Shown here one piece after another: positions 1-64,000 of a DNA stretch of 64,000 nucleotides (the stretch's first letter is position 1; each line of letters starts with the position of its first letter). This DNA is from Candidatus Undinarchaeales archaeon (lineage in GTDB: Archaea > SpSt-1190 > JASMDC01). The stretch covers positions 128,001-192,000 of the forward strand of contig JASMDC010000001.1 of assembly GCA_030753015.1 (NCBI GenBank), given 5' to 3'. A program made the position numbers and the translations under genes. Below the pieces are notes generated by a model. It saw nothing but the letters and a program-made list of their open reading frames with translations, had not been told where the DNA came from and searched no databases.

Positions 1-40
1 CACGCCTGCTCAAGAGTCTCACGTACTCCTTTACCAAGGC
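1..40. repeat. Degenerate copy of the 3' end of the DPM1-like gene (matches 2502-2541)
   Basis: cacgcctgctcaagagtctcacgtactcctttaccaaggc vs cacgcctactcaagagtctcgcgtacccctttgccgaggc, 35/40 identical; may extend left of the window. Confidence 0.75.
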
Positions 41-71
41 ACGGTGGCGTAACACCATACTTCGATGCCTG

Positions 72-1145
72 TTAATTGAATCTTTTGAAGAAGATCTTTC
101 CAAGCAGCCGAGGGTACCTCTTAAAGTCGAATATCACACTTGCGTTGATCGCGCATTCAAAGGTGCAGTAGCATTTCTTGTCCCTTATCGATCTTCTGAC
201 CTGCTCTGCACCTTTGCTGGCGAGCAGTCTGTTGATGTCATAGTCAAAGTCACGGATATTACCCATCTTTTTATCCAGCAGCTCGCATGGAAAGACATCA
301 CCAGTCTCGCTGATTTCGATCAGGCGCTCTCCTGCAACACATGGGACGACCATGCTCTTCTTCCTTGCCGTGTTGATAATCTCCCTAAGACTTTCCTCGT
401 AGACCACGTGGAGGAACCTGTCAAAGGGCTTCTTTTCCCGCTTTTTTTCCTTTACCTCGATATAGCGCTGCATTTCCTCGTAGGCGTCAAGCGTGTCCGC
501 GATCGCACTCTTGCATCGGGGTGTGCCTCGTAATAAGGTGAGCAGATGGTTGTCTGCATCGAATCTCTCTTCTACGGAATTGAATATCCCTCGGATATTG
601 TCGACGTTGTAGCTTGAGAGCACTGTACAGAAATCTATGTTGAGGTTGTCATGCCTTTTCCTAAGTTTGTCCAGACTATCGTAAGTCCTAGTTACTGCCT
701 CGAAGATCCCCTTTACATCGCGAATGAGATCATGTTCCTCTTCCCAGCCATCCAGTGAGATCGAGATTCTGAAATGCGTTCCGGGATTTTGTTCAAGGAT
801 CATCTCCATGTCCTTCTCGATCTTTTCTGTCAGCAGACCGTTCGTGGTTATCGTTATTATTAGAGGATTAGTGTACCGGCACACTACATTGCAGATTTCC
901 ACAAGGTCGTTGCGTAAGAACGTCTCGCCCCCGGTCAGAGAGACCTGCATGAGCTGCCCGAGACCTTTACAGATCCTTTCGATCTCCTCCAGTTTAAGCT
1001 CGTCTCTCGCCTCTGCCTGATCAATGTTCTTCCAATAGAAGCAATGTTTGCATCTCGCATTGCATCTGGCGGTCACAAAGAGTATGACGTAGACAGGCTT
1101 CGAGCCCTTCAAGAGGCTTTTAACTATCCGAGAAGAGCCTTTCAT
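72..1145 (-). CDS. Radical SAM protein with C-terminal SPASM/twitch-like domain
   Basis: CNARCKHC motif, LTGGE, ISLDG, C-terminal CVAG...GDVFPCE...CYCTFEC; ATG at 1145 preferred over 1184. Confidence 0.9.
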   Translation of the reverse strand: MKGSSRIVKSLLKGSKPVYVILFVTARCNARCKHCFYWKNIDQAEARDELKLEEIERICKGLGQLMQVSLTGGETFLRNDLVEICNVVCRYTNPLIITITTNGLLTEKIEKDMEMILEQNPGTHFRISISLDGWEEEHDLIRDVKGIFEAVTRTYDSLDKLRKRHDNLNIDFCTVLSSYNVDNIRGIFNSVEERFDADNHLLTLLRGTPRCKSAIADTLDAYEEMQRYIEVKEKKREKKPFDRFLHVVYEESLREIINTARKKSMVVPCVAGERLIEISETGDVFPCELLDKKMGNIRDFDYDINRLLASKGAEQVRRSIRDKKCYCTFECAINASVIFDFKRYPRLLGKIFFKRFN

Positions 1146-2121
1146 GGTAATCGTTTCCCGCGAGCTTCCTGACCGCCGAGTCAATCAGCGAACAGCATGC
1201 ACCCATTGTTGTTATGCATGAGAAGAAGATGTTAATGGGGATGAATATGGGCAAGAGGGACGGGTGTGTCCTGATGACGATCCTAAAGAAGCCCCTGAGG
1301 TAGAAAAGGTATAATATCAGTGCCACGGCTGCTCCCGAAATCGCAGGGGGGAAACTGATTGAGGCCCCCAAGAGAATAAGGGTTGCGGTCGCCGATAATG
1401 TCCCAATCGCCATCCCGAGGGTGGTTGAACAACTAGGTGTGAACGACTTTCTCTTGTGCAAGAAGAATTTCATCCACCAGAAGGTCCTCCAGAAGTAGAC
1501 ACTACAGAGTTTCCAGAAACCCGGGAACTGGTGCTTCACGATAATATTTGGATCGAGGATCATCTTGAACTTCGGTGAGATCCTGAAACCGAACTCCTCG
1601 TTCTCGGTCGGTACTTGAAAGGTAAACTTTTCGTTATAGCCGCCCGTTTCGAGGAATACTCTTTTCTTTGTAAGACAGCATTTCGCCTCAAAGACTGGGT
1701 AGTTGCCCAGGTCGCCTTGGGTGTATATATGCTGGTCCATCAGGCACTTGTACAGGGGGAATAGCCCCTTATTGGTCGGCTCTACAGAATAATGTCCGTT
1801 GACCACATCCGCACCCGTTCTATTCATGGCCTCAATGGCCATCTCGATTGTGTCCTTGAACACCACTACATCCGAATCGAAGAACATGACCCGATCGTAA
1901 TTCGCATTCTTCACTCCAAGGTTCCTTGCCTTTCCAGGGCCGGCATTCGTATGCGTTATGATCCTTACTTGGAATCCCTTCACGATCTCAAGCGTTAAGT
2001 CCGTGCTCTCGGCATCCACGATGATGACCTCGAACTTCTTGTAACTTGATCTGAAGATCGACTCGAGGAGCCTTTCGATAGTCTTCTCAGAATTATACAC
2101 CGGAATGATAATTGAGATCAC
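1120..2121 (-). CDS. Glycosyltransferase family 2 with C-terminal TM helices
   Basis: ISIIIPVYN, IIVDAESTD, GPGKARNLG, FFDSD. Confidence 0.9.
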   Translation of the reverse strand: MISIIIPVYNSEKTIERLLESIFRSSYKKFEVIIVDAESTDLTLEIVKGFQVRIITHTNAGPGKARNLGVKNANYDRVMFFDSDVVVFKDTIEMAIEAMNRTGADVVNGHYSVEPTNKGLFPLYKCLMDQHIYTQGDLGNYPVFEAKCCLTKKRVFLETGGYNEKFTFQVPTENEEFGFRISPKFKMILDPNIIVKHQFPGFWKLCSVYFWRTFWWMKFFLHKRKSFTPSCSTTLGMAIGTLSATATLILLGASISFPPAISGAAVALILYLFYLRGFFRIVIRTHPSLLPIFIPINIFFSCITTMGACCSLIDSAVRKLAGNDYHERLFSDS

Positions 2122-2493
2122 TTCAGATCACCGAGTTCTCATCCATCTTGATAGTCTCTTTCTTTGTCATATAACGATTCGAAGAGTTTAGGCTCTAATC
2201 TTGTGTGCGATTCAAAAAGATTCCCTTTCGAGGATCGCAGCAGAAAAACCAAAGGGAGGACCTTTTCTTTAGCAGGTCCCAAAGGATCAGGAAGGGGGTG
2301 ATACCAAGGATGATCTTGCCATCATCCACGTGCCTCCGTCCCATCGGAAGGGCTATACATCTTCTAATGCCCGGTTCTCGAACCGCTTGGCTTCGACTAA
2401 TTCAAGGGTGCCCGTCATCATGGTTCGGGGGCACGGCCCGGACGTCATTCTCTCTTTCTGCTGCGTGGTAGGAGCGCTTGCTCTCACACCGAC

Positions 2494-3201
2494 CTAGAAC
2501 ACACGCCTACTCAAGAGTCTCGCGTACCCCTTTGCCGAGGCCCCCCAGTTCAGCTTGCTCCTACCATGTACTCTCATAGTGAAGGTGATGGGGACCTCGG
2601 TGATGGTGTACCCCTGCTCGATTGCGAACATGAGTATCTCCGGGTAGAACTCGAAGTCCCTGGATCGTGTACGGGGATAGAGCTCATCGAGCACCGAACG
2701 CCTATAGAGGCGATAGCCGGATGTCATGTCGGTCACAACGTTCCTGCCAAGGGTGATGTTCAGGAACTTCGTCGTCAGGTCGCTGACAACACGCTTGAAG
2801 TGGGGCATGTCCACGATCACACCCCCGGGCGCACGACGTGAACCCACGACGATGTCGGGATCCGATGTCTGCACCGCGCGTACGAACCTCTCCAGCTCAT
2901 CGGGCCGATGGTTGAGGTCCGCGTCCATGGTCAGGACGTGGTCAGCCCGTGGATCCACTTCCGCGAATCCCGTCCTGAACGCTCTTCCCACACCCAAGGG
3001 GGACGGGTGTGCAATGTATCCCAGCCCGGGGTGGTCGTTCTTCATCCTCTCGATGAGCTCTGCTGACCCATCATTCCCTTGGAGGACGTAGATTATCTCG
3101 TAATCGACGTCGAGCTCGTGGAGCGCTTTGATCAGCTGTGGTGTGAGCACCTCGAGGTTCTCACACTCGTCATATGCCGGGATGACTGCGGAGATGAACA
3201 T
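2494..3201 (-). CDS. Polyprenol/dolichol-phosphate glycosyltransferase (DPM1-like GT2)
   Basis: VIPAYDE, TMDADLNH, VVGSR, DMTSGYRLYRR, EVPITF..R.HG.SKL. Confidence 0.9.
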   Translation of the reverse strand: MFISAVIPAYDECENLEVLTPQLIKALHELDVDYEIIYVLQGNDGSAELIERMKNDHPGLGYIAHPSPLGVGRAFRTGFAEVDPRADHVLTMDADLNHRPDELERFVRAVQTSDPDIVVGSRRAPGGVIVDMPHFKRVVSDLTTKFLNITLGRNVVTDMTSGYRLYRRSVLDELYPRTRSRDFEFYPEILMFAIEQGYTITEVPITFTMRVHGRSKLNWGASAKGYARLLSRRVF

Positions 3202-3951
3202 CGTAATCCTGCTGTTCTGTGGTATCCTTGTCTGCGAGCGGGCCCTCGTCGGCCCCCTATCATTATCGTTCTATCGAAATTTAAAGATGTTCTCTCCATG
3301 ACACCTCCCCCATTTTCTGTCGAGTGGGCTCGCGTCTAGCGTTCTCCCTGGAGCACAGCATGACGTGGCCGTTGTGTCACCGGAAGGGGGTTTCGATACC
3401 CTCTTTTCTTGACGTCGCCGGAACAGCTAGAATCTTGCTTCTGTGCTGCTTTTTCGTCCCTTGTCACGAATCCGCTCCGATCTTATTCCCGCTCGTCCCT
3501 GGTCCCCTCAGTTCTGGGCTGAAATGTCTTCTTCTGGGCTGCTGCCCTCTCTGAAGCGGACCCCCTTCCTTGTTTTTCAGCTCCCGGAACTCGTTTTCAC
3601 ACCCCTATTACGTTTTTTATCTACTTTTTTCACATTTTTTCTTACATTTTAAGGAGTTTCGATATATTCCCGGGATTCGTACCTTGATAGTCGTGAACGT
3701 ACCCTCATTCTCACCCCTATTTGGGCCGTAAATAACCGCATAAATCAAGTAAATTGCTGACATTTACGCATAATTCACCTATAATGCACCTTTTAGGCGT
3801 CAGATCAGGGTTTTACTGGGTAGTGGTGGTGGAATTCTCGTTTTCTAGCCGACCCGTACAAATTCACTATTTAGCAGGGGTTAACTCATAAAAGATTATT
3901 GATGTAAATATGCAATAACGTATCAAATATTACGGAAAAAGTTCAGAATAA

Positions 3952-4030
3952 CCTGCTGCAGGCCTGCTGCTGGTGCTGCTGCTGCTGCTACCGTGCTGCT
4001 GCTGCTAGCGAACAGCAGCATCACCAGCAC
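3952..4030. repeat. (CTG)n/CAGCA short-repeat cluster in non-coding DNA
   Basis: cctgctgcaggcctgctgctggtgctgctgctgctgctaccgtgctgctgctgctagcgaacagcagcatcaccagcac. Confidence 0.85.
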
Positions 4031-4182
4031 ATGTGAGTTAAATATGCGTTAAAACAATGCATATGTCCCAAAGAGCAAAATTCTGGGAGAAGAGTGGGAA
4101 ATTATCGATAATGCACCGTTTCCGGGGGGATCGGGACGCAAATCGAGCGTTATTAGGTGGTGGAATGGGGGGATGTGCTGCC

Positions 4183-4719
4183 CTACTTGCGCTTGCGCTT
4201 CTTGGGCTTCTCCTTTTCCTTGATCTCGAGCTCCTCGGTCTCTTCTTCCTCTTCAACGATGGAGTAGAAGACCTCCCTACCTCGCTGGATTTTGGTGACC
4301 AGACTGCGCTGATAGAGCTCGGAGAGCTTTGCAGAGGTCGTACCGCGCTTGACGCCGAGAATACGGGCGAGATCATTGGCGGTTACGCTCTTGAGGTTCC
4401 TGATGGCTTCGAGGTACTTCATATCGGTCTCAGAAACGAGACCGAAGACGATATCCTTTGCATTTTCGAGTTCGTTCTTTAAACAGGAACCATCTTCTGA
4501 TTTACGTTCCATTTCAAGAAGGATCTCTCTGAGAGCGTCCAATTCGCCAGTATTTTGAAGTATTGTCTCGTGCTGCAGGTGCAGGGCCACGTGCTGCTGC
4601 TGTAGCTTATACTGTTGCTGCTGTAGCAGTTCGTTGTGACCGCGGAGATCCTCCAGCACGGCCTTGTACCCAACAAGAAGGTCGATAACGCGATCGATGC
4701 CCAGGAGACTCTTGAACAC
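4183..4719 (-). CDS. Coiled-coil plus C-terminal winged-helix DNA-binding protein with poly-Q tract and acidic/basic tail
   Basis: VTANDLARILGVKRGTTSAKLSELYQRSLVTKIQRGREVFYSI is a wHTH; GTG start at 4719 has a GAGGTGA RBS. Confidence 0.8.
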   Translation of the reverse strand: MFKSLLGIDRVIDLLVGYKAVLEDLRGHNELLQQQQYKLQQQHVALHLQHETILQNTGELDALREILLEMERKSEDGSCLKNELENAKDIVFGLVSETDMKYLEAIRNLKSVTANDLARILGVKRGTTSAKLSELYQRSLVTKIQRGREVFYSIVEEEEETEELEIKEKEKPKKRKRK

Positions 4720-4833
4720 TTTTTTCACCTCGATACCCGGGCGGATACCTCGATTTGAGGCGATAATCCGCCTAAGGGATGGTAATGCAGACAAGGTCGC
4801 TGATCGTTTATAATACTGTGGTCGAAGTTAGAA

Positions 4834-5029
4834 AGCGATAACTTATGATTGAAAGCGATACTAAGAATAAGGGAATTAACTGCAGGTGCTGCAGGTGCTG
4901 GGGGCTGGACCAGCAGGTCAGATGGATTGGATTCGTTCGAACCAGCGATACCTTATGACCGTAGTTCCCACTTGCTATCGGGTGATCGGAAGCCCGATAA
5001 GAAGCGATAAGGTATAGTCTAAAGCGATT
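4834..5029. promoter_or_regulatory. Array of AGCGATA direct repeats upstream of the wHTH gene
   Basis: AGCGATA at 4834, 4854, 4944, 5003; variants at 4993 and 5023; agcgataacttatga/agcgataccttatga pair. Confidence 0.6.
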
Positions 5030-5627
5030 TCTTTTTGAGCGTACAGACACGATGGGCTTCAGCTAATGGAAGCGGGAGACGTGTGCCTGTGAACAGCGGG
5101 AGTGTCATTTCCAGTGAACGTTTCAGGTCCATCAGGTGCCCGAGCGCAACGAACACGGGGCGTGATCCCTTGCGCGAGGCAACGGCATTCCCTACGATGC
5201 GGTCTTTGTAGTGGATGGGCCAGGGGCCTTCTTTTCCATCGGTGGAAAAACGGCCACAGAGGAGCCTACGAGTGACTCCGATGGTGGGTATGTCCTCCTT
5301 TACGCCTACATGGGAAGCGAGGCCGACCCCTTGGAAATGGTTGATGCCGCACCCATTGACGAGCAGCACGTCAGGTCGCGTATCGAGCTCACGTAGACTG
5401 GCAGCAATCCCTGGCGCCTCTCTATATGAGAGCAGCCCCGGGACATAGGGGAACGAGATTGGTACTGTGGCCGTTACCGTTTCCACGGTTTCCAAGCTTC
5501 TGTCCACTACGACTATCGCCGAGACCATCGACTCATCGGTGAAGGACTGGTCAACGCCACCGATTCGCTGTACGGGCCGCCCGTCCCAACGATAGTGATA
5601 CCTGTTGTGATATCCGTTCCTGCTCAT
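5019..5627 (-). CDS. nfi: Endonuclease V (deoxyinosine 3'-endonuclease)
   Basis: IGGVDQSF, FPYVPGLLSYREAP, PDVLLVNGCGINH, GLASHVG, RLPLPLAEAH; the usual DG.G is NG.G here. Confidence 0.88.
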   Translation of the reverse strand: MSRNGYHNRYHYRWDGRPVQRIGGVDQSFTDESMVSAIVVVDRSLETVETVTATVPISFPYVPGLLSYREAPGIAASLRELDTRPDVLLVNGCGINHFQGVGLASHVGVKEDIPTIGVTRRLLCGRFSTDGKEGPWPIHYKDRIVGNAVASRKGSRPVFVALGHLMDLKRSLEMTLPLFTGTRLPLPLAEAHRVCTLKKKSL

Positions 5628-5937
5628 TGAGCAGTTCTGTCACTGAGAACGCGGGCTCCGATAGACCGTTCCGCTCCGTTCCAGCATTATTGAGTGCTAC
5701 ATGACCCATGTACGCGCAGAAGAAAGCGCGGCGGATAGCATCGTTCTGTGGTGCTAGACGAACGCCTAGATCAGAGGGGCGATCGACACCAAGCAGTTCC
5801 TGTACCTGATTTGGATCACATATTATTGTACGTGACCTGCTGGTTGACTCCAGCAGCACGTCGGTCAGGTCTTGCTCGCAGCATATGATGGTGGGGCCCT
5901 CATGCAACAGTGCGGCCACTTCATCTCTTGGGGACAT
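5551..5937 (-). CDS. Hypothetical protein
   Basis: Fills the gap between dtdA and nfi on the same strand; no recognisable motif. Confidence 0.5.
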   Translation of the reverse strand: MSPRDEVAALLHEGPTIICCEQDLTDVLLESTSRSRTIICDPNQVQELLGVDRPSDLGVRLAPQNDAIRRAFFCAYMGHVALNNAGTERNGLSEPAFSVTELLNEQERISQQVSLSLGRAARTANRWR

Positions 5938-5989
5938 GCCTGTCCGATATGATTTGCATCCTGTGAACAGGCACCAAGAGATCCTGTCA

Positions 5990-6850
5990 TCAGTACTTAG
6001 GGAGATGCCCAGGCTCGTTAGCACTACGCGCTGCCTCCCGTGCCTTGATGAATCCCAGGCCAAGGCCGTCGATGGCCTCGAGCACGGCACCTCTGACGGA
6101 GCTCGTAAGACCTTTCCAATCGATGATGGCCAGCTCAGTAGGGCCGTTACGCTCCCTCGCGGTCCGCACCATGCGGGTGATATCGACAGTATCCGTGACG
6201 TATTTCGGCATGATGTGGCCTACGGCGTAATGGGTGGAGAGCATGATGTCCGTGAACCGAGGGGGATAATGGCCACCTCCGAAACCGACACAGGGAACCC
6301 AACTATCGGGGGGTTTGAACGCCACGGTGTCGAGGATTGCCCGGGCGATCACGTCAACCGCTAACGGATCGGACCATTGCTCGGGGCCGCTGCCGATCTC
6401 TACGAACACAACTGGGCTGTCCATGGCGGTGGGCCCGTGGTGGGTGACCTCGAGGGTGACCTCGTACTTGATACCGGTCGCGTCCCGCCTAGCCTTCAAT
6501 GCCTGGAGCGCGGCCTTGATGAGGCGCGGTTCGGCGACCGAGAGCTCTTCGGGACTCCCGCCGTAGCGGACTTCGGACGTCCAGTTACCTGGTGAGTGGG
6601 TGGTGAGAGACGGGGTGCCGGATATCGCCTTGTGCTTGGATGCAAAGATCCAGCTGTCGACGGTGAAGTGCTCGTCCAGATGGTCAGCATGGAGGAGTTC
6701 GCGCTCGGTCCTGACGAGGGTGATGCCCTCCCCTCTGTGGACCGGATGCCCCTCGAACGTGTCCGTCCGCTCGAAGTCCACCAGTTCAAGGATGCGATCG
6801 TGGATGTTCGTCCCCGCAGTATCGTGGACGGAGGAGACGATGCCGATCAT
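5990..6850 (-). CDS. dtdA: D-aminoacyl-tRNA deacylase (archaeal DTD2)
   Basis: FASKH, SLTTHSPGN, EVTHHGP, FVEIGS, GFGGGHY. Confidence 0.93.
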   Translation of the reverse strand: MIGIVSSVHDTAGTNIHDRILELVDFERTDTFEGHPVHRGEGITLVRTERELLHADHLDEHFTVDSWIFASKHKAISGTPSLTTHSPGNWTSEVRYGGSPEELSVAEPRLIKAALQALKARRDATGIKYEVTLEVTHHGPTAMDSPVVFVEIGSGPEQWSDPLAVDVIARAILDTVAFKPPDSWVPCVGFGGGHYPPRFTDIMLSTHYAVGHIMPKYVTDTVDITRMVRTARERNGPTELAIIDWKGLTSSVRGAVLEAIDGLGLGFIKAREAARSANEPGHLPKY

Positions 6851-6916
6851 GGTCGCAGCACCTTCACCAACGTATAAGTAGGTTTCGAACGGTCCTCGGC
6901 TGGACGATGGGCGGGT

Positions 6917-7108
6917 GACGGGATTTGCCCGTCACACTATTGTGCTGGCGTGTATTTGCACCGAGAAATATGGATTGTATGGTGAGATGGTGGCCGCACG
7001 GCCACCGTTTATAAAGTGACGGGGATACCCCGACGGATGGGCCGTGGAACTTCCAGGGATATTCCCTCCAGGGATCTACTATTGGGGTGACGACGGAGAT
7101 CCTCCGTC
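6917..7108. promoter_or_regulatory. Three 17-bp palindromic operator-like sites in a divergent promoter region
   Basis: gacgggatttgcccgtc (6917), gacggggataccccgac (7018), gacggagatcctccgtc (7092), next to TTTATAAA-like boxes. Confidence 0.55.
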
Positions 7109-7338
7109 ATTTATAATGCCAGGGCCCCTTTTATAAAGCCGCGAAATCTCCGCGATGGGTGGATTTCCACCATGGAACCTAGGGTACACGGGAAAAATCC
7201 GCTCGACAGGCGCGACCGCCGTCAGGGGCCAGATTCTTAATGGTTTGGTGTCACCTGAACGTCGCTCGATGCTCCCTCCCACACGGAGTGGGTGGGGATC
7301 TGAGTGTACGGGAGCACGCTCCACAGACGGGATGACTG

Positions 7339-9162
7339 ATGGCGGGAAGCATGAATGCAGGGCATTTCTGGCGCTGGCTGGCTATCATCGTTCTGGCGGG
7401 AGCGCTCGTACGATTCCCTGCTCTAGGGACCGTACCTCCCGGTATGCATATCGACGAGAACTCAAGTGGGTACGATGCATACTCGATCCTACTCACGGGG
7501 CGCGACCAGTACGGAGTGAGCTACCCGGTATTCTTCGAGGCCCTGGGCAATTGGAGCAGTGGCATCCATATCTACCTGTCTGTCCCTGTGACAATGCTCT
7601 TCGGCTTCGGAAAGACGCAGACGCGCCTCCCATATCCATTCTTCGGTATCGCGTCCATCATTATGGCAGGCTGTCTCGGGCAGGTGCTTTACGGCTCTAG
7701 GGAAGGATTGCTCGCAGCAGCGCTGGTTGCTATCTCGCCATGGGACATCCTGGCCAGCCGAACGGCCGATGCCCAATCCATCCTTCTCACCGTGCTGATT
7801 CCGCTGGGACTGTGCCTGCTGATCTCGGGTGCGCGTGGCCGCCCCGGTCGGTTAAAGGCGGGCCTCGTGATCATGGCGCTATCCCTGTACGGCTACGGTA
7901 CGGCCCGGTTCTTTGTGCCCTTGCTCGTCATCGGTTTCCTCGCAATCTATCGCCACCAGCTCCAGCGGAACCGTCGGGCGCTTGCCTTGGGCCTGGTGTG
8001 CTCAACGATCGTGGCGCTTCCGGTCTACACGGTATTCCTGCCGTATACGGCCAATCGCTTCCTCCAAGTGAATCAAATCGGTGCTCCCGTGGAAGGGGGA
8101 CTTGGGGTCGGGCCGGAGATGGTTGATGTCGAAACCCTCTCCGCCTTGCGGAATGTGAGCACGGGTGACGGTCCCTATGCTACCGAGCGCGACTTCATGA
8201 TGTCCTTCACGATTTGTGATTCCATCGACGACGATCTCCGGGACATGTGCCTGGGGAAGCTGAAGGACCCGGGCGAGTCACAATGGACGCCGACAGCACT
8301 GGAACGTGCACTCGGCAAGTGGACATGGCCGCTGGGCTTTCCGCTCATGGTTGTGGGCAACTACCTTACATCCCTGTCCCCGGATTTCCTGTTCATTAAC
8401 GGCGACCCGAACCCACGCCACTCGCCTCGGGGTGTCGGCCAGCTGCACGTTTTCGAGGCGCCCCTGCTCGCGGTGGGACTGGCGGCGCTGGCGTCCGGGC
8501 GCAAGCGGCGCGACAAGCTCCTCCTGCTCTGGCTCGTCCTCGGCCCCCTGCCGGCCGCCTTCACGGGCGAAGGGGGTGATCATGCCTTCCGGCTCATCGT
8601 GTGGCTCCCTGCCCTCCACCTAACGTCGGCCCGCGGCGCTGCCGTGCTCCTCTCTCGGAGGTTCCCCGAGCGCCATCCAATCCTTTCCTCGCTGATGGCC
8701 GTGGTGGCCCTGCTGGGGATAGCGGTTTTCCTGGATGTGTACTTCGTGCGATATCCGGCGGACCCTTACGCTTTGTACCGCTGGGATCGTGATGTAGGGG
8801 CCCTTCGGATTGCGGCCGATGTGGTCGGCCCCGATGGTGTGGTCCACGTCCCGGATAACACGATGCACGCAGCCGAGCTATATCAGGCCTATATGTACAA
8901 CCTCGCGCCCCACATCGACACGCCGCCGTTCGATATCCTCAAGGGGCCGCTGAGTTGCACATTCAAGAACGCCGGGCCAGAACAGCTCAGGGACGACGTG
9001 TTCATCCTGGCGCCTATGCTCCCCTGGAGGGTTCCGCCCGACTGCGATCCTACCGCCCACGGGCTCGTTGAGGTAGGCCGGGTCTCCTACTTCTCGGGTA
9101 GGGTGGCAGGCTATCTGGTGTACCGCCACCGCGACGCCGCTCCGGCCCCTGGTCGCCGGTAG
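7339..9162 (+). CDS. GT-C fold membrane glycosyltransferase (ArnT/PMT-like)
   Basis: VPPGMHIDE..GYDAYSILLTGRDQYG, FLFINGDPNPRHS; multiple TM helices. Confidence 0.85.
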   Translation: MAGSMNAGHFWRWLAIIVLAGALVRFPALGTVPPGMHIDENSSGYDAYSILLTGRDQYGVSYPVFFEALGNWSSGIHIYLSVPVTMLFGFGKTQTRLPYPFFGIASIIMAGCLGQVLYGSREGLLAAALVAISPWDILASRTADAQSILLTVLIPLGLCLLISGARGRPGRLKAGLVIMALSLYGYGTARFFVPLLVIGFLAIYRHQLQRNRRALALGLVCSTIVALPVYTVFLPYTANRFLQVNQIGAPVEGGLGVGPEMVDVETLSALRNVSTGDGPYATERDFMMSFTICDSIDDDLRDMCLGKLKDPGESQWTPTALERALGKWTWPLGFPLMVVGNYLTSLSPDFLFINGDPNPRHSPRGVGQLHVFEAPLLAVGLAALASGRKRRDKLLLLWLVLGPLPAAFTGEGGDHAFRLIVWLPALHLTSARGAAVLLSRRFPERHPILSSLMAVVALLGIAVFLDVYFVRYPADPYALYRWDRDVGALRIAADVVGPDGVVHVPDNTMHAAELYQAYMYNLAPHIDTPPFDILKGPLSCTFKNAGPEQLRDDVFILAPMLPWRVPPDCDPTAHGLVEVGRVSYFSGRVAGYLVYRHRDAAPAPGRR

Positions 9163-9247
9163 ATTCATTAAGGTTAGGTGCAATTGCCGCTCCGCGACAC
9201 GTACCTCTCGGGCCTTCCCCGGTTGATGGTGACGAGCGCACAATGGG

Positions 9248-10900
9248 ATGACCATGACCACGGACATGGGGCAAAGGACGTTCTGGCGCTGGCTGGGCGC
9301 TATCGTCATAGCGGGCGCCCTCCTTAGGCTCCCGCTGTTGGGCAGTGTCCCTCCCCCTATGTACATCGATGAATATTCAAATGGGTATGACGCCTACTCG
9401 ATCCTCCTGACCGGTAATGATCAGCACGGAGTCCGATACCCTCTGTTCTTTAGAGCGCTGGACGACTACCGGACACCGCTCCACATATACATGTCAGTAC
9501 CGGTCACCATGGTCTTCGGATTCGGTGAGATGCAGACTCGGCTCCCCTACGCTCTCTGCGGGATCCTTGCGATTCTGGCCGCGGGGTGTATAGGGCAGAC
9601 CCTCTTAGGACCTCGTGAGGGTCTGTTCACTGCTGCGCTCACCGCGCTATCGCCGTGGGACGTGCAGTTCGGTCGCATGGCTCTCACCCATCCAATACCG
9701 CTCACGGCGCTCATACCTCTGGGGCTGTGCTTATTGATATCGGGAGTACGCGGGCGTCCGCGAAGGCTCGTAGCGGGCTTCGTGGTCATGGCCCTTTCGC
9801 TCTACTCCTACCCTACAGCTGCCCTCTTCGTCCCTCTCCTTCTTCTGGGATTTGGGATTATTGCCCGCCACTCGCTCCTGCGGGACCGGCGTCATCTGGG
9901 GATCGGTATCGCTGTGTTCGTGGTACTTGCGCTCCCAATCTATTCTCCATGGATGCTTCCGCAGACGACCGCTCGTTTCTCACAGGTGAGCATCCATAAT
10001 GTCGACGCACCCGTGCTGATGGCCGAACGGCTCGGGAGTGCGCTCGGTGAGTGGGCCCGTCCGCTCGGGCTTCCTCTGGCGATCGCTTCTAACTATATTT
10101 CTTCCTTCTCACCAAGGTTCCTGTTCGTCAATGGGGACCCGAACTTGTGGCACTCGCCCCGCGGGATTGGTCAGCTCCATATCGTTGAGGCGCCCTTTAT
10201 CCTCGCCGGACTGATTTCGCTGATAAATGGACGGCGCCGACGCGACCGTCTTCTTCTGCTCTGGCTTTTTATCGGCCCCTTGCCTGCTGCGTTCACGCAG
10301 TGGGGGGGCTATCATGCGGGGCGGCTACTCGTGTGGCTCCCTGCCCTTCATCTAACCGCAGCACGTGGGATCACATCGCTCCTTCACAGGATCGATGGGA
10401 AGCGGTATCCGCTCTTCATACCTATCATCGCATTGGCCTCCCTTATCAGTATGGTCGTGTTCCTGGACACGTATTTCGTCCGATACCCCGAGGACGTGCT
10501 CGCACAGTATCGATATCGGGTGGGCCAGGGCACAGCTCTCCGCATTGCGGGAGATGTTGTAGGCCCTGATGGAAAAGTGCATGTGCCACCTTTCACGATG
10601 ATAGGATCGAATATCGTCCAGGCATATGAGTACGACATTGCTCCGCATCTCGAGGCCCCTCCATTCCTTATCGTAACATCGCCGAACGAGTGCACCTTCC
10701 TCGATGCATCATCGGATGAGCTTGCGAGTGATGTGTTCATAATCGCACCTATGCAACCGTTCCTTGATCCTGAGCTACCCTTTCGACTTCCACCGGACTG
10801 CGAACCCAAAGCGCATGGATTCGTCGAGGTCGGACGGGTCCGGTATTCGAACGACGTGCCCAGTCACTTCATCTTCAAAGCGTCTGGACCTGAGAAATGA
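9248..10900 (+). CDS. GT-C fold membrane glycosyltransferase, tandem paralog
   Basis: VPPPMYIDE..GYDAYSILLTGNDQHG, FLFVNGDPNLWHS; aligns along its length with 7339-9162. Confidence 0.85.
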   Translation: MTMTTDMGQRTFWRWLGAIVIAGALLRLPLLGSVPPPMYIDEYSNGYDAYSILLTGNDQHGVRYPLFFRALDDYRTPLHIYMSVPVTMVFGFGEMQTRLPYALCGILAILAAGCIGQTLLGPREGLFTAALTALSPWDVQFGRMALTHPIPLTALIPLGLCLLISGVRGRPRRLVAGFVVMALSLYSYPTAALFVPLLLLGFGIIARHSLLRDRRHLGIGIAVFVVLALPIYSPWMLPQTTARFSQVSIHNVDAPVLMAERLGSALGEWARPLGLPLAIASNYISSFSPRFLFVNGDPNLWHSPRGIGQLHIVEAPFILAGLISLINGRRRRDRLLLLWLFIGPLPAAFTQWGGYHAGRLLVWLPALHLTAARGITSLLHRIDGKRYPLFIPIIALASLISMVVFLDTYFVRYPEDVLAQYRYRVGQGTALRIAGDVVGPDGKVHVPPFTMIGSNIVQAYEYDIAPHLEAPPFLIVTSPNECTFLDASSDELASDVFIIAPMQPFLDPELPFRLPPDCEPKAHGFVEVGRVRYSNDVPSHFIFKASGPEK

Positions 10901-10957
10901 GTGCAGCACGGTTCGCTTGACGGTAGATTCATTAATGTTTGGAGCGTGCCGTGTCGT

Positions 10958-11551
10958 ATGCACGAGCTGGTGAGGGAAGGTGCACGCAAGGTCGTCCATC
11001 TCGCATCCCTCTCTATCCCAGTCGTGTACATCACGTATGGGCGTGAGACTACTCTGGCCTTCTTGGTCTACTGTCTTGTCGGATTCCTCGTAGCCGAGTT
11101 CGTGCGTATCGAGCTTGGTGTCCGAATACCCTTCTTCCACATAATCGCACGGGAGAAGGAGGCGGAATGCGTTGGCGCAGAGGTCTACTTCACACTCGGA
11201 GCGCTGGTGGCCGTGGCTGCCTATACAAAGGCCGTCGCCTGCGCTGTAATCCTCATGGCTAGCTTGGGTGACATGGCAGCATCCTTGGTGGGCCAAGCCA
11301 TTCGTGGCCCTCGCCTTTATGGGGATAAAACTGTTGCAGGGGCGAGTGGTGAACTGGTGATGGATCTTCTAGCTGTGACCGTCCTTGGAGCTGTTGTCCC
11401 CGAAGTTGCTCTCCCTGCTGCGGTCGTGTTTGCCATGGCAATCACTGCGACTATAGTCGAGACTCTCGTGGAGCGCATAAATGATAATCTTGCGGTCCCT
11501 GTTATTGCGGGGCTCATCGGGAACCTGGTGCTCGGTGTGCCATTGGGTTGA
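10958..11551 (+). CDS. Dolichol/phytol kinase-like CTP-dependent membrane kinase (SEC59/DGK1/VTE5 family)
   Basis: RKVVH, LGDMAASLVG, KTVAG, NDNLAVP. Confidence 0.85.
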   Translation: MHELVREGARKVVHLASLSIPVVYITYGRETTLAFLVYCLVGFLVAEFVRIELGVRIPFFHIIAREKEAECVGAEVYFTLGALVAVAAYTKAVACAVILMASLGDMAASLVGQAIRGPRLYGDKTVAGASGELVMDLLAVTVLGAVVPEVALPAAVVFAMAITATIVETLVERINDNLAVPVIAGLIGNLVLGVPLG

Positions 11552-11682
11552 GTTGGGCGGATTCATTGGGCTGGCAGAATCTCCTCCCGTAAATAGGTCT
11601 ATAACGCGTAATACGTTCTAAAAAAAGGAGTACACGCGTTATATAGTGGTAAAAAACAGAGATAAAAAGATTATGACCTAAT

Positions 11683-11766
11683 GAAACATAAAGGAACATA
11701 ATAAAACCAGCAGAGGCTCTAAATAGGAATAATCTAAAAACTGAGATTTATGTTCCATTATGTTCC
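11683..11766. promoter_or_regulatory. Dyad array GRAACATAA x2 / TTATGTTCC x2 upstream of a TATA box
   Basis: gaaacataa 11683, ggaacataa 11693, ttatgttcc 11748 and 11758; TATTTATA near 11775. Confidence 0.6.
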
Positions 11767-11808
11767 AAGAAAGATATTTATAGGTACTACGACAGAGTAG
11801 TTATTAGC

Positions 11809-12378
11809 ATGAAAGACATTGACCGCACACGAGAACGGCTGATGAAGTTCCTTGGGAAGCGGCAGATCGAAAAACATACTAACGAAATCCTGGACATCGC
11901 CCAAGATATATCCACGAACAGTAACTATGCATATTATCTGCCGGCTGTCACCTACGTGCTGATGAAGGACAAGTACGGCGTCGCGATATCTGCATCAGAG
12001 CTCAAGAGCGAGGGGCTCGGCCAGGTCAAGGCGAAGTTCATCGTACGTGTCCGTGATAGACTCGGTATAAAACGAAATGAACCGAAAGTGAAGGACGGAC
12101 AAGTAGTCTCGGCCATCGAGAGGATTTGTCGTAAGCTCGACATGGCGAATCAGGTACGACGTTTCGCGATGAAGCTACACGAGAACCTATCACGAAGGAA
12201 CGTCTATAACGTCCATGAATTCTACTGCTACTCCGCCTCTCTCGTCTACGTATCGGCAAAGTACAACGATGCACTGATGACCCAGGAGAGCATTATCAGA
12301 CAGTTGAATATCTCACCACACTTTCTGCGGAAGTACTCGCGCATCATCACGAGCGAGATGGGCAAGTTCAACCTCTAA
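11809..12378 (+). CDS. TFB/TFIIB core (cyclin-fold)-like protein lacking the Zn-ribbon
   Basis: IERICRKLDM..QVRRFA..L...SASLVYVSA.....MTQESI...LNISPHFLRKY follows the pattern of the TFB second repeat. Confidence 0.65.
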   Translation: MKDIDRTRERLMKFLGKRQIEKHTNEILDIAQDISTNSNYAYYLPAVTYVLMKDKYGVAISASELKSEGLGQVKAKFIVRVRDRLGIKRNEPKVKDGQVVSAIERICRKLDMANQVRRFAMKLHENLSRRNVYNVHEFYCYSASLVYVSAKYNDALMTQESIIRQLNISPHFLRKYSRIITSEMGKFNL

Positions 12379-13114
12379 GAAGCGACCATTTATCTGAAGC
12401 GTACTTCTGAGCCAGTTCCCTGCAATTATCACACTCTGCGACAGTCGGGTTACTGGGCGTGATCTCCAAGTCCATTGTATCACCAAAGGCACGAACGACA
12501 GAGCGCCACACCTCGGGAACAGAGGTGGAGATGCCTTCAGCGGTAAGCGTTGTTGCCCAGGATGGGGATTCAAGGCCCTTTCGCGTTAGAGATTCATCCG
12601 GTTTATGAAGGACCCGAAAGAGCGTTCCGAGGTCAGTGTCGACCATGAGGTAGCCATGGACCACTAATGCGTTCCGTCGACGGATCTGGGCGGCACCTGC
12701 GATCTTGCGGTGTCCTACGATAAGGTCACCGAACTCGTTCATTCTGGCATTAATATCGAAATCATCAAGAGCAGAGACAAGTGGAGCGCACAAGTGCTCG
12801 AAACCTTTGGCAACTGATATGGAGAGTTGATGCGAAAGAGGGACTATGACGCAATAAGTTAGGTCCCAAGCGCCATTGTGGAGCACAGAGCCACCTCCAG
12901 AGGGCCTGCGAAGTACAGGGATGCCCAGCTCATTGCACACGTCAAGGTCGATGTCAGACGAACCCTTGAACCTTCCGACCGAGACCGTGGGGCTCGGAAA
13001 GACCGCGAGCTTGAGGGTTGGTGGAGATGTACCTGATCCTATCGAGGTTGCAAGAGCCTCGTCCATAGCAAGGAGCTCACTTGGGGGATGATCATCCAAT
13101 ACCATCACGCGCAT
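12368..13114 (-). CDS. Lipoate-protein ligase/octanoyltransferase family protein
   Basis: LAMDEAL, VSVGRF, RRPSGGGSVLH, GDL..G.RKIAGAAQ. Confidence 0.88.
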   Translation of the reverse strand: MRVMVLDDHPPSELLAMDEALATSIGSGTSPPTLKLAVFPSPTVSVGRFKGSSDIDLDVCNELGIPVLRRPSGGGSVLHNGAWDLTYCVIVPLSHQLSISVAKGFEHLCAPLVSALDDFDINARMNEFGDLIVGHRKIAGAAQIRRRNALVVHGYLMVDTDLGTLFRVLHKPDESLTRKGLESPSWATTLTAEGISTSVPEVWRSVVRAFGDTMDLEITPSNPTVAECDNCRELAQKYASDKWSLLRG

Positions 13115-13139
13115 GGGGCTGCAAGCCAGATGATCCACC

Positions 13140-14099
13140 TCAGTATATGAGGTCGTCGCTGATGGAAAGGCGTTCTTCATCCTTGAAGAAGTTCCATGAA
13201 GAGATGCCTCGTTCCTTTGCGAGTTCGAGCACAGCACGCTGCACGGGGACACAGTTCACGAGCGGAAGGAGCTCATCTGGTGTAGTCGGAAGGCAGACCT
13301 CGCACTCAGGACCGCACCCTATCATGGTCGAATTGAATCCTCGTTGTCGCAAGGCCGTATGCACATTCGTGATCTTGTCGTCAGATGTGGAGGGGAAGAG
13401 GACGATAGGCCTTGTTTTATCCATAAGGAACAACTCCACATGGCAGAACTCCTCCGTGTGACAGGCAAGGGCGACATCCCCCATCACTTCCGCAAGTTTT
13501 GCGGCGCTATAGAGGGCCGTTGCGCGGTTCTGGAGCGCACCGACCAGACAACAGGGGCCGGGGACGAGGCTTGGCATCGATGTATCCAGGGACGTTGTGA
13601 CGAGGTCGGGGGCCGCTTCGAGATCACACTCCCGTAAGAAAGGCATCATGGCAGCGAGCATGCTCGTGAGATAGGATGACATCCCCGGGAGTGGTCGGTC
13701 CGATGCGCGCTTTGGGAGTCGTGCCACCATGTCGGAGGCTGATGCCAGGGGCGAGTCCGTTCGGGACGTGACCGCGACGACCCGGGCCCCTCTCTCACGG
13801 GCAAGAGCTGCTGCACGAAACGTCGTGCGGACCTTCCCCGAGTTTGAGATCGCTACAAGGAGCACGCGTCCACTCTCTAGGTGGGCAGGATTGCAGAGGA
13901 TATCGTGCGGCTCGATGGCCTGACCATTAGCGACATGAGCTGCTGCGATGGCAGCATGGTATGAGTCCCCGCATCCCGTGAAGATGATGCGGTCATAGCT
14001 TTCCCCGGGATCCCATCCCGATAGATCGAGAGTGGCGCTCAGGAGCTCGGGCTGTGCGAGGATGTCTGCTTCTAGGGCACTGAGCAGGTCGTCGGTCAT
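13140..14099 (-). CDS. SIS-domain sugar-phosphate isomerase/deglycase-like protein
   Basis: DILAQP, FTGCGDSY, AISNSG, KLAE, EEFCH. Confidence 0.85.
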   Translation of the reverse strand: MTDDLLSALEADILAQPELLSATLDLSGWDPGESYDRIIFTGCGDSYHAAIAAAHVANGQAIEPHDILCNPAHLESGRVLLVAISNSGKVRTTFRAAALARERGARVVAVTSRTDSPLASASDMVARLPKRASDRPLPGMSSYLTSMLAAMMPFLRECDLEAAPDLVTTSLDTSMPSLVPGPCCLVGALQNRATALYSAAKLAEVMGDVALACHTEEFCHVELFLMDKTRPIVLFPSTSDDKITNVHTALRQRGFNSTMIGCGPECEVCLPTTPDELLPLVNCVPVQRAVLELAKERGISSWNFFKDEERLSISDDLIY

Positions 14100-14432
14100 C
14101 TACTCTTTCCCTTTGGGGCTTGTGCTCTCATAGAGATTGAGCTGTGAGGTATTACGGGCGATAGTGTGCAGCTCATCAAGCATACGCTCCTGGCTCTGCT
14201 CGAAGATGTATAGGTGCGAGGCGATCCCCAGAGTGATCGCAGCGAGCACCGTGATGTAGAACACCAATGAGAGAGCGAAGGAGTTAACCTGAAGGCTCGT
14301 CTCCAGATTTCCCGAATCGTCGGACATGGGTGCGATGAAACCGGATCCGATTACGAAGGATACAATAAGTATCGCAGAGATGGCGATACTGTATAACTTG
14401 GACATGAGGATTTTGTCGCCCATGGCGATCAC
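14100..14432 (-). CDS. Small 2-TM membrane protein, paralog 1 of 3
   Basis: FYITVLAAITLGIAS..Y.FEQSQ motif shared with neighbours. Confidence 0.75.
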   Translation of the reverse strand: MIAMGDKILMSKLYSIAISAILIVSFVIGSGFIAPMSDDSGNLETSLQVNSFALSLVFYITVLAAITLGIASHLYIFEQSQERMLDELHTIARNTSQLNLYESTSPKGKE

Positions 14433-14479
14433 ACCACGGACGACGACCTCTAAGCTTTATATCGCTTGCGCCGAAGAAG

Positions 14480-14779
14480 TTACTTCTTCTCGACCGGACC
14501 CTTGTGCATCTCGGCCATCTTGTCGAACTTGGCCAGAATCTTGCTCTGGGCCTCCTCGATCTCATAGATCATAGCTGCGATCCCGAGGGTCACGGCAGAA
14601 AGGATCGTGATGTAGAAGAGCAGGGCCGCGATGAACTCGTTGGTTTGAAGGACGGCAAGATACTGGCTCGGATCGAAGACATTCATGGGTAGGATCGTCG
14701 CTCCGATGATCATGACGACCAGGATGATACCTGCGACTCCCTGACAGTAGAGCGTTGACGTGCGCTTTTTTTCGTCCAT
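14480..14779 (-). CDS. Small 2-TM membrane protein, paralog 2 of 3
   Basis: FYITILSAVTLGIAAMIYEIEEAQ. Confidence 0.75.
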   Translation of the reverse strand: MDEKKRTSTLYCQGVAGIILVVMIIGATILPMNVFDPSQYLAVLQTNEFIAALLFYITILSAVTLGIAAMIYEIEEAQSKILAKFDKMAEMHKGPVEKK

Positions 14780-14948
14780 GGGTACTCACTTGGATCCGGA
14801 TAAACCCCTACGTTTTAAAAACCTACCATCGACCACCGAGGGATTTAGCTGCCGGGAGGAGTCGATAGAATGAGTAGGCAGCGCCCACGACGTTTTGCGT
14901 CGTGGGCTACGGCCTAGATTTTTCGGTGCGTTCCCAGCAGGGACGCGA

Positions 14949-15293
14949 TTACTTCTTGTCCTTCTTCTCCGGCTTGGCCGGGGGGGTTGTCTTCTCCACG
15001 ATCTCGTCGAGCTTGGACAGGATGCGGTGCTGGGCATCGATGATCCTGTCCTGTGTCAGCTCGAACTCGTATATCATAGACGCGAGCCCGAGCGTCACGG
15101 CGGCGAGGATCGTGATATAGAAGATCAGCCCCGTGATGAAGGCATTGGTCTCCAGAACGGCCAAGAACTCAGCCGGCTCGAACACACCCATGGGTACGTA
15201 CACGGACCCGATGAGGAAAGCCAGCAGGAGGATTCCGGAAATGGCCAGACTGTAGACCTTGGACATACGCATTCGGTCTTCCATAGATGCCAC
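14949..15293 (-). CDS. Small 2-TM membrane protein, paralog 3 of 3
   Basis: FYITILAAVTLGLASMIYEFELTQ. Confidence 0.75.
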   Translation of the reverse strand: MASMEDRMRMSKVYSLAISGILLLAFLIGSVYVPMGVFEPAEFLAVLETNAFITGLIFYITILAAVTLGLASMIYEFELTQDRIIDAQHRILSKLDEIVEKTTPPAKPEKKDKK

Positions 15294-15375
15294 CTTTGTA
15301 AAGGAACAACTGTAGTTAATGGTTTAAAAAGCTACTTCTCTCGCGTTTCAACAATGTGGGCCGGCTCCGTAGGTC

Positions 15376-17223
15376 CTATTCCACCGTGACGCTCTTCGCC
15401 AGGTTCCGGGGCTGGTCGACATCGCAGCCTCTCCGTACAGCGATATAATAGGAGAGCAGCTGGAGTGGAATCACCGCGAGGATGGGAAAGAGGAGGGGGG
15501 AGGTCGACGGCACGGGTATGACGGCATCCACGCCATTCGGGAGGTCCTCTAGGCCGTCGGGTACGACAGCGATAACCTTGCCTTCACGTGCCAGAACCTC
15601 CTGCATGTTGCTCAGGACCTTACTCCGAAGAGGATCTCGCTCGAGGGGGACAACAACAACGACGGGCATCTCATCTGTGATCAGTGCTATCGGGCCGTGC
15701 TTCATCTCGCCAGCGGGGTACCCCTCGGCGTGTATGTAAGATATCTCCTTTAACTTCAGCGCCCCTTCAAGAGCGATGGGATAATTGATGCCGCGGCCGA
15801 GGTAGAGGAAGTCCTCCACGCCCTCGTACCGGTGCGCGAGCGTCGTGTAGATGTCCGTCCTCTCGAGCACATCGCTGATGCGGCGGGGGAGCTCTTCCAG
15901 CTCCCTAATGAGCACGGCGAGCCTGTCCTGTGAGAGTTTCCCCTTGATACTGCCTAAATATAGAGTGAGCAGGTAGAGCGCGGCGATCTGGGACGTGAAC
16001 GCCTTGGTGGACGCGACCCCGATCTCGGGACCCGCGTGGGTGTAGACAATCCCATGTGTCGCTTTTCGCGTCGCCATGCTCCCGATAACGTTGCAGATGG
16101 TGACGATCTTCCCGCCCTCCTCAGCTGCTGCGTCCATGGCAGCGAGCGTGTCGGCTGTCTCGCCTGACTGGGTGATGGCGACGACCAGGGTCCGCTCGTT
16201 CACCACATGGTCACGATAACGGAACTCTGAGGCGTAATCGACCTCCACGGGGATGTGGACCAGGGACTCGATGAGGAACTTCCCGACGGTGCCCGCATGC
16301 CAGGAGGTCCCGCAAGCGAGGATGAGCACCCGCTCGATCGCCTTCGCTTCCTTCTCCGAGAGGGTGACATCCTCTAGATAAACGCCGGGAGGTTCGTGCT
16401 CCACGCGGCCACCGATAGTGTCTATGACGGCTCTTGGTTGTTCGAAGATCTCCTTGAGCATGAAATGCTTGTAATCTCCCTTGGCGGCCATGAGAGGATC
16501 CCAGGACACAGTCTTGATATCCGCTTCCACGGGCTCACCCTGTAGGTCGGTCACCTGCACCTCATCGGCCGAGAGCACGGCCATCTGTCGGTTCGCTAGG
16601 AAGATGAGGCGGCGGGTGTGCTCGAGGATGCCGATGGCGTCGGATGCCAGGAAGACCTCGTTCTTACCGAGGCCCACCACGATACCACCTGCAGAGCCAT
16701 AGCGAGCAGACACGATCCGCCCCGGCTCCTTTGAGGAGATGACAGCTATGGCATAGGCACCCTCCACGTGGGTGAGCGCAGCGCGTACCGCTTCGTCCAG
16801 GGGACAGTCGGCATGGTAGCGCTCGATGAGGTGTGCTATGATCTCGGTATCGGTCTCGGAATCGAAGGTGTGCCCCTCGGCCACAAGCTCGTGACGGAGG
16901 GCAAGGTAGTTCTCGATGATACCGTTATGTACGACGACCAGGCCGCCCGTACAATCGGTGTGGGGGTGGGCGTTGATCTCGGTAGGCTTGCCATGGGTGG
17001 CCCAGCGCGTATGGCCGATGGCCATGGTGCCGGGAAGGGGACACTCCTTGAGCTTCTCCTTAAGGTTATCTAGCTTGCCCACGCTCCGGCAGAGTGCCAG
17101 CCCGCGTTCACCGACGACGGCCACGCCCGCAGAGTCGTACCCGCGATAGGCGAGCTTGTCGAGCCCTCCCAAAACCAGGGGCACGGCCTGACGTGGTCCG
17201 ATGTAGCCGATGATGCCGCACAT
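15376..17223 (-). CDS. glmS: Glutamine--fructose-6-phosphate transaminase (isomerizing)
   Basis: MCGIIG, YRGYDSAG, GHTRWATHG, QSGETADT, PRNLAKSVTVE. Confidence 0.98.
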   Translation of the reverse strand: MCGIIGYIGPRQAVPLVLGGLDKLAYRGYDSAGVAVVGERGLALCRSVGKLDNLKEKLKECPLPGTMAIGHTRWATHGKPTEINAHPHTDCTGGLVVVHNGIIENYLALRHELVAEGHTFDSETDTEIIAHLIERYHADCPLDEAVRAALTHVEGAYAIAVISSKEPGRIVSARYGSAGGIVVGLGKNEVFLASDAIGILEHTRRLIFLANRQMAVLSADEVQVTDLQGEPVEADIKTVSWDPLMAAKGDYKHFMLKEIFEQPRAVIDTIGGRVEHEPPGVYLEDVTLSEKEAKAIERVLILACGTSWHAGTVGKFLIESLVHIPVEVDYASEFRYRDHVVNERTLVVAITQSGETADTLAAMDAAAEEGGKIVTICNVIGSMATRKATHGIVYTHAGPEIGVASTKAFTSQIAALYLLTLYLGSIKGKLSQDRLAVLIRELEELPRRISDVLERTDIYTTLAHRYEGVEDFLYLGRGINYPIALEGALKLKEISYIHAEGYPAGEMKHGPIALITDEMPVVVVVPLERDPLRSKVLSNMQEVLAREGKVIAVVPDGLEDLPNGVDAVIPVPSTSPLLFPILAVIPLQLLSYYIAVRRGCDVDQPRNLAKSVTVE

Positions 17224-17257
17224 GGGATATATCATCGATCGGGGATAGCTTAAAAAA

Positions 17258-18274
17258 CTACTCCGCCGGGGCGGCATCCCGTTCGCAGGGGATCCGGTCA
17301 CCAGCGATCCACTGAAGGGTTCCCACTGTAAGACCTGAGACGTGGATGAGCGGGAACGAGAACGCGTGCAGTAATGCCTCCACAGCGATGAGGGGTTTCG
17401 TGTATCGTAGGGCGAACGCGAGGAAGGGGAGGTTCCAGATGACGATGGCAGGGCCTACGAGAGCAAGAACCCCGGTAGGGATGGCACCGGTGGCGCTGAT
17501 AACTATCAAGAGAATGAAACATGTGAGCAGCACTACGTTCACGGGATGATAAAAGGCGTTGAAGGGTCGGAAGGAGCTACCCTGCTCATAATAATGTCGG
17601 AGGTACGCTTTAACCCAGCACCTGTCGATATGGTACCGGCTCCGCCAGAACCTCATAGGGGCCACTTCATCTATATTGCTCACGGGGAGGTCCTTTGCGA
17701 GCACGATTCGCAATCCACGGGAGAGCAGGGCCCACCCGAGCTCGATGTCCTCGACCGAGGCTCGTGAGAAGCACTCGTCGAAGCGATTGGCCTCGAACAC
17801 CTCCCGCCGCATGGCCATGGCCGATCCGACGAGCACGTTCGAGTCGACGGGGTGGTTCGAGAACCAGAAGCAATAGAGGAGGTTGACGAAGGTAGCGAAC
17901 TTGTGGTCGTACTTGGTCGTGGGATCATACGGGCAGAACACCGCCCCGATGGATGGATCGTTCACGCGCTCGGCAAGGGCGGAGATGGTCCCTTGTTTGA
18001 CCTGCATGTCGGCGTCCAGGAACACCACGACGTCGCCCGAGGATGCGGCAGCGCCGCGGTTCCGTGCGGTCGCGGGACCGCTGTTCCGCTCCAGGCGCAC
18101 GACGCGTACACCCAAGCCCTCGGCCAGATCGGCCGAGCTGTCGGTTGAGCCGTCGTCCACGACAATGACCTCCAGTACGTCATCGTCGGTGTCCGATCCG
18201 GTCAGTGCTTTGAGGCATGCTCCAAGGGTGACTGCCCCGTTGTAGACCGGGATGACGACAGAGATGGTGGCCAT
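17258..18274 (-). CDS. Glycosyltransferase family 2
   Basis: ISVVIPVYN, VVDDGSTD, GPATARNRG, FLDAD, VEDIELG. Confidence 0.9.
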   Translation of the reverse strand: MATISVVIPVYNGAVTLGACLKALTGSDTDDDVLEVIVVDDGSTDSSADLAEGLGVRVVRLERNSGPATARNRGAAASSGDVVVFLDADMQVKQGTISALAERVNDPSIGAVFCPYDPTTKYDHKFATFVNLLYCFWFSNHPVDSNVLVGSAMAMRREVFEANRFDECFSRASVEDIELGWALLSRGLRIVLAKDLPVSNIDEVAPMRFWRSRYHIDRCWVKAYLRHYYEQGSSFRPFNAFYHPVNVVLLTCFILLIVISATGAIPTGVLALVGPAIVIWNLPFLAFALRYTKPLIAVEALLHAFSFPLIHVSGLTVGTLQWIAGDRIPCERDAAPAE

Positions 18275-18340
18275 GGAACCCTAGAGCACTTCCCGCCAAA
18301 CCATTTAAGCTTGCGCGTGCCCACTTAAGCTTCGTTGGGA

Positions 18341-20080
18341 ATGGATGTTCTGTGGTTCCAGACGGCAGCGCTCTCCCTTGGATGGGCGTTGGTGTGCCTC
18401 GCCCTAGTCGGTGCACGCCACCGGCTGCGTTGGCTCCACATTGAGGTATCCATCGCTACGTGGCGCACCGTGATCATGCTCACCATCCTCGCTCTGGCGG
18501 TCCGTGTGCTCGCGCCCGCCATAGCTCCCCCCTGGATGGTGGGTTGGACGAACATGGAGCAGGGGCGGGGCATCCTCCTTGACCACAGGACCGGCTACTG
18601 CCTGGACGGGATGCCTGGCTCATGTCGCGAGAGCTTCCCCTTCTACACCGCCGGCTATCCCTTCCTCATCGCGTTGTCTTTCTTCCTCTTTGGCATATCG
18701 GATCTTGCAGCGCTTGCGGTCACCGTGGCAACGTCCGTGCTCTCAGTCCCCCTCGCGTTCCTGTTCGTACATGCTCTCCTCCGCCGCGAGGGACCTGCGG
18801 TGCTCGCTGCACTGCTCGTGGCACTGATGCCCCTCAATGTTGCCTACTCCCTCATGGTGCGCAACGAGGTCCCCTCGGTAGCCGTGGAGCTCTTGGCCCT
18901 CTGGGCGTGTCTTGCCTGGATGCGCCGCGGGGGTCGGTGGACCGCTTTCCTGTGTGCCGCGTCCACTGCCCTGTACGTTCAGATGCGCCCCGAGAACCCG
19001 GCCATCCTCCTCGTCATGGCCGCCCTCGCTCTCGCTCGCAGCCGCCGACCGCCCCTTCCCGTGATGGCATTGGTCGTGGGGCTCGCCCTCGTGGTCCCCC
19101 ACATCGCGGCTCTTCCGTTACATCTCACGACCTATGAGCTGTGCGGGATGTGGTATGCCGATGGGCGCGGATTGTTACGCCACTTCTCACCTGACTTCAT
19201 AATCCGGAACGCAGGATACCTGGCCATCTGGATAAACGCCTGGTACCTGCCTCTCCTTGTCCCTGCACTGGCGCTCCTGGCGCTGGTCGCTCCCCGCCAT
19301 AAAGCGGCCATGACCATAGGTCTGTGGTTCATTGGTAGGCTGACGATCTACCTTCTCCATTCTTTCCCCTACGATCCGCGCTACACCATCAACGTGACCG
19401 TGCCCTTCACGGTCCTTGCAGCACTCGGGGCCCGTCATCTCGCCAGCGGGATCGATTCTGGCCGACGGTGGCTCGTTCCTGGCGTCCTTGCCCTCTCTCT
19501 CCTCGCCTACATCCCCTACGCCTACTCACCTGGATTCGGACAGGAGGGTATCGCCGATGGGCACAGGACAGTGTTCAGGACCGTCCACATTGTCATCATC
19601 CCCCTGGCACTGGCGGGCTTGGGATTCCTCTCGAGCGACCGGCGGGTTCGGGCCCTTGCCATCGTCGTCCTCGTGTATGCTGCTGTAGTGCTCCCCCAGC
19701 CAGATATCGCCGGGATCAGGACCGTGGGCGTCAACGCACAGGTGCGGGAGGCCATAGCTTTCGAGGAGGAGGTGGCCCGACTCATGGGCGATCGTGTCAG
19801 TGGATGCACGGTGGTGACCGAGCGACCCTTCGCAGTAACCCATATCTGGAACACACCTGTGATCTACCTGGAACGGGTGGAGGGGATCGTTTACCGAGTG
19901 GCGGCCGGAGAGTGTCTTTACTTGTACGAAACGCGTGAGTGCGCTGACGAATGGTGCCGCGCCTTACACGACAATCCCGACATCACGCTCGAGCCCTTGC
20001 AGAGCGATCTAGCGCCCCCTCCTGGTGTAGCTCACTGGCTCCAGAAGGTGACCGTCTACCGGATCCGTCCCTCTGTGTGA
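18341..20080 (+). CDS. GT-C-like polytopic membrane protein (putative glycosyltransferase)
   Basis: More than 10 TM segments, GYPFLIALSFFLFG, AALLVALMP, RPEN motif. Confidence 0.65.
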   Translation: MDVLWFQTAALSLGWALVCLALVGARHRLRWLHIEVSIATWRTVIMLTILALAVRVLAPAIAPPWMVGWTNMEQGRGILLDHRTGYCLDGMPGSCRESFPFYTAGYPFLIALSFFLFGISDLAALAVTVATSVLSVPLAFLFVHALLRREGPAVLAALLVALMPLNVAYSLMVRNEVPSVAVELLALWACLAWMRRGGRWTAFLCAASTALYVQMRPENPAILLVMAALALARSRRPPLPVMALVVGLALVVPHIAALPLHLTTYELCGMWYADGRGLLRHFSPDFIIRNAGYLAIWINAWYLPLLVPALALLALVAPRHKAAMTIGLWFIGRLTIYLLHSFPYDPRYTINVTVPFTVLAALGARHLASGIDSGRRWLVPGVLALSLLAYIPYAYSPGFGQEGIADGHRTVFRTVHIVIIPLALAGLGFLSSDRRVRALAIVVLVYAAVVLPQPDIAGIRTVGVNAQVREAIAFEEEVARLMGDRVSGCTVVTERPFAVTHIWNTPVIYLERVEGIVYRVAAGECLYLYETRECADEWCRALHDNPDITLEPLQSDLAPPPGVAHWLQKVTVYRIRPSV

Positions 20081-20084
20081 TGGG

Positions 20085-21887
20085 TTAGGAGCAGGGCTCC
20101 CGGCCGGACACCCTGACGAAGCGTTCGCCCACCTTCTCGACACCGAGCGGCTCTAGCACGACCTGGTGGGTGTTCTTGCCCGTTTTCACCTCGATGATGG
20201 TGGCGTTGGCCTCCACCTTGTACCCGGGGATGCGCTCTGCGTCGGCCGATGGGACAGCGAGAACGACGTATGGGCCAGGATTGATAGCAGATACTTCATA
20301 GTGGCCGTACTCGTTCGTTGTCGCGTGTCGCACCTCTCCTAGGTTACGGTCCAGGGGAGCGAAGAAGAGCTCCACGAACCGCGGCGGATTCCCGTCCACG
20401 AAACCGAGTGGCATGAGCTCCCTTTCCTCCACCCGGGCGGAGCCCTCGCACAGCACGCGACCCTGCTCGGATACAGTTCCCTCGATGGAGGAGAACATCT
20501 CCACCTCGACTTCCTTTGAGAACGAGCGCCCGATGTTCACACGCTCGGACCAGCGTGCCAGACCCGGCTCATCAGGGGTGATCACAAGGTCGTGGACCTT
20601 GCACTGTACCTGGTCCTTGGAGAATTCTCCTCCTTCGTACTGGTCGCAACAGGAGCCGATGCAGACCAATCCCGAGCTCGAGCCCTTTATCGAAAGGTCC
20701 ACGGAGCATGAGCCCTGACAGAGACCATCGACCTTTGCCGGTGCGCCCACCTCGGCCTCCGAGAGCTCGGCCGTGGGCTCGTCCCCTTTGAGGAAGACCC
20801 CGAGCTGGAACCAGAAGGATAAAGGCCGGGATTCCTGGCTCACCACATTGGAGGTTGGAGCGAGGTCCGTGACCGAGATCATTACGGGGAAGGTGACATT
20901 GTAGCGCACGAAGTAGAACGATGAGCAGGTCTTCTTCTCAACGGAGAAGGGGAGGAGGGGCCGCGGTATATAACGCACCTCCTTGGTGCTCTCGTACTCC
21001 TTCCGCCCCTCGTTGGCCAGGAGGGTGAAGTTCACGTCGCGGTCGTTGAGCACCGCGTTCCAGTGGATGTTCACGGCCTTCTTGGCCCGAACGCGGCGGA
21101 GCTCGCGGGCGACGGCGAGCTTCGCATTCTCGCGGAAGGGGTAGATGAGCTCGTTCCGATGCTTTGATGGCGGATTGTCACAATCGATGTTCTTGGCCGC
21201 TTCGCCACCGGGTGGTGTGGGGATGCGATAGTCCTGGATGAGCGATGTGAGCAATGCCTTCTCCACCATCCGCGTGCCCTTGTACTCCTCCACGTACACC
21301 TCGGCCTGGTCACGTAGCGTCTTGATGCGGAGGGGGAGCACGATTTGGAACTCCTCGTCGCTTGTTGCGTCGGATTCATCGGCTCCAAGGGCCTTCACCG
21401 CGAGCGCCATAGTGACCTTGACATCGTTATCGGTGAGATCGGCGGTCACCCGCGGCATCCCGATGTCCACTCCGGGCTTGGAACGGTGGTGCTCCAGGGC
21501 GTTGAGCATGCGGCGCTCGATGTCCCGGGCGAGCATCTCCTCCATGACCTCGACAGTGGGGACGTTGACCACGCGGCCCCGGTAGAACCAGTAGGGCACT
21601 GAGACATGGTTGAGCGCGGGCACGTTCCCTGGTGCGTAGCCGCCATGTGTGGCCATGTCCCAGACAGCGTCGTACACTGCCGTCCGAAGCCGTGCCTCCA
21701 CGGCGGTATGAAGGTTCTCCATGGTCTCTTTGAGCGAGATCGCATCGGTCTCCTTGATAGCGATCCGGTGCTCGACCTCTCGTCCCTTGAGCATGGAGAA
21801 CACGATGACGATGATGGCGATGGCCACGGCGATGAGCCCGATCATCGAGATCTGGCCCTTTCCAGTGGTCGGCACGCGACAGCGCAT
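20085..21887 (-). CDS. Large protein with archaeal class III (type IV pilin-like) signal peptide
   Basis: GKGQ|ISMIGLIAVAIAIIVIVFSML followed by a long helix, then beta-rich domains. Confidence 0.7.
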   Translation of the reverse strand: MRCRVPTTGKGQISMIGLIAVAIAIIVIVFSMLKGREVEHRIAIKETDAISLKETMENLHTAVEARLRTAVYDAVWDMATHGGYAPGNVPALNHVSVPYWFYRGRVVNVPTVEVMEEMLARDIERRMLNALEHHRSKPGVDIGMPRVTADLTDNDVKVTMALAVKALGADESDATSDEEFQIVLPLRIKTLRDQAEVYVEEYKGTRMVEKALLTSLIQDYRIPTPPGGEAAKNIDCDNPPSKHRNELIYPFRENAKLAVARELRRVRAKKAVNIHWNAVLNDRDVNFTLLANEGRKEYESTKEVRYIPRPLLPFSVEKKTCSSFYFVRYNVTFPVMISVTDLAPTSNVVSQESRPLSFWFQLGVFLKGDEPTAELSEAEVGAPAKVDGLCQGSCSVDLSIKGSSSGLVCIGSCCDQYEGGEFSKDQVQCKVHDLVITPDEPGLARWSERVNIGRSFSKEVEVEMFSSIEGTVSEQGRVLCEGSARVEERELMPLGFVDGNPPRFVELFFAPLDRNLGEVRHATTNEYGHYEVSAINPGPYVVLAVPSADAERIPGYKVEANATIIEVKTGKNTHQVVLEPLGVEKVGERFVRVSGREPCS

Positions 21888-24649
21888 CAACACGACGCCT
21901 CCTGGGTGTTCTTCCAGTTACCGGGATTGCCCTGGACCTGGATGAAAGTGGAGTCCTCGCTGTACTCATTCCCCGCCTCCACGCCGATGGTCACCCTGAG
22001 CCGGGAGCCGGGGGCCGGGGGGTTCGGGCAGAGGCGCACATCGGAGAGATGGATGCGGGTGCCGGCAGACGTCATGGTGACATAAGTTATGTCCGGGGAT
22101 ACGTCATAGGAGCCGATGCTGACCTTGAAGCTACCCTTATCGAGCTGTATGGGCGACTCGAGCTGGAGGTACACGTCCATGTCGAACCCGAGAGTGGCCA
22201 GGAGCACGAAGAGCGGATTCTCGAGCGTCCCCGGTTCGACCTTGGTGACCTTTACCGCGAGGGGGGTCTGATCGAGAACCATGAAACCCTCCCAAGCGCT
22301 CCCCTTCCTACCGAGGTAGTTCACAGAGAGGGTGATGAAGTTACCCTTCGGTCTGGTGGCCGAGCGGAACGTGCCTACGACGTCCCACCACCCTGTGAGT
22401 GGATCGTAGGCGGGCGTGACGGCCATCGCGTCGAGGTTGCCTATGGCCAGCTTGACGGCGTCCCGGGGCAGGAAGGTGATGTCCGTGCTCTTCTTGTCCG
22501 TGATGGTGGTCACCACTTTCACCGAGGTCCCGAACTCCAGCCGCTGCAGGCTGACCTTGTTCGGCGACGTGGTCTTGAACGAGATGTCCAGCTCGGCAAG
22601 TTCCTCGGGGAACCATACCTCGAACGGTCGGCGGATGATATGGGTCTCCCCGCCGAACTCGACCAGAAGGAACGCTTCGGTGAGCCCAGGCTCCAGTTCA
22701 CCCCTGAAGCGCATGGAGATACGCCAACCTTGGGCCGGGGAGATGTACTGGATCCGCTCGTCCGTTGATGCAATCCCGCCGAGCCTACCGCTCACTGCGA
22801 CCTGGTTGGTCTTGGAGCCGTCGAGCATCTTCCCCTTGAACCGGAGGTGGCCGGTCCACGCAAGCTCGCTCCCGCGCTCGATGGCGTCGCTGCGGGCATG
22901 ATCGGTGGACAGACCGTCGAGCTCGAACTCCAGAACGAGGGGCTGGCAACCACTGGGCGTGCACACGTCGCCAGTTATACAGGAGGACACTGCTTTCCTG
23001 TTCTCGTCGAGGCACACACAATTGCCGTTGCAGATCTCGCTCATCTCGATACAGGACAGGGTCTGGATGCCGTGCTTCGCCAGGCACTCGCCCTGCTCGT
23101 ACACGATGATGAACGGCGATCGGACCAGCTCCGATTCGTGGCATCCGTCCGATGTGCACTGCGCGTTGAAGGCGCAGACGTCGATGGCCTTATCTTCTGA
23201 GAAGCAGAGGCAGAGTGGGGCAGCATGAGATGTTGGGAGGCACGAGGCGCCCTCGGGGATGCATGGTAGCTTGTATCGTCCCACGGGGAACGAACCACCC
23301 ATGCACAGGTCCGACATGGCCGTGGCGATGGTCGGACGCCATTCCTTGATCTCGATACCTGTGGAGGCAACGGCCTTGAGCTTACCCCCCTTGTACACAG
23401 TGGTCTTGAGCACATAGTCGCCCGAGGGGACGCCCTCATCGATGGGGAGTTGACTGGTCGTGCAACCGGGGGCCTCTTGCTCGGACACGCGTACGTGCTC
23501 GCTGTCCACGAGCTCGAGCTTGCACAGGTCGCCGTCGGCCTCGGTGTGGGCTGAGATGGTCTCGCCTGCAGTGTAGCTGTTCTTATCGGTCTTGGTCGCC
23601 GCGGCGGTGTACCCCAGGCCGCGGAACTCCACAGAGAACGTTGACGAGCCCGTCTGGTCGTCCCCTTGGGCGCGTACCTCGACAGTGTACGTGCCAGGTG
23701 CCCAGGCCGTGGCGGTGCCGATTGCTATGTCCTTGCACGACTCCACGTGCACCGCTTCGACCACAGCTCCCTGGGGGTCCCTGATCCGGATGTCACAGGC
23801 CTCTAGCTCCTGGTCGGAGGACGTACTCACCGTGAAGTCCGAACCGAGGTACACGACCCGCCTGTCGGACGACGCCGTGAAGGGAAGGGCTGAGGCTTTG
23901 ACCTTCACGGACCGTCGTGCCAGCTTGACCGTGCGACCGGTGATCGAGAAGATGTACAGGTCGTGGGTGCCTGCGGCCGTGTCGCCGCTGGTCCCAAGTC
24001 CGAACCGCTCGCACCCGAACGAGAGGGTCCGGGCGAGCAGGGTACCGTCCGGGCTCAGCAGCGCTGCACCGCACAGACTACCGCCGGGGGCAGGGATCGC
24101 GATGCGGTCACCTGCGGTGATGTCCGGCGCAGGAAAGCTAAGGTCGAGCTCGTCGCCCTGCCAGGTGAGGGAGAATGTGATGTTGAAACGCATGTTATCA
24201 ACGTCGCGGAGCACGGTGCGGTGTGTCGGAAGGCGCAGGTTCACGAGGCGTTCCTTGACGTCATAGCCCCCCGTTATGGGGAACTGCCGGGGCACGTATG
24301 CGAGGTTCAGGGTGACGCGGGCGGACATACCGTCCCGCTCGAATCCGTCGAGGAGCAGGATGGGCCGCTCGATGATGGAGACTACAACCCCTGCATCGGA
24401 TCCTGTCGCGGTACGTTTCGCCGAGCAACTGGTGGCCTGCTGGAAGTGGGTCTCACAAAGAGCCTCAAGGTCCGCATCGGTCACCTTGGTGCTCACATAG
24501 TCGGATGGGAGCAGGACCGAGACGGTCGTCAGAGCTTCCGTGAGCGAGGAGACATCGGTCTCCTCCACAACCTGGGTGACCTCGACGACCTCGGCGGTAG
24601 CACTGACGAGAAGGAGCACCACCAGCACCAGAACTCTGCATACCGCCAC
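21887..24649 (-). CDS. Large secreted protein with Ig-like and Cys-rich domains
   Basis: Sec signal peptide (VLVLVVLLLVSATA), PGTYTVEV, TDKNSYTAGETI, central Cys-rich duplicated segment. Confidence 0.7.
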   Translation of the reverse strand: MAVCRVLVLVVLLLVSATAEVVEVTQVVEETDVSSLTEALTTVSVLLPSDYVSTKVTDADLEALCETHFQQATSCSAKRTATGSDAGVVVSIIERPILLLDGFERDGMSARVTLNLAYVPRQFPITGGYDVKERLVNLRLPTHRTVLRDVDNMRFNITFSLTWQGDELDLSFPAPDITAGDRIAIPAPGGSLCGAALLSPDGTLLARTLSFGCERFGLGTSGDTAAGTHDLYIFSITGRTVKLARRSVKVKASALPFTASSDRRVVYLGSDFTVSTSSDQELEACDIRIRDPQGAVVEAVHVESCKDIAIGTATAWAPGTYTVEVRAQGDDQTGSSTFSVEFRGLGYTAAATKTDKNSYTAGETISAHTEADGDLCKLELVDSEHVRVSEQEAPGCTTSQLPIDEGVPSGDYVLKTTVYKGGKLKAVASTGIEIKEWRPTIATAMSDLCMGGSFPVGRYKLPCIPEGASCLPTSHAAPLCLCFSEDKAIDVCAFNAQCTSDGCHESELVRSPFIIVYEQGECLAKHGIQTLSCIEMSEICNGNCVCLDENRKAVSSCITGDVCTPSGCQPLVLEFELDGLSTDHARSDAIERGSELAWTGHLRFKGKMLDGSKTNQVAVSGRLGGIASTDERIQYISPAQGWRISMRFRGELEPGLTEAFLLVEFGGETHIIRRPFEVWFPEELAELDISFKTTSPNKVSLQRLEFGTSVKVVTTITDKKSTDITFLPRDAVKLAIGNLDAMAVTPAYDPLTGWWDVVGTFRSATRPKGNFITLSVNYLGRKGSAWEGFMVLDQTPLAVKVTKVEPGTLENPLFVLLATLGFDMDVYLQLESPIQLDKGSFKVSIGSYDVSPDITYVTMTSAGTRIHLSDVRLCPNPPAPGSRLRVTIGVEAGNEYSEDSTFIQVQGNPGNWKNTQEASC

Positions 24650-24696
24650 ATCGCACCGACCGCTTCCAAAGGTTAAATGGATTTCGGATGCCGCCG

Positions 24697-26019
24697 CTAC
24701 TGTCCCATACGCTCCAATGCGTCGTCCACCGAGCCGAATCCGTAGTGGATGTCGGGGAACCGGGCACGGAGTGCGGACACATCGGGAGCGATCTCCTCAG
24801 GCTTCCGATGTGCGAGGAGGACGTCTATGATGAGATCGCACAGCTCCTCGATATCACCCTCCTTGAAGCCTCGCCTAGTGACCTCCTGGAAACCGATGCG
24901 CAGTCCCGAGGGATCGAACACCGCTTTCGGATCGTCGTAGGGGAGCATGTTCATGTTGAGGATGATGTTGGCTCGTTCCATGGCCTCGGCGACGGCCTTC
25001 CCGCCGCCGTGCGCCTGCACGTCGACGGCGATCTGGTGGGAACGCGTGAAGCCCTTGGCCTCGCCGAGCACCTTGATACCGTTCTCGTTGAGGTACTCGC
25101 CCGCCCGCTGTGCGTTGCGCACCGTCTGGGCGGCGAAGGCCTTGCCGAACTCGCGCATCTCCAGGGCCGCGAGGGTGAGTGCGGGGAGCCGCCTGATGTG
25201 GTGGTTCGAGACAGAGATGGGGAATACGCTGTGCTGGACCTTCCTGGCCGCTTTTCGCATGCGCTCGTCATCGGGGTCGACGTTGGCGATGATGATCGCA
25301 CCCTGGGGGCCGGGGAAGGTCTTGTGCGTGGAGGCGGTCATGAAGTCGGCGCCTTCTCTGAGCGGATCCTGGAACTGGCCGCCCGCGATGAGCCCGAGCA
25401 CGTGCGCCGCATCGTACATCACGAAGCCGCCCACCTCGCGGACCACGTCCGCGAGCTCACGGACCGGGTGGGGGAACTGGAACAGACTACCGCCGAAGGT
25501 GACGATGCCCGGCTCGACCTTCCGGATGATCTTCGCCGATTCGTCGGGATCGATGTTCATCTCCTCGACGTTGAAGCCATGGTCCACGGTCTCCAGGCCG
25601 AGGACATGGCCTGCCAGTCCATGGCGGTCATGGCTGATGTGCGCGCCGTAGTTGACAGGCGCCACCACCATCCGCAGGTTGCCCGTCACCCTGGACAGAC
25701 CCCGGAAGGTGCACATGTTCGCGATGCATCCTGAGACGGGGCGAACATCGATGAAGCTGGCGCCCAGGAGATCCTTCAGGGCCTGGGCGGCCAGACGCTC
25801 TATCGGGCCTATGAACCGCTGCCCCTGGTAGAACCGCATGGTGGGAAAACCATCAAGGTCGTTCATTCCCTCGGCGTAACGATGCCAGAGGTCGTGACAT
25901 CGATCGTACATCTCGTGAACGGCCGGCGAGGGGCAGCCCTCGCTGGCGATGAGATTGATCGTCTCCTCGCCACGCCATTGCTCATGGCCGTTCACGACAT
26001 CGACAAGCTCCCGTATCAT
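24697..26019 (-). CDS. glyA: Serine hydroxymethyltransferase (archaeal type)
   Basis: INLIASE, HRYAEG, GAHISH, YDAAHVLGL, STHKTFPGPQG, SGLRIG. Confidence 0.96.
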   Translation of the reverse strand: MIRELVDVVNGHEQWRGEETINLIASEGCPSPAVHEMYDRCHDLWHRYAEGMNDLDGFPTMRFYQGQRFIGPIERLAAQALKDLLGASFIDVRPVSGCIANMCTFRGLSRVTGNLRMVVAPVNYGAHISHDRHGLAGHVLGLETVDHGFNVEEMNIDPDESAKIIRKVEPGIVTFGGSLFQFPHPVRELADVVREVGGFVMYDAAHVLGLIAGGQFQDPLREGADFMTASTHKTFPGPQGAIIIANVDPDDERMRKAARKVQHSVFPISVSNHHIRRLPALTLAALEMREFGKAFAAQTVRNAQRAGEYLNENGIKVLGEAKGFTRSHQIAVDVQAHGGGKAVAEAMERANIILNMNMLPYDDPKAVFDPSGLRIGFQEVTRRGFKEGDIEELCDLIIDVLLAHRKPEEIAPDVSALRARFPDIHYGFGSVDDALERMGQ

Positions 26020-26106
26020 ATGTTCTCACCAGGTGAAACCCGCAGGGGGTAACAGACCGTGCCAAGTTGACTATTATATAAAAACTTCGTGGATGGACGC
26101 GCACCA

Positions 26107-26484
26107 TCACCGGTGCAGGGGTGAGAGCGCACAGAGAAGGGCGTCCCCCGCCTCGAAACGGTCCACGGATGCCAGTGTATGGAAGTGGCCTTTCACGCTC
26201 ACGATGATGACGTCCCCCTCCTCGACCCGTCCGAGGTGGTCTACGGGAACGGGCTCGCGGAGGTCCGATGCGTCAGTCAGGTTCACGTGCCCCAGCTTGC
26301 GGAAGGCATCGTAGGGATTCTTGCACGGCGCCAGATGGATAAAGGACGTATAGGCGTTGACGAGATCGAGGATGGTCGACATCCGGGCCTGGCACTCGAT
26401 GAGCCGGTTGATGTCCATGTCCAGGGCCGAATCGCCGGTGCCACGGTCCCTCTCTATCTGCGGTCGGTCGTCCTTTTCCAGCAT
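26107..26484 (-). CDS. Hypothetical protein
   Basis: Codon style consistent with the genome, TATA-like element upstream; no motif. Confidence 0.5.
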   Translation of the reverse strand: MLEKDDRPQIERDRGTGDSALDMDINRLIECQARMSTILDLVNAYTSFIHLAPCKNPYDAFRKLGHVNLTDASDLREPVPVDHLGRVEEGDVIIVSVKGHFHTLASVDRFEAGDALLCALSPLHR

Positions 26485-26626
26485 GACGCTTGCCGGTTGA
26501 ACCCTAGACCCATCGAAATAAAAAGGTTTCAGGGATGGGCGCCCGCGCCCCCCAGAGGTCATGCAGAGGTAAGGGGAGAACGGCGGTTGAGTCCGGGTGA
26601 GCGGCACTGACCGGGCACGATCTGAT

Positions 26627-27634
26627 CTACAGTAGGGACCGCACCCTTCCGATCTCTCCCTTGATGTCGTTGTCCAGACTGAGGAACAGGGTGTCGAAAT
26701 AGTACTCGTGGAGTGACTGGGCCACCCTCTCGCTCCTGATGACGAACAGCATGTTCGGTCCGGGTTCCGGCTCGTCCCGATGCCCGAAATCCCTCGACAG
26801 GATCTCGTTCGTTGAGGGATCGGTGTACAGGAACGAGCCGATCTTGTCAGTTAGATGGACCTCTGCGACGTGGCCGGCCACCCTCGAGCCGAACGCGACC
26901 TTGACCCTGGGTTTCAGCATATCTATAGCATGTTCGAGGTTATCGAGGTATCTTGCGATGTTCTCCGGACCACCGAAGAGCTCCGGCTCTCTTGCCATGC
27001 GATCGATGTCGATGATGTAGTGGATGAACAGCTTCCTGTCCCTGAGCGTGTCGATGATGGACCTGACATAGCTCGCGAAGCCCGTGGTGCCGATCTCTGC
27101 TCCATCGAGGTACTTCCTCGAGAGGTCCGAACAGAGAGTGGGTATGGTGCAGATCGAGATGATCCTCGACCTCCTGGACGGTTTCGCGTCACGGATGGCG
27201 GATGCGAGGAAGTCCCAGATCTTGTCCTCCTCCCTGATGGAGTACACGAACGATTTCGCAAAGGAGCTCTTGAGCTGGTAGATGTCCTGGACCTGCTTCT
27301 CCACACCTTTCGCTTCCTGCTGGAGCGACCTTATCCCCCGGTCGAGGATGTGTGCGAGCGAGGACGGGTTCGTGGCGAAGTACCGGGTCGGGTGATCGAC
27401 CGTCTTTGAAGCGACCCCCTTTTCGACGAGCGAGTTGAGGATCGTGTAGACCTTCTTCGTCGAGAACGAGATGTTCTCCCGGGAGGAGAAGTCAAGGATC
27501 TCCCTGACGGTCATAGGCACTCCCTCTCTCAGGAGGACGTAGTACATAAGGCACTCCTGTGACGAGAAACCGAACTTCTGGAGGTTGCCCAGGGGCGCAG
27601 GATCGACGACCCTCGGTCGGAGGCTTCCTTCCAC
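26627..27634 (-). CDS. TrmB-family transcriptional regulator
   Basis: LQKFGFS..E..MY..LL, KVYTILNSLVEKG, PTRYFATNP. Confidence 0.85.
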   Translation of the reverse strand: MEGSLRPRVVDPAPLGNLQKFGFSSQECLMYYVLLREGVPMTVREILDFSSRENISFSTKKVYTILNSLVEKGVASKTVDHPTRYFATNPSSLAHILDRGIRSLQQEAKGVEKQVQDIYQLKSSFAKSFVYSIREEDKIWDFLASAIRDAKPSRRSRIISICTIPTLCSDLSRKYLDGAEIGTTGFASYVRSIIDTLRDRKLFIHYIIDIDRMAREPELFGGPENIARYLDNLEHAIDMLKPRVKVAFGSRVAGHVAEVHLTDKIGSFLYTDPSTNEILSRDFGHRDEPEPGPNMLFVIRSERVAQSLHEYYFDTLFLSLDNDIKGEIGRVRSLL

Positions 27635-27675
27635 GGGGATGGAGTGAGCAAGTAACGATAAAAGGTTTCTCCCGG

Positions 27676-28131
27676 TTACTCGATATAGAATCCGTCGCCC
27701 ACCTGCTCGGCGGTCCCGGTCAGGTCCATTATCGTCAGGAGATGGCTGATGTAATCGAGCATCCTCCCGCCGCCCGGATTTCGGGTGGTGACACCGCTTA
27801 CAGTAACATACCCGTCACCCAGGTCGTTAGGAAGGATACCAAGGGTGACCATGTCCCGGATGCCCAGCAGCATCGAGGAGAAGTAGGGAATACCGCCAGA
27901 CTTCCCGGAGTAGTATCGGTTCGCCGTATAGCCGCTCCCATCGCCCAGTTCGCCAGAGGATGTGCAGGTATCGAAGGAGTTGGACGCACCTCCGTAGGAG
28001 AACGCATAGTTGACGACATCATCAGAATCGCGGTCCCGCGATCCACTGTAATAGGGATCGGACTCGAGGGCGTCGTTGAAATGATCGAATGAGGAGGTAG
28101 ACGGATCGAACGGGGATATGAACGGCACCAT
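27676..28131 (-). CDS. Hypothetical Gly/Ser/Asp/Tyr-rich protein
   Basis: 151-aa ORF with three (L/V)GDG(SG)(F/Y) motifs. Confidence 0.5.
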   Translation of the reverse strand: MVPFISPFDPSTSSFDHFNDALESDPYYSGSRDRDSDDVVNYAFSYGGASNSFDTCTSSGELGDGSGYTANRYYSGKSGGIPYFSSMLLGIRDMVTLGILPNDLGDGYVTVSGVTTRNPGGGRMLDYISHLLTIMDLTGTAEQVGDGFYIE

Positions 28132-28546
28132 TCCTTGTTCCTCACGTACCCTCAGCGTCCCCCTGGCGGCCGCCAGGTTCGTTAGCTGACACCAAGGCCG
28201 TCCGTCCCTGAACCGACCTTGTACACTGCCAGCCCTTTCGCTTGGACCGAAGGGTGACTTTTACTGACTATAAACATTTCGCGCCATTTCCCCCGGGGAA
28301 AAGGGGGAAAAATGATCCCCGACGTTCCGATACATTGACGTCCCGTCCAGGGGCTCCCAATAGCGGCCTGCCTACGGATTGATTGGAGAAGGAAACGCAC
28401 CGGTCGGAGGAATGCTCCGTACTGCAAAACGAATTCGGAGCCATCCATTGTTTCCAACTGATGTGTCGGCTATAGGGCCTGGGCGCTCCGTGGCACGCGA
28501 CCGAGCGAACACCTTATAAATCTGCCAGACCCGGGAACGCCTTCAG

Positions 28547-29893
28547 ATGAAGATTGCCTTGGTCGCCCCGCCGGTCGACTTCCGATTCCACATCCTCCCA
28601 CCCCTTGGCCTCCTGTCCATCTCATCGTATATCAGATGGGATCACGATGTCGAGGTGATCGACTGCATAAAACTCGGGATTGGCCCAGAAGACGCCGTAG
28701 GGCTGCTGGCGGACGCGGACATAATCGGCGTGAGCAGCAACTGGTCCTGCAATGTCCTCAACACGGCCACGCTCGTGAGTCTGGTCAAGGAGCGGTACCC
28801 CGACAAGACCGTGGTCTGTGGCGGGATGCACGCCACCTTCGCACCTCAAGCACTGTTGGACGCCGGTTGCGATGCCGTTGCATTGGGGGAGGCGGAAGAG
28901 ACCTTCAGGGAGCTAGTGGGCGCTGTCGGAGCAGGCCGTTCGCTGTCCAGCGTTCCGGGGCTCGCTCTACGCGGCAGGGACGGATGCGTAATAACGGGAA
29001 AAAGGCAGCGGATCCGCGACCTGGACGAGATGCCGATGCCCTCCTGGGACCTCGTCGGCACCACGTACCCGAGCCCCGTGGGTCGCATGAGCATATTGGA
29101 GACCAGCCGCGGATGCATCCACAGGTGCACGTTCTGCTCTTCGAGCTCGTTCTGGGACTTCACCTGGCGTGGGAAGTCCCCGGAGCGCGTGGTGGACGAG
29201 TTCGCATATCTGTCGGCCGCGGGCACCGACTTCATATTCACCGCCGACGACTGCGCCACGTCGGACCCGGAGCGCCTCGCGACCATCTGCCGCAGGCTCA
29301 TAGAGGAGGGGAACGAGGTAGGATGGTGGAGCAGTGCACGGGCGGACGTGCTCGCACGCCGCCCCGAGCTCGCATCCCTCATGGCCCGCGCAGGGTGCAG
29401 GATCGCAGGGGTCGGCCACGAGTCCGCGAGCCAGTCGATCCTCGACCAGTGCCGCAAGGGCATCACCGAGGAGATGAACGACAAGGCCATCAAGGTGCTG
29501 AGGGACAACGGGATCATGAGCGGCGGGACCGTGATCATAGGATTCCCCGGGGAGTCGGAGGAGAGCATGCGCAGCTCCGTTGAGCTGGCCATGGAGCTGG
29601 ACTTCCCTGGCATCTGCATCCTCCGTCCGTACCCCGGTACCGAGTACGAGAACCCGGCCATGAGCCCCGAGGACTACGCCAAGCTGAACCTTGGGTGCTC
29701 GCTCCTCCACGAGGAACCGGAGCTCGTGGAGCTGATCCAGAAGGCAGGAGCGCTCCAGATATACCTCCGACCCCGGACGCTGAAGCAGCTCGCCAGCCGG
29801 GATCCGTTCGTCCGTGGGTGGGCGGCCATGACCTACCGGGAGCTGACTTCCATGTTACTGGCGCGAGTGAGGCTCGGTCTCAGGTCGCTGTAG
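28547..29893 (+). CDS. Cobalamin-binding radical SAM protein
   Basis: PPLGLL, GGMHATF, GEAE, ETSRGCIHRCTFC, GHES, IIGFPGE. Confidence 0.92.
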   Translation: MKIALVAPPVDFRFHILPPLGLLSISSYIRWDHDVEVIDCIKLGIGPEDAVGLLADADIIGVSSNWSCNVLNTATLVSLVKERYPDKTVVCGGMHATFAPQALLDAGCDAVALGEAEETFRELVGAVGAGRSLSSVPGLALRGRDGCVITGKRQRIRDLDEMPMPSWDLVGTTYPSPVGRMSILETSRGCIHRCTFCSSSSFWDFTWRGKSPERVVDEFAYLSAAGTDFIFTADDCATSDPERLATICRRLIEEGNEVGWWSSARADVLARRPELASLMARAGCRIAGVGHESASQSILDQCRKGITEEMNDKAIKVLRDNGIMSGGTVIIGFPGESEESMRSSVELAMELDFPGICILRPYPGTEYENPAMSPEDYAKLNLGCSLLHEEPELVELIQKAGALQIYLRPRTLKQLASRDPFVRGWAAMTYRELTSMLLARVRLGLRSL

Positions 29894-29902
29894 CGGTGTC
29901 CG

Positions 29903-30146
29903 GGGCACGGACAGCGCGCGCTCAGTAGCAGTTGTGAAGGATCAGGGGAGTGATGAGCTATGCATGGTGGTCACCACCGGAGGAGCCGTGGTAGGATCCC
30001 TCTCCCAGCAGGCCGCAGGAGTCGGCCTCGATGAGTATCAAGGCGAGGAACGCGTCGCACATCTCCATGTCCCACGGCATCTCGACTATTGACGCAGGTG
30101 ATGCCCGTGCAGCTAATTAGGGATTGGGGGGTCGGTCGGAATCCCG
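29903..30146. repeat. ~240-bp dispersed repeat, copy 1 (copy 2 at 36504-36742)
   Basis: Shared blocks gcgcgcgctcagtagcagttgtgaa, gatcaggggagtgatgagc, catctcgactattgacgc, cccgtgcagctaatta, tcggtcggaatcccg. Confidence 0.9.
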
Positions 30147-30152
30147 CCGACC

Positions 30153-31454
30153 TCACATCAGCCGCAGCTCGCGCGCTTGCTCCTCCAGACCCTCCCTGAA
30201 CCTCGGATGGGCGATGCCGATCAGCGCCCTGGTCCGCTCACGGAGCGACTTCCCCCTCAGCTTCACCGTGCCGTACTCCGTGACGATGTGGTCGATGTCC
30301 TGCCGCGGGATGGTGTAGGCGCTCCCGACCTTGTGGGTGGGGACGATGGTCGAGATGGTGTCGTTCTTCACCGTGGAGCGGAGGGCGATGATGCCCTTCC
30401 CCTCCTTGGACATGACCGCGCCCCGGTGGGTGTCGAGCTGCCCGCCGGTACCGCTGTAGTGCTGGGTCCCCAGCGACTCGGAGCACACGTTGCCCGCCAG
30501 GTCGATGGCGAGCGCGGTGTTGAGGCTGACCATGTTGTCGTTCTTCGCGATGACGTACGGGCTGTTGACCCATGATCCCTTGCGGAACTCGATGCCGGGA
30601 TTGTCGTGGATGAAATCGTACATGCTCTTCGTGCCCAGGGCGAATGTACACACGGTATTGCCGCGGTGGAAGTTCTTCCTCCGGTTCGTGATGACGCCAT
30701 GGCTGAAGAGGTCCATCATGCCCTCGGTGAGCATCTCCGTGTGGATCCCAAGGTCCTTCTTCTCCATCAGGAACCCCGTCATGGCGTTGGGGATGCCGCC
30801 GATGCCGATCTGCAGCGTGGCGCCGTCCGGGATCAGCTCTGACACGTGCTCGGCGATCGTCTCGTCGATGGGTGTCCCCTTGGTGGGGAACAGCTGCGGG
30901 AGGTCGTAGGTGTACTCGTACACCTGGTCGACGTCCGAGATGTGGACGACCGTGTCGCCGAAGGTCCGCGGTGCGTTCTCGTTCACCTCCAGCACGACCA
31001 TGTCGGCATGGTCGAAGATGTCCCGCTCATAGGTCGCGGAGATGGAGAGGGACAGGAAACCGTTCTTGTCCATGGGGGACGCGACCCCCCAGAATATGTC
31101 CACGGGCCCCTCGCTGATAAGGTTCGTCCCCGCCATGTGGAGGTTGTTGGGCACGAAGCTTACCGTGTTCCTTCCCTCCGCAACGATTTCGCGCTGCGCG
31201 ACATTGAAGAACCACGAGTTGTTGACGAACGACTTTGCCATCTCCTTGTCGGTGTACCAGGCGTACCGCGCCATGTTCAGACAGGTGTACACGTCGACAT
31301 TCTTGACCTGGTCCTTGATCGTATGCAGGTTCTCCATCAGCCCACGCGACTCCATGGCGCCCAGGCCCGTGACCACCTTAATGTTAGAGCGTATGTTCCG
31401 GAGGGCGGTCTCCACGGAAGTGTTCTTCCTCTCGTACTCCTTTGTGAAACCCAT
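30153..31454 (-). CDS. Acetyl-CoA hydrolase/CoA-transferase (4-hydroxybutyrate CoA-transferase-like)
   Basis: GATLQIGIGGIP, DLGIHTEM, SGTGGQLD, IVTEYG, IAHPRFR. Confidence 0.92.
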   Translation of the reverse strand: MGFTKEYERKNTSVETALRNIRSNIKVVTGLGAMESRGLMENLHTIKDQVKNVDVYTCLNMARYAWYTDKEMAKSFVNNSWFFNVAQREIVAEGRNTVSFVPNNLHMAGTNLISEGPVDIFWGVASPMDKNGFLSLSISATYERDIFDHADMVVLEVNENAPRTFGDTVVHISDVDQVYEYTYDLPQLFPTKGTPIDETIAEHVSELIPDGATLQIGIGGIPNAMTGFLMEKKDLGIHTEMLTEGMMDLFSHGVITNRRKNFHRGNTVCTFALGTKSMYDFIHDNPGIEFRKGSWVNSPYVIAKNDNMVSLNTALAIDLAGNVCSESLGTQHYSGTGGQLDTHRGAVMSKEGKGIIALRSTVKNDTISTIVPTHKVGSAYTIPRQDIDHIVTEYGTVKLRGKSLRERTRALIGIAHPRFREGLEEQARELRLM

Positions 31455-31458
31455 CGCC

Positions 31459-32502
31459 TCATCCCTTCTCGGGAGCCCTCCCCCACTTGATTGCCGAAGC
31501 GGCCCACACGTAGCCGATGCCGGCACCCGTCGTCACCACGAGGGAACCGTCGGTGATGAGGCCCTGCTTCAGCCCCTCCTCTATGGAGATGATCTGGTCG
31601 TTCTGGCCGGTGTGGCCGTAGTCGGAGAGATACACGCTCTCCTTCTCCGTGAGGTTGAGGCTGTCGAGGATGAACTCGTGGGCGCTTCGCTTCATGTGAA
31701 TGATCGCAAGGTAGTCGATGTCTCCGGGATCGTACCCGGACCAAGTCACTGCGTCCCTGATGACGCCGACGAAGTTGTCGAGGGAGAGCTTCTCCAGTCG
31801 GTGCTTCATGTCCGACGGATCGACCACCTTGAGATTGAAGCGCCCGTTCCGCAGGTCGTCCTCGGTGAGAGGACCCTTGCACCCGCCCACGGGGACGATG
31901 ACGTCCTCGGAGAAGGAGCCGTCCGTCCGCAGGGCTGTCTCGAGCACGGTGTTGCGGTCGTGTCCCTTCACGAGGAGCGCGGCGGAGCCGGCAGCGCCAA
32001 GGTTATACATGAACCTCACCGAAGGATCCTTCATGTTGATGAAGTCACCGTTCCGGTACCCGCTCACCATAAGGACCGTATCCAGACGTTCGTCGGTGAG
32101 CATCATGGACTTCGCCACCTTGAGCCCGCCCATGAAGCTGCCGCACATGACGGACATGTCGAACGACCACGCCCTGTCCGCCCCGATGTTGTGGGCCACC
32201 TTTGGTCCTGCGAGCCACACTGGGTAGTCCTTGTGCTCGCCACCGAAGTAGATCACGGCGTCGATGTCCCTGGCGTCCAGGCCCGCACTGTCCAGCGTGG
32301 TCTCGGCCGCCCTTGTCGCCATGTAGCTAACCGTCTCCTCCGGCGATGGCAGCGGTTTTTGCCGAAACCCGAGCTTCCTCACCACGATGTCCTCAGGGAT
32401 GCCGGTGATATCCGCGACGCTCCCGGCGGTCATGACGTTCTTCGGGACGTACGTTCCCAGCGCCGCGATACCTACCTGTTCTCTCTTCTTCACCTTCGTC
32501 AC
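31459..32502 (-). CDS. 3-oxoacyl synthase III (FabH)-like condensing enzyme
   Basis: GTYVP, FDMSVMCGS (catalytic Cys), LAIIH, DYGHTG, GAGIGYVW. Confidence 0.85.
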   Translation of the reverse strand: MTKVKKREQVGIAALGTYVPKNVMTAGSVADITGIPEDIVVRKLGFRQKPLPSPEETVSYMATRAAETTLDSAGLDARDIDAVIYFGGEHKDYPVWLAGPKVAHNIGADRAWSFDMSVMCGSFMGGLKVAKSMMLTDERLDTVLMVSGYRNGDFINMKDPSVRFMYNLGAAGSAALLVKGHDRNTVLETALRTDGSFSEDVIVPVGGCKGPLTEDDLRNGRFNLKVVDPSDMKHRLEKLSLDNFVGVIRDAVTWSGYDPGDIDYLAIIHMKRSAHEFILDSLNLTEKESVYLSDYGHTGQNDQIISIEEGLKQGLITDGSLVVTTGAGIGYVWAASAIKWGRAPEKG

Positions 32503-33686
32503 TCCTCACGCTCAAGGTACGCGGAGATGCCCTGTCCGCCGCCGATACACATTGTGGCGAGGCCCCGGAATAACTTCCGTCTCGCAATCTCGTGGAGGAG
32601 CGTCACGAGGATCCGCGAGCCGCTCTCCCCGATGGGGTGTCCCAGCGCGATCGCGCCGCCGTTGACGTTGACGCGTGCGGGATCGAGTCCGAGCTCCCTG
32701 AGCACCAGCACTGACTGGACGGCGAACGCTTCGTTCGATTCCGCGAGGTCGAAGTCGTCGATGGAGAGCCCATACCGCTCCATCAGGGCACGCGTCGACT
32801 CGATGGGCCCGTAGCCCATGATTGCAGGATCGCATCCCCGTGTGGTGAAGCCCTTGATTGTCGCCATCACAGGGAGGTCGAGCTCCTCCGCCTTGGCCCG
32901 GCTCGCGATCACCAGCGCGCTCGCCCCGTCGTTGATACCGGACGCGTTGCCCGCGGTGACCGTGCCGTCCTTCTTGAACACAGGTCTCAGGCGCGCGAGC
33001 GTCTCCATCGTGGTGTCCGGTCGGGGGAATTCGTCACTCGCGAACTCGAAGGGCTTGCGTCCCGGGACGGTGAAGTTCGCGATCTCGTTGTCGAACCGGC
33101 CCCCCTCCTGAGCCTTCCTGGTCTTCGCCTGGCTCTCGAAAGCGAAGCCGTCCTGCTCTTCGCGTGTGATGCCGTACCTCTCCGCGAGGTTCTCGGCGGT
33201 GATGCCCATGTGGTAGTCGTTGAAGGCGTCCCAGAGGCCGTCCTGGACCATTGAGTCCGCCATCTCCGCGTGGCCCATGCGCGCGCCCCATCGCGCGCTC
33301 TTCAGGATGTAGGGAGCCAGCGACATGTTCTCCATACCGCCTACCACGACGATGTTGGCATCCCCGCAGCGGATCGCCTGGAATCCGAGCTGGACGGCCT
33401 TCATACCGGAGCCGCACACCATGTTCACGGTGAAAGCGCTCTTGTCGTGTGGGATGCCCGATCCGATGGCCGCTTGGCGAGCGGGATTCTGGCCCGAACC
33501 CGCGGTGAGCACGTTCCCCATGATGACCTCGTCCATTACGGCGGGATCGATCCCGGCGCTCGCGAGGGAGGCTCTGATGCAGTGGGCACCGAGGTCGACG
33601 GCGGACACAGTCTTCAGGCTCTTGCCGAAAGAGCCAATAGCGGTCCTCTTTGCCGCCACGATCACGATGTCGTCAGAGATTTTCAT
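32499..33686 (-). CDS. Acetyl-CoA C-acetyltransferase (thiolase II, bacterial type)
   Basis: GQNPARQA, NMVCGSG, GGMENMS, VTAGNASGINDGA, NEAFA, GAIALGHPIG, MCIGGGQG. Confidence 0.96.
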   Translation of the reverse strand: MKISDDIVIVAAKRTAIGSFGKSLKTVSAVDLGAHCIRASLASAGIDPAVMDEVIMGNVLTAGSGQNPARQAAIGSGIPHDKSAFTVNMVCGSGMKAVQLGFQAIRCGDANIVVVGGMENMSLAPYILKSARWGARMGHAEMADSMVQDGLWDAFNDYHMGITAENLAERYGITREEQDGFAFESQAKTRKAQEGGRFDNEIANFTVPGRKPFEFASDEFPRPDTTMETLARLRPVFKKDGTVTAGNASGINDGASALVIASRAKAEELDLPVMATIKGFTTRGCDPAIMGYGPIESTRALMERYGLSIDDFDLAESNEAFAVQSVLVLRELGLDPARVNVNGGAIALGHPIGESGSRILVTLLHEIARRKLFRGLATMCIGGGQGISAYLEREE

Positions 33687-33706
33687 TCAGTCTACCTCCT
33701 GAGAGC

Positions 33707-34447
33707 CTAGACTACGAGGCCCCCATCGACCCCGATGACCTGGCCGGTCACGTAGCTCGCCTCATCGGAGGCCAGGAACAGGAACATCTTCGCCACATCC
33801 CCGGGGGAGCCCATGCGCCGCAACGGTGTCTTCTCGATCATCCTGTCGATGACCTTCTCGGGAAGGTCCTTCGTCATAGGGGTCTGGATGAAACCAGGAG
33901 CCACGGCGTTGAACCTGAGGCCCTTCTTCCCGAATTCCTTTGCCCACGAATAGGTCATACCGATGACCCCCGCCTTGGTGGCGGCGTAGTTGGTCTGACC
34001 CATGTTGCCGTACCGGCCTACCACCGACGAGGTGATGAGCACGACACCCGAGCCCCTCTCGACCATGCCGGGAGCGACTGACTGGGTCATGTTGAACACA
34101 CCCTTCAGGTTGACGTTGATGACGCGGTCCCATTGGTCCTCGGTCATCTTCACGAGCAGCGCGTCCGCGGTGATACCGGCGTTGTTTATGAGGACGTCCA
34201 CCCCGCCGAACCTCTTCTCAATGTCTTCAACGCACGCGGATATGTCGTCCCTGTCCGTGACGTCCAGCTTGCAGGGGACGATCCCATGGAGGGAATCCGC
34301 CGCCTCCTTCTCGAGCGACTCCAATCTCTCCTTGTTGACGTCGCATGCGATTACCTTGGCCCCCTCCTTAGCGAACAGAAGGGCAGTTTCCTTGCCGATC
34401 CCGGATGCCGCACCCGTTATGATGGTGACCTTGTCTTTGAGTCTCAT
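33707..34447 (-). CDS. fabG: 3-oxoacyl/acetoacetyl-CoA reductase (FabG/PhaB-like SDR)
   Basis: TGAASGIG, NNAGIT, GQTNYAATK, VAPGFI. Confidence 0.85.
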   Translation of the reverse strand: MRLKDKVTIITGAASGIGKETALLFAKEGAKVIACDVNKERLESLEKEAADSLHGIVPCKLDVTDRDDISACVEDIEKRFGGVDVLINNAGITADALLVKMTEDQWDRVINVNLKGVFNMTQSVAPGMVERGSGVVLITSSVVGRYGNMGQTNYAATKAGVIGMTYSWAKEFGKKGLRFNAVAPGFIQTPMTKDLPEKVIDRMIEKTPLRRMGSPGDVAKMFLFLASDEASYVTGQVIGVDGGLVV

Positions 34448-34592
34448 CTTCTTGACCTCCAATCAGGACTGCACTTCATCGAAAGAAAGGAGGGTAGTAG
34501 CCTCCTTTTTACCCCGGAGAGAATGGGACTTCTATTAAAACTTCCGAAAAATGTAAACGTATACATAATATTCAGTAGTTTCGAGACCACCT

Positions 34593-35448
34593 GGTGCTGA
34601 CCAGTTAGTATACTGAAGTTTCATATCTTATGCGGTCTATTCACGTATCGTGTTTATCCATGGGCGAGCGTGGTCCGAGATCTAGTTTTACTGATATATC
34701 TTGTCCGAACGAGTCTTGCCGTGACTTCGGCCGTCCCGATCTTGGGAACATTGTCGGGAACGGTACCTACCGGACCAAGAGCGGCGTTGTGCGGAAGTAT
34801 ATCTGCCGTACATGCGAGCGGTCGTTCTGCGATCGGACACGGACGGCGTTCTTCGACCTGCGAACGAAGGACGAGAAGGTACTCATCGCGCTGAAGCTGG
34901 TGTTGAAGGGGATGGGTCTTCGCGGTATCGCCGAGGTCTTGGGTGTGAAGCTCGACTCGGTCCGGTTCTGGATCCGCAGAGCTGCGGAGCATGCGGACGA
35001 GGTGAACGACGTGCTCGTGAAGGACCTCAAGGTGTCCCGTGTCGAGCTGTGGACCTTCGTCAAAAAAAACGATTCCAGGAGTGGAAATTGAAGAGGATAG
35101 CGAGGGATGCTGGGTCTGGGTGAGCTTCGCTCCGGAGCACCGCCTCCTCCTCGCCCACATCGAGGGTCCGAGGAACCATGAGTCGGCGGACCTGCTCATC
35201 GACAGGACACACCGGGTGCTGTTCGGCGATGACGATAATGTCTGCCTCCCCCTGTTTGTGAGTGATGGTCTTTCGCTGTATACCACTGCTCAGTTCAAGC
35301 GATATCACTGGCTCCATCACTTCCCGCCGACGGGGCGGAGGGGACGACCGCGGAAGCCGGCCATGCCGCCGCGGCCCGGTCTCCGCTACGCACAGGCACC
35401 GGGGCCGGGTCGCTGGTGTTTCCATCAGTTAATTAGAGGGTCAGCACC
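34593..35448 (+). mobile_element. IS1-family-like insertion sequence, internally deleted
   Basis: Terminal IRs GGTGCTGACC (34593) and GGTCAGCACC (35439-35448); CPN..C/C..C Zn-finger plus HTH ORF; A8 slippery site near 35062; truncated DDE frame. Confidence 0.85.
34660..35430 (+). pseudogene. IS1-type transposase (orfA/orfB, -1 frameshift), decayed
   Basis: VELWTFVKK lacks the DEL of the usual VELDELWTFVKK; orfB WVWVSF...FVSDG..Y stops short at LRYAQ. Confidence 0.75.
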
Positions 35449-35568
35449 GAGGAGCTCGGCACCCAGCGAAAAGAGACCCATGTCGATGTTGCACTGCTGC
35501 GCCGAGTCGGCCGACGCGACGGGAACTGCGAGGAGGGCCATGAGCCCGATGAGCATGTATCCTTTCAT
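35449..35568 (-). pseudogene. 5' fragment of a secreted-protein gene cut by the IS
   Basis: Own translation MKGYMLIGLMALLAVPVASADSAQQCNIDMGLFSLGAELL runs directly into the IS end. Confidence 0.55.
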
Positions 35569-35670
35569 TTATGAACACTCCATGATTCGGTTCCCGATAT
35601 ACCCCGGGGAACATTTAAAAATAAATCCCGATGGTGGAATCCTCACGGACGGGACCCGTCGGAGGCCTGT

Positions 35671-36489
35671 ATGGTGTACGTGGAGTTAGACAGCTTGGGT
35701 GCCACGCTCGCAGGTGATGTGTTCGAGCCTGAGGACTATAACGGGGCCGCTGTCGTCCTGTGCCACGGGTTCGGCACTGACAGGACCGAGCTGTACGACC
35801 TCGCCGAGGCGCTCCAGGACGAGGGCTTCGTGGTGCTCGCGTACGACGGGAGGGCCCATGGCCAGTCGGGTGGTTCCTTCCACCTGGACACCATGGTCGA
35901 CGACGTACACGCCGCTCGCCGCTTTCTCGAGGACCATTACGACGTGGACAAGTGCGGTGTTTTCGGTCACAGCTTCGGCGGTTACCTTGCCGTCAGGGCC
36001 GCTGCCGAGACGGAAGGTTTCGACGCAACGGTCTCTTGGGCCACTCCCATATCCATCCGGGAGACCCTCAGGGACCTCCAGTGGAACTTCGAGTACATGA
36101 ACTGGTTCGTCGAGGAGTTCGCCGGGAGCCTCCATTATGCCTCCTCCTACCGCAAGATGAGGATCGACGACATGGGTGCGTTCCTTGGCGAGCTCTACGA
36201 CCGCGACCAGACGAAGATCACAGAGACCGTCTCCCGCCCGGACACGCCCCCGAGCACCTTCATCTACGGGGAACTGGACAAGGTCGTGAAGTACCGCCAT
36301 GCAGAGGAGATCGGAGGGGTACTCGGGGGCAAGGGCGAGCTCGTGACGGTGGCGGGCGCCGGCCACTCATGCCTCCGAAGTCACACGGAGCCCCCTTTCT
36401 ACCTGCCCGAGCCCTACTGTCCTGTGGCGCGGCGGCAGGTTTTCGACTGGGTGGTGTATGGTTTAAAGAATTATTTGACGGGCGGGTGA
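35671..36489 (+). CDS. Alpha/beta hydrolase
   Basis: LCHGF, YDGRAHGQS, GHSFGG, YGELDKVV, GAGH. Confidence 0.9.
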   Translation: MVYVELDSLGATLAGDVFEPEDYNGAAVVLCHGFGTDRTELYDLAEALQDEGFVVLAYDGRAHGQSGGSFHLDTMVDDVHAARRFLEDHYDVDKCGVFGHSFGGYLAVRAAAETEGFDATVSWATPISIRETLRDLQWNFEYMNWFVEEFAGSLHYASSYRKMRIDDMGAFLGELYDRDQTKITETVSRPDTPPSTFIYGELDKVVKYRHAEEIGGVLGGKGELVTVAGAGHSCLRSHTEPPFYLPEPYCPVARRQVFDWVVYGLKNYLTGG

Positions 36490-36503
36490 GGGCCCGGCTC
36501 CAA

Positions 36504-36742
36504 GGGCACGGATAGCGCGCGCTCAGTAGCAGTTGTGAATGATCAGGGGAGTGATGAGCGATGCATAGTGGTCGCCGCCGGAAGGGCTGTGACCGGACCC
36601 ATCACCCAGCAGGTCGTAGGAGTCGGATGCGTATGAGTGCCAGGAACGCATCACACATCTCGATGTTCCACGACATCTCGACTATTGACGCGGGTGGTAC
36701 CCGTGCAGCTAATTATGGATTGGGGGATCGGTCGGAATCCCG
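36504..36742. repeat. ~240-bp dispersed repeat, copy 2
   Basis: Direct, diverged repeat of 29903-30146; about 70 bp from the tRNA-Thr 3' end. Confidence 0.9.
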
Positions 36743-36809
36743 GATAACTTACTGGACCTGTGCACGATTATGTCGTCGAACTCCTTGGGAACTGCAACTG
36801 GTAAATGTA

Positions 36810-36883
36810 AGCCCCGGACGAGATTCGAACTCGCGACCTGCTGATTACAAGTCAGCCGCTCTGACCAGCTGAGCTACCGAGGC
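36810..36883 (-). tRNA. tRNA-Thr(TGT), no encoded CCA
   Basis: GCCTCGGTAGCTCAGCTGGTCAGAGCGGCTGACT-TGT-AATCAGCAGGTCGCGAGTTCGAATCTCGTCCGGGGCT folds as a cloverleaf. Confidence 0.97.
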
Positions 36884-36946
36884 AGGGCACTTGGATGCGG
36901 TCATCCATAAAAAGCTACCGATGAGCGAGCGCGTAGATGGAGGATG

Positions 36947-37399
36947 TCACTTGAACAGCTTGCGCTCCATCTCGCGACACACGAGCGTCATGAGCTCGCG
37001 GAATGCATCCACGTTCCCGTGCCCGCTGGCCACTGTCTGGTAATCCTCCTCCATGTACCAGCGAAGGTCGCGGACCGTCGTGTCCACCCGCTCCCAGTCG
37101 AGCTCGGCAAGAAGATCGGCGAAGAACGCCTCGTCGGTCTTGAGCATGGAGAGCACCCACTCTGCGTGCTGCTCGGCAAGCGACTGTGCCTTGAGCGATT
37201 CGGGAAGCTGTCCCCGGCGGGCCAGCTCAACGGACAGCGAGCAGGCATCATCCAGCCCCTTCATCGTGGCGTGGAGCCGGAGGACGGCGGGGACGTTGAT
37301 GTCAGAACGCTCGTGCTCCACGTCACGGAGATGAGCGATGCGCTCGGTTACAGGAGCACACACCCTCATGACAAGGGCGAGGGAAATGCAGTCGACCAT
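36947..37399 (-). CDS. Hypothetical alpha-helical protein
   Basis: ORF with genome-typical codon use directly behind 37408-37704. Confidence 0.6.
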   Translation of the reverse strand: MVDCISLALVMRVCAPVTERIAHLRDVEHERSDINVPAVLRLHATMKGLDDACSLSVELARRGQLPESLKAQSLAEQHAEWVLSMLKTDEAFFADLLAELDWERVDTTVRDLRWYMEEDYQTVASGHGNVDAFRELMTLVCREMERKLFK

Positions 37400-37407
37400 C
37401 GGAACCG

Positions 37408-37704
37408 TCAGGCCTCGAGCTTCTCGTCCACGGCCTGGCACAGCTTCGTCTTGATCATCTCGGGATTGCCGTCGAGTTCCTTGATCGCCTTGATCTGGTC
37501 GGCGAGGGAGTCGTCCTTCACCGCGCCGCGCACCCAGCTCTCGAAGTCGTTGCGGTTGTCCCGAAGATGGAAGAGCACGGCCTCGGTCTGGAGCTCTCTG
37601 AGGAGGTCACGGAACTCCTCGAGACTGCGAGCGATTGCGACGATGCGGTTGTCATGGGTCTTGAAGTAGAACTCCTTCCCCGGCGGCACAGAGTGCTCTG
37701 ACAT
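37408..37704 (-). CDS. DUF5752-like small protein
   Basis: FYFK....ARSLEEF..L......V.FHL...NDFESWV...V.D..LA..I. Confidence 0.7.
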   Translation of the reverse strand: MSEHSVPPGKEFYFKTHDNRIVAIARSLEEFRDLLRELQTEAVLFHLRDNRNDFESWVRGAVKDDSLADQIKAIKELDGNPEMIKTKLCQAVDEKLEA

Positions 37705-38020
37705 ATTATGACTGTTGATGACAGGGATTTTAAAACCTTTCGACTTAGAGGGCATACGTCCTTTTTTTGATAAATTTTATTAAGAGATTTAGTTACAACA
37801 TGTAAGAAATACGCCGAAATGCTTAGACCTGAATAGTATTTCCGTTTCTTTACATGTGAGTGAAAAAAGGAAGGTTAATGCAACCTTATGATGTTAAGTT
37901 CGCATCTTGCGAGATGTGGGTATGCGACGGGATGTGGCGTGGGGATGCATTTTTTTATGAGCGCCATCGAGGAAATGAATTTAAATGGTCCCCGATGGGT
38001 CTAGAATACCTGTCAGGTGA

Positions 38021-41000
38021 ATGAACATGGTAGAGCTATCTAAATCATCGGTCATCCAAATGGTCGCCGTCCTGTCCGTGATCTTGATGCACACAGGGCT
38101 TGCCGCCCTCACGACCACGAGCTCCCAGATGGAGGAGAACTTCTTTTTCGACTTCTCTGAGAACACCAAGGTCGAAGGGACCGGTGACGTCTACTTCAAC
38201 TATATGGGGACCTTCATGAACTCGTCAATCATCGACATGGGCGCGGTAACTCTGGACTCGGTGACCGAGGCACCTGACACGGGGTACACCGACAGCGCTA
38301 CCATCGCTGACGGTCATGTGTATGTCGTCCGCACTGCCGAGGACAACTACGTGAAGTTCCTGATCCATACGACCGATATGGTCTACATGCTCGATGTCGA
38401 GTTCGTCCTCCAGGACGACGGGAGCAGGACGCTGGTGGCGACCGCCGAGCCTACGGCCGAGCCGACAGCTGAACCGACGGCCGAACCTACACCTGAGCCA
38501 ACCCTCGAGGTGAAGGCCGCATCGAAGGAGGAGAAGCTCCGTATCAACAAGAACGAGCCCGTGACCTTCTGCGGCGTCAACGTCACCTTCACCGGGACCG
38601 CTCCGGGGACCGCCCGGGCGGAGTTCTCCGTGCTCGACGCTGAAGGTCAGAGCGACATGTTCTTGGCGGACTACGACTCGGTCCGCTCGTCCGGCCTCGA
38701 GGAACGGTTCGAGGTCGGGGAGATCGTGCTCGTTGTACGCAAGGACTGCATGAACTTCCCTTCATCTGTCGATATCTACGTGAACCAGTCGGGCACGTGC
38801 AGGAAGGAAGAGCTCACCGAGAAGTACAGCGACCTTACCGAGCTCACCTTCAGGACCTCGACCATCAAGCATCATGAGGGTTCCGGTACCGGGGAGGCCT
38901 TCATATTCAGGAAGGGCGTTGTGTACGAGTCATGGTTCCCCGAGGTCGATGGGCTGACAGCGGACTTCAACTTCAACGGCACCCATATCCGCATCGGTGG
39001 TATCAACGGCGTGCTCGCACAAGAGGACGACTTCGACTCAGTGGGCATCGCCACGCCGTCAGGCTACCCGTGGGAGAACGTCCCCACGACGGCAGGTGCC
39101 GTTTACATATTCCAGACCGCTGACAAGAAGTACGCGAAGCTCGTGGTCAAGGAAGTATCGAACGAATCGATGACCTTCAAGTGGGCCTACCAGCCCGATG
39201 GCTCGGGGTACTTCTTCGATGTCCCTGATACTGATGACATCCTCGTTGGACAGGATCCCGAGGACGGTGCAGTGAACGTCTCGTACGCTCTCACAAGAGC
39301 ACAGCTAATCCTCAACAGGACCTTCTTCGACATGTACATGGGCCTGATGGGCAACAACACCGTCATGGCCAGCCACTTCATGAACCTCACGGCGACCATC
39401 CTCGAGGACGGTGTCGAGGTCCAAGTGCTCCACGACGTCGACTTCGAGAACGGTACCATCATAGTCGATCTGACGCAGAGGCTCGATCCCGAGCAGGAGG
39501 TCGAACTCCACGTCACGGGATTCCAGGACTCGTGGGACAACACCCTCCTCGACTACCGATGGGGTTTCACCACCGCCGAGAAGGAGAAGGTGGCGCTCAC
39601 ATGGCTCGAGCTCGGGACCGCTGTCACGGCGACAGCCGAGCCCGGGAAGATGTCATGGTACGGGTTCAACCTCACCGTTCCCACAGAGGTGAGCATCGCC
39701 GTCGATGCCGCTACGGCAGGACCTGTGGCCGCGCTCGTGCTGGACGTGACGTCGCCGGACGCGATCGTCGAGGTGACCGCTACAGAAGAGGTCGCTCTCA
39801 CTGTGCTCATCCCCGGGACCTACCTCGTGCGGCTCGCCACCACGGCGACCGAGAGCGCTGATGTGACCCTCACCGTATCCGAGTCGGACTCCTGCCCCGA
39901 GTGCCTCACCGACGAGGCGGGTAGCACGCCCGACACGGCTGCCACCCTGGCCCTCGGCAAGGAGGAGATGGGCGTTGTCGCGTGCACAGCCCTGAGCGAT
40001 ACGTGCGATACCGACCTATTCGGGCTCATCCTCATCACCGACTCGAAGATCAGCGTTTCCTTCCACGCCAGCGATGCCCATGGCACAGGTTGGAAGTGGA
40101 CCAAGGCCACCATCGTCGATAGCGAGGGCAACGTCGTCAAGGAGATGGACTCCGGGGGGGACAAGGAGCGGGAAGAGGTGCTGGAGCTAGCGGCCGGGGC
40201 CTACGGCATCAACATCGCATCGAATCCTTCATGGAAGGGCTTCTTCCGCTACGCCCTGCGGGCCGACACTGTCGTGGCGTGCGGAGGCGTCGAATGCCCC
40301 CCTAACGCTGAGTGCATCGACGACGCCTGCCAGTGTGCGAGCGGTTTCAAGGAGTGCGACGACGCGTGCATCGCGGACGACCTCTGCTGCGCTGACGCCG
40401 ACTGCCCTGGAGGTGCATGCCTTGAGAACCGCACGTGCGAGGGTCCGGCAGTCATGCCCGAGATCCTTGCCAATGCCACCGCCAACGCGACGGCCACACC
40501 AACCCCTGAACCGACACCCGAGCCAACGCCCATGCCCACTCCCACGGTGGACGAGCACGGGCTGGAGCACTTCACGACGAAGATCGGGATCGGCCAGGTG
40601 CTCACCCTGGCACCCCTCGGCCTCATGAACGGAGAGGACGCACAACCGGGTGCGGGCGATATCGAACTGCTCCCGGGCGGCACGCTCAATGCGCGGTCGG
40701 ACAAGTCCGGACTGCTCGAGCTCAACGCGACGTCCGTGGAGGACGTCAAGGAAGTGCCCGAGACCGGATACCGACCTAACCTCACCCTGCGCAAGGGGAT
40801 GGTGCTCGCAGTGAAGACACAGAAGGGCACCTATGCCATCGGTATCATAACGACCCTGCAGCTCAATCCCTCCGTCGAGATCGAGTGGATCCACCAGCCT
40901 GACGGCTCACGGTCGGTTGCTCCGCAACCAACCCCGGAACCGCAGACGATCGTCGAGAGTGTCGTGACGACCGTGAAGGAGAAGCCCATTCAGAGCGCGG

Positions 41001-42481
41001 CAGCAGGAGCAGCCGTCGTGGCTGTCGCCGCGGGGGCCGTCCAGGTGCTCGGAGGGGGAGCTGCAGCGACCGCCGCCGCGGGCGCAGCTACAGCGGCCGG
41101 AGCGGCCACGGCAGCAGCAGGCGCCGCCGGAGCAGCAGGCGCTGCCGGAGCGGCCGGAGCAGCAGGGGCTGCAAGCGCCACGACCGCCAGCGTCACCAGC
41201 GCAATGGCAGCGGGCGCGGGCGTATCGGGCGGTGCCGCGGGCGCTGCCACGACCACGGTAGCTGGTTCGGCCGCAGCGGGAAGTGCAGCGACCACCGGGG
41301 CCGCAGCGGCAGGTAGCGCGGCCACAGGGGCCGCAGCGGCAGGTGCCAGCACTGCGACGGCCGTCGCCGCATCGACGGGCTCGGCCACGGCGGCAGCATC
41401 GGCGGTACAGTCCATCGGTGGACAGGGTATCGCCTTCCTGGCAAAGAAGAAGGCCTACGGCATGGCCATGAACAAGGTCCAGGACAAGATCAAGGACAAG
41501 ATGGTGGACAAGGGTGTCGCACACCTTGCCCAGCAGTGCGCAGCTCCTGCCCTCCTGGCGCAAGCGGAGCAGATGGAGGCCGATGACAAGCAGGACCTCG
41601 CCGAGACCTACCGCATAGCAAACCAGATACTCCTTATGTTGTACCGCTCACCGCAGACGTCCCCGGAGCTCTCCAAGGCCATGTGGGGCGGCGATGTGGA
41701 CTACGCCAAGCCCATCATCGACATGCTCATCGAGCCGCTGGGCATCCTCGACCAGGATTCCGAGACAGGCATCTACGCGATCACGCCCGAGGAGTACCAG
41801 CTCATGCACAGATGGGTTCGGGCCGCCGACCTCCAGAACGAGATATCGATCGTGCTGGACGGTCTCACCGGCGATGTCGGCCTAGGTACGATCAAGAACA
41901 TCAAGGAGACGTACCAGACGAAGTGGCGGACGCCCACGGAAGGAGAGGAAGAGGCGGCCGTGATGTTCGAGGAGCCGCCGGCCTACTTCAAGGAGGAGGA
42001 CGTGGAGAAGGCCGAGCGGGTCCAGCCGCTGATGGATCCTGTCAAGCGCCGGCTAACGAACTTCCTCGAGGAGAAGTTGGCCACCGAGCTGTCGCGGCGC
42101 AAGTTCTCGGACCTCGCCGGAGAGTGCATGCTCGGCAGCCTGTTCGCCGACCGGTACCGCTCTACGAACGCTGACATCGCCAAGCAGGTGTCCGACGGCT
42201 ACCAGCTCGTTCTGACGCTCTACAAGCAGCCTCTCACCGCGGCGGACCTCGACAAGGTCATCTGGAAGGCAGGCCACGGCAAGGCGGGAGAGTACATGCC
42301 CGGCTTCGTCGAGAAGGGCCACATAGTCGTCGACGAGATCACCGGCATCCACTCGCTGAGCCCTGACGAGTTCAGGGCCACCGAGTCCTTCCTGCGCCTC
42401 ACCGGCCTCAAGGGCGTCGTGGAACCCGTCCTGGACATGATGCTCGGGGCCAAGGACTGCCGAGGTCCTGGAGGGAGATGA
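38021..42481 (+). CDS. Giant surface protein: signal peptide, 3 copies of a 'QPDGS' beta domain, Ig/PPC-like and Cys-rich domains, Ala/Gly-rich segment, two C-terminal ~130-aa wHTH-like repeats
   Basis: 1486-aa ORF; hydrophobic N-terminus; (TAEP)n and (PT)n linkers; internal repeats aligned by eye. Confidence 0.8.
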   Translation: MNMVELSKSSVIQMVAVLSVILMHTGLAALTTTSSQMEENFFFDFSENTKVEGTGDVYFNYMGTFMNSSIIDMGAVTLDSVTEAPDTGYTDSATIADGHVYVVRTAEDNYVKFLIHTTDMVYMLDVEFVLQDDGSRTLVATAEPTAEPTAEPTAEPTPEPTLEVKAASKEEKLRINKNEPVTFCGVNVTFTGTAPGTARAEFSVLDAEGQSDMFLADYDSVRSSGLEERFEVGEIVLVVRKDCMNFPSSVDIYVNQSGTCRKEELTEKYSDLTELTFRTSTIKHHEGSGTGEAFIFRKGVVYESWFPEVDGLTADFNFNGTHIRIGGINGVLAQEDDFDSVGIATPSGYPWENVPTTAGAVYIFQTADKKYAKLVVKEVSNESMTFKWAYQPDGSGYFFDVPDTDDILVGQDPEDGAVNVSYALTRAQLILNRTFFDMYMGLMGNNTVMASHFMNLTATILEDGVEVQVLHDVDFENGTIIVDLTQRLDPEQEVELHVTGFQDSWDNTLLDYRWGFTTAEKEKVALTWLELGTAVTATAEPGKMSWYGFNLTVPTEVSIAVDAATAGPVAALVLDVTSPDAIVEVTATEEVALTVLIPGTYLVRLATTATESADVTLTVSESDSCPECLTDEAGSTPDTAATLALGKEEMGVVACTALSDTCDTDLFGLILITDSKISVSFHASDAHGTGWKWTKATIVDSEGNVVKEMDSGGDKEREEVLELAAGAYGINIASNPSWKGFFRYALRADTVVACGGVECPPNAECIDDACQCASGFKECDDACIADDLCCADADCPGGACLENRTCEGPAVMPEILANATANATATPTPEPTPEPTPMPTPTVDEHGLEHFTTKIGIGQVLTLAPLGLMNGEDAQPGAGDIELLPGGTLNARSDKSGLLELNATSVEDVKEVPETGYRPNLTLRKGMVLAVKTQKGTYAIGIITTLQLNPSVEIEWIHQPDGSRSVAPQPTPEPQTIVESVVTTVKEKPIQSAAAGAAVVAVAAGAVQVLGGGAAATAAAGAATAAGAATAAAGAAGAAGAAGAAGAAGAASATTASVTSAMAAGAGVSGGAAGAATTTVAGSAAAGSAATTGAAAAGSAATGAAAAGASTATAVAASTGSATAAASAVQSIGGQGIAFLAKKKAYGMAMNKVQDKIKDKMVDKGVAHLAQQCAAPALLAQAEQMEADDKQDLAETYRIANQILLMLYRSPQTSPELSKAMWGGDVDYAKPIIDMLIEPLGILDQDSETGIYAITPEEYQLMHRWVRAADLQNEISIVLDGLTGDVGLGTIKNIKETYQTKWRTPTEGEEEAAVMFEEPPAYFKEEDVEKAERVQPLMDPVKRRLTNFLEEKLATELSRRKFSDLAGECMLGSLFADRYRSTNADIAKQVSDGYQLVLTLYKQPLTAADLDKVIWKAGHGKAGEYMPGFVEKGHIVVDEITGIHSLSPDEFRATESFLRLTGLKGVVEPVLDMMLGAKDCRGPGGR

Positions 42482-42858
42482 GAGTTCTGGGAGCGAGGTC
42501 GAGTAATCCAATAAGAAGCCCAAGAAGAAGGAATAGGGAACGAGTGGCCACGGGTCACACAGTATCTCGGGCTTTCACCTTAACATGGTGACGTAATTTC
42601 GTTACCCGTAAGGCCATCCAGTCGATACCCTTATATGGCAACCACGCCTAAACTCTATCCTGACAGTAGCTATGGGAATATGTATGTCCCGGAGCTGCCG
42701 CCAGATGCGAGAGGTCCCGCAGGTGAGAACAGGACACCCAAAAGACCCCGGACGCACCGTGTGCGACGGGAAGAGGGAAAGCTATGGGTGGATCCAGCCA
42801 AGGACTAGACCAGGGTGGTAGAGCAAAGGAAGGACGGCGGGAAATCCCCTCCCGTGGT

Positions 42859-43320
42859 GTGCGGAAGCTTTCCTTCACGCTCCTCCTGCTCGTCCTCCTC
42901 ACCACTGCAGTGAACAACGCGCCCGTGTCCGGTTTCGGCAAGGCGCTGGACTTTGACGGAACGGACGACTTCGTGAGCGTACCGGACCACAGCAGCCTCC
43001 AGATCACCGGATCGATCACCGTCGAGGCTTGGATCAGGGCCGCTGCCTGGACGTCTGAGTCCCATGAAGGCACCATCGTCAGCAAGGAGGAGTGGCCGGA
43101 CAACGTGCGTAAGGGATACGTCCTCAGGGCGGGGGAGAACGGTAAACTCTCCTTCAGCATCGCGATCGGTGACAACTGGCCGGAGGCCGTCTCCTCCCCG
43201 ATCATGTTCACCCACACGTGGCATCACGTGGCGGGGACCTTCGACGGCACCAACATCAGGGTCTACATCGATGGTACATTACAGAACACCACCGCGGTCC
43301 GCGTTCGACAAAGCAGCTGA
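42859..43320 (+). pseudogene. Signal peptide plus LamG (concanavalin A-like) domain; N-terminal part of a disrupted gene
   Basis: RKLSFTLLLLVLLTTA; ALDFDGTDDFV, ITVEAWI, WHHVAGTFDG..IRVYIDG. Confidence 0.75.
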
Positions 43321-46300
43321 ACGAACTCATCTGGCGAAAGGGAAAAGGCAAGTGCATGCACTTCATCCGGGCACTGGCCGCGAAAGGGTACGTAGAGCGC
43401 CTTGGCTTCACGGGTTCATATCGCCTCAACGCCGATGAGGGGATGCGCGTGTCGGCCTTCCTGGCCGCTTCCGGGCTCGGGACCGTTGTCGAGCCGGTCA
43501 TCGATATGATGCTCGGTGGCCTGGAGGACGTGACACGGGAGAAGGACGTGAGAGGGGTCGAGACCGCCACGAGCCGCCCGCGCAGGAACAGGTTGTCCAT
43601 TCTGCTCGACCAGGAGCTCGTGGAGACGCTCTCACAGCGGCCGCCAGAGGGATTGATGGGCGACTGCCTGCTCTCGCGCCTCTTCCTCCAGCGGCTCCAG
43701 GTCGAGGACCCCTCCCTTGCAGATGAGCTCGTCTCAACCTACCAGCTCCTCCTCCTCCTTCAGCATGGACCGCTCCTCGCCGGGGAGGCCGACTGGCTAC
43801 TTTGGGAGGAAGGTGTCGGAAGGGGCGAGAAGTTGCTCAATGGCCTGCTGGAGCGTGGCTACCTCGACAAGGAGGCCGCCACCGGCCGCTTCTTCCTCAG
43901 CCCCGACGAAAAGGAGCATGACTCGGCCTACCTGATCCGGACCGGTCTCCTGTCCGTCATCGATCCTGTCCTCGACATGATACTCGGTGTGATCGAGAGG
44001 ACTCCCGCCGAGGTCGAACCTGTCGTCGCTCCCACGAGTGCTGCGTACCGGCACGCGCACCGTAGCTTCGCCAACGTCCTCGAGCGCGAGATCAATCGTG
44101 GTCTCGCCCGGCTCTCAGCGGAGAGCATCGAGGATAAGTGTCTGTTAGGGAGGTTGTTCACGGACCGCTCGCGGACGACGAAGGCGGAGGAGCTCCAGAA
44201 GTTCGCCGAGGTCTACCGGGGCGTCCTCGTGCTCTACCGGACCCCCGCCACCGCAGAGGAGCTCGACCGTGTCCTGTGGGACGAGGGCGAGGGGAAGGGT
44301 GCCTCCTATATGGACGCTCTCGTGGCGAAGGGCTATCTGGAGCGTCGTGGTGAGCCCGCACGGGCCTTCCTGGTACCCGATGAACGGAGGAGGACAATGG
44401 CCTACCTCCAGCGCACAGGTCTCGAGGGACGGCTCGTACCCGTGCTCGATATGATGCTCAGGCATGCGGGCGTGCGACAGCTCCCCGTCCAGATCGTGGA
44501 GGAACTGACAAAAGAGCTCCCGCGGCCCCCGACACCTCCGACACCGACAGGCGAACCTGCGCTGTCATCGCCGTCAGCCGTGCCGACGCCGCCTACGCCA
44601 CCTGCCCCTGAGGATGTACAGTTCCCGCCCTCCCGGTTCAAGCCGCCCAAGCGACTGATACCCGACAGGTTCAAGCCGCCGAAAGCGCCGGAAGAGCCGG
44701 ACAGGTTCAAACCACCGAAGGGCCGGACGCTCCCGGAGGTACCTGCTCCGATCGAGGTGATCGAACCGACAGTCGTGCCAACACCACCTACCCCACCGAC
44801 CGTGCCAACACCACCTACCCCACCGACCGTGTCGACGCCACCCACCCCGCCGACCGTGCCGACGCCACCCACCCCGCCGACCGTGCTGACGCCACCTGCC
44901 ACAGAGGAGTTTCCGTCCCCACCCACTCGGTTCAAGCCGCCCAAGCGTCCGACGCTTGACAGGTTCAAGCCGCCGAAGATGCCGAGCCAGCCGGACCAGT
45001 TCAAACCACCGAAGGGCCGGGCGCTCCAGGAGGCACTTGCTCCTGCTGAGGCTGTCGTGCCAGTGCAGGAATCCAGGGCCCGAACCCGCCTATCGCTCGA
45101 CCTCGACGAGCGGCTCTTGGCAGCGGTCCCCCGGCTCACGGGAGATGCGCTCAGCGATCCGTCCCTGGTAGCGAAGGTGCTCGCCGACGGCTCCAAGGTA
45201 ACAGATGGAGGGCTAAAGGCAACGCTATCCGAGCTTGTGCAGGTGCTGCTCCTGCTCGACCGCGGCCCCATCGCTGAGGATGACCTTGACCAAGCTGTCT
45301 GGGAGGATAGCGGCAGGGCACACATGTGTCTTTCGGCGCTGGCTGAGACAGGCCATGTAGAGCGTATGGGAAGGACGGGCCGATACGTCCTCGCGGTGGA
45401 CCAGCGACGAATGACCGGGAAGTTACTCGAGCGCACCGGCCTCAGGGATTTAGTGAATCCAGTGCTCGACGAGATGGTCAGGAGAGTACGTGAGCGGCCG
45501 CGACCGAAGGTCAAGGCACCTCCCCGGGAGACCGTGCAGAAGGAGAAGAAGGACGTCCCCCTACCCGAGAAGGTCGTGCGCGAGGTCGCCAGGCTGGTAG
45601 CGGCCAACACCTACGCCAACATAATCGAGCGCGAGCTGAACCGGGCCTTGACAAAGCTCCCATTAAAGGCCCTGAAGGGCGAATGCCTCCTATCCAAGCT
45701 GTTCCGTGAGCGGATCAGTGCCACCGATGTTGAGAGCATGTGTAAGCTGGCAGAGGTGTACCGCGTCCATCTGGTGATCTACCGGACCCCGGTCACAGCA
45801 GACCAGCTCGACCGTGTCCTCTGGGGCGAGGGGGCCGGCAAGGGCGTGTACTACCTTGAGGCGCTGAAACTGAAGGGCTACGCCGAGCGGGACGAGAACG
45901 GCCGCTATGCTATGTTGCCCGAAGAGCGAGAGGCGATCGGATCGTTCCTGGACCGCACGGGTCTCGATGAGCGGCTCGTTCCCGTTGTCGACATGATGCT
46001 CGGTCATTCCGGGATGAGGCCCGCGCCTGCTATCACTCGGCCAGCAAAGGTGGTCGCTCCACCGAAGCCACCGAGACCGAGGAAGCTCCCATCCCCACCG
46101 AAACCTCCGAGGCCGAAGGACGTTATTCCACCACCCGAGAAGAAGGTAGTCCAACCATCTAAGCCCCCACGTCCCCGTCTGCTGGAGCGCCCACCCTCTC
46201 CGCCCAAGGTCGAGAAGGTAACACCTTCTAAGGTTCTCCGTCCCCGTCTGCTGGAGCGCCCGCCCTCTCCGCCCAAGGTCGAGAAGGTGACACCCCGTCC

Positions 46301-47552
46301 CCGTCTACTGGAGCGCCCGCTCTCTCCGCCGAAGGTCGAGAAGGTGGCCCCTCCGAAGCCCCCTCCTCCCCCTCTGCTGGAGCCTCTGCCGGAACCGATC
46401 CCAGAGAAGGTCGCCTTGCCGGAGGCGACGCGTCCGCGCCTGCTGGGGCCCTTACCCCCACCGGGATCACGGGAACCCTCCGAACCCGCAATAGGTACGC
46501 TCCGCGCTCTTGCGCAGCGGTTCCTGTCCTGGGCCACACCGCCCAAGCCGCCGGCCGCACTCGAGGCGCTCAGGTCGCGCAGGCTCCCGAGACCGTCGGA
46601 GGGACCGGTCACTGTATCAAAGACAGCCCCACCGATAAAGGCCGAGCCACCCCGATCCCCGGCGCCGCCAATGGGTTCCGGGGCCCTCGAGGCCGTCCTC
46701 AAGGCAGTGCTCTTCGACCGCTCGACCAAGAGCCTTGCCGGGAACTGCCTCCTGGCCCGGATGCTCGTGGACCACAGGCGGACAAGTGGACCCGAGTCAG
46801 AGGGCAAGCTAATAGAGCTCAACCAGGTGCTGCTCGTGCTCTCCCGGGGCCCGATCACCGCAACGGACCTCGACCGTGTGCTCTGGTCCGAGGGGGCCGG
46901 CAGGGCAAGCACCTACCTCGGTGCCTTGGAAGAGGGCGGGTACGTGGAGCATCTCGGGCTGACAGGCCGATACCTCCTGGCACACAGGGAGCATGAGCGG
47001 ATGGAGGATTACCTGGACCGTACGGGACTCGGGGAGGACCTTGGGCCTGTACTCGACACCCTCCTTGCGAAGGTGAGGCCGGGACATGCCCCGGATGCAG
47101 CGTCCAAGGTAAAGGCTCGTGGGGCTGTGGCCGACCAGGGACTGAGCGACATCCTGGACACGGAGCTCGTGGAGGCCATACACCGGCGGGATCCCGACGA
47201 CCTCAGGGGCGATAGCGTACTGGCGCGAACGCTCGATGACCTGAACCGCGCCGACGATCCCCTGGCCGCACGCCGGCTCTCAGAGTTCGGGCAGGTGCTG
47301 ATGGTGCTCTCCCGGGGCCCCATCACATCAGATGACCTCGACCGCGCGCTCTGGTCGTCCGGCGCCGGCAAGGCATCATCCTATCTGGAGGAGCTGATGG
47401 GCTCAGGCCACATCGAGCGGCTCGGGGTGACGGGACGCTACATCCTCGACCTGGACGAGCAGGAGCATATCGAGGCCTATCTCAGGCGCACCGGTCTCGG
47501 CGACAAGCTGGGACCGCTCCTCGACAGGGTGGCCCGGTCCGGACCGGAGTAA
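43290..47552 (+). CDS. Tandem ~130-aa wHTH-like repeat protein (6.5 copies) with Pro-rich linkers; 5'-truncated
   Basis: Repeated L..GP.T..ELD..LW..G.GKG..YL..L...GY.ER....GRY.L...E......L.RTGL.....PVLDMML; the meaningful frame begins mid-repeat. Confidence 0.8.
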   Translation, partial: HRGPRSTKQLNELIWRKGKGKCMHFIRALAAKGYVERLGFTGSYRLNADEGMRVSAFLAASGLGTVVEPVIDMMLGGLEDVTREKDVRGVETATSRPRRNRLSILLDQELVETLSQRPPEGLMGDCLLSRLFLQRLQVEDPSLADELVSTYQLLLLLQHGPLLAGEADWLLWEEGVGRGEKLLNGLLERGYLDKEAATGRFFLSPDEKEHDSAYLIRTGLLSVIDPVLDMILGVIERTPAEVEPVVAPTSAAYRHAHRSFANVLEREINRGLARLSAESIEDKCLLGRLFTDRSRTTKAEELQKFAEVYRGVLVLYRTPATAEELDRVLWDEGEGKGASYMDALVAKGYLERRGEPARAFLVPDERRRTMAYLQRTGLEGRLVPVLDMMLRHAGVRQLPVQIVEELTKELPRPPTPPTPTGEPALSSPSAVPTPPTPPAPEDVQFPPSRFKPPKRLIPDRFKPPKAPEEPDRFKPPKGRTLPEVPAPIEVIEPTVVPTPPTPPTVPTPPTPPTVSTPPTPPTVPTPPTPPTVLTPPATEEFPSPPTRFKPPKRPTLDRFKPPKMPSQPDQFKPPKGRALQEALAPAEAVVPVQESRARTRLSLDLDERLLAAVPRLTGDALSDPSLVAKVLADGSKVTDGGLKATLSELVQVLLLLDRGPIAEDDLDQAVWEDSGRAHMCLSALAETGHVERMGRTGRYVLAVDQRRMTGKLLERTGLRDLVNPVLDEMVRRVRERPRPKVKAPPRETVQKEKKDVPLPEKVVREVARLVAANTYANIIERELNRALTKLPLKALKGECLLSKLFRERISATDVESMCKLAEVYRVHLVIYRTPVTADQLDRVLWGEGAGKGVYYLEALKLKGYAERDENGRYAMLPEEREAIGSFLDRTGLDERLVPVVDMMLGHSGMRPAPAITRPAKVVAPPKPPRPRKLPSPPKPPRPKDVIPPPEKKVVQPSKPPRPRLLERPPSPPKVEKVTPSKVLRPRLLERPPSPPKVEKVTPRPRLLERPLSPPKVEKVAPPKPPPPPLLEPLPEPIPEKVALPEATRPRLLGPLPPPGSREPSEPAIGTLRALAQRFLSWATPPKPPAALEALRSRRLPRPSEGPVTVSKTAPPIKAEPPRSPAPPMGSGALEAVLKAVLFDRSTKSLAGNCLLARMLVDHRRTSGPESEGKLIELNQVLLVLSRGPITATDLDRVLWSEGAGRASTYLGALEEGGYVEHLGLTGRYLLAHREHERMEDYLDRTGLGEDLGPVLDTLLAKVRPGHAPDAASKVKARGAVADQGLSDILDTELVEAIHRRDPDDLRGDSVLARTLDDLNRADDPLAARRLSEFGQVLMVLSRGPITSDDLDRALWSSGAGKASSYLEELMGSGHIERLGVTGRYILDLDEQEHIEAYLRRTGLGDKLGPLLDRVARSGPE
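44520..45020 (+). repeat. Coding tandem repeats (PTPPTV)n and six (R/Q)FKPPK motifs
   Basis: 18-bp unit ccgaccgtgccaacaccacctacc-like; ggttcaagccgcc repeated. Confidence 0.85.
46165..46350 (+). repeat. Coding tandem repeat RPRLLERP(P/L)SPPKVEKV x3
   Basis: cgtccccgtctgctggagcgcccaccctctccgcccaaggtcgagaagg-like unit three times. Confidence 0.85.
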
Positions 47553-47605
47553 AGCGCCCGGTCCATGGGCAATGATTTATAGCGTTTAGCCCCCGGGGCG
47601 GGTAC

Positions 47606-49108
47606 GTGAGAACTGTCGACTGGGACCGGCACTACGATGAAATGCTGCTGGGGGCACCGATCAAGACGCTCCTGAAGCCCGATGACTTCCTTGGCCGTCT
47701 GGCAGGGCTGGAGAATCCGGTGTACGCACCTCTCATCGATACTATTTCCGCCTGGGGCCCGCGGACGTACGAGGCAAAGCGGGATGAGTACGTGCGATCG
47801 CTGGTCGCCAACGACGTCATCTTCGGCAACGCGTCCATTGGCCTTGAGGAGACGGTCATCAACTCGAGCTTCATCCCGCGCATCGTGCCCAGCTCCTATG
47901 TCGAGAGCGAGCAGCGATGCATCCGGGCGATCATCGAGGCGTTCATCAATCTGGTGCACACGCCCGAGATCCTGAGAAAGATCTCCTACCTGCCCGAGTA
48001 CAAGGCACTGGACGCCCTGGGCATCATGGACGCCATCAGCGTCGATACTACCGAGAGCAGCGTGCTGCGCATCGATAAGGCCGTTGTATCCGCCCCGGGC
48101 CCCCTCTACAGCACTCCTGCCAAGACCTACGAGCTCAACTGGTGGGGCGCTGCGGGGCAGTGGCTCGTCGGCCAGCTCGAGCGGGTGTCGTTCGAGACCT
48201 TCGGTCTCGAGGGCAAGGTCCGCAATCTCTCCTTCGGCGCGCTCAAGGCCCAGGCTGACGTGTTCCGGGCCGAGAGCGGTAAGAAACGTCCCACGGTCAT
48301 CATGACCGTGTCCGATGAGAGCTACAATCCCAACGAGCACGCCAACTGGGCCGGGACCATGCGAAGCTTCGGCGTCGACGCTCACACCGTCAAGGAGGGC
48401 GAGCTCGCCTCAATTCTCACGTTCAAGGGGAGCGAGGTGTCCATGCACACCGAAGAGGGCGACACGACGGTCGACGTCTTCTACCTGCGCAACCAGCCGG
48501 ACGCCAGCACCTGGAACCATCCGGTCATCGACCGCATCCTCCGCGCATCGGTCAAGGGCGACATAGTCGTCCAGGAACCGCCGTGGACCGCGCTCTTCGA
48601 GGCCCGCGAGGCCATCGGTCTCGCTCTTGAGCACGCTGACAGCCTCACCTCCAGCTCGGAGGACGCCGAGCTCGTCCGCGCCGCCATGCCCGTCACCACG
48701 CAACTGCGGGGTCACGTCGACAAGGTGCGCGCCCGGGCGGACGACTTCATCCTGAAGTCGAACGCAGTCCACGGAGGGAGGAGCCTGCGTCTGACACGCG
48801 CAGAGGTGCTCAAGTCGCTGGAGGAGTTCCCCAGCATGGCCCCGGACGAGGCGGATGCGCTCATAGTCCAGGAGAAGATTTTCCCCAGCACCATGCCGAC
48901 CGACACGGTGAGCCCGCAGAAGGACGAGCGGCGCAAGGGCAAGCTCGTAATCACCTCGGACCTGCTGGACTTCGATCCCTACGTGCACTGGGAGTGGCGC
49001 AATGGGAAGGTCACTGCCAAGATCGTCGAGGTGCTCACGCGTGCCGGCTTCCCATCCAACGTCCAGGGTGGTGGTGGTATCATCCCCGTGTTCCTGACAA
49101 AGAGCTAG
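47606..49108 (+). CDS. ATP-grasp amide ligase (circularly permuted / glutathionylspermidine synthase-like)
   Basis: LRID, YELN, DVFYLR, FILKS...GG, IVQEKI, SNVQGGGGIIPVF. Confidence 0.65.
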   Translation: MRTVDWDRHYDEMLLGAPIKTLLKPDDFLGRLAGLENPVYAPLIDTISAWGPRTYEAKRDEYVRSLVANDVIFGNASIGLEETVINSSFIPRIVPSSYVESEQRCIRAIIEAFINLVHTPEILRKISYLPEYKALDALGIMDAISVDTTESSVLRIDKAVVSAPGPLYSTPAKTYELNWWGAAGQWLVGQLERVSFETFGLEGKVRNLSFGALKAQADVFRAESGKKRPTVIMTVSDESYNPNEHANWAGTMRSFGVDAHTVKEGELASILTFKGSEVSMHTEEGDTTVDVFYLRNQPDASTWNHPVIDRILRASVKGDIVVQEPPWTALFEAREAIGLALEHADSLTSSSEDAELVRAAMPVTTQLRGHVDKVRARADDFILKSNAVHGGRSLRLTRAEVLKSLEEFPSMAPDEADALIVQEKIFPSTMPTDTVSPQKDERRKGKLVITSDLLDFDPYVHWEWRNGKVTAKIVEVLTRAGFPSNVQGGGGIIPVFLTKS

Positions 49109-49998
49109 CTATCGAGGCATCCTGCGGGAAGCGGTATGCCCTGGCGGGCGCACTCCTCTGTGATGAGCTCCTTTAGCCGCTCCACGGTCCCTTCCCTGAG
49201 CTCGGGATCGAACGACGCACCTGCAGCGTACGGATGACCGCCACCGCCAAGGGCCGAGGCCACACGGCTGCAGTCGAAAGGCACGTCACGGTCCGGATTG
49301 GTGCCGAAGGAGAGACGGCCCCGGCCGTCCGTATGCGTCGTCACGGTGATCACCAGATCGATACCCTGCTCGTAGAGGGCCAGCTCGGCCACCTTGGACG
49401 AGTACCGCTTCCGATCGGGTACGTCGACGAGGGCGATCCGCCCGTCGCAGACGGTGACACAGTCGCCGTTCTCCAGAAGCTTCAGGGTGGGCGCCTCCCG
49501 CTCCTCGGTGAACCGGCGCAGGCGCTTGAGGAACGTGGCGTCGGTGAACACCGCGTCCATCCCCTCGTCCCGGACCAGCCGGAGGATGTGCAGGAGGAAC
49601 CTGCTGTCCTGGCGGTACTCTAGAGCGAAGGTGAGCCTACGCACGTCTGGTAGTTCCATCCGGAACTGGTCGGTTGCACGGGCGAGCTCCAGGATACGGT
49701 CCACCCGCGGTCCTGCAAGCTCGTAGTAGCGCGCGACCACCACGGCCGCACAGGGTGCCGTGGGGTCCAACTCACCCTCGTAGGTGATGCCCTGCACACG
49801 CCCGGTCTGTGACGCGTGATGGTCGAGCCACACCGATGCTTTTGGCGTGTAAGGGAGGTCGACGACGATGTCGCCCTCTTCCGCCACCTCGTCCACCGTA
49901 TCGGGTCGGGTGAACACCACGTCGTCGATGCTCGTGGCCATGGACACCAAGGCGGCCGAGGCAAGGCCGTCGAAGTCCGTGTGCGCGACGATCCTCAC
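49105..49998 (-). CDS. DHH-family phosphoesterase with DHHA1 domain
   Basis: HTDFDG, VDLP, LDHH, GGGGHPYAAG. Confidence 0.9.
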   Translation of the reverse strand: MRIVAHTDFDGLASAALVSMATSIDDVVFTRPDTVDEVAEEGDIVVDLPYTPKASVWLDHHASQTGRVQGITYEGELDPTAPCAAVVVARYYELAGPRVDRILELARATDQFRMELPDVRRLTFALEYRQDSRFLLHILRLVRDEGMDAVFTDATFLKRLRRFTEEREAPTLKLLENGDCVTVCDGRIALVDVPDRKRYSSKVAELALYEQGIDLVITVTTHTDGRGRLSFGTNPDRDVPFDCSRVASALGGGGHPYAAGASFDPELREGTVERLKELITEECARQGIPLPAGCLDS

Positions 49999-50759
49999 TT
50001 GAGCACGCCCTCGTCACCAGCCTCGTGCAGGCGGACGGCGGCCTCCAGAGCGCAGGTGATGGCGTTGTTGGTGCCCGGAGTAGTGTCGATGTCCGAGAAC
50101 GGCTCGCCCTCGGCGGTCTCGCCCACGGCCACGAGCACGGTGCCCGCCTTGCATCCGCGGATCTGGGCGACCACGAAGATCGACGCTGACTCCATGGAGG
50201 TGGCCAGCACGCCGGCCTTCTTCCAGAATTCCCACTTCTTCTCTAGGTCGACACCGATGGGTATGTCAGCGGGCTCCTCGATGTAGAATGCGTCCTTGAC
50301 ATGCGCCAGGCCGATGTGGTACTGGTAGCCCTTGTCCCGGGCGGAGAGCCGGAGTGCGTCCATGACGTCGATGTCGGCCACGGCGGGAAAAGAGATGGGC
50401 ACGTACTGGCGGCTGGTCCCGTCCTCGCGAACGGCCCCGCTGACTACGACCAGGTCGTTGAGCTTGACGTGCGGCTGGAGCGAGCCGGCGGTGCCCACCC
50501 GGATGAATGTGTCGGCGCCCACCTGGATGAGCTCTTCCACGGCTATGGCAGCCGACGGCCCGCCGATGCCCGTGGACGTTACGCCGATCGGTACTCCCTT
50601 ATAGCTGCCCACGAAGGTGGTGAACTCGCGGTTCTGGGCCAGCTTGCGCGGATTGTCGAAGAACTTGGAGATGTACTCAGCACGAGCGGGATCGCCGGGA
50701 AGGAGCATGATCTTGGGGACGTCGCCCTTGTTCAGCCCGATGTGATAGGTGTCGGCCAT
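49995..50759 (-). CDS. udp: Uridine phosphorylase (nucleoside phosphorylase family)
   Basis: LLPGDPAR, QNREF, STGIGGPSAAIAVEEL, IRVGTAG, MESA. Confidence 0.88.
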   Translation of the reverse strand: MADTYHIGLNKGDVPKIMLLPGDPARAEYISKFFDNPRKLAQNREFTTFVGSYKGVPIGVTSTGIGGPSAAIAVEELIQVGADTFIRVGTAGSLQPHVKLNDLVVVSGAVREDGTSRQYVPISFPAVADIDVMDALRLSARDKGYQYHIGLAHVKDAFYIEEPADIPIGVDLEKKWEFWKKAGVLATSMESASIFVVAQIRGCKAGTVLVAVGETAEGEPFSDIDTTPGTNNAITCALEAAVRLHEAGDEGVLK

Positions 50760-50971
50760 GGGGGGCTTGGGGACGGTACAGTTTGATATAGGTTACGACT
50801 ACGGGAGGGGCGGCTCCTGTGCAGATGATGCCTCGAACACAGCGAGGTCGATGACGAGTTCACTGGATACAAGCTTGAGATTCATAATGATAGGGTAAGC
50901 AGTTAGGGCCTGTAAACTGATTACTATATCATTTAGAATTCGTCAACAATCCAGACACCAGAAATGACATC

Positions 50972-51118
50972 GCATAACCACTATTATCGCGTCGTGGTGG
51001 AAATTCGGTAATTCGGATATCCACATGGGCGTTATTCAGGCTGAGGGGGCGACAACGTAGGTGTGCCTCTTACAGTCATTTGGAAGGAAAAGCGACGTCG
51101 GATAACCCCTTGTTATAC
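50972..51118 (+). other. Integron attC-like site 1
   Basis: R'' GCATAAC ... R' GTTATAC, 147 bp; inner dyad ttatcgcgtcg/cgacgtcggataa. Confidence 0.7.
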
Positions 51119-51178
51119 GGCGTTGGCGTTCTTGGTAAAGAAGGTTATTTAGCTTAGGCTTGTCATTTCTGTATACAC

Positions 51179-52156
51179 ATGCCCTTTGCCAGTCCATTGA
51201 GTTCCCTACTTGCTATAGGGCTTATTGCATTTGTATGGATTGTGCTCTCGTGGGAGATAGTTTTCATATTTCTTACAATAATGAGAAAGATTCCAGGAAA
51301 GCTGCTCAAAGATCATTTCAAAGAGGAAAAATACCGAAAGCTCATCTCTTCAAAACCAGCTTGGTTGATGCACATTCTCTTCATCTTTGTAATTATTTGT
51401 CTTTTCTGGGGCTATCTTGTAGAACCCTATCGTTTACATATTGAAAGAATTCAAGTTGAAACGAAGAAGATAGCAGCTGGGAGTACCGTCCGAATCGTAC
51501 ATTTAACAGACTCTCATTCCGTTGGAAGAGTCCGCAACGAAGCAAAGGTGACGGAGCTTGTTACATCCTTGAATCCAGATATCGTCGTCTTTACAGGGGA
51601 TGTACTCTCTGCTCCCGAAGGGCTTCCCATGTTCAAGGAAATGATGAAACCATTGTCTGCGCAAGGCGGAATCTTTGGAGTCAAAGGGAATTGGGATGAA
51701 TGGTACTGGAATGAAATGGACCTCTTTGGGGGGACTCCAATAAAGGAACTGAAATCGGACCATGTCAATGTTACAATAAGGAATCAGACGATCTCTGTAA
51801 TTGGAATTGGATTCGGACGTGAGATGTTATTGGAAGAATCAATTGAAGGAATCCACGAAGAACAGTATAAGATCCTTCTGTATCACAAGCCCGATGAGAT
51901 AAAGAATGCAAGAGATCTTGGAATAGACCTCTATCTCACAGGTCATACTCATGGGGGTCAGATAAGATTGCCATTCTATGGGGCAATGATGACGCTATCG
52001 GATTATGGTAAGAAGTACGAATCGGGGTTATTCAGAGAAGGAGATACAACAATGTATGTTTCTCGAGGGATTGGTACAGAGGATGATGGTCTACTTCGAG
52101 CTAGGTTCCTTTGCCCACCAGAGATTACGTACATAGAAATAATTGGTACGGGTTAA
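51179..52156 (+). CDS. Membrane-anchored metallophosphoesterase (YkuE/YaeI-like), integron cassette gene
   Basis: TDSH, FTGD, GNWD, LYHKPD, GHTHGGQI, VSRGIG; visibly AT-rich relative to flanks. Confidence 0.92.
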   Translation: MPFASPLSSLLAIGLIAFVWIVLSWEIVFIFLTIMRKIPGKLLKDHFKEEKYRKLISSKPAWLMHILFIFVIICLFWGYLVEPYRLHIERIQVETKKIAAGSTVRIVHLTDSHSVGRVRNEAKVTELVTSLNPDIVVFTGDVLSAPEGLPMFKEMMKPLSAQGGIFGVKGNWDEWYWNEMDLFGGTPIKELKSDHVNVTIRNQTISVIGIGFGREMLLEESIEGIHEEQYKILLYHKPDEIKNARDLGIDLYLTGHTHGGQIRLPFYGAMMTLSDYGKKYESGLFREGDTTMYVSRGIGTEDDGLLRARFLCPPEITYIEIIGTG

Positions 52157-52169
52157 ATACGTCAATGCC

Positions 52170-52312
52170 GTATAACGGTCCGGTGCCATCCGACGCGCCG
52201 ACGTCTAGCGAAGGAGAGCGAGGTTCAAATCTGTCCCACTCAAGTAGATCGTCGGCGTGTTGGCGGAGGGCCGACGGGACGGAGGCCCGGAGCCGGATGC
52301 ATTGAGTTATAC
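52170..52312 (+). other. Integron attC site 2
   Basis: R'' GTATAAC ... R' GTTATAC, 143 bp; L boxes tgccatccg/cggatgca with one extrahelical base; gacgcgccgacg/cgtcggcgtgt stem. Confidence 0.85.
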
Positions 52313-52375
52313 GCCGTTGTCCTTTGGTTTTATTAATGTGAATTGAGTTAACTACATAGAAGGGGAATCAATAAG

Positions 52376-52582
52376 ATGTATGGTTGGAACTTATCAGATA
52401 TTCGATGGTGGGGAGGAAAGGTCGATTATCTTACTAAACTCTTCCTTGGAGTTCTTTTATTTGATATGGCTCATGTATTAGTTTACAATAGAACGCATTT
52501 CTTATTGGATATAATATTAGTTATCTTACCTGTGATTATTGGGTTAATATCATCATGGCAGTTGGAACAAATTACTACTTAG
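52376..52582 (+). CDS. Small hydrophobic protein, integron cassette gene
   Basis: AT-rich 68-aa ORF with 2 hydrophobic segments between attC sites; may be a decayed longer gene. Confidence 0.55.
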   Translation: MYGWNLSDIRWWGGKVDYLTKLFLGVLLFDMAHVLVYNRTHFLLDIILVILPVIIGLISSWQLEQITT

Positions 52583-52609
52583 GGATATTATATACGAGTG
52601 GACAATAGC

Positions 52610-52687
52610 GTATAACTACCTATATCTGCCCTTTTTGTTCCGATGAAGTGTCCTTCGTCCTTAGTCGTGTATCGCCCCTGATGCGCT
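52610..52687 (+). other. Left part of a third attC-like site, interrupted
   Basis: ggacaatagcGTATAAC is the near-complement (15/17) of the cassette start GTTATACgccgttgtcc; no matching R' before the mobile element. Confidence 0.6.
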
Positions 52688-54435
52688 CTAGGTATCTTCA
52701 CTTTCCGAGATCATTGCAGATGAGTCAAGTTTTCGGAGCCCGTTTCGAAAGCATCGCCCCATCGATGATCTTCCCGATCTCGCGGTCCACGTCCCTGAAG
52801 GCGCGTGCGAGTGGTCGAGGGATCGGGTCGTCGGGCTCCATCGCTGCAAAACCCGGACCGAACACGCGCGCATTCATCTTGGTGAAGAACATCGACACCT
52901 TCATTCCGTACGGCGTGAGGAGGTAGCTGTTTGTGTGGGGCACACGCCAGATGATACCCTTCAAGCGGAGCCGACGCAGGTCGTACGTCATCTGGCCGCT
53001 CAAGTAGGTCGTATGTCCATCATCAAGTAGGTCAGCCATCCCCATGCGCAGGTCCTTATGGGTGAAGCCGTGCGCTGCATGCAGGAACAAGGTGAGCGTC
53101 AGGAAGAGGCACATCACGCGCTTGTCACCAAAGCGCAGGCCTGACGCCCGTCGACCGTCTTCCGTGACGGTGGGCTGCACCACACGTTCCACGCCCTCCT
53201 GCGAGAGGGCACAGTCCTGGCTGACGCGCTCGACGTCAAGTAGACGCCGGTTCGTCATACGACCGATCTTCTGGAGATAGGGAAGGTTGTCGAGTCCCTT
53301 GTTCACCCTGAAGTCCTTCGGGTTGTTGATGGTGGTCTCCGTGCGAAGAGCACGGTTCTCCTTGAAATACTGCTTGACTTGGTTCCTCTTGTAGTTGAAG
53401 TGGAGGCTGGGATGGACGCCCTGATTGATGACCCTGGTCCGGAACTTCCCGGGAGTGGCCTTCGTGATGCGGCGGTCGAACACAACACTGATGCCGTCGG
53501 GCCTCCCCAGATCGATGTTCTCCCTTATGACGCCCTCAAAGAACCGTCTCCCGTTCTGGGGACGGTCGAAGACCTGGGTGCGGCTTACCTCCATTTGCCA
53601 GATGGAAAGCTTGTGACCGTACCCCGCTTCGATGCTCTCGTCACTCAATGGCCAGGGAAGACGTTCCCGCCATCGGGTGAAGAACTCCCTGATCTGCGTG
53701 GGACCGAGCCGGTCACAGATCTCTTGTAGCCTTTCGGGGTCGGTGCAGGAGCGGAAGCCGTTGTCCAGCGGCTCGAAGGGGATGCCCTCCTTCCGTAGTT
53801 GCTGCTTGGCCCACTCATGGCCGTTCAGGCAGACCTTGACCGGGAAGGGGACATAGGTGCAGACCTTGATGAACCCGGGACCGAACTCCTTGTCCTTGAT
53901 GTAGAAATAGATGTGGTTGACATTGGCTGGCTGACGAGAGAGATCAAAGTAAACACGGCCCTTCTTCACCTTCTTGTACCCCTTGAAGGCTATCGCCCGC
54001 TCCTGGGCTATGCCGATGAAGACGACACCCTCCTCCTTATCGAACTTCTTGAGGTACTTGGCGGCGATGTCGTCCTTGCGTTCACCACGCTTGAAGTGGA
54101 TGATGGGGGTGTAGTTATCTCGTGCGAAGAGCTCGACGCGTGCCTTGAAGGTCGTCGTCATCTTCTTGAACAACGCAGGTGAGGGAATGGGATAGCCACG
54201 CTCACGAAGGTAGTAGACGAGTTGTCCGGATGTCTGGAGTGTGGGGATGTAGCCGTTCAGGTAGATCCTGTCCATGCACTCGATGTCGAGCGTCACATGC
54301 TTGGAAAGGAGTTCGTTGATATTGACGGCCATCAGTAGTGATGAGGCTCCTGAGAGTTATCCCTCTTTCCATGAGGATGACTAGCCTTTGTTATGCCATT
54401 GATTCACTCGACGGTTTGAGGCGAAGCTTCGCTAG
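52688..54435 (-). mobile_element. CTAG-bounded IS-like element with non-canonical transposase
   Basis: CTAG at 52688 and 54432; palindrome gcgaagcttcgc next to one end; AAAACTTGACTC over the stop codon; no terminal IRs. Confidence 0.6.
52725..54332 (-). CDS. Putative transposase/Rep-like protein with C-terminal wHTH
   Basis: DRIYLNGY, NGHEW, DNGF, KQYFKE.RALRTETTIN, TYDLRRLRLKG.I.RVP.T..Y.LT. Confidence 0.75.
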   Translation of the reverse strand: MAVNINELLSKHVTLDIECMDRIYLNGYIPTLQTSGQLVYYLRERGYPIPSPALFKKMTTTFKARVELFARDNYTPIIHFKRGERKDDIAAKYLKKFDKEEGVVFIGIAQERAIAFKGYKKVKKGRVYFDLSRQPANVNHIYFYIKDKEFGPGFIKVCTYVPFPVKVCLNGHEWAKQQLRKEGIPFEPLDNGFRSCTDPERLQEICDRLGPTQIREFFTRWRERLPWPLSDESIEAGYGHKLSIWQMEVSRTQVFDRPQNGRRFFEGVIRENIDLGRPDGISVVFDRRITKATPGKFRTRVINQGVHPSLHFNYKRNQVKQYFKENRALRTETTINNPKDFRVNKGLDNLPYLQKIGRMTNRRLLDVERVSQDCALSQEGVERVVQPTVTEDGRRASGLRFGDKRVMCLFLTLTLFLHAAHGFTHKDLRMGMADLLDDGHTTYLSGQMTYDLRRLRLKGIIWRVPHTNSYLLTPYGMKVSMFFTKMNARVFGPGFAAMEPDDPIPRPLARAFRDVDREIGKIIDGAMLSKRAPKT

Positions 54436-54755
54436 TATACGAAAGAACAGTCATACTCCAGTAGTCCGATAAAATCTCAGCAACGTCTTTATCACGAACT
54501 CGATGTCCGATATAAGTCCATGTCGCATTTTTATCCGAACGTCCGAGATGACGGACCCGGTCCTCGTCATGTATCCGACTTGCGGTTCGGATATCACAGG
54601 TCCCTTATAGACCCGATCCATCCGCTCCGAAACCCTTATACCTTCACGCCGTCTACTTCTTTATCGAGGCGGATGACCGCACATCGATGTAAGAGCCTAA
54701 CCGGGCTATGACAGGACCTAGGGTAGGAGACGCCTCGCTTCCTTCTGTCAGAGGC

Positions 54756-57290
54756 CTAAGAGGAGCCCTCGTCCTCCTCGACCCGGCCTTCCTCCACATC
54801 GAGTTCGTACTTGGCGTCCTCGATGAAGGACTTGTACCGGTTGAGGTATTCCTTGGCGGTGTCCTTGTCCTTGGACTCTGCGATCACGTGGAACACGGGC
54901 CGCGATCCGTCGGGCCTGATGAGCACCCATCCGTCGTCGAACCACACCTTCAGGCCGTCCAGCGTCTCGATCTCCTTGCCCTCGGCCATCTCCATGATCG
55001 TCCGCATGATGCGGCCACGGTACTCCCACGGGCCCTCCACCGTGTCGCGGAGCACGTTGGTGACGGGCACCTTCTCCACGAGCTTGGACAGCGACTCATC
55101 GTGGGTCGCCACGATCTCTGCTAGCTTTGCCGCTAGCAGGATGCCGTCCCGGGAGAGCTGGAACTGCGGGAAGATGCAGGCCCCGAGCTCGTCCCCCCCG
55201 AGCTTAGCACCGCTCTCGACGATGGTCCTCTCGAGCACCGCCGGGCTCATCTTGGCGCGGATGACCTCGGCACCGACCTTCTGGGCTGCCTCCTCCACGA
55301 CCAGCGACGCGGTGACGGGCACGACCATCTTCTCGCCCTTCTTGAGCAGGCACATGGCCATGAGCGCGAGGAGCACATCTCCCATCACGATCTGTCCGTC
55401 GTCGGTGACGCACATGAGCTTGTCAGCGTCCAGGTCATAGGCGACACCGAAGTCCGCCTGGAGGGCCTTCACCATCTTCGAGAGGTGGGAGAGGGCCTCG
55501 GGCGTCGGCCGGCTCTCCTGGGTCACGGTGCCCACCTGGGCATTGAGCGAGAGAACTTCGCAACCGATTTCCTGGAGGATGAGCGGGGCGATGACGGAGC
55601 CCGCGCCCATGGCGCAGTCCACGACGATCCGAGGCCTGCGCTTGGTGATCGCCTCGATGTCCAGGTGCTTCTTGATGTTGCCACGGTAGCGATCGAGGTA
55701 CCGTGCCGGGTACTCCACGTCACCCACGTTCATGGGCTCGGCGCGCTTGAGATCGCTCTTGAAGAAGATGTCCTCGATCTTGCGCTTCTCCGCCTCGTCG
55801 ATATCCCTACCGTTGTCACCGAACACCTTGATGGTCACCTGTCCCATCTTGTGACCGCCGGTGACGGCGATACCGCCCTTGGCGGCGTAGGAGTTGACCA
55901 GGTACTGGATGACCGGCGTGGGCGCCACGGTCACGTTCAAGGCCGTCACACCGACGGAAGAGAGCCCTGCCACAAGAGCCCGCTTGATCATGCGAGTGGA
56001 CAGGCGTGTGTCGCGTCCGATGATGACCTGGGTGCCCGATCCCAGGAACGTACCGATGGAGGCACCGAGCCTGGTGGCGAACTCGGGTGTGATCTCGATG
56101 TTCACCGTCCCGCTGACGCCCGAGTTGCCGAAGAGGTGCTGGAGCCAGGTGACGCCCACCTTGACGTCCATGTTCACTACCGCACCGGGTTCGACGACCT
56201 TCCCCGGCCAGAGCTTGATACCGGAATGGATGTGGCTCTTGCGGCCCACTACCGTGTTCTCGCCGACCACCGCGTCGTGCTCGATGATGGCGCCGGACCC
56301 GACGTTGACGCCGGGGCACACGCAGCAGCGCTGGAGCACGGCACCCTCGAGGATGCGGGCGTTGCCCAGCACAACAGAACGGGAGATCTGGGCGTCCGGT
56401 CCGACGCTCACGTTGTTGCCGATAGAGGCCAGGGGGCCGACCTCGGCGCCCTTGCAGATGATGACGTTGTCGCCGATGACCGACGGGCCCCGGATGATGG
56501 CGCCATCCTCGATGATGGCATCCTTGCCGATCCACACGGTCTCTCCGCCCATTTCCTTGGCCTTTCCGGGTACTTCTGCCTTCACCTTCTGGGTGAGGAC
56601 GTCGTGAGCGCCAACGATGAACTTCTCGGGATTGCCCACGTCGTGCCAGTAGCAGTCGTCGACGTAGCCGAACATGGGCTCCCCGTCGCCCAGCAGCTCG
56701 GGGAAGAGGTCCTTTGAGAAGTCGCGCACCTTGCCCTCGGGAAGGCGCTCGAACACGCGAGGCTCGATGACGTAGGTACCGGTGTTGATGGTGTCACTGA
56801 AGACCTCGCTCCACCCGGGCTTCTCTAGGAAGCGGGTGATGCGACCGGTCTGGTCGGTGATCACGATGCCGTACTCCAGCGGGTTCTCGACGCGTGTGAG
56901 GCCGATGGTCACGGCGGCCTTGTTCTTCTTGTGGAACTCTAAGAGCTTGGTGAGGTCGAAGTCGGTGAGCACGTCACCCGAGAGCACGAGGAAGGTGTCG
57001 TCCAGCTGATCGTGGACGAGCTTCACCCCGCCGGCAGTCCCCAGCGCCTTCTCCTCCACGGAGTAGGAGATGTTCACACCGTACTCCGAGCCATCGCCGA
57101 AGAACTCCTGGATCTGCTCGGCAAGGTAGCGTGTGGTGAGGATGATGTCAGTGATACCGTGCTTTTTGAGAAGCTCGATGATGTGCACGAGCATGGGCTT
57201 GTTGACTATGTGCGCGAGCGGTTTGGGGATGCCGCAGGTGACGGGGAGGAGCCGGGTACCCTTCCCTCCGGCCATGACGACTGCTTTCAT
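54756..57290 (-). CDS. Sugar-phosphate nucleotidyltransferase (M1P guanylyltransferase-like) + hexapeptide repeats + phosphomannomutase-like domain
   Basis: [30 protein letters not shown]; then [23 protein letters not shown]. Confidence 0.92.
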
Positions 57291-57343
57291 GGTTCGGGGA
57301 CAACGGTCGTAGAAATAAAAACTTTAGCAACTGATCAGTGACC

Positions 57344-57628
57344 ATGGCCGAGGCGCACATGGCCTTTCTGATCATCGGCTACAACCTGAGCTTCATCTCC
57401 GAGCGTGCCGCTCCCGAGTGGCGCGACCGTATCTACGAGGCACTTAAGTCCCTCCACACCTGGCTCGAAGTGCTCGGGGCGCAGGACGACGAGATCGGGC
57501 TCGAGGTCGCCGGATGGATAGACAAGTTCGACAAGGGCATCGACATAGATTACGAGCGTCTGCGCCGCAAGGCCCGGGCCGCCTGGTGGGACACCATGGA
57601 AGAGACCGTCCGGGAGTACGCGGGCTGA
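57344..57628 (+). CDS. Hypothetical protein
   Basis: Fills the gap between genes; typical codon use. Confidence 0.6.
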   Translation: MAEAHMAFLIIGYNLSFISERAAPEWRDRIYEALKSLHTWLEVLGAQDDEIGLEVAGWIDKFDKGIDIDYERLRRKARAAWWDTMEETVREYAG

Positions 57629-57636
57629 GCGCTGCC

Positions 57637-58332
57637 CTACTCCTCGCCCTGGGTGTCGAACGCCCGCCGACCCAGCAGGTACAGTTCCTTACCCTCGCCC
57701 CGCATGATGTGCTCGACGGCCACGCCCATCTCCATGAGCGCTGCCCGTCCAAGGTCCTCGAGCTCCTTCTCGTTCCCATCTCCCAGCTTGAGCACCTGGA
57801 GGACCCGTCCACCGGTGATCAGTAATGGTAGGAATCGTGCAGTGACGCCCAAGGAGGCGATCGGGTCCGCGGTGAGGTCGTTGAGGACGAGCGTCACGGG
57901 CTCTCCTTCGGTGATGATGGAGGGATCCACGGTGAAGGCGTCGGCGAAGGTCACCGAGACGTTGGCGGACCGGCCCCTCACCCCCTCGAGGGTCGGACGG
58001 AACTCATCGGTCACCTCGATCCCGTACACATGAGCACACCGGGGTGCGCAGTAGAGGATGAAACCTCCCGCGCTCGAGCCGAGGTCCAGTACGATGTCCT
58101 CCTTCTGGACGAAATACCACGCACCGTCGATGGTCGCGAGCTTGCGGTACCCGCGGGGGAGGATGCCCTCGGGCGTCACCTCGAGCCGGGTGGACGGATC
58201 CACCCTAGCGGACGGCTTGGTCACGACCTCGCCGTCCACCGACACGAGGCCGGCGATGACGGCATTCTTGGCCCTGGTCCGTGACGGTAGGAGCCCCTGC
58301 TCCACGAGCGCAGCATCGAGGCGCATGGTCAT
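57637..58332 (-). CDS. TlyA-family RNA methyltransferase (S4 + FtsJ-like)
   Basis: MRLDAAL..GL..SR..A...I.AG.V.VDG, RGYRKL, LDLGSSAGGF. Confidence 0.88.
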   Translation of the reverse strand: MTMRLDAALVEQGLLPSRTRAKNAVIAGLVSVDGEVVTKPSARVDPSTRLEVTPEGILPRGYRKLATIDGAWYFVQKEDIVLDLGSSAGGFILYCAPRCAHVYGIEVTDEFRPTLEGVRGRSANVSVTFADAFTVDPSIITEGEPVTLVLNDLTADPIASLGVTARFLPLLITGGRVLQVLKLGDGNEKELEDLGRAALMEMGVAVEHIMRGEGKELYLLGRRAFDTQGEE

Positions 58333-58496
58333 CTACAGGGACATGGCCCTTGAAAAGGTTTCCGGCCAGGACAGCGCCGTCCCGGGAATCCCGTTAAGAG
58401 AAATGATTATGGGATTGCCTTCCACAGAGGCGGTCCGGGAAAGAGTCATCGCACCGGACGTCGCGGATCATAACGGCAGGGTGACGTCCGTCCCGC

Positions 58497-59435
58497 TCAC
58501 AAGTACTCGAACCGGACGGTGCAAGGCGGGCCCACTTTCGTCATCTCGGCCCGAGGCTTGACCTTTGCGGTTTCCTGTTCGTAGAACATCTCGCCCAGGT
58601 CATTGGACACGAAGTCTGTCGGCACCATGACAGTGAACGTCTTCTTCGTACCGACGCTCTTGCACCCGTCGCATTCGGGGAGGCGGTGGCATTCCTCATC
58701 TTCCAGGAGCCAGACATCGGTGAAGGGGATGATCTCCACCTCGTTGATCCCCTCCTTAACCTTGTGGAAGTCCATGGACATATGCTGGATGACCGATGGT
58801 GGGATGGGTGCCTTCCCGTTGTTCTCGATGATGAAGCATAGCCGTTCCTCGGGCCTACCCTTGCATCGTCCCACCGGACCGGTGCAGTAGCGTGCCTTCT
58901 TACACTGCATCTCGAAGACCCAGTCGCCGCCCGCCATGCCCTCTGCCACCTTCTCGGCGGTGAGCTTCCTGACGGTGGTGATGAACGCGAACTGGTAGGC
59001 GATGGCTAGGCCGAGGACCATGATGAACGCGCAGATGATGACCGCCGACATCATACCGGAGCCAGCGTCCTCGTCCGCGAAGATCTTCGCCAGCTCGCTC
59101 TCGGCCCCGGGATCGAGACCGTCCATACTGGCGGTCGTCAGGCTGGCATCCTGCGAGAACAGGCTCCCCTCAAGGGCGAGCGGTGGTCCCTGTCCGGGAG
59201 GGAGATACGATTGCGAGGTGGTATCAGTGCTCGGATTCCATTTCGAGTCGCTGTAGTCGCCCCACGCCGACTCGTCCTGGACCGCGGGCATTGCGGCGAT
59301 CATCTCACCGGTGAGCTCGCCGCTACCTACCGAACTTATCGGTGTGCCGCACTTCGGGCAGGCAAGCGTCGGATTATCCTGACTGTACCTACCGCTGTTG
59401 CCACAACCCGCACAGGTGTAGTACACCCACTCCAA
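58497..59435 (-). CDS. Zn-ribbon-TM-Cys-containing membrane protein
   Basis: CAGC...CPKC N-terminus, one TM (AVIICAFIMVLGLAIAY), C-terminal domain with several Cys. Confidence 0.65.
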   Translation of the reverse strand: MEWVYYTCAGCGNSGRYSQDNPTLACPKCGTPISSVGSGELTGEMIAAMPAVQDESAWGDYSDSKWNPSTDTTSQSYLPPGQGPPLALEGSLFSQDASLTTASMDGLDPGAESELAKIFADEDAGSGMMSAVIICAFIMVLGLAIAYQFAFITTVRKLTAEKVAEGMAGGDWVFEMQCKKARYCTGPVGRCKGRPEERLCFIIENNGKAPIPPSVIQHMSMDFHKVKEGINEVEIIPFTDVWLLEDEECHRLPECDGCKSVGTKKTFTVMVPTDFVSNDLGEMFYEQETAKVKPRAEMTKVGPPCTVRFEYL

Positions 59436-59509
59436 CGATATCAGGACTCCAATGAATACTCAGTCCCTAGGCTTATATAAAGCTTATTTCGAGTGGCGGA
59501 TAATTCCGT

Positions 59510-60583
59510 CTAATCCTCTCTCTCACGCACCTGGAGGACGCGCTGTATGCGCAGTGACTCGTCGATGATCGTCCGGATGAGGGATGTGCCCAGTTCCCGG
59601 GGGAGGCCGAGACGCGCGCATGCCTCGGTGAAGTTCTCTGTGTTCTTGATCTCCTGGTCCGGAACTCGGAGGGAGAGCCCGTACCGACGCTTGATATCGT
59701 AGATCTCCCGCGCCACATGGAAACGTTCCCCAAGGAGGGACGCCATGGCGAGGTCGACGCCCCGGAGGCGCTCGCGGAGCCGGGCGAGCTCCTTCTGGCC
59801 GGATGGTGGGACCTCGTCGAGCGTCGTACGGGCCTTCGTCTCAACGACCGTGCCGCCCCGCAGGTCGTCGAGGCATGTCACAGACACGTGCGTACCCTCA
59901 TCGATGAAGTCCAACGCCTTCCGCTGGACGATGGGCGAGCCGTTCTTTGCCAGGGTGAGGATGTCCTTGGTGCTCATGGTGGAGAACCGTGCATTCCTGA
60001 CCGCTCTCTTTGGATCGTCGGGATAGCAACCGTCCACGTCCTTGGCGAGCACGACACGCAGGCCGAGGAGACGTCCGACCAGTATCGCCGAGAGGTCGCT
60101 CCCGCCGCGCCCGAGGGTCGTTATACGCCCATCCCCGGTCATACCGAGGAAACCTGACATGACCACAGTCGTCCCCTTGTCGAGTGCCTCGCGGACCTTA
60201 TCGAGGGCCGCGTCCGTCATGTCGAGGAGCGGAGTGGCGTCCCCGAAGCGGTCATCGGTTATGATGGGCCATTCCCCGTCGTAGGGCGTGAGCACTTTCG
60301 TATCGATGCCCCGGTGCTCCAGTGCTGCACCCAGGATGCGGCAAGTGGTGACCTCTCCCTGGGCCAAGATGGAATCTACGGCATCGGGTGATGTGATCCC
60401 GGCACCCAGGGCCGTCGAGAAGAGCCGGTCCGTCTCCCCCTTCATTGCCGAGACGACGATGACGGCAGGGAGACCGAGGGAATCGTTGATGCTCTCGATC
60501 ACATGGCCTATGTCCAGTGGCGTGGCGAGCACGGACCCACCGACCTTCACCACGTATGGAGCCTTTGTCCCCTTGCGTGTCAT
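59510..60583 (-). CDS. Aspartate kinase domain fused to chorismate mutase (AroQ/CM_2) domain
   Basis: VVKVGGS, VVSAMKGETD, GFLG, TTLGRGGSD, KDVDG..DDP; C-terminal LARLRERL..VD....LL.ER...A.EI...K......RVPDQE. Confidence 0.85.
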   Translation of the reverse strand: MTRKGTKAPYVVKVGGSVLATPLDIGHVIESINDSLGLPAVIVVSAMKGETDRLFSTALGAGITSPDAVDSILAQGEVTTCRILGAALEHRGIDTKVLTPYDGEWPIITDDRFGDATPLLDMTDAALDKVREALDKGTTVVMSGFLGMTGDGRITTLGRGGSDLSAILVGRLLGLRVVLAKDVDGCYPDDPKRAVRNARFSTMSTKDILTLAKNGSPIVQRKALDFIDEGTHVSVTCLDDLRGGTVVETKARTTLDEVPPSGQKELARLRERLRGVDLAMASLLGERFHVAREIYDIKRRYGLSLRVPDQEIKNTENFTEACARLGLPRELGTSLIRTIIDESLRIQRVLQVRERED

Positions 60584-60648
60584 GACGAATCACACGAAGG
60601 ATGCGAAGCTATAAATTCCTTGATGGAATCCTGTGTATCGAGCAGACC

Positions 60649-61155
60649 ATGCAACAGGGAGGGTACGGGCAGGCTGGATATGGCCAGGGTACCTACGATC
60701 GTAGTCAGTACCAACAGTACTATCCGGCTTATTACACCTACAAGACCTATGCCAACACCCGCCAGTACCAGGAGAGCGTCGTGAGCGGGGACAATCCGGC
60801 CCATCCGACAGCATCCAGCTCGGGCTCGAAGGGAGACAAGAAGAAGCAGATGGCTGTTGCGGCCGTCATCGTCGTGGCCCTCGTCGCCGCAGCCGTCCTC
60901 TTCAACATGGGAGAACCGAAGATAGATCCCACCCTGACGGACAAGGTCAGCACCGATCCCGATTCCAGCTACGTGATCGGTGTGTATGTGACGGAGGGTG
61001 CGCCCGAGGACATCCAGGGCTACTTCAATACGAAAGGCGCCAAGTATATAGGTAGCAAATCCAACGCCTCCATAGTGCTCGCCGAGGTCCCGGGGAGGGA
61101 CATCGAGGTTCTCGGCAGTGAGGACTGGGTGACGAGGATCGTCAGCCAGGAATAG
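60649..61155 (+). CDS. Single-TM protein with Gln/Gly/Tyr-rich N-terminus
   Basis: MQQGGYGQAGYGQG..YQQYY; KKK then TM; small C-terminal alpha/beta domain. Confidence 0.65.
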   Translation: MQQGGYGQAGYGQGTYDRSQYQQYYPAYYTYKTYANTRQYQESVVSGDNPAHPTASSSGSKGDKKKQMAVAAVIVVALVAAAVLFNMGEPKIDPTLTDKVSTDPDSSYVIGVYVTEGAPEDIQGYFNTKGAKYIGSKSNASIVLAEVPGRDIEVLGSEDWVTRIVSQE

Positions 61156-61179
61156 ACTCCCGCCCGTACGGGAAGAGAC

Positions 61180-62082
61180 TCATTCGTTCGACTTCTCGAA
61201 CAGCTCCTTGATCTGTACCTCGCGCTGCTCCACGTCCCCCGGATCCACACGCGGGCACCAGGAACCGGGCGACTCCACCGCGAATGAGGCCAGCGCCGTG
61301 CCGGCGAATGCCGAGGAGAGTGGGTCGGCGTTCGACGCGTACCGAGCCAGGAAACCGCCGATGAACGCGTCACCGCATCCTGTGGGATCGGTGATGGGGA
61401 GGTCGAGGCTGGGGATGGTGTGAATGTTCACGCCATCGAAGATAATGCAGCCACCTGTCCCGATAGTGATGACCACGCAGCCCACTCCTTGGGCGTGGAA
61501 CGCCTCTGCGCACGCTTCAAGATCGTTCTTACCGACGAGAGCCCTGGCCTCGAACTCGTTGGGGAAGGCCAGGTCGACCGATCCGAGGCCGGGGAATCCC
61601 TTGATACCCTTCTTCTCGTAGATCTTCGCATACGTCTGGTTGAAGTCGAGGCTCACGAGACTCGCGTTCCCGTCCATCGCTATGATGAACTTCGACTGGA
61701 GGGGAGGGGGCATGGGACAGATGTGCGCGAAGAACGCTCCATTGTAGGAGTCGGGCACAAGGGACGGGCTCAGTTGTTCGGAAACGCCCTCTTCCAGTTC
61801 GATCGATGTAGCGTCCCCCTTGTCGTTGTAATAGTAGTCGATACGCGTGGACTCGCCCTCGATCTCGGTGAGCCCGGAGGTATCGATACCATAGTACTCG
61901 AGGTCGGTGATCCAGTTCTTCGGGAAATCCGGACCCACGGCCGAGACGAGCCCCGTCTCCAGACCGAGCTGGACGGCCGAGGTAGCCACGGCAGGTGCCG
62001 AGCCCCCGGGCAGTACCTTCTCGCGTCCGTCAGGGTAGATGATGCGGTCGATGACCGAGTGTCCGATGGTAATCAGGTCCAT
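61180..62082 (-). CDS. PfkB/ribokinase-family carbohydrate kinase
   Basis: PGGSA, VGPDF, PNEFEA, DPTGCGDAF. Confidence 0.92.
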   Translation of the reverse strand: MDLITIGHSVIDRIIYPDGREKVLPGGSAPAVATSAVQLGLETGLVSAVGPDFPKNWITDLEYYGIDTSGLTEIEGESTRIDYYYNDKGDATSIELEEGVSEQLSPSLVPDSYNGAFFAHICPMPPPLQSKFIIAMDGNASLVSLDFNQTYAKIYEKKGIKGFPGLGSVDLAFPNEFEARALVGKNDLEACAEAFHAQGVGCVVITIGTGGCIIFDGVNIHTIPSLDLPITDPTGCGDAFIGGFLARYASNADPLSSAFAGTALASFAVESPGSWCPRVDPGDVEQREVQIKELFEKSNE

Positions 62083-63032
62083 TTACGTCCCTCTCCGATG
62101 GTCTCTGCGACCTCCATTATGTCCTCGTGGGAGGTGGTGAGCATGTTCTCGATACCGTTGCCCTGGATGACGAAGGACGCTGCCGCGCATCCGTTGACCG
62201 CAGCGTAGTACACGTCCTGTTCCTGGGCATAGGTGGCCAGAAAGGCGCCAGCGAAGGTATCACCTGCACCAGTGGGATCGGTGACGTTGGTGACCTCATA
62301 GGAAGGTATCTCCCAGATGACCTCGTCGTCCGCCACGACCACGCCCCGCTCGTCGCACTTGAGGCAGAGCACACCCTTGAAGAACCGCTGGAGATGGTCG
62401 GCGATGCGCACGAGTTTGCGTGATGTGAGCGCACCCGCTGCCTCCTTGGCCTCCGGCACGCTCATGAGCTTCCCATCCTTGATGTAGCGGTAGAGCATGA
62501 CCGCCTCCTCGCGGTTGGGGAAGTAGAAGTCGGCTTTAGCGAACACCCTGTTGGTGAACACGTAGTGCTCACGGAAGATCTCGGCGGAGATCGAGTCGAG
62601 CGAGACGGCCGCGCTCCCCGTCGCAAGCTCCTCGATGAAGCGCTCCTGGAGCCGTGGACTGTTGGGGCAGAGGTGGATGATGCGGGCGTTGCGTCCATGT
62701 GTGGGGATGTCGTCGAGGCAGAGGGAGTTGCCCACGTTGATTTCGTAGTCGCAGTAGGTCGCCTTGAAGGCGTCGTGCTCGATGGTGAACCGCGTCGAGC
62801 GGCCTCCTGGTATGATCCTGAGGCCGGACAGGTCGATGCCGATCCGCCTGAGGCTCCGCAGGTAGTCGAGACGGAAGTCCCGGCCGATACGGCCGACGAG
62901 GCAGGTGTCGCCCTTGAGGAGCGATGACGATATCGCGGTATACACCGCGGCACCCCCCTGTGCGTCCACGAGGTTACCGCTGGAGCCCACCCGGTCCATG
63001 GAGACGTTCCCCACAACAGCGATATCCGTCAT
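62073..63032 (-). CDS. PfkB/ribokinase-family carbohydrate kinase
   Basis: GGAAVY, IGRDF, PNREEA, DPTGAGDTF. Confidence 0.92.
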   Translation of the reverse strand: MTDIAVVGNVSMDRVGSSGNLVDAQGGAAVYTAISSSLLKGDTCLVGRIGRDFRLDYLRSLRRIGIDLSGLRIIPGGRSTRFTIEHDAFKATYCDYEINVGNSLCLDDIPTHGRNARIIHLCPNSPRLQERFIEELATGSAAVSLDSISAEIFREHYVFTNRVFAKADFYFPNREEAVMLYRYIKDGKLMSVPEAKEAAGALTSRKLVRIADHLQRFFKGVLCLKCDERGVVVADDEVIWEIPSYEVTNVTDPTGAGDTFAGAFLATYAQEQDVYYAAVNGCAAASFVIQGNGIENMLTTSHEDIMEVAETIGEGRKWT

Positions 63033-63200
63033 AGTCTACCAGCCCACCCTGAAGGGTAACCCATTTGAATGTATCGTAGCCGTCGGCTGAAGTTCCGAAC
63101 AACTCATATGGACCTGTTCAGAACAACGCAGCAAAACATAAAAGAGGTCTTTCGCACTCCTTAAATATATTTTGAACGACCATCCTATCACGTGACGGAG

Positions 63201-63959
63201 ATGGCCGACGCATCGCCTAAGGGATTCGAGACCGAGTATGCTGCATGGAACGGATCACAAGAGCGCGTACTCAGTATCCTCGATGAGGTCAAGGAATCAG
63301 CGAAAGCCGGGGGACTGCAGCCGCCCACTCTGGAAGAGCTAGGGCTACACCCTTCGATCATGCCCGAGCTCTCCGACACGATGGTGTCATCTATCACAGA
63401 CAAGGACGTCAGAGACGCTTATCTGTTCTCGATCGCCCTCGCCAGAAAGTTCACGATCAACTTCTGGAACGGCCAGGGGTACCCCTTCAAGGAGGGGTGC
63501 GAGCAGCACGCTGAGAGGTTCATCTGGCTCAAGGACTCGCTCTCCCGCCGCCCTCCTGTGGTCGCCTGGGCGGACACTCTCCAGTCATTCGTGTCCTCGT
63601 GCCTCGAGTTCTTCGACGGGATAAACGCGATGCCGGAGTTCGAGCGCAAGGATGATCTCCTCTTCTCATGGGGAGTGTCCTACGCGTACATATCCCTGTT
63701 CGACGTGGCCTTGAACGTCAAGTGCCGCTACTATGATTGTGAGATTGATGGGGCAGGGAAGGACCAGCCCAAGCTCCTGCTCTCTACCGGCGACGTGTTC
63801 CTCGAGGACGGGGATCCCGTGAAGGCGGCCGAGTATATGCTCCAGGCCTGGCGGAACGGGGACAAGAGCATCAAGGATCAGGTGAACAAGCGCATCAAGC
63901 ATGTGAAGGAGATAGATCCCGATGTCGCCGCGACGCTGGCGGGTCTGATCAAAAAGTAA
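63201..63959 (+). CDS. Hypothetical helical protein with TPR-like C-terminus
   Basis: LLSTGDVFLEDGDPVKAAEYMLQAW resembles a TPR helix pair; TATA upstream. Confidence 0.65.
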   Translation: MADASPKGFETEYAAWNGSQERVLSILDEVKESAKAGGLQPPTLEELGLHPSIMPELSDTMVSSITDKDVRDAYLFSIALARKFTINFWNGQGYPFKEGCEQHAERFIWLKDSLSRRPPVVAWADTLQSFVSSCLEFFDGINAMPEFERKDDLLFSWGVSYAYISLFDVALNVKCRYYDCEIDGAGKDQPKLLLSTGDVFLEDGDPVKAAEYMLQAWRNGDKSIKDQVNKRIKHVKEIDPDVAATLAGLIKK

Positions 63960-64000
63960 GCATATAAAACTTCATCCATGACAGCCCCAGTATGCCACGC

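Follow-up and report, generated by a model that had tools for sequence, protein, structure and literature searches.

The question raised by this locus is how a small island of low GC content, carrying two genes set between inverted repeats, comes to stand in the genome of a marine archaeon, and which enzyme serves it. In the window, meaning the whole 64-kb stretch of DNA analysed, the island occupies 50881–54611, and GC content is 0.37–0.49 at 50880–52690 against 0.60–0.68 in both flanks. The original prediction was of an integron cassette array without an integrase (CALIN), whose two genes had been captured by IntI-type recombination. The low-GC island was confirmed, and a repeat search recovered both pairs of 18-nt arms (51112–51129 with 52159–52176, and 52305–52322 with 52600–52617), each at 89% complementarity; the repeat cores around both genes are GTTATAC/GTATAAC. 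What we describe is an integron-like cassette system and not a textbook CALIN. The island is probably a small cassette platform, one among nine or more that belong to a system native to this archaeon, and the enzyme paired with the cassettes in this genome is likely to be a recombinase of XerA type rather than a classical integron integrase. No description of such a system was found in the literature searched. The parts of the island are as follows, with positions numbered along the window.

50881–51111, plus strand: LE, the left platform element, about 240 bp and conserved, with two short palindromic core sites
50880–50939, no strand assigned: LE terminal palindrome, with 25-nt arms (80% complementary) and a 10-nt loop
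50966–50995, plus strand: LE core site A, a 13-nt arm ending ATAAC, 4 nt, and an inverted arm starting ATTAT
51092–51118, plus strand: LE core site B, an arm ending GGATAAC, 5 nt, and GTTATAC, where cassette 1 starts
51112–52176, plus strand: cassette 1, between the first pair of inverted repeats, with a metallophosphoesterase gene
51179–52156, plus strand: the gene of cassette 1, a membrane-anchored metallophosphoesterase of 325 aa (Pfam Metallophos)
52170–52312, plus strand: site 2, an attC-like structured site (covariance model 120.8 bits, E 8.6e-29; full site 52166–52316)
52306–52616, plus strand: cassette 2, between the second pair of inverted repeats
52376–52582, plus strand: hydrophobic ORF of cassette 2, 68 aa, for which a Pfam search found no matching family
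52617–52691, plus strand: left part of RE, the right platform element, starting directly past the ..TAAC box of the last cassette
52692–54431, minus strand: a 1.74-kb insertion splitting RE, with one 535-aa ORF (52725–54332, minus strand)
54432–54611, plus strand: right part of RE, joined to the left part in both copies that contig C73 carries, and likewise in the sister species

A site of about 145 bp had been predicted ahead of each gene, ‘site 1’ bounded by GCATAAC at 50973 and GTTATAC at 51112, and ‘site 2’ by GTATAAC at 52170 and GTTATAC at 52306. The end boxes are common to both, but the two sites are not copies of one thing: on folding as DNA, site 2 beats its shuffles (z −2.5 and −1.8) whereas site 1 does not (z −0.5 and +1.4). 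The reading of site 1 as an attC is refuted, as it is the right half of LE, of which the genome holds nine copies (eight full and one cut by a contig end), every one of them at the edge of a low-GC island. The truncated upstream cassette that had been proposed is absent, that region belonging to LE. Nor is the window itself a CALIN, since it contains one full site, with the next best covariance-model match at 11 bits, and the definition in the available text of PMC9668308 asks for a minimum of two attC sites within 4 kb of each other and no integrase nearby; other contigs of the genome do hold clusters of such sites.

Site 2 itself fared far better, and its predicted attC architecture is supported. 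It runs in the order GTATAAC, 6-nt spacer, L stem, inner stem, side hairpin, L partner, 4-nt spacer and GTTATAC, with 129 nt between the boxes. The L boxes with one extrahelical base were also found, with TGCCATCC (52184–52191) pairing with GGATGCA (52295–52301) and one C left unpaired when read by eye, although the covariance-model alignment shows two non-standard pairs there instead. Site 2 belongs to a family of some 28 structured sites in the genome, 125–151 nt long, which start with ..TAAC, end with GTT.. and have a second stem. The covariance model gave 28 matches, and a profile search gave 32 at E≤1, with 27 at E 1e-5 or better. Across the full sites, 22 in number, the paired share of cells is 87.3%, as compared to 33–44% when the partners are slid, and the covariation score of 0.435 (0.06–0.13 with partners slid) was reached by 0 of 500 shuffles. 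Changes on both sides are seen in 18 of the 29 pairs. In the L stem they are seen in five of its six pairs, with 86% of cells paired.

The attC box consensus strings are RYYYAAC and GTTRRRY, and attC sites are usually up to about 141 nt in length. The boxes of the 22 full sites fit this consensus in part: the AAC triplet is present in 20–22 and GTT in 21–22, but position 3 agrees in only eight sites and position 5 in five. The spacers are more regular, at 6 nt in all 22 sites and 4 nt in 19. As in integrons, the sites are imperfect palindromes in which the AAC and GTT triplets are conserved; they have a second stem, spacers that stay unpaired and a terminal structure that varies, their structure is conserved over sequence, and they resemble each other within the genome. 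Unlike those of integrons, they are long and also carry a conserved side hairpin and a conserved apical sequence. Genome-wide, the 7-mers GTATAAC and GTTATAC show no enrichment, with 112 occurrences against an expectation of about 215, and a metagenome scan with a 19-nt consensus word gave 116 stretches, with true sites in two of the 80 examined.

The platform elements frame the cassettes. Homology among the LE copies stops just past the GTT at 51112–51114. The terminal palindrome is kept in six of eight aligned copies, its left arm being replaced in the other two. Core site A is the exact joining point of another cassette in the sister species, and the site model gives core site B only 11 bits (E 0.34). 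LE was also considered as a structured RNA, and this was dropped when consensus folding of either strand yielded covariation terms that were positive (penalising), with double changes in 4 of 57 and 1 of 44 pairs. RE carries repeated TCGGATAT-like motifs, and elsewhere it adjoins tyrosine recombinase genes or remnants of such genes. A whole-genome DNA search of two relatives, G001 and the distant genome G017, found LE and RE in G001 only, and profiles of the two elements had no match in the first six loci from these genomes. Neither element has a clear integron counterpart, and the nine LE copies mark many small platforms scattered over the chromosome, again unlike integrons.

The start of each cassette had been described as complementary to its own end, and this proved to be general in the arrays of this genome. 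Between the two ends of one cassette (n = 14 pairs), boxes match at 5.64 of 7 positions and flanks at 6.21 of 12, compared to 4.63 and 3.84 for 470 other end pairs (flank, Mann–Whitney p = 0.002). The matching arms reach about 12 nt past the 7-nt box, which those of integron cassettes do not. For the two ends within one site (n = 22), the values are 4.59 of 7 and 4.14 of 12, and the flanks match no better than those of random pairs (p = 0.14). This indicates that the site is not an element with terminal repeats of its own. Within the window, a 14-nt end motif with at most two mismatches occurs four times, always at a cassette end and on alternating strands; six more matches with exactly three mismatches are at chance level (shuffle mean 5.0 for three or fewer).

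These comparisons bear on whether the locus is a set of miniature transposable elements, or of small TIR transposons moved by a transposase. Such elements would suit the 17–19-nt inverted repeats around each gene and the insertion with a large ORF next door, but we consider them very improbable here. Besides the random-like flanks, the sites stand in arrays between short genes, with none scattered (five on contig C53, and five to six each on C87 and C82), and no target duplications were seen at the cassette ends when the sequence was inspected; own terminal repeats and a target-site duplication are what would mark a MITE or small TIR transposon. The 535-aa ORF, present in one copy, breaks RE in two. 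The insertion that holds it has CTAG at both edges (52688–52691 and 54432–54435) and is outside the cassette system.

The recombinase departs from the original prediction. An integrase gene is absent from the window, as had been stated, and a search of the genome, estimated to be 98.9% complete, found no canonical IntI candidate elsewhere, so IntI-type capture is not supported. Linked to the arrays is instead a tyrosine recombinase with three diverged copies of 360–377 residues, together with a fragment. Each stands next to an array or at the end of a contig; the copies share 49% identity with the query copy, and decayed copies are also present. Among solved structures, V. cholerae IntI is its closest relative (2a3v, E 2.9e-44), but in a structural alignment a stretch of 65 residues in that protein is represented by 23 residues here. 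Two values each were obtained from the XerA model NF040815, which is passed at 224.7 and 237.7 bits (cut-off 220), and from the integron-integrase model TIGR02249, where 220 and 234 bits fall below the cut-off of 265. The TIGR02249 matches skip positions 182–232, which the structural alignment identifies as the place of the IntI-specific insertion near patch III. The array-linked recombinases thus lack this insertion and pass the XerA model instead. The core folds like XerA (structures 4a8e and 5hxy). Every copy carries an extra domain of about 90 residues at its N terminus, for which a fold search gave no match, its matches covering the core only.

All recombinase copies have cassette arrays and toxin-antitoxin genes as neighbours. 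On C53 and C76, at the end of contig C14 of G001 and on contig C32 of G017, the array is followed by ..TAAC, RE and a recombinase gene of opposite strand, and the 3' end of the recombinase gene points toward the array, in contrast to integrons. C-terminal recombinase remnants adjoin RE at both C73 copies when read by eye, though the copy at C73:100708 scored weakly (E 0.6). Among 61 archaeal genomes searched, three have sites, and full-length recombinase matches that include the N-terminal domain occur in the same three only, being absent from the other 58; this site–recombinase link consists of three genomes, two of them in one genus. A related-locus search (two-row alignment, own genome left out) returned 80 loci at no more than 48% identity, mostly bacterial. 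XerA-model matches at E≤1e-10 in the genome comprise the array-linked recombinases only. One copy could be the housekeeping chromosome-resolution enzyme, and hitch-hiking may account for its place beside arrays.

A true integron remnant could look similar to this, with ordinary attC sites, a canonical IntI missing from the assembly or lost, and XerA-like genes adjacent by chance. The attC layout of the sites agrees with such a CALIN, as does their length of 88–99 nt in G017, inside the usual attC range, and the available text of Ghaly et al. 2022 (PMC9668308) describes archaeal integrons as mostly CALINs, with six IntI genes in 75 genomes. We nevertheless judge this explanation unlikely. In this genome, G001 and G017, no integron-integrase model match covers positions 182–232; the XerA-like recombinase adjoins arrays in three of three genomes, its full-length form being absent from the 58 without sites; and recombinases near attC sites that lack the IntI-specific region are not IntI according to the portion of Cury et al. 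2016 (PMC4889954) available to us. The breakpoints described below may be a further misfit.

Several comparisons locate the points of exchange. Three pairs of related sites gain or lose identity at the AAC box, and in one contig of an independent marine run site 2 meets other DNA precisely at 52170. Breakpoints at the GTT box are seen in the LE copies and, by eye, in one further comparison. Exchange at the triplets is as in integrons, but breakpoints at both the AAC and GTT boxes do not seem to fit the one-strand, one-box integron rule, under which exchange is confined to G|TT of R' on the bottom strand, and they leave the array polarity ambiguous. The mobility of both genes as cassettes is supported, and a non-vertical origin likewise: in the sister species both orthologous platforms are filled with different cassettes, the same locus holding another cassette, and the phosphoesterase is represented elsewhere there only by a 27%-identical paralogue. 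A Pfam family was assigned to 22 of 49 cassette ORFs. Toxin-antitoxin parts are the commonest cargo, and there are two archaeal TBP genes. Arrays of short genes that are mostly of unknown function or toxin-antitoxin genes also characterise integrons, including the archaeal integrons and CALINs of Ghaly et al. 2022 (PMC9668308), as do cassette content that varies between close relatives and a tyrosine recombinase close to IntI at one end.

In the integron-like system that we favour, a platform comprises LE and its two core sites, then a single gene cassette or several, and RE; in fuller copies the recombinase gene follows. The cassettes are kept apart by the 125–151-nt structured sites with integron attC layout. 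The recombinase may cut at the AAC/GTT triplets of a folded site, either hairpin or cruciform. Cassettes would then leave as circles, in which their own two ends would flank the site as matching arms, and the circles may go in at the short LE core sites or at RE. The TCGGATAT-like motifs of RE are candidate accessory binding sites.

The same core sites invite a comparison with Xer modules of the kind seen as dif (pdif) modules on Acinetobacter plasmids. Here, the host Xer enzyme would act on double-stranded dif-like palindromes, and the 110–137-nt insert between boxes would be a passenger, for example a transcript end or small RNA. According to the parts of that literature available to us, such modules hold genes between inverted Xer-type half-sites and are shuffled from one replicon to another, although the sites there are plain 28-bp double-stranded ones for XerC/XerD, lie on bacterial plasmids and lack a folded insert. 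In favour of such modules here, the recombinase scores above the XerA cut-off, and both LE core sites are short, dif-type palindromes, with 13-nt arms and 4–5 nt between AAC and (G/A)TT. They are also the only short sites, the boxes of site 2 being too far apart for a plain Xer site; in the available text of PMC3646895, a XerA site consists of two binding sites separated by a 6-nt spacer. On one strand, non-standard pairs are G:T rather than A:C by 73 to 21 (52 to 21 minus one invariant pair), a count to which base composition could contribute; this favours the strand as drawn, and would also suit an RNA. Against a passenger, the insert is always exactly between the boxes, and in nearly every one of the 22 sites its outermost stem starts at distances of 6 and 4 nt from the boxes. 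Double-stranded arms would be more than 110 bp apart, which a dimer of the recombinase could not span if the insert did not fold out. An Rfam search over 50000–53500 (E≤10) gave a single chance-level match, with no family fitting the insert of site 2, and ARAGORN found no tRNA in the island; site 2 does contain a T-arm-like word. XerA is otherwise a single housekeeping protein of about 280–300 residues acting on one chromosomal dif site (NCBIfam NF040815), unlike the diverged and decayed copies with an N-terminal domain that stand beside arrays here, and the main sites differ from dif in their folded insert. We find the Xer-module explanation improbable, slightly more so than the integron remnant.

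Taking the folded-site reading further, we tentatively propose a second kind of archaeal integron, an idea that we hold at somewhat less than even chances. Its recombinase would be derived from XerA, without the IntI insertion and with an added N-terminal DNA-binding domain, and would act on folded attC-like sites, possibly on either strand, and on dif-like core sites on scattered small platforms. If true, this would explain the IntI-less majority of archaeal ‘CALINs’ and provide a living model for the rise of integrons out of Xer systems. Integrons are the best-known gene-capture machines, and what defines their integrase is a single inserted domain with which it recognises folded DNA; the same cassette logic is seen here with a recombinase minus that domain. 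The system bears on the evolution of folded-site recombination from Xer/dif systems, on the enzyme serving integrase-less cassette clusters in Archaea, and on the archaeal uptake of bacterial-type genes, such as the phosphoesterase of cassette 1.

Finally, four sequencing runs were compared with the window as assembled contigs, in which rare circles could not show. No excision joints were found in these contigs, and the arrangement was identical to that of the window. The runs list one joint, from 54453 to 54565, with 22 nt on one side.

The feature is real and unusual: a cassette platform that resembles integrons and represents a new variety, for which we infer the mechanism of cassette exchange. 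Its island in the window, at 50880-52690, has a GC content of 0.37-0.49, compared with 0.60 for the genome. One of its two genes (325 aa) contains a Metallophos domain and gave YaeI/LpxG-like matches to family models below cut-off; the other is a 68-aa hydrophobic ORF for which the domain search returned no family. Each gene lies between 18-nt inverted repeats that are 89% complementary and have GTTATAC/GTATAAC cores, and a 14-nt end motif (allowing up to 2 mismatches) occurs four times in the 64 kb, always at these cassette ends and on alternating strands. As the GC, repeat and end-motif data agree, the original prediction had described these two bracketed low-GC genes accurately. It had also named vertical descent in relatives as a point to check; for the phosphoesterase, no orthologue was found in either genome searched, a sister species (G001) and a distant relative (G017). 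The closest database relatives of this gene are at most 48% identical, and those with names are bacterial. The host genome is archaeal, and contains ribosomal protein S19e, the model of which matches archaeal controls only. The stretch is present in 20 runs of marine or seawater origin, which belong to 12 studies; 6 are flagged as possible sources. Elsewhere in the window, 43218-47552 holds a 1444-aa ORF with repeated winged-helix-like modules and proline-rich PPKPPRP-type repeats between them.

Folding like that of attC, proposed for two sites, was seen for one: site 2 (52170-52312) folded better than its shuffles, and site 1 did not. Whole-genome BLAST and profile searches placed site 2 in a family, the covariance model of which, R1, gave 28 matches in the genome. 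The window holds a single full site by this model, scoring 120.8 bits, with just 11 bits at the junction 51096-51122. Sites on other contigs are as follows.

Contig C53: array of 5 sites, starts 560-890 bp apart
Contig C87 (low-GC, 7.4 kb): array of 5 to 6 sites
Contig C82: array of 5 to 6 sites
Contigs C26, C23, C115, C29, C70 and C24: further sites

The family has a conserved fold with the attC layout. In an alignment of 22 full sites, scored for a structure of box pair, L stem, inner stem and side hairpin, paired cells reached 87.3% vs 33-44% with partners slid. The covariation score was 0.435 vs 0.06-0.13 for slid partners, a level attained by 0 of 500 shuffles, and 18 of 29 pairs show changes on both sides. 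The sites are 125-151 nt long, with nearly invariant AAC and GTT and spacers of 6 and 4 nt. Textbook attC boxes read RYYYAAC/GTTRRRY; the boxes here fit this partially, with the consensus GTTRTRY in this genome. Within a site, pairing is poor at the three outer box positions, which are unpaired in 7-12 of the 22 sites. The unpaired apex of long sites (columns 54-100 of the site alignment A3) keeps the conserved word AGCGA..GCGAAGTTCA; the short G017 sites have 3-11 nt in its place.

Site 1 proved not to be an attC site, being instead the right half of a 240-bp left platform element, LE (50881-51111). LE is found in eight full copies and one cut by a contig end, every copy bordering a low-GC island of 1 to >3 kb; RNA-type covariation in LE was not convincing. 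Its features are listed here.

Terminal palindrome
Core site A: internal short palindrome, a 13-nt arm ending in ATAAC, 4 nt, then the inverted arm
Core site B: terminal; copies diverge after its GTT

The complementarity first seen in the window between a cassette's start and its own end holds across 14 cassettes of the genome. A cassette's own two ends matched at 5.64/7 in the box and 6.21/12 in the flank, compared with 4.59/7 and 4.14/12 for ends within one site and 4.63/7 and 3.84/12 for other end pairs (p=0.002 for the flank, own vs other ends). The true own-end signal is probably stronger, because partial sites, which were not counted, lie within some of these 14 pairs. This match across the cassette fits the prediction of exchange at the triplets. 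The idea that a site is a self-contained repeat element is disfavoured by the good match across cassettes and the poor one within sites.

Breakpoints were seen at both boxes. For two genome sites, metagenome contigs share the sequence exactly from ATAAC or AAC rightwards and have other left flanks, and in one site pair identity runs leftwards as far as AACGGAT and ends there. In an independent seawater run (X7), one contig joins unrelated sequence, the end of another cassette, to the GTATAAC box precisely at 52170 and continues through site 2 into the beginning of cassette 2, an arrangement absent from this assembly. The LE copies break after GTT, and one site pair was judged by eye to be identical only from the GTT box rightwards. 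With breaks at AAC and at GTT, both triplets likely act as exchange points, unlike in integrons, which follow a single-point exchange rule. Counted on the strand drawn here, 73 G:T wobbles stand against 21 A:C mismatches, an excess suggesting that the fold of one strand is favoured.

Both platforms have counterparts at matching chromosomal positions in the sister species, where the flanks are 89-91% identical. At the window locus, only the first 100 nt of LE are present there; core site A is joined to another cassette, of 1 kb, the ..TAAC of which directly abuts the host flank. At the C73 locus, G001 has LE, one 245-bp ORF-less cassette and the right platform element, RE, where our genome has 620 bp. 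A Pfam family was assigned to 22 of the 49 ORFs in arrays and islands. Toxin-antitoxin-type cargo comprises ParE, Phd, RHH and nucleotidyltransferase/HEPN, with PKD, MerR/GyrI, DsbA-like and cupin among the other cargo, and Ghaly et al. (PMC9668308) report the same profile for archaeal integrons. Archaeal core-type genes also occur as accessory cargo, namely two full-length TATA-binding protein genes.

L017:2703-3284 (contig C53): TATA-binding protein gene between attC-like sites
L016:384-965 (contig C44): TATA-binding protein gene in a low-GC island adjoining LE

RE, the second conserved element, starts after the ..TAAC of the last cassette. The window copy is interrupted at 52692-54431 by a 1.74-kb insertion flanked on each side by CTAG; on C73, two copies have the halves directly joined. 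The insertion has host-like GC and one 535-aa ORF (52725-54332, minus strand), which is single-copy in the genome and has no Pfam or NCBIfam family. In the Atlas it groups with family-less clusters, the taxonomically assigned members of which are all bacterial, most commonly Actinomycetota; it may represent an undescribed transposase family. Beyond RE in both C73 copies, the C-terminal end of a tyrosine recombinase (SPLD) was recognised by eye on the opposite strand, the remnant at the C73:100708 copy scoring weakly (E 0.6). The C53 array ends in a variant RE followed by two toxin-antitoxin pairs and a recombinase fragment, and the end of G001 contig C14 has the same order with the recombinase gene intact. 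On G017 contig C32, two 88-90-nt sites are followed by ..TAAC, an RE-like stretch sharing CATATCCGACA/GTCGTATA motifs with RE, and a recombinase ~100 nt further. The genome contains three recombinase copies of 360-377 residues, plus a fragment.

Contig C31: two copies in tandem
C76:912-1991: copy L003, interrupted by a single in-frame TAG
C53:13553-13801: fragment, last ~83 residues left

Platforms appear to decay through recombinase loss. Identity of the copies to P0001, the one used as query, is 49%. By sequence, the closest protein with a solved structure is V. cholerae IntI, the integron integrase (E 2.9e-44), in an alignment that skips the IntI-specific region (23 residues vs 65 in IntI). 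The model for XerA, the archaeal Xer recombinase, was passed with 224.7 and 237.7 bits (cut-off 220), and the integron-integrase model was missed with 220 and 234 bits (cut-off 265). In the structure prediction, the core (mean pLDDT 83.7) is an equally good match to XerA and to IntI; an additional domain, for which Pfam gave no family, spans residues 1-90. Recombinases without the IntI-specific region are not IntI according to Cury et al. 2016 (PMC4889954); Smyshlyaev et al. 2021 (PMC8138268) describe an 'integron-like' subgroup with incomplete conservation of the insertion.

Among 61 genomes (our own and 60 relatives), sites occur in three: our own, the congeneric G001, and G017, which belongs to a different family. 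Full-length recombinase matches including the N-terminal domain occur in exactly these three and core-only, Xer-like matches in sixteen others, a co-occurrence that amounts to two lineages only, since kin are not independent. No genes in our genome other than these match the XerA model at E up to 1e-10; one array-linked recombinase may be the housekeeping enzyme, which counts against a link between recombinase and arrays.

The original reading as integron cassettes without an integrase (CALIN) therefore stands in part. The sites, arrays, exchange points, cargo and turnover are integron-like, but the recombinase lacks the IntI-specific region and misses the integron-integrase model; because it fails this defining test, we assign the platform to neither integrons nor CALINs. 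It is also set apart from plain Xer/dif and from Acinetobacter dif modules by the folded insert within its main sites. Full-text searches of openly available papers found no account of archaeal cassette arrays that a XerA-type recombinase serves, and the genome could be among the 75 of Ghaly et al. The novel elements are the long branched sites, the recombinase N-terminal domain and the many scattered LE/RE platforms, as well as two orthologous loci with differing cassettes and breakpoints at both boxes.

The 8-mer TCGGATAT occurs 96 times in the genome, with clusters of three in the variant REs of C53 and C23 that are putative accessory binding sites. A third cluster of three such words lies outside the mapped platforms, at C47:8817-9174. 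Some 300 nt of conserved non-coding DNA precede two recombinase genes (C31:1082-1437 and C76:1992-2400), possibly as a promoter, RNA or binding region, and share the ATCGCCCCTRAAGCC motif with RE.
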